Assembly: GCA_013166835.1 (NCBI GenBank)
Contig: JABLTI010000058.1
Coordinates: 1-17,123, forward strand
DNA length: 17,123 nt
DNA from: Promethearchaeati archaeon
GTDB taxonomy: Archaea > Asgardarchaeota > Heimdallarchaeia > JABLTI01
Reading direction: 5' to 3'
The position numbers were made by a program, and so were the translations under genes. Shown in pieces: positions 1-17,123 of the stretch (its first letter is position 1; the number at the start of each line of letters is the position of its first letter). The notes beneath the pieces are model-generated. The model was not told where the DNA came from. It made no database searches and saw only the letters and a program-made list of their open reading frames with translations.

Positions 1-294
1 TAGTTTGAGAAGAGAAGTGTTGCCAAGTAACATTGTAGTATCAAAATAACCTCTGAAAAATACTAATTGATCTTTTACTAATCTCTCAACATCAAGATTC
101 TGTTTAGCAATATCAATTATTTCTTGAGCTCTATCAGATGCCGGGAGAACATGACCTCTGATATATCGATTGAGAACAACTTTCGAGTAACCCATAATCT
201 TACTGAGCTCTTCATAGGAGTGATATTTCTTCAGCATGCGCAAGAGCTCAATTGAGCGAATGCGTTTTTTAACATCATCAAGATAATTAGTCGT
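1..294 (-). CDS. HTH-containing phosphoribosyltransferase family protein (archaeal APRT/PurR-like), 3' end outside window
   Basis: Not in the ORF track. Manual translation is open to the window edge: (T/M)TNYLDDVKKRIRSIELLRMLKKYHSYEELSKIMGYSKVVLNRYIRGHVLPASDRAQEII...GYFDTTMLLGNTSLLKL. The LLRxLKKxxxYEELSxxxGxxxxVLNRYIRGHVLP pattern matches the N-terminal HTH of archaeal PRTases. GGAGGT lies 8 nt before an ACG codon at 294. The PRTase domain itself would be outside the window. Confidence 0.8.
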
Positions 295-525
295 TCTCTT
301 TTACCTCCTCTCTTCATTTATCAGTATTTTTTAGTTGGATATCTTAGTAATAATACTAGTAGCTTAATGGAATATTAATCTAATCTTAGACTTCTATTCT
401 CAAACCTATTATTCGTCCTCAAATCGACTGAAACTACAAAAGAATCCAGTTAGATTTATTTGATGCTCCCTAATCTTTTTATTTTCAGAGAGATAGTTTT
501 GAAAAAGAATCAAGTTGTGATATTT

Positions 526-1695
526 ATGTTTGAAGGGCATGACGAATTACGCAAAAAAGAATTTCCACAATTAATGGATAGAGTGTGGTTGAGTAGTGCA
601 GCTTTTACTCCTCATGCAAAATCTGTTGTAGAAGCAATGACCCAATTTATTGACTATTTTCATGATCCTACTATTGGTAAGGATGTTCAGGAATTGTTTG
701 ATGATGTAAATACTGGCACATATAATGGTGCTGCAAAATTATTGAAGTGTAATCCTGAAGATATATCTCTAATCATTAATACTGCTCATGGCTTGAATTT
801 CCCACTTCATGGTTTAGATTGGGAGAAGGGAGACAATGTTGTTACTTCGGAATTAGAATTCCCAACTAACTATTTGCCATGGAAGTATCTAAGTAAACGA
901 AAGAGCGTTGAATTTCGAGCTGCGAAAATCAATGAAAAACTACAGATTTCTGAAGATGAAATTATTTCATTAATTGATGATAAAACAAAGCTTGTATCAC
1001 TTTCTTTGGTTCAATTTAATAATGGGCAAAGGGTTGATGCGAAGAAAATAGCTAAAGTCGCTCATGAGAATGGTGCATTAGTTGCTTTAGATGCAATTCA
1101 AGCATGTGGGGGGGTTGAAGTTTATCCAAAAGAAATGGATGTAGATTTTGTAACAGCTGGTGGTCCGAAATTCCTTATGGCGCCACTTGGTATAGGTGTG
1201 TGTTATATTAGTCCAAGAGCTCTCGAGACAATAGAACCTCCACTACAAGGTACAGGGAATTATGATTTCACAGATCAGAATTGGATGGATAGAAACAAGA
1301 GCTATCACAAAGGAGCTAAAAGATTCGAAAATGGAACAGTACCGTTTTATTGTGTTGCTGGATTGAAAGCAGCATTAGAGCTCATTAATTCTGTTGGGAT
1401 TGAGACAGTTGCCAAACATAATCATGGTTTAATACAACAATTAATCGAAGGAATTGTCGATCAAGGATTAACCACTATCACTCCTCATGAACCAGAGAGA
1501 AGAGGAGCGTTAATCAACGTTCGTGTAGACGAGAAGAAGGATTTGAAGAAAATCGTAGAGATTCTTGAAGAGAAATACAGAGTAACTGTTACAAACAGAT
1601 TTGGTGGCTTAAGATTCGCTGCACAACTGTATAATACAGAAAAACATATTCAAACAGCCTTATCATCGTTGAAAGAAGTGCTAGCTAAGGTTTAA
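526..1695 (+). CDS. Aminotransferase class V-fold PLP-dependent enzyme (cysteine desulfurase/lyase-like)
   Basis: Motifs LSSAAFTP, NTAHGLN, EFPTNYLPW, SLVQFNNG, DAIQACG, GGPKFLMAPLG (PLP lysine), RFENGT and LYNT. ATG at 526 is a more plausible start than TTG at 460. Confidence 0.9.
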   Translation: MFEGHDELRKKEFPQLMDRVWLSSAAFTPHAKSVVEAMTQFIDYFHDPTIGKDVQELFDDVNTGTYNGAAKLLKCNPEDISLIINTAHGLNFPLHGLDWEKGDNVVTSELEFPTNYLPWKYLSKRKSVEFRAAKINEKLQISEDEIISLIDDKTKLVSLSLVQFNNGQRVDAKKIAKVAHENGALVALDAIQACGGVEVYPKEMDVDFVTAGGPKFLMAPLGIGVCYISPRALETIEPPLQGTGNYDFTDQNWMDRNKSYHKGAKRFENGTVPFYCVAGLKAALELINSVGIETVAKHNHGLIQQLIEGIVDQGLTTITPHEPERRGALINVRVDEKKDLKKIVEILEEKYRVTVTNRFGGLRFAAQLYNTEKHIQTALSSLKEVLAKV

Positions 1696-1808
1696 CACTC
1701 ATTTCTTTATTTGATTACATTTTTAGATAGAATTGCCACATGATAGTATATTGGATGCAAATTACATTTATATGAAAATTTCCTTAGTTTATTGATAGTG
1801 GGTTTCTT

Positions 1809-2720
1809 ATGAAAGAAAAAATAGAAATAAACACGATGATTGCGAGAAATGTTTATTCTACTGAATCATTTCAATTCGTAAAGATAGTTCTCAAGAACAT
1901 ATATGACTTTGAGGTTCCTGAAAAAGCAAAGGAAATTCACATACAAAACAAATTGTATGATTATACGGACGAATTCAGGTTATTTAAGTACAAAGAACAA
2001 GGAGTGAAATATCATTCCTACTACAAAATCCACGAAAAAGATTCATCCATTCCCGCATTTTATTCAATATCTAATGAATCATTTGGTTTTCCTGATTACT
2101 GGATTAAATTCACAATAAGTTCTCAAGAAGGATTAATTCTTGAATTAAAATCAAAGGATAAAAAGCTGATTGAAAAAACAATTGCCTTGTTTGATACGGA
2201 ATTTGCCTATTGTCGAAAACAATCCCAAGATGAAATATTCGATGAACTAATCCATGAGATTCGAACTCATGCAACTGAAGATGATGGTGAAATTGGGATC
2301 AAAAAAGGTCTGAAAGCAATTGAAATTTATCCTCAAGATTTTTGGGCTCGATTCTATCTTGGTTGTTCTTTAGCTCTTAACGGACAACATGAAAAAGCAA
2401 TTGAGCATTTACTATTGGCTACTCGTTTAGATCCAAAAAATTATGATGCTTTCTACAATCTTGCGAAAACATATCTTGAACTTAAAGAATTAGTTAGTGC
2501 AAAAGATGCAATGTTGAAAGCACATAAACTTGCGAAGAAAAATCATGCTATAAACTATTATTTGGCTGTTATTTTCGAAAAACTTGATGAAAAGAAAGAA
2601 GCGGAAAAATATTATCAAATCGCAATTAAAATATCTCCAGAAAAACAACCTAAAACAAAACGTCATATTCAAAGCTTTTTGAAAAAAGCAGAAAAAGGAT
2701 TACTTAGAGTAACAAAATAA
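1809..2720 (+). CDS. Tetratricopeptide repeat protein with an uncharacterised N-terminal domain
   Basis: The C-terminal half has about 3-4 TPR units (ARFYLGCSLALNGQHEKAIEHLLLATRLDP; AFYNLAKTYLELKELVSA; NYYLAVIFEKLDEKKEAEKYYQIAIKISP). Confidence 0.85.
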   Translation: MKEKIEINTMIARNVYSTESFQFVKIVLKNIYDFEVPEKAKEIHIQNKLYDYTDEFRLFKYKEQGVKYHSYYKIHEKDSSIPAFYSISNESFGFPDYWIKFTISSQEGLILELKSKDKKLIEKTIALFDTEFAYCRKQSQDEIFDELIHEIRTHATEDDGEIGIKKGLKAIEIYPQDFWARFYLGCSLALNGQHEKAIEHLLLATRLDPKNYDAFYNLAKTYLELKELVSAKDAMLKAHKLAKKNHAINYYLAVIFEKLDEKKEAEKYYQIAIKISPEKQPKTKRHIQSFLKKAEKGLLRVTK

Positions 2721-2751
2721 CAAAGAAAAACAAATGATGAGGGATCATAGA

Positions 2752-3150
2752 TTATTCTATCCCTCGTAAATCAGTATGAGATAAATATTTGTTTTGAACG
2801 CTTTTACTCAAATCTCCAATATTGGAATCAGATAATTCAACAAGTGGAGCGTTAGCGCCAATTCTTTCTCCTGAAGCGAGTTGTATCCCAAATCGACTGA
2901 GAGAATCAGCACGCCTTCGAGCAGTTCTTTGTGTGACTATACCTGATCCTTGAGCATAAATCAGTGTCCATTTTTCTTCAGCGCCATCAAAAAGTAAAAC
3001 CGCATCAGAACCACTTTGACTTGCATAGGTTTCTAATTTAGAAGGTTCTTCTGTTAGATATGAGAAATATTGCTCTACCATATCTGATTTGTCAACTACA
3101 GTGAATTCATCTCTTTCTCTATGATAAGTAAAACAGTGTCGTTTACCCAA
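2752..3150 (-). CDS. Small hypothetical protein, possible divergent gelsolin-like fold
   Basis: 132-aa ORF with a TTG start and an AGGAG SD at 3163-3167. The segment DAVLLFDGAEEKWTLIYAQGSGIVTQRTARRRADSL resembles the strand-strand-helix core of gelsolin repeats. The CDS is likely real; the fold call is tentative. Confidence 0.6.
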   Translation of the reverse strand: MGKRHCFTYHRERDEFTVVDKSDMVEQYFSYLTEEPSKLETYASQSGSDAVLLFDGAEEKWTLIYAQGSGIVTQRTARRRADSLSRFGIQLASGERIGANAPLVELSDSNIGDLSKSVQNKYLSHTDLRGIE

Positions 3151-3335
3151 GTTTAATCAGATCTCCTTTTTGTTTTTATAAATTGCAATTTTCGTTGCTT
3201 TGACTCCGGCTAAGTCCATGTGTCAATAGTAAATATTATTTCCAAATTTCCCTTTTTAAGTCTTTGATTTAGGTAAATTTGTAACAAAAAAAATTAACAC
3301 TGAAATTTTTCAGAGTCTCAGAAATTTGTTCTTCC

Positions 3336-3674
3336 TTATAGATATGTAATTCTGTTTTTAACAGCATCATATATTGCATCTTTAAATCTCATATGCTTTT
3401 CAAGATGATTTCGTATACATGCTCTTGATTTGTGGAAATACTCATTATGTTCTTCGCAAAACAGTAATCTTTCTTGGTTTTTGAAAGGGTTACTACATTC
3501 CGAACAGATTTTTTCTTGTATTTCAACATAACAAGTAAAATGAACAGCTAGTTCATTATTATCAATATCAGAAATGAATACTAGATCTTGTTCATTAATT
3601 ATTTCATTACAAATGGCACATTTGCGAATATCACTTGCTTTCTTATTTGAGAGACCTATATTATCATCTTGCAA
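3336..3674 (-). CDS. Cys/His-rich double zinc-finger protein
   Basis: Pattern CxxC-x22-HxxC-x8-CxxC-x12-CxxH-x4-H-x4-C-x3-H. A GGTGA SD sits 7 nt before TTG at 3674 (the ORF track start is 3698). Confidence 0.75.
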   Translation of the reverse strand: MQDDNIGLSNKKASDIRKCAICNEIINEQDLVFISDIDNNELAVHFTCYVEIQEKICSECSNPFKNQERLLFCEEHNEYFHKSRACIRNHLEKHMRFKDAIYDAVKNRITYL

Positions 3675-3854
3675 GTTAAATTCACCTTTTTTTATCAAAT
3701 TATCTTACAAGAGGAGATATGTTTCTGATGTATTAAAAGGAATAATTAAAGGGAGACCACCGAAGGTATTCAAATAATTATCAATAAGAAAGGAATAGAT
3801 ATTAATTCGAACTTTCAGCGAAAAAATGTTAAAAATCTATATCATAGTCTTCAC

Positions 3855-3870
3855 AAAGATTTTTAAATAA
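3855..3870 (+). promoter_or_regulatory. Putative archaeal BRE/TATA promoter for rps12-rps7
   Basis: Purine-rich AAAGA followed by TTTTTAAATAA about 55 nt upstream of the rps12 ATG. The AT-rich background lowers certainty. Confidence 0.45.
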
Positions 3871-3922
3871 TCTTGGAACGCTCAAGTAACAGTATAATAA
3901 ATATTTATTGGTGTAAAAAAAC

Positions 3923-4366
3923 ATGCCAGGTAGTAAAGCCCCTAGAGGCGAATACGCGGGACGACAATTAAAAAAGAAACGTAAGAAGTTCCGTTGGAAA
4001 GATATTTACTACAAGAGAAAAATGTTAGGATTAGATAAGAAAGCTGACCCTCTTGCAGCAGCCCCACAAGCATCGGGAATTGTAGTAGAAAAATATGGGG
4101 TAGAATCCAAACAACCTAACTCAGCTCTTCGTAAATGTGTACGTGTCCAACTCATTAAAAATGGTAAACAAATAGGAGCTTTTGTCCCACTTGACGGTGG
4201 ATTAACCCACATTGCTGAACACGATCGTGTTATCGTTGAAGGTATTGGTGGTGCAAAAGGTGGTGCCAAGGGTGACCTTCCGGGCATCAAGTGGCGTGTT
4301 TCTAAAGTCAATGGTGTTGCTCTTTCAAGTTTAGTGTATGGCAAAAAAGAGAAGCCAGTAAGATAG
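3923..4366 (+). CDS. rps12: 30S ribosomal protein uS12 (archaeal S12/S23 type)
   Basis: [25 protein letters not shown]; [20 protein letters not shown]; [15 protein letters not shown]. Confidence 0.98.
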
Positions 4367-4376
4367 GTGTATGAAT

Positions 4377-4760
4377 ATGTCTAAATCAACAAAAGAAAAG
4401 GACGCTAAGAAAACAAAGGCAGATTCTAAGAAGAAAAAGGCAGCTGCTGCCAAAGATGATAAAGCTGCAAAAAAGGCAACTAAAGCAACTACTACTAAAG
4501 CAAAGAAGAAAGAAGACCCAAAGAAGAAAGTCACACCTACAAAAGAGAAGAAAGAAACCAAAACTACTCCCGCAAAAGAAATTAAAGCTAAAAAACCTGC
4601 TGAATCTAAAAAAGACGCTGCTCCCAAAACTGCTCCAAAGAAAGAAACAGCAAAAGTTGAAAAACCAAAAACAGCTCCTAAAGCTAAAAAACCAGAAGCT
4701 GTAACTCCCAAACCAGCTCCAAAAGCTGCCAAACCAAAAACTCCTCCAAAAGAAGATAAG
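4377..4760 (+). repeat. Low-complexity coding region with imperfect PK(T/P)APK / TPxK repeats
   Basis: Recurring DNA units such as aaaactgctccaaag, aaaacagctcctaaag, ccagctccaaaag and aaaactcctccaaaag. By hand count, 47 of the first 130 residues of the 4371-start ORF are Lys. Confidence 0.8.
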
Positions 4761-5351
4761 GAAGAAGTTGAGGTTATACCAATTTTTGATAACATAATGC
4801 TATTCAATCAATGGACCTATCAAGATCTAACAGTTGTTGATCCTGGGATAAAAGCTTACATCAGCTTAAGACCAGTAGTTACTCCTCACACTGGAGGACG
4901 GTATGCCCATCAAAGATTTAAGAAAGCTGAAATGCCTATTGTCGAAAGATTAGTAAATAAATTGATGAAAACCAAAAAAGGAACAGGTAGAAAAGAAAGA
5001 ATGATTAAATCTGTTCGAGTAGCTTTTGACATTATTAACTTACAAACAGGTAAGAATCCAATCCAAGTTCTCATTGATGCTATTCAGAATGCTGCCCCTC
5101 GAGAAGAAGTCACTCGAATCACCTATGGTGGTATGGCTCAACTACAATCTGTAGATGTTGCTCCAATGAGAAGAGTAGATATAGCTTTAACAAATATTGT
5201 AGAAGGTGTATACAAGAAATCCTTCAACAATATTCTCACAGCTGAAGAAATTCTTGCACGTGAATTAATTGATGCCGCTGATAACAAACCTGCAAGCTTT
5301 GCAATTGGTAAAATGCTAGAAATAGAACGAATTGCTCTCAGTGCAAGATAA
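4377..5351 (+). CDS. rps7: 30S ribosomal protein uS7 with a long Lys/Ala/Pro-rich N-terminal extension
   Basis: Core motifs LFNQW, PHTGGRYAHQRFKKAEMPIVERLVNKLM, NPIQVLIDAIQNAAPREE, SVDVAPMRRVDIAL and ERIALSAR. Directly downstream of rps12. The GGTG SD favours ATG 4377 (alternative 4371). Confidence 0.97.
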   Translation: MSKSTKEKDAKKTKADSKKKKAAAAKDDKAAKKATKATTTKAKKKEDPKKKVTPTKEKKETKTTPAKEIKAKKPAESKKDAAPKTAPKKETAKVEKPKTAPKAKKPEAVTPKPAPKAAKPKTPPKEDKEEVEVIPIFDNIMLFNQWTYQDLTVVDPGIKAYISLRPVVTPHTGGRYAHQRFKKAEMPIVERLVNKLMKTKKGTGRKERMIKSVRVAFDIINLQTGKNPIQVLIDAIQNAAPREEVTRITYGGMAQLQSVDVAPMRRVDIALTNIVEGVYKKSFNNILTAEEILARELIDAADNKPASFAIGKMLEIERIALSAR

Positions 5352-5368
5352 TTAATTCATAAAAATTA

Positions 5369-5398
5369 GCCCTTCGGGGCATCTATTTTATTTTTTAT
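5369..5398 (+). terminator. Hairpin plus T-tract terminator after rps7
   Basis: GCCC-TTCG-GGGC (cUUCGg tetraloop) at 5369-5380, followed by atctattttattttttat. Confidence 0.7.
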
Positions 5399-5516
5399 AA
5401 TTTATATCTATATTCGTTTTGTTTTCATTTAGTATCCTAATTTCTTTTATTATCAAAATAATAATTAATAAACGGGTAATCTAATAGAATCAATAAGAAA
5501 AGTAGGTGTCATTAAA

Positions 5517-5813
5517 ATGGATTATCAGGTTCTTTCCACTATACTAGGTGATTCTATTCAAGTGAAAATCGTTGAGTTCTTCATCATAAATAACACAGGA
5601 ATGTATCAACTAACAGAAATTGCCCGTATTTTAGGTATATCACATTCTCGAGTTCATGACCTGATCGATTCATTAGTGAAAATGCGAATTATACTAGAAA
5701 CTCGCTCGAAACGAAATCGATTGTTTGAGTTAAACAAAGATCATCCGATCACTAAACAACTGAGTGAACTATACAAAATAACGAGAGCATATTTGGTAGC
5801 AAGTCAGTATTAA
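5517..5813 (+). CDS. Winged helix-turn-helix transcriptional regulator (ArsR/MarR/TrmB-like)
   Basis: LSTILGDSIQVKIVEFF...LTEIARILGISHSRVHDLIDSLVKMRII...RLFELN; AGGTG SD upstream. Confidence 0.85.
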   Translation: MDYQVLSTILGDSIQVKIVEFFIINNTGMYQLTEIARILGISHSRVHDLIDSLVKMRIILETRSKRNRLFELNKDHPITKQLSELYKITRAYLVASQY

Positions 5814-5861
5814 GATAAAATTGATAATTGGCAAATTCTAATATTTGTATGAGTGATTAGA

Positions 5862-6605
5862 ATGAGTATGGAAGATAGAGAAAAACGCAACTTTCTTATG
5901 GAGCTAACAACTGATGCCCAATCCTTAATGTATCAAGGAAAGAAAAAAGAAGCACTAGAGTGCTATGATAAAATATTAGCTAAATATCCTGATGATATAA
6001 CTGTAATCTATGGAAAAGGTATGATTTATTTTGAATTCGATGATTTAAAAGAAGCAATTGTTTGTTTTAATAAAGCAATTGAGATTAATCCTGAAGATAT
6101 TGATTCATTATATGCGAAAGGTGCCATCTTAAGCTCTTTAGGTAAAAATGATGAAGCAATTGAGCTTTTTGATACTGTGATAAAACACGATACAAAATTT
6201 GTAATTGCTTGGCTAGCAAAAGGATATGCATTATTGAATATAGAAAAATCAGAAGAAGCATTACAGTGTTTTGTAGAAATAGAGAAACTTGGAAGAAAAG
6301 AAGTAGCATTAAGTGGAAAAGGGCATGCATTAAGGAAATTAAATGAGCTAGAAAAAGCTACAAAATCTTATCAAGAAGCAATCAAAATAGATCCATATGA
6401 CCCCGAGGCTTTATTTGGATTAGGAATGATTGCTTACAAAAATGAGAATCTCAAAAGTGCAACTAAATTTCTTTATCGAAGTGTTATACAAGATGATGAT
6501 AATTTAGAAGCTTGGGAAATATTGGCTGAAATTTATAAGAAGACAAATGATGTTGAAAAAGAAAAAGCAGCTTTAACTAAAATCTCTGAATTGAAAGAAA
6601 AATGA
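5862..6605 (+). CDS. Tetratricopeptide repeat protein
   Basis: About 7 TPR units (ALECYDKILAKYP; GKGMIYFEFDDLKEAIVCFNKAIEINP; AWLAKGYALL; YQEAIKIDP). The start could be 5853, 5862 or 5868. Confidence 0.9.
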   Translation: MSMEDREKRNFLMELTTDAQSLMYQGKKKEALECYDKILAKYPDDITVIYGKGMIYFEFDDLKEAIVCFNKAIEINPEDIDSLYAKGAILSSLGKNDEAIELFDTVIKHDTKFVIAWLAKGYALLNIEKSEEALQCFVEIEKLGRKEVALSGKGHALRKLNELEKATKSYQEAIKIDPYDPEALFGLGMIAYKNENLKSATKFLYRSVIQDDDNLEAWEILAEIYKKTNDVEKEKAALTKISELKEK

Positions 6606-6730
6606 ATTCTATCTAAGTAAATCCTCGGTAAATTTATTTCTCAAAGGTCTTTTTCAGCATGCTCGCAAAACTTATCTTTTACTAAAACAGTTTTAAATTG
6701 GAAATTACTTTCCAAGGAAAAAAGACGAAT

Positions 6731-7420
6731 ATGTTTGTAGTAAAAATTGGTGGATCAATATTATTTGATAAAGAAAACCAAATTAATGATAAACTGATTT
6801 CAAAATATGCAAAAACCATTCGAAATGTAATAAATAATACTGAGAAAAAATGTTCAATAATTGTGGGTGGAGGGAAACTAGCAAGAAAATATATAGATAT
6901 AGCTCGAAAGTATGGAGCTTCCGAAGAGGCTAGTGATATTATTGGTATAGAATCTGCTAAACTAAATGCTCGATTACTAATCTCAGCATTAGGCGAGAGT
7001 GCTTATCCCACTCCCCCAAACAACTTAGAGGAATTTCAGGAATTTTTCAAGCAAACCAGGAAGGTGATTGTTTGTGGTGGATTCAAACCAGGTCAGTCCA
7101 CAAATGCTGTTGCAGCATCGATAGCTGAAACAACAAATGCTGAGAAACTGATTAATCTCACAAATGTTGAAGGTGTTTATTCAGATGATCCTGGAAAAAA
7201 TCCGGAAGCAAAATTACTTGACAAAATTACAATTGCTGAGCTAGAAACAATGATGTCAAAACATCAAATCAAAGCCGGTTATTACCCTCTATTCGATCCT
7301 ACAGCTATTCAAATAGTCAAACGCTCGAAAATTCCATTACAATTCGCAAGTGGTCATAATCCAGAAAACCTGACTAAAATTATTTCTGGAGCAAAGATTG
7401 GAACAACTGTAATCTTCTGA
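6731..7420 (+). CDS. pyrH: UMP kinase (archaeal type)
   Basis: VVKIGGS, IVGGGKLARKYI, DIIGI, GGFKPGQSTNAVA, TNVEGVYSDDP, FDPTA and GT near the C-terminus. ATG 6731 matches the family N-terminus (the track start is TTG 6698). Confidence 0.95.
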   Translation: MFVVKIGGSILFDKENQINDKLISKYAKTIRNVINNTEKKCSIIVGGGKLARKYIDIARKYGASEEASDIIGIESAKLNARLLISALGESAYPTPPNNLEEFQEFFKQTRKVIVCGGFKPGQSTNAVAASIAETTNAEKLINLTNVEGVYSDDPGKNPEAKLLDKITIAELETMMSKHQIKAGYYPLFDPTAIQIVKRSKIPLQFASGHNPENLTKIISGAKIGTTVIF

Positions 7421-7432
7421 TTACAAATATCC

Positions 7433-7481
7433 CCTTCAATTACTACAGAATACTCATTTTCCTTGGAGAAATAATTGAAGG
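7433..7481 (+). promoter_or_regulatory. 10-bp inverted repeat overlapping the putative RBS of the nuclease gene
   Basis: CCTTCAATTA (7433-7442) and TAATTGAAGG (7472-7481), separated by a 29-nt spacer. Confidence 0.45.
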
Positions 7482-7491
7482 ACGTTAAACT

Positions 7492-9027
7492 ATGAATGTT
7501 GTACAACAAAATGAACCAGGTGAAAACCCTGATCAAGAAGAAAAAGAACAAGAAGTTAATGAAGAAGAAATTACTGAAGAAGATGAAGGACCAGGCAAAT
7601 TTGATAAAGAAGAATATATCTACCAGAAACTCGTCAAGAAAAGAAACCATACGTATTCATGTATTGCAAATGTGTTGAAGAATTATAATCATAAACATGT
7701 TCTTAATGCTTTTATTCCTGAAAGAGAAAAACTTGCTATGAGATTGGCTACAATTCTCATGACGAAAGATGGTCTCTCTGCAAGTGATTTCAGCAATTTA
7801 TCTATTTCATCAACCTCTACAAGTCAAGAATCACAAACAACAAATGAGATCATAAGTTTATCAGCTATTAATTTCTTAATTAATCAAGTCCATTCTCTAT
7901 CTGCTGATGACGATGGTGAAATGGAATTTTCAGATGATGCAAAGAAACACCTCACAGAGCTCGCAATAGAATGGGCTCAACTTCGAGATCAAGCCTTTAT
8001 GTTCTCTAATGGAATGATTAAACTTGAATATGAATTACATGATAATCTTCATTTCATTGAAACTGAATTGTATTTTGAAACAGAAAGAAAATTGAAGAGC
8101 ATAGGAATAGATCAAAAAACTGGAACAAGTACGAAATTAAAGGAGAAGAGAGATCAACGTCGTAAAATGACCGACAGAACCATTACTGAACTAGTTGATA
8201 TGGTGAAATCTTGGCATAGTGAAATAGCATTTCTGCGAAGGATCACTGAATTTTATGCTTCTATGAGGCAACTAAATGAGGAGGAAATTGAAGCATTATC
8301 AATTCTTTTTGAAAACTTTGGTCCTTTAATGGCATTAAAAGATCTGAAGAATCCATTTAAAGAAATAAAAATAACGCATATAGAGGAATTACAAGGAAAA
8401 AGAGAAAGTTTGGGTCCAACCGAAGAAATGAGATTATTACTATACGAAACAATCATGACTTTCCAACTTGGAAAAGAAGACGTTCCGTACTTCCTCTGTA
8501 GAATTATTACAAAGAAAAACGAAGAATATCTGCAAATTCCTATAATTTCATTACTCCTGTTCTCAAGATTCTGCAATTCATATGGTGAAACAACAAGAAG
8601 CAAAAAAGCCCATGATCTAGAACTAATTGTTTCAGAGATATCTGAATTAGCTGGATGGATGGTTGTAGACCAAAATGTCGAAATATTGAGTGAAGGAGAT
8701 ACTGTTACTGAGATTGATTTAATCATTCGCAGAAATAAAACAGATATAATAGTTGAAGTAAAAGATTTGGCTCTCTGGAGAGGATGGTATTTTGACCGGG
8801 AAAGCCTCATCAAAAGATACGAGATTTTCGCAATAGCTGCAAAGAAATTAAGAGAAAGAAGATTACTACTAAAAACAACAAATGCTAAACTGCTAATAGT
8901 TACTGCTTTAAACGAACGATGGAAAAAAGTAGATGGAATACCAATAGTGCCACTCAAATCATTAAACAAATACCTCAAGAAGCTTAAAAGACTAGAAAGT
9001 AAAAGATCAAAACCCGCGAGAAGATAA
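7492..9027 (+). CDS. Large protein with a C-terminal PD-(D/E)XK (restriction endonuclease/NERD-like) nuclease domain
   Basis: KAHDLELIV...GW...EIDLIIRRNKTDIIVEVKD gives the E...D-x12-EVK catalytic motif (about 8710-8763). The N-terminus is acidic and the middle is helical and unassigned. Confidence 0.75.
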   Translation: MNVVQQNEPGENPDQEEKEQEVNEEEITEEDEGPGKFDKEEYIYQKLVKKRNHTYSCIANVLKNYNHKHVLNAFIPEREKLAMRLATILMTKDGLSASDFSNLSISSTSTSQESQTTNEIISLSAINFLINQVHSLSADDDGEMEFSDDAKKHLTELAIEWAQLRDQAFMFSNGMIKLEYELHDNLHFIETELYFETERKLKSIGIDQKTGTSTKLKEKRDQRRKMTDRTITELVDMVKSWHSEIAFLRRITEFYASMRQLNEEEIEALSILFENFGPLMALKDLKNPFKEIKITHIEELQGKRESLGPTEEMRLLLYETIMTFQLGKEDVPYFLCRIITKKNEEYLQIPIISLLLFSRFCNSYGETTRSKKAHDLELIVSEISELAGWMVVDQNVEILSEGDTVTEIDLIIRRNKTDIIVEVKDLALWRGWYFDRESLIKRYEIFAIAAKKLRERRLLLKTTNAKLLIVTALNERWKKVDGIPIVPLKSLNKYLKKLKRLESKRSKPARR

Positions 9028-9061
9028 TCTCTTCTCATTCTTTTTCCAAAGCAGCTATCAG

Positions 9062-9826
9062 TTAATTAAGGGATTCTTTTTCTTCAGCCCTTATCTTCTT
9101 CAAAGTTTTTATTTCAATAATACTGTCTTCATCTTCATCTGGTAAGGGGTGTAAATTATCAAATCGTCTTAGCAAATCAAAATAGACTATGATTTGCAGA
9201 ATAGCAGCAATATATGAAAACATGTGCATAAAGATCAATGCAACACTATCTGTGTAGTCAATATTAACAAGATTTAAGATATTGCTGATAGGATAAACCA
9301 AGGCAAAAAATCCGAAGAGATAGGGAAGAGGACCTCTGCCATAACCAATACCTGCCCTATTACGCAATTGATTTTGGAATATATCAAAAGTAATGAAAGT
9401 CACAATTATTAGTAGTGTGGTAGACAGATCAAAAATCTGAATAAGATTGTACAAAAATTCCTGCATAATTCCACTTGCTAGCTCAGTAATTCGGAAGAAA
9501 ATGTATGCTATCTTTATCCCAACTTGAATGACCAAAAGAGTTGCAGCTAAAACCCCAAATTTGGAAAATCGTAAATAATAAAATCCTAATAATATCATTC
9601 CTACTGCTAAAGTCACAATGAAAATCAAATATATGGAATTTGTAACTATTTTTTCGATGGGTTCAAAAGTCGCAGGAGGGTTGCCACCAAAAGTAGTATG
9701 AATAACTATGAATCTAATTAATGTCCAAGCAGTATCAATTACCAATAAAGCGATGAGCATCCTTGTTCCAAGCTTTGAGAGATACTTAGCATATCGATAA
9801 CTTATTCCCATAAAATTATCCGCCAA
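9062..9826 (-). CDS. Integral membrane protein (about 6 TM helices), function unknown
   Basis: Six hydrophobic segments of about 20 aa and a charged C-terminal tail; TTG start. Confidence 0.8.
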   Translation of the reverse strand: MADNFMGISYRYAKYLSKLGTRMLIALLVIDTAWTLIRFIVIHTTFGGNPPATFEPIEKIVTNSIYLIFIVTLAVGMILLGFYYLRFSKFGVLAATLLVIQVGIKIAYIFFRITELASGIMQEFLYNLIQIFDLSTTLLIIVTFITFDIFQNQLRNRAGIGYGRGPLPYLFGFFALVYPISNILNLVNIDYTDSVALIFMHMFSYIAAILQIIVYFDLLRRFDNLHPLPDEDEDSIIEIKTLKKIRAEEKESLN

Positions 9827-10028
9827 ATCAATTTGATAATAAGTAATGCGATTTTACAAACTATTTCAATAAAGTTCTTTGTATTAAAATAATTTGTTCA
9901 TATTCTTGTTTCTGTTATTAACGATGCAAAGAGCAAAACTAACTCGAAAAACAAAATAATTACTCACGAAACTAGTAGTTACTCACATAAATAGATATAT
10001 TTAAAACGTTTGTTTTACTAAAAACTAT

Positions 10029-10118
10029 TTGCTGTAAAAGCAATCCGAAAAAAAGGAAAATAAATTATTAAGGATAAATTAAAATAACTAATCTTTCCGA
10101 ATTTTGCTCAAAGAGCAA
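10029..10118. promoter_or_regulatory. Two copies of palindrome TTGCT-N5-AGCAA, candidate operator for grpE-dnaK
   Basis: TTGCT-GTAAA-AGCAA at 10029-10043 and TTGCT-CAAAG-AGCAA at 10104-10118. A partial copy, CAAAGAGCAA, is at 9927-9936. Confidence 0.5.
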
Positions 10119-10150
10119 GTATTTCATAAAAATTGGAGATTGATTAATAA

Positions 10151-10807
10151 GTGACTGAATCAGAAGAAGAGACTATTGTATCAGAGGTCGAAGAGATTAT
10201 TAAAGCATTGGAAAAAGATTCGAAAACACAGAAATTGATCAAAGAATTAGATAAGATTCTAGATGGAATTAGTCTAAAAGATATTCTCGTTACAAATAAA
10301 AAAATGATTACAGATGCTGAACAAGCGAAAAAAGAGAAGGAAGAATACTTGTCTTTGCTACAAAGATTTAAAGCAGATTTTGAAAATTACAAGAAGCGTG
10401 CTCAGAAACAAGCAGATAACAACGTTCGATATTCCTCCGAAAAAATCCTTTCTAAAATCTTTAATCCAATTGAGAATATTGAAAGAGCAATTGAATTTGC
10501 AAAAGAGAACAATAAAGAAACAGTTCCTTTAGAAGGTATCAAAATAATCCAAGGACAATTATCTCGAATATTAGAGGAAGAAGGAGTAGCACTCATTAAT
10601 CCTATACAAGGGGAGAAATTCGATCCTTTCTATCATGAAGCAGTTTGTGTTGATCCCACAGGAAATTTTGAGCCTGGAGTAGTCGTTCAATTACTTGAGA
10701 ATGGGTACAAAATAAAAGAAAAAGTGATGCTTGCAGCAAAAGTTATGGTTTCAGCAGAAAAAGAAGAAACCAAAGAAGAAGTAGAAGAAGAAAAACTAAG
10801 TGAATAA
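10151..10807 (+). CDS. grpE: Nucleotide exchange factor GrpE
   Basis: LQRFKADFENYKKR, IENIERA, GEKFDPFYHEAV, GYKIKEKVMLAAKVMV. Adjacent to dnaK; GTG start with a GGAG SD. Confidence 0.96.
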   Translation: MTESEEETIVSEVEEIIKALEKDSKTQKLIKELDKILDGISLKDILVTNKKMITDAEQAKKEKEEYLSLLQRFKADFENYKKRAQKQADNNVRYSSEKILSKIFNPIENIERAIEFAKENNKETVPLEGIKIIQGQLSRILEEEGVALINPIQGEKFDPFYHEAVCVDPTGNFEPGVVVQLLENGYKIKEKVMLAAKVMVSAEKEETKEEVEEEKLSE

Positions 10808-10833
10808 TTAATAATAAATAAAGGTGACAAAAT

Positions 10834-12726
10834 ATGGCAAAAGTTGTTGGTATAGATTTAGGAACCACAAATTCCGGAATTGCATATATGGAAGGTGGAA
10901 CACCAACCATTATTCCAAATGCTGAAGGTGGTAGAATCACTCCATCTGTTGTTACAATAACAGAAGATGGCGAGCAAATTGTTGGTGAAATAGCTAAAAG
11001 ACAAGCAATATCAAAACCAAAACGAACAATTCGCTCTATCAAACGAAAAATGGGTTCTACTCATAGAGATAGAATTGATGGTAAAGATTACACCCCACAA
11101 GAAATTTCTGCAATGATTCTAAGAAAATTAAAGAAGGATGCAGAAGATTTCCTAGGAGAAGAAATAAAACAAGCTGTAATTACTTGTCCAGCATATTTCA
11201 CTGATAGTCAAAGACAAGCTACAAAAGATGCAGGAAAAATAGCAGGATTAGAGGTTTTAAGAATAATTAATGAACCAACTGCTGCTTGTTTGGCCTACGG
11301 AGTAGGAAAAGAAAAAGAAGAAACAATTCTAGTTTTCGACCTTGGTGGAGGAACATTCGATGTTTCTATTCTTGAAACCTATGTTGAAGAAGGAGACACA
11401 ATGTTTGAAGTAAAAGCCACTAGTGGTAATAATTTGCTAGGTGGAGATGATTTTGATGATAGAATCATAAAATGGGTTGTTGAGCAATTCAAGAAACAAG
11501 AAGGAATTGACATAACCAAGAATGCTTCAGCTATGCAACGAATTAAAGATGCTTCAGAAAAGGCTAAAATGGAATTATCATCAAAACAAAGAGCTTTTGT
11601 TGACATCCCATATGCTACTGTAGATAAAGAAGGGCAACCAATCAATATAAACTATGAAATTACTAGATCACAATTCCAAAGAATGACTGATGATCTAATA
11701 GAAAAAACTATGGGACCAACAAGACAAGCACTTAAAGATTCAAAGAAGAAAGCATCTGAAATTAACAAAGTCCTTCTTGTAGGTGGAGCTACTAGAATGC
11801 CTGCTGTGAGAGATGAAATTGCTAAAATGTTCGGGGAAAAGACAATCTATAAAGGAATTAATCCTGACGAATGTGTTGCAATAGGTGCAGCAGTGCAAGC
11901 TGGAGTAATAAAAGGTGATGTAAAAGATGTTCTTCTTTTAGATGTTACTCCATTAACTCTTGGAATTGAAACACTCGGACAAGTATTCACTCCAATTGTT
12001 GACAGAAACACAACTATACCCACAAGTAAAAGTCAAATCTTTTCAACAGCAAGTGACAATCAACCAAGTGTAGAAATCCATGTCTTACAAGGCGAAAGGA
12101 AATTTGCGAAAGATAATGTTACATTAGGAAAATTCCAGTTAATTGGAATCCCTCCCGCACCACGAGGTGTCCCTCAAGTTGAAGTAACCTTCGATTTGGA
12201 TGTCAATGGAATCGTATCAGTAAAAGCAAAAGACCTTGGAACTGGAAACGAACAAAAAGTAACCGTTTCATCACCAAGTGGTGTTGACAAAAAGGATATA
12301 GAGGAAATGGTCAAAAATGCAGAGCAATACGAAGAAGAAGATAGTAAACGACTTGAAGAAGTTCAGTTAAAGAATGAAGCAGAACATCTCGTTTACAGTG
12401 TTGATAAGGTACTCAAAGATTTCAAAGATAAAGTAACAGAAGAAGAAACCAAATCTGTAAAAGAAAAGCAAGAAGAACTCCGACAAGTTTTAGCAACAGA
12501 TGACTACGATGACATCAAAAAGAAGAAAGAAAGCCTAATGGAAGAATTACAACAAATCTCCTCTAGAATATATCAACAAGCTGGTGGACAACCAGGAGCT
12601 GGTTTTGATCCAAGCCAATTTGCCGAAGGAGCAGGACCATCATTTGCTCCTCCTGGCACACAAGAAAAACCAGAGGAAGAACATGTTGTTGATGTTGACT
12701 ACGAAGTCGAAGAAGACGAAGAGTAG
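10834..12726 (+). CDS. dnaK: Molecular chaperone DnaK (Hsp70)
   Basis: [79 protein letters not shown]. Confidence 0.99.
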
Positions 12727-12732
12727 GTAAGA

Positions 12733-12759
12733 AATTGTTAGTGATTAACACTAACAATT
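12733..12759. terminator. Perfect 11-bp hairpin between convergent dnaK and hydrolase genes
   Basis: AATTGTTAGTG-attaa-CACTAACAATT, with a T-rich tract shortly downstream on the + strand. Confidence 0.65.
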
Positions 12760-14555
12760 CAATAATTTTTTTTCTTTTGATTATATTTTCTAATTATACT
12801 ATGACAAATTGGGATTAGAAAGAATACACTTAGAATAAATATTGATTTCATTGAAGCGGGGGAGCTTGGGGTAGTTGTTTCTTCAGGATAGGTTCCATTG
12901 CTATTTATTGGAAAAATGATATGTGAGGGATGACTTGAATTATGATATATTGTATTGTTAGCAATATATGTTTGGTTATTTGTAAAAATGGGTGCTCCAT
13001 TATTCGGATTTGCATTGAATCTTGGATAATTTGAACTAGATATAGCGATTCTGATTTTATGTCCTTCATTGAAAATATATGATGTGCTCCATAAATTAAT
13101 TTCTACTTCTACAATTTCTCCGGGAGTAAGTAACTCTGGGGATGTATTATTACTTCGATATTTAGCTCTAACAATACCATCCTGTATAAGCATGGATCGA
13201 CCATCTGGATAAAGATCTGTAATTTTAACAGTAAAATCTGTATCAGAGCAATTTGAAGAAACCCAGAGATGGGCTTTCATTTCTCCGGTAATTTCCAAAG
13301 GCTCAATAATTGTATCTGAGCTGAAAATAATAACATCCTCTCTAGATTCAAGACTTGTTTGGTCATGAGGTCCAAAAGCTATGTTTAGATTTCCCCCACC
13401 AATTGTCGGAACAGGATTATTTGGGTCATAATAAAAATTATCGGCTTCCTCATTTCCATCTGGTAAATCTTTCGAAATTAGACCACCATCTCGAAGATAG
13501 AATTTAGTATAATTAACAGGGATTGGCCAATTCGATGATGAACGCCAGAAATTCCCAAGTGAACCAGCAGAATCAGGTCCCATACAATAATATCTAACAG
13601 TTGATTGAGAATACAATCCATTTTGTTGTTCTTTTAAATAATATTCAAAGAAATCATACATTAAAGGTGAATAGAGATCATCAATTGCATTACTTGGAAA
13701 AGTAATTTCTCCTTGTGTACGATCAAAATACGTTCCATGCCCCCAAGGACCAATAACTAAGAAGGATTTTCCTTTGGTTGATTCACTACTATTGTATTGG
13801 TAACCCATGAAGCCGTCTATTGTTCCTTGACTGAAAACATCAAACCAACCTGCTTGGAAGACTCCTGGAGTATTAACTTGATCATATTTATTTACAAGAG
13901 TTACGTTATTCCAAAGATGAGTAAAATTCTCATTTTCATATATTAATGGTAGCCAGAATGAACTACCAATAGAGCTTAACCATCCTTCTACTAACGCTAA
14001 TCGAAATGCACCACCAGGATACAATACATCTCGGTAAAAGTCCGGAGATGCAATCTGAATTGCTTGAGCAGTTAAACCTGGAGGATTAGCAAGATGCATG
14101 AAAAATTGATTAATCCCTAAAGCTGAAGCTCCATAAGTACCAATTTTACCATTACACCAAGATTGCGTAAGAATCCACTGAATTGTATCAAAAGCATCAG
14201 TGGATGCGTTTTGAAAAACCATATCTGTGCCTTCTGAAGCAAATCTCCCTCGCATATCTTGACTGATTGTTATATAACCTCTTAGAGAGGTAAAAATTGT
14301 TGCAAATATTGACAATCCATCCTTATTGTATGGAGTGCGAATAAGAATTACCGCTCTAGATCCCTCACCAATGAAATCGGGTAAATAGATATCAGTCGCT
14401 AAATTAACACCATCCCTCATTTCTATCATTACAGTGGATTTATTATAATTTGGAGTGAAGTTATTTGTTAAGCTATTTTTCTGCGCATTGGTAACTATAG
14501 GGTTCCAAATAAAAAATAAACAAATTGAGATTGTTAAGATGATTTTTTTATTCAT
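12759..14555 (-). CDS. CocE/NonD family hydrolase (peptidase S15-like), secreted with a C-terminal membrane anchor
   Basis: MRDGVNLATDIYLP, RTPY, QDMRGRFASEG, nucleophile elbow GASALG, GWFD, GPWGH, YDPNNPVPTIGG, SSSNYPRF. N-terminal signal peptide; C-terminal Thr/Ser/Pro linker, TM segment and basic tail. Confidence 0.93.
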   Translation of the reverse strand: MNKKIILTISICLFFIWNPIVTNAQKNSLTNNFTPNYNKSTVMIEMRDGVNLATDIYLPDFIGEGSRAVILIRTPYNKDGLSIFATIFTSLRGYITISQDMRGRFASEGTDMVFQNASTDAFDTIQWILTQSWCNGKIGTYGASALGINQFFMHLANPPGLTAQAIQIASPDFYRDVLYPGGAFRLALVEGWLSSIGSSFWLPLIYENENFTHLWNNVTLVNKYDQVNTPGVFQAGWFDVFSQGTIDGFMGYQYNSSESTKGKSFLVIGPWGHGTYFDRTQGEITFPSNAIDDLYSPLMYDFFEYYLKEQQNGLYSQSTVRYYCMGPDSAGSLGNFWRSSSNWPIPVNYTKFYLRDGGLISKDLPDGNEEADNFYYDPNNPVPTIGGGNLNIAFGPHDQTSLESREDVIIFSSDTIIEPLEITGEMKAHLWVSSNCSDTDFTVKITDLYPDGRSMLIQDGIVRAKYRSNNTSPELLTPGEIVEVEINLWSTSYIFNEGHKIRIAISSSNYPRFNANPNNGAPIFTNNQTYIANNTIYHNSSHPSHIIFPINSNGTYPEETTTPSSPASMKSIFILSVFFLIPICHSIIRKYNQKKKNY

Positions 14556-14576
14556 AGGATAAACCAGCTATTATTC

Positions 14577-15431
14577 CTATAATGACTCCTTCCGACCGAA
14601 TTTATCTCGACCAAATTTCCCGAAATCACTAATTTCTTTTAATTGATCTTGATCAAACACTGGTCCATCTATACATAATCGCAAACCAACAGGATCAACA
14701 GTACATTGACCACACAATCCAATTGCACATTTAAAGTAACGGTCTGCTAAGCAAGCTTCTACTGGGATTGATTGTTTTGTTGCTAGCTTCCATACAGCAA
14801 ACATCATGAGCTCAGGACCACAAGTATACATTTGATCATATTTTGCTTCACTTGTGATTGCATCTTCCAGGCATTCTGTAGCGAAACCTTTGAAACCATA
14901 TGTGCCATCATCTGTGCTAGGTTTATATTGGAAATTCTTCTGTTCTTTCATTAATTCTTCAAAATATGAACGAAAAGCCAATTCATCTTTTGATCTTGCC
15001 CCATGAAATAATGTAATATTAAGTCCCATAACCACTAATCTTTCTATTAAGAACTTTGTTGGAGCAATTCCTGTTCCTCCTCCAATTACTCCGATTTTAT
15101 TTCCTTTGATAGTGAATCCTTTTCCGTATGGACCTTTTATTCCAATTTTATCACCTTTCTTTAGCTTATGAAAAGCGGTTGTTGCCGGGCCAATTTTAGC
15201 TACTGCAAACATAATCTCTCCTGTTTTCTGAATTGCTCTAGCAATACCCATAGGTTTCTCGTCAACTCCTAACAACCACATCATAGCAAATTGACCTGGT
15301 TCTGCAATTTTTGCAATTTCCGGTATAGTTAATGTATAGGATTTCACAGGAACACGACAATCTGGTGGTGTTTCATCACTGATTTTTTCGATTTTTGTAA
15401 CCTTTAGTAATCCGAGTTTTTTAATAGTCAT
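14577..15431 (-). CDS. pyrK: Dihydroorotate dehydrogenase B electron transfer subunit
   Basis: PGQFAM, GPYGKGF, GGGTGIAP, TDDGTYG, CGPELMM, and the 2Fe-2S motif CAIGLCGQC...CIDGPVF. Adjacent to pyrD. Confidence 0.95.
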   Translation of the reverse strand: MTIKKLGLLKVTKIEKISDETPPDCRVPVKSYTLTIPEIAKIAEPGQFAMMWLLGVDEKPMGIARAIQKTGEIMFAVAKIGPATTAFHKLKKGDKIGIKGPYGKGFTIKGNKIGVIGGGTGIAPTKFLIERLVVMGLNITLFHGARSKDELAFRSYFEELMKEQKNFQYKPSTDDGTYGFKGFATECLEDAITSEAKYDQMYTCGPELMMFAVWKLATKQSIPVEACLADRYFKCAIGLCGQCTVDPVGLRLCIDGPVFDQDQLKEISDFGKFGRDKFGRKESL

Positions 15432-15448
15432 GTGTTTTTTTCCTCATT

Positions 15449-16378
15449 CTAATCTTTATGAGCTAAACCCACGATATCAGTAGTTTTGCTAAAACCTTCT
15501 GATTTAAGATAATTCTTCAATCCATCAGCTAATTCATTGAAAATTGAGATGTTTACAGGATCCTTACAATAAGATATTGCAGTTCCAACTTGTACTGCAG
15601 AAGCTCCAGCGAGTATAAATTCAACGACATCTTCCCAATTGGAAATTCCTCCAACACCAATAATAGGTACTTTATCTCCGAAGGAGGAATACATATCATA
15701 AACACATTTTAGTGCTACAGGTTTTACTGCTGGACCTGACAAACCTCCGAACTTGTTAGCAAGAATTGGCTTACGATAATTTATGTCAATAGCCATCGCT
15801 CGAAGAGTATTTATTACTACAATACCGTCTGCTCCTCCAGAAACGGCCGCTTCAGCTGGGACACGTAAATCTGAAAGATTGGGAGATATTTTAACATAAA
15901 CGGGGACCTTTACAATCTTCTTTACTTCTCGAGTAATCTCTTCCACTAATTCTTTGTCTTGACCAATAATGGAACCATATTTTCCTCCATGAGGGCAAGA
16001 CACATTTAATTCAAAAGCATCAGGATTTCCCTTGAGAAGTGTTTTGGCAACAAGAATGAATTCTTCTGTATCTTTCCCAAAGATACTAGCTATTATTGGT
16101 GCGTTTGTTCTCTTCTTGGTTTCAATTATCTCAGTTACGAATTCTTCGCATCCTGGATTTGGAAGTCCCATTGCATTAATTAAATTTCCATTTCCAAGTT
16201 CCACAACAGTTGGATTCGGATAGCCTGCTTTTGGTATAGGACCGATGGATTTTGTAGTTATTCCTCCACATCCAGCATTCGCTACTCGAGTCATAACCGA
16301 AGCATTTACTCCTAAAACACCAGATGCTAGTATGAATGGATTTTTAAGTTTTAAACTTCCAATTGTAGTCTCAATCAA
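15449..16378 (-). CDS. pyrD: Dihydroorotate dehydrogenase family 1B catalytic subunit
   Basis: LKNPFILASG, TKS, NAMGLPNPG, ELNVSCPH (catalytic Cys), KISPN, INT, GGLSGPAVKP, IIGVGGI, AGASAVQVGTA. An AGGAG SD precedes TTG 16378 (the track start is 16420). Confidence 0.96.
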   Translation of the reverse strand: MIETTIGSLKLKNPFILASGVLGVNASVMTRVANAGCGGITTKSIGPIPKAGYPNPTVVELGNGNLINAMGLPNPGCEEFVTEIIETKKRTNAPIIASIFGKDTEEFILVAKTLLKGNPDAFELNVSCPHGGKYGSIIGQDKELVEEITREVKKIVKVPVYVKISPNLSDLRVPAEAAVSGGADGIVVINTLRAMAIDINYRKPILANKFGGLSGPAVKPVALKCVYDMYSSFGDKVPIIGVGGISNWEDVVEFILAGASAVQVGTAISYCKDPVNISIFNELADGLKNYLKSEGFSKTTDIVGLAHKD

Positions 16379-16459
16379 TATCTTAGTTCTCCTTATAGTT
16401 TTACGTAGATAGTATATCAAAAAATTTTTGGAGAAAAACGAAAGGAAGGTGAGTTTCTC

Positions 16460-17122
16460 CTACCAAACATAGAGGTTATCAAAGAAAGCTAAATCATTTG
16501 CAAGACTAACCAAACCAATTTGACCTTTTGCAACACGCATATCATAAAATTCTAGGGAAGGTGTTTCTGAATTATCTACATATATTCTAAAATGATCCAT
16601 GTTAGAATCAATGCGCCAAGTGTACCAAGTATTGTATTCCCTCTCCCAAGCTACTGATGCAATTTTGTGCCAATTGTATCCGTTAGCATCTCCTTCTACA
16701 TAATGAACCGTTAACTCCCCTGGAAGTATTTGGTCTGTTACAGGGTCAACCCAATCAAAAATATCAATTTCTTCAACATGAGGTCCGTTTCTCGGACTAG
16801 GATGATCTTGAGTGTACCAGAGGATGTAAAATTTGGGATATATACCACTGTCATCAAATCTGTAGATGACGCCTGTAGCATCACTACCATTTGTGTTTAA
16901 ATCGCAGGAAATATTGGCATTAGTGAAATTCAGAAGAGGATTTGAAAGTATCACAAATTGACAATCATTATTTATACAATGCCAATAGGTGTTTCCATCA
17001 CTTTTGTCTGTAATCCAATCTGAGAGATTGTGATCATGAAAAAGATCATGTACTCCTAATGAGTGATAAGTCCAATTTGTATTCTCAAAGTTCTCAAAAT
17101 TTTCTCCATAGATAATAGTATT
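16460..17122 (-). CDS. C-terminal part of an extracellular-type protein with a ConA-like/LamG beta-sandwich domain (DUF1080 / thrombospondin-C-like); 5' end outside window
   Basis: The frame stays open beyond 16954 to the window edge (NTIIYGENFENFENTNWTYHSLGVHDLFHDHNLSDWITD...). Motifs GVIYRF, NTWYTWRI...FRIYVD and GQIGL...AFFDNLYV. Confidence 0.7.
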   Translation of the reverse strand, partial: NTIIYGENFENFENTNWTYHSLGVHDLFHDHNLSDWITDKSDGNTYWHCINNDCQFVILSNPLLNFTNANISCDLNTNGSDATGVIYRFDDSGIYPKFYILWYTQDHPSPRNGPHVEEIDIFDWVDPVTDQILPGELTVHYVEGDANGYNWHKIASVAWEREYNTWYTWRIDSNMDHFRIYVDNSETPSLEFYDMRVAKGQIGLVSLANDLAFFDNLYVW

Positions 17123-17123
17123 C

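Follow-up and report, generated by a model that had tools for sequence, protein, structure and literature searches.

Gene organisation at the rps12-rps7 locus

The window (the whole 17,123-nucleotide stretch of DNA analysed, contig JABLTI010000058.1 of the Promethearchaeati archaeon assembly GCA_013166835.1) carries on its forward strand a bicistronic unit in which the gene for ribosomal protein uS12 is followed directly by that for uS7. The conserved uS7 core is preceded, in frame, by a long lysine-rich extension, referred to below as the tail. The following features were assigned.

3923–4366, + strand: rps12 (uS12), which opens the bicistronic unit; TAG stop at 4364–4366 (open reading frame list; Pfam PF00164, E 1.8e-42)
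4365–4369, + strand: Shine-Dalgarno sequence AGGTG, overlapping the rps12 stop codon and complementary to the congeneric 16S 3' end GGATCACCTCCT
4377–4379, + strand: likeliest start codon (MSKSTKEK...), from Shine-Dalgarno spacing and the identical start (MSKSTKEK) of P0003 and the closest orthologues
4377–4751, + strand: polycationic low-complexity part of the tail, K/A/T/P-rich (composition; pLDDT 37–50; dN/dS 0.22–0.47)
4752–4775, + strand: acidic junction EDKEEVEV (alignments; genus consensus EExExxE)
4776–4796, + strand: IPIFDNI linker into the conserved core (alignment; consensus PxFxxI; uS7 chains of the PDB align from query residues 133–144 onwards)
4797–4799, + strand: Met143 codon, an internal ATG peculiar to the window's genome (AAG, Lys, in orthologues)
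4797–5351, + strand: conserved uS7 core and stop codon (Pfam domain at nt 4854–5348; pLDDT 81–96)
5369–5396, + strand: GC hairpin GCCCTTCGGGGC and then T-runs, 18 nt past the rps7 stop (read from the sequence)

The open reading frame at 4371–5351 (+) gives a stop-free translation of 326 residues. A Pfam scan of the whole protein placed Ribosomal_S7 (PF00177) at residues 162–326 (E 1e-36; 126.2 bits against a cut-off of 24), covering profile positions 3–148 of 148 and thus identifying a full-length uS7, and returned no other domain at E<=0.01. Archaeal and eukaryotic uS7 chains in the PDB match residues 141–326 (best E 4e-58). The protein is single copy in the window's genome (one match), with rps12 adjoining upstream. 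The hairpin GCCCTTCGGGGC and its T-runs are a likely candidate for the end of the rps12-rps7 transcript.

The start at ATG 4377, as proposed in the first-pass annotation, is to be preferred over the in-frame ATG at 4371 because it lies 7 nt from AGGTG, as opposed to 1 nt for the upstream codon. That the gene begins right after rps12 behind a Shine-Dalgarno sequence is borne out by the match of AGGTG to the anti-Shine-Dalgarno, which, together with the 16S length given below, was taken from congeneric genomes because no 16S rRNA was found in the window's own genome (84.75% complete). The string TAGGTG is kept in 9 of 10 congeneric loci. Matches in genomes G242 and G245 that appeared to contain an internal TAG do not represent recoding, the TAG being the in-frame rps12 stop codon.

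The tail is coding

Frame +1 is the sole stop-free frame in all ten congeneric tails, and frame 1 stays open in only 5 of 20,000 mononucleotide shuffles of the tail DNA, a rarity that sets the open frame apart from chance. For nine close pairs, dN/dS (NG86) is 0.22–0.47 in the tail versus 0.04–0.25 in the core, indicating that the tail is under relaxed purifying selection. RNA-library contigs overlap parts of the tail, which speaks at most for transcription and not for translation, and does not prove even transcription since such libraries may contain DNA; stretches that they leave uncovered carry no information. An assembly artefact, a concern raised in the first-pass annotation, is ruled out: the window's uS7 protein (P0003) is present on 8 contigs of the protein collection, orthologous tails occur in ten other genomes, and run X5, from a separate study, contains 96% of the sampled words (read-archive support was judged from Logan contigs, and those of X5 aligned over 31 nt only).

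The same annotation had considered a start at Met143 (4797), which would leave 4377–4796 as an untranslated intercistronic leader. An ATG does exist at that position in the window's genome, and some related genes are annotated in a short form (P0054 corresponds to the C-terminal part of P0037, and likewise P0056 to that of P0042), but a leader of this kind is highly improbable given that residue 143 is Lys rather than Met in orthologues (with T>A at 4798 in a relative's RNA-library contig), that 7 of 10 genus loci have no in-frame ATG, GTG or TTG between the first ATG and the core, that there is no Shine-Dalgarno sequence 4–10 nt upstream of 4797 (GAGGT ends 22 nt upstream), that the tail frame is open at every one of the ten loci with dN/dS below 0.5, and that the Shine-Dalgarno sequence and ATG directly after rps12 are conserved. 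Judged from sequence, the tail is coding and starts at this Shine-Dalgarno-preceded ATG. Such tails are easily missed in annotation because several database entries are cut down to the core.

Composition and predicted disorder of the tail

The in-frame basic extension reported ahead of the uS7 core is present as described. Its ~140 residues are ~34% K, 17% A, 11% P and 11% T, with a net charge of +26. Lysine makes up 35% of the 133 residues encoded by 4377–4775, while the 142 residues preceding MLFNQW contain K 33%, A 17%, T 11%, P 11%, E 9% and D 6%, giving 47 K+R against 21 D+E and an acidic share (D+E) of 15%. The three TPxK motifs were located at nt 4533 (TPTK), 4566 (TPAK) and 4740 (TPPK). 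Hydrophobic and aromatic residues (FWYLIMC) account for 3.3% across 50 related tails.

AlphaFold2, run with a 33-row alignment, assigns residues 1–140 no secondary structure and a pLDDT of 37–50, compared with 81–96 for the core, and the tail is predicted to be intrinsically disordered. A search of the ESM Atlas with the tail as query returned no usable feature match; its structural neighbours, with TM 0.33–0.37 over ~50 residues, are meaningless because the query segment is disordered by this prediction. The one tandem repeat in the tail DNA is a 15-nt AAAGAAG repeat, arguing against a recent repeat array.

Distribution and evolution

The long tail is found in all ten complete loci of the GTDB genus, a genus-level clade of Heimdallarchaea, and in 10 of its 11 genomes, the eleventh locus being cut by a contig end. 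Among the 50 long tails, 49 contain 29–38% K over a length of 92–166 residues, and the fiftieth (P0048) is acidic with 20% K. The summed K:R ratio over all 50 is 2332:14. Substitutions and in-frame indels turn the tail sequence over fast (P0024 and P0026 are a 15-residue tandem duplication apart), and conservation inside it is close to nil, the exceptions being MSK..K.K at the N-terminus and a single internal segment conserved genus-wide, the acidic junction EDKEEVEV. Net charge is itself poorly conserved, spanning +3 to +33 in the clade, and a simple polycation model is weakened by the fact that some of the tails are polyampholytes of K and E. Of the pattern for which the first-pass annotation proposed an alignment across archaea, the tail itself is kept throughout the genus clade but the TPxK motifs are not.

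The sister genus has only a 32-residue acidic extension (net -11), and relatives at equal local GC (31–35%) carry either 2–14 residues or a 32-residue acidic extension; since these equally AT-rich relatives have no K-rich tail, mutation bias alone is not the explanation. A K-rich uS7 tail was also gained, independently, by two genomes (51% GC) that belong to another family. Elsewhere the same terminus is acidic (the sister genus and other Asgard archaea) or Q/A/E/P-rich (Micrarchaeota), and it is because of these extensions of different composition that the uS7 N-terminus can be said to tolerate many things. The Micrarchaeota loci had seemed to match the tail, and proved to carry 50–85-residue Q/A/E/P-rich extensions that are not K-rich.

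Similar tails on other proteins of the genome

The first-pass annotation treated the tail as a peculiarity of uS7, which it is not, as at least 19 such tails are present in the window's genome (19 of 3630 open reading frames of >=100 residues). Thirteen of the 19 carriers are translation or nucleic-acid proteins. The carriers include uS3, uL18, eL32, Rpo7, Alba, aIF5B, Rrp41 (exosome) and RadA, and further RFC and topoisomerase VI; the tails of uL18, eL32 and Rpo7 are confined to the same genus as that of uS7. When the uS7 tail was compared by composition-corrected blastp with the 18 remaining tailed open reading frames, nothing below E 0.4 was obtained except the self match, and this lack of similarity rules out a shared or mobile 'tail cassette'. 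The uS7 tail is one member of a set of independent K-rich tails that extends across the lineage.

Proposed role of the tail

We favour, at a probability of roughly 0.5, a reading in which the tail is a genuinely translated, disordered, K-rich extension of uS7 whose likeliest role would be that of a non-specific electrostatic RNA-binding arm. Together with eS28, h28 and h37, uS7 is described as forming one wall of the chamber that holds the Shine-Dalgarno duplex at the mRNA exit (PMC7005279, PMC9932298). If the archaeal protein likewise lines this chamber on the head of the 30S subunit, the tail, made up of a polycationic body and then a short acidic junction, could at ~140 residues be long enough to sweep across the head's solvent-facing side. 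The arm would capture or retain mRNA 5' of the ribosome and/or screen rRNA phosphate charge, and its composition and length would matter where its exact sequence would not. Nucleic-acid binding by the tail remains plausible, and K-rich low-complexity regions (LCRs) of prokaryotic proteins have been linked to this activity in a published survey (PMC6821194).

The main rival is that the tail is a near-neutral low-complexity expansion, translated and tolerated without a specific function, in which slippage or duplication lengthened A-rich codon runs at a terminus that is permissive and exposed to solvent. This is possible, if clearly less probable than an RNA-binding arm. It would accommodate the fast turnover and frequent in-frame indels, including the tandem duplication that separates P0024 from P0026, the wide span of net charge, the unconserved TPxK motifs and the unrelated extensions at the same terminus in other archaea. 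The many unrelated proteins with similar tails are what a genome-wide mutational or drift regime predicts, and yeast ribosomes are reported to be able to take in the H1-like extension of fly L23a although they do not require it (PMC1934995). Against near-neutrality, the tail is kept at every complete locus of the genus despite saturated synonymous sites (dS >1), its dN/dS is well short of ~1, and the 49 K-rich tails maintain both lysine content and length. Equally AT-rich relatives have no such tail, 13 of the 19 tailed proteins act in translation or on nucleic acids, and the tail DNA shows no recent tandem repeats; an added ~140 residues would, moreover, be costly on a protein that ranks among the most abundant.

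A broader reading is that the genus has remodelled the surface of its information-processing machinery with independent K-rich tails that are jointly selected as a polycationic 'fuzzy coat'. Among the carriers would be at least four proteins of the ribosome (uS7 at the exit for mRNA and uS3 at its entry, plus uL18 and eL32) alongside an RNA-polymerase subunit, Alba, aIF5B, the exosome, RadA, RFC and topoisomerase VI. It might alter the association of ribosomes, mRNA and nucleoid via charge screening, mRNA capture or condensate-like clustering, and might be tuned by lysine acetylation. We regard so extensive a remodelling as doubtful. If true, the basic extensions and NLS-like segments known from ribosomal and nuclear proteins of eukaryotes would have a prokaryotic counterpart, and one in the archaeal group closest to eukaryotes.

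Relation to linker histone H1

The C-terminal domains of linker histone H1 are typically basic, rich in K, A, P and T, disordered, and furnished with S/TPxK motifs. The uS7 tail resembles them in each of these respects, with some S/TPxK motifs and with disorder as predicted, and the description 'histone-H1-like' in the first-pass annotation holds to that extent. It goes no further, as a search of the full protein against Pfam at E<=0.01 found no winged-helix globular domain (PF00538, Linker_histone), the motifs are not conserved, 15% of tail residues are acidic and the host is a ribosomal protein. By these sequence features the tail is not a homologue of histone H1.

An H1-like tail might, as suggested at first pass, tether or condense DNA or the nucleoid under the control of proline-directed phosphorylation at S/TPxK. 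The window's uS7 tail has 3 motifs where shuffles give 0.77 (p ~0.035), and over the 50 related, and therefore non-independent, tails 66 were observed against 30.5 expected, a ~2-fold enrichment. A precedent is offered by H1-like extensions on insect RpL22, RpL23a and RpS6, with L22, according to one report, found in association with H1 and chromatin (PMC1934995). The motif counts at the ten genus loci are 3, 2, 1, 2, 3, 0, 1, 0, 0 and 2, however, their positions do not align across the genus, and 10 of the 50 tails have none, which argues against a conserved phospho-switch. The phospho-regulation suggested at first pass is therefore probably not a property of the tail. The ESM Atlas neighbours all fall below TM 0.4, no kinase is linked to the tail, and the linker-histone fold is missing, so that an H1-like tether is unlikely.

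Still less likely is a role in neutralising or binding expansion segments specific to the rRNA of this lineage, another of the early suggestions: supersized LSU expansion segments are known in Asgard archaea (PMC7594248) and several ribosomal proteins of the genus are K-tailed at once, but uS7 sits on the SSU head and the 16S rRNA of three congeneric genomes measures 1491–1522 nt against a 1478-position model, a canonical length from which SSU expansions are not the tail's target.

Significance

Ribosomal-protein extensions are a eukaryotic hallmark, and among known archaea none is more closely related to eukaryotes than the Heimdallarchaea. The organisms that bear the tail are uncultured. Here a conserved tail on a protein of the mRNA-exit wall was gained along with tails on other ribosomal and nucleic-acid proteins. 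The tailed genus, its acid-tailed sister genus and the untailed families at equal GC provide a natural comparison for the study of disordered basic appendages.

Comparison with known systems

The closest likenesses are in insects, where Drosophila RpL23a and RpL22 (at the N-terminus) and mosquito RpS6 (at the C-terminus) carry, like uS7 here, a K-rich low-complexity appendix on a conserved core, ~135 residues long in fly L23a. These extensions are also lineage-restricted, with basic repeats that persist as the sequence diverges, and their resemblance to H1 is judged convergent in the accounts cited (PMC1934995, PMC548281, PMC11764897). They differ in residing on uL23, eL22 and eS6 of eukaryotes as opposed to a protein of a nucleus-free archaeon, and in their independent origin. 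The uS7 tail, for its part, has 15% acidic residues and an acidic junction, and belongs to an organism in which several ribosomal and non-ribosomal proteins are K-tailed.

The K-rich LCRs surveyed in prokaryotes by Ntountoumi et al. (2019; PMC6821194) are likewise terminal, surface-exposed and found on ribosomal proteins. In that survey 17 of 117 archaeal ribosomal LCRs contain >=30% Lys and are read as nucleic-acid binding, and IF-2 and topoisomerase are also frequent carriers. The archaeal carriers named there include S3, S24e, L10 and L12, with uS7 not among these, and the LCRs are mostly C-terminal and A/E-rich, whereas the uS7 tail lies at the N-terminus, is far longer and forms part of a set found genus-wide.

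Eukaryotic uS7 (Rps5) has an extension at the same terminus of the same core, which is described as species-variable and near the exit channel (PMC9958902). It cross-links to eIF2alpha and uS9/Rps16, and in yeast is negatively charged (ref. 13 in PMC9958902). The eukaryotic extension is short (PDB chains of 186–228 residues), and homology to the tail was not found by phmmer, in which the alignments to the 60 uS7 chains listed start at query positions 126–144 and none covers residues 1–125. Closer to the eukaryotic extension than the K-rich tail are the short acidic ones seen in the sister genus and in other Asgard archaea.

Asgard histone tails (HLoB/HMpB) are, like the uS7 tail, disordered, more than 30% Lys and borne by abundant nucleic-acid-binding proteins. 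They are 16–32 residues long, sit on histone folds, and are reported to be acted upon by an Asgard acetyltransferase (10.64898/2026.07.02.735847), whereas nothing connects acetylation with the uS7 tail. Being terminal, disordered by prediction, >=30% Lys, lineage-restricted and preserved in composition over sequence, the uS7 tail is one of the lysine-rich ribosomal-protein extensions, which form a descriptive class as opposed to a homology family (PMC6821194, PMC1934995).

A lysine-rich extension precedes the uS7 core

The genome to which the window belongs as contig C145 (G000) spans 3.56 Mb in 260 contigs (84.75% complete, 33.7% GC). The uS7 gene directly follows rps12, and its frame matched no Pfam family besides PF00177 at E<=0.01.

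Features of the window
3923-4366: uS12 (rps12), PF00164, E 1.8e-42
4364-4366: rps12 stop codon TAG, overlapped by AGGTG at 4365-4369
4371-5351: uS7 open reading frame, 326 aa; residues 162-326 match Ribosomal_S7 (PF00177, E 1e-36)
4377-4751: polycationic body of the tail
4752-4775: acidic junction EDKEEVEV, joined to the core via IPIFDNI
10151-10807: GrpE
10834-12726: 630-aa open reading frame

The two ribosomal genes form a stand-alone pair, ended by a GC hairpin and T-runs at 5369-5396 and followed by no elongation-factor genes. Between 5352 and 12726 lie genes for a small HTH protein, a TPR protein, an amino-acid kinase and two family-less proteins, then GrpE and the 630-aa frame.

The 142 residues preceding MLFNQW comprise 33% K, 17% A, 11% T, 11% P, 9% E and 6% D, with 47 K+R against 21 D+E. 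The first-pass annotation had described 4377-4775 as a lysine-rich tail with three TPxK motifs, and its numbers are correct (35% Lys; TPTK, TPAK and TPPK all present). AGGTG(A) is a true Shine-Dalgarno (SD) sequence, since the 16S rRNA of a congener (a member of the same GTDB genus, g1) ends in GGATCACCTCCT. It lies 7 nt ahead of ATG 4377 and 1 nt ahead of ATG 4371, a spacing that agrees with the earlier placement of the start right after rps12 and makes 4377 the likely start (MSKSTKEK...), as in P0003 of the protein collection and the nearest orthologues.

The tail is very probably coding and disordered

The whole uS7 protein was searched against 301 genomes of the phylum, of which 287 matched, including 11 of 11 in g1 (own genome counted). 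Ten g1 genomes match from residue 1-26 onwards, while the eleventh locus (G262) is cut by a contig end. All 10 complete g1 loci carry the long tail, in open frames of 299-340 aa. Each has an ATG a few bases past the rps12 stop, TAGGTG is kept in nine, and seven lack any in-frame ATG, GTG or TTG between the first ATG and the core. Only frame +1, out of six, is stop-free across all ten tails, and when the window's tail DNA was shuffled 20000 times it stayed open in just 5. Nei-Gojobori dN/dS for nine close pairs was 0.22-0.47 in the tail and 0.04-0.25 in the core, which indicates relaxed but real purifying selection on the tail in this frame.

Translation from Met143 (4797), which had been named as one outcome that would undo the proposal, has several findings against it: this sole further Met among the first 160 residues has no usable SD (GAGGT ends 22 nt upstream), the matching position is Lys in orthologues, and the seven loci noted above offer no alternative start. 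Together, the conserved start and SD, the lysine at Met143, the open frame and the dN/dS values make an untranslated leader very unlikely. The Met143 ATG (4797-4799) is unique to the window genome, with AAG in orthologues and in an RNA-library contig of a relative; a tail-less isoform could in principle arise from it in the window's species only, yet with no preceding SD. An assembly artefact, also raised earlier, is excluded by the tails of orthologues, by an identical protein that the protein collection has on 8 contigs and by a run from a separate study that contains 96% of the sampled words. Contigs from a metatranscriptomic library match 4340-4490 and 4654-4804 at 100% identity, which would agree with a joint transcript of rps12, tail and core but proves neither transcription nor translation. 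Gene callers disagree on the uS7 start, and part of the databases loses the tail: entries P0054 and P0056 begin at an internal Met (185-192 aa), with cores identical to those of the 316-321-aa entries P0037 and P0042.

AlphaFold2 (33-sequence alignment) predicts residues 1-140 to be without secondary structure (pLDDT 37-50; core 81-96), in keeping with the disorder originally proposed. Alignments to solved uS7 structures begin no earlier than residue 126-144, the longest listed chain being 228 aa. We hold it highly probable that the tail is both coding and disordered.

Composition is constrained while sequence turns over

From the protein collection we surveyed 50 related tails, each 60 aa or longer. 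Lysine makes up 29-38% of 49 of them, which are 92-166 aa long; the exception, P0048, is acidic (K 20%). Across all 50, K:R totals 2332:14, and hydrophobic plus aromatic residues amount to 3.3%. Within the clade D+E is 13-29% and net charge +3 to +33, with the distant outlier P0083 at 5% and +49. The alignment reveals only two conserved elements, an MSKxxKxK motif at the N-terminus and, ahead of the core, the acidic junction; indels are common and in frame, and P0024 and P0026 are set apart by a 15-aa tandem duplication. No repeat array was found in the window's tail DNA.

The proposed likeness to histone H1 holds for composition only. The tail is a K/A/P/T-rich, disordered chain bearing S/TPxK motifs, but Pfam found no linker-histone domain in the uS7 protein. 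The motif is enriched, both in the window's tail (3 observed, 0.77 expected; p ~0.035) and over the 50 tails (66 against 30.5). It is however missing from 10 of the 50, and its counts at the ten g1 loci (3, 2, 1, 2, 3, 0, 1, 0, 0, 2) come from unaligned positions. A conserved phospho-switch is unlikely. Binding to rRNA expansions fails for its small-subunit part: SSU rRNAs of three congeners measure 1491-1522 nt against a 1478-position model, a canonical length that leaves no SSU expansion to bind.

Distribution of uS7 extensions

Among the 150 matches listed (145 weaker ones lie outside these), those with long K-rich extensions belong to g1 or to two genomes from a different family (G242, locus L050 on C279; G245, locus L051 on C1). 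These two, at 51% GC, carry an N-extension of ~110 aa that begins K/A/T/P-rich and turns acidic halfway along; their congeners have short acidic extensions instead of a long one, and this is a gain independent of the g1 tail. The sister genus (G256, L013) has a 32-aa acidic extension of net charge -11. In other families of the class, 17 of 18 loci examined have 2-14 residues ahead of the core; the remaining one (L024) shows an apparent 47 when counted from an upstream TTG whose use as a start is doubtful, and it has an ATG near the core. Family f2 and the sister genus have local GC of 31-35%, equal to g1, and lack a K-rich tail, so AT bias alone does not make one. A core-only search for proteins of at least 323 aa found 26, all of which come from the clade and are 81% or more identical in the core; because it needs shared 5-residue words, the search misses more remote proteins, among them P0083 (352 aa, with a tail of AKKAP type).

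Short acidic (E/D-rich) N-extensions of 25-70 aa are found in many Asgard uS7 proteins (L013, P0048, P0051, P0053, P0055, P0058), and it looks as if the g1 tail was added ahead of a short acidic stretch of this sort. The N-terminal extension of yeast uS7 is negatively charged, according to the title of a paper cited in PMC9958902 (ref. 13). Micrarchaeota uS7 (L096-L111) has 50-85-aa N-terminal extensions rich in Q/A/E/P, so low-complexity sequence has grown repeatedly at the uS7 N-terminus in archaea.

Lysine-rich tails elsewhere in the genome

The 3630 open reading frames of at least 100 aa in G000 were scanned in 60-aa windows, the criterion being at least 18 Lys together with at least 45 residues of the set K/A/P/T/S/E. 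Nineteen pass, with families assigned by Pfam, and 13 of them act on RNA or DNA; the tail is therefore no peculiarity of uS7.

Carriers of lysine-rich windows in G000
Ribosomal: uS3, uS7, eL32, uL18
Further RNA or DNA proteins: Rrp41 (RNase PH), Rpo7, aIF5B, Alba
DNA: RFC large subunit, topoisomerase VI-B, DHH/RecJ-like protein, two Rad51/RadA proteins
Other: PCI-domain protein, TPR protein, GltD-like oxidoreductase, GCS2-like protein, two family-less proteins

Loci of the uL18, eL32, uS3, Rpo7, Alba, aIF5B, topoisomerase VI-B, Rrp41, RFC large subunit, two RadA/Rad51 and DHH/RecJ-like carriers, with K/T/A/P low-complexity tails of 60-170 aa
C251: 15662-16528, 17066-17851, 22126-23238
C33: 3583-4230 (Rpo7)
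C3: 2576-3049
C58: 5151-7145, 9020-12373
C129: 8883-9836
C148: 13868-15436
C23: 2871-4130
C110: 6516-7844
C115: 19425-21023

In searches of 31 related genomes the extensions of uL18, eL32 and Rpo7 are found in g1 alone, where open frames reach 277-339, 238-344 and 250-295 aa against ~195-226, ~171-214 and ~181-220 aa outside it (a few g1 rows are shorter, with genes cut or split at contig ends). Long uS3 C-termini are spread more widely within the class. Composition-corrected statistics found no resemblance between the uS7 tail and the other 18; the expansions are parallel and independent.

The Rpo7 of G000 aligns with that of congeners as two segments (query 1-104 and ~96-216) lying ~110-130 nt apart there, reflecting ~40 extra residues in the congeners or a deletion in the window genome. 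A 191-aa frame (L037; C125:12255-12827, minus strand) has a ~100-aa K/T/P-rich N-terminal tail; its ~90-aa C-terminal domain has no Pfam match at E<=0.001. It might be a divergent small ribosomal protein, a guess from the sequence pattern of eL33/L35Ae.

A possible RNA-binding role

In the available text on the archaeal 30S initiation complex, uS7, eS28, h28 and h37 form one wall of the SD-duplex chamber and a uS7 beta-hairpin gates the E site (PMC7005279, PMC9932298); the eukaryotic uS7 N-terminal extension is described as cross-linking to eIF2alpha and uS9 (PMC9958902). A 140-residue polyelectrolyte anchored on uS7 could reach the exit region and farther, where it would most plausibly bind RNA non-specifically, for mRNA capture or retention or for rRNA charge screening. 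Selection would act on lysine density and length, not on sequence, in agreement with a K fraction that varies little, a dN/dS under 1 and a sequence that turns over freely. The RNA-arm function in itself is put forward tentatively; the best overall explanation, a coding, disordered, basic tail acting as a non-specific RNA arm, we place at about 0.5.

Its main rival, a near-neutral expansion at a permissive uS7 terminus, strikes us as rather unlikely. Such drift would accommodate the variable net charge and the varied extensions of other archaea at the same terminus, and fly L23a is reported to function in yeast with its H1-like extension included (PMC1934995, in the text available). It sits poorly, however, with a tail that has been retained across saturated synonymous divergence, is constrained in composition and is absent from equally AT-rich kin.

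Comparison with known systems

Lysine-rich low-complexity extensions on ribosomal proteins are already known. A survey of prokaryotic low-complexity regions counts 117 in ribosomal proteins of archaea, and Lys makes up 30% or more of 17 of these; its available text names S3, S24e, L10 and L12, and not S7, as frequent archaeal carriers (PMC6821194). Asgard histones are described as having Lys-rich tails of 16-32 aa, a substrate of an Asgard acetyltransferase (preprint 10.64898/2026.07.02.735847, as far as its available text goes). In the literature searched in full text, neither a lysine-rich extension at the N-terminus of archaeal uS7 nor a set of such tails spanning a genus is described. The tail itself is confirmed and its first interpretation partly supported. 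On its own it is a curiosity, which shares a lysine-rich low-complexity extension on a ribosomal protein with fly RpL23a (~135 aa), RpL22 and mosquito RpS6, whose 'histone H1-like' tails are judged convergent in the text available (PMC1934995, PMC548281, PMC11764897). The more interesting lead is a coordinated, lineage-wide gain of basic disordered tails in a Heimdallarchaeal genus, on its machinery for both translation and genome maintenance.
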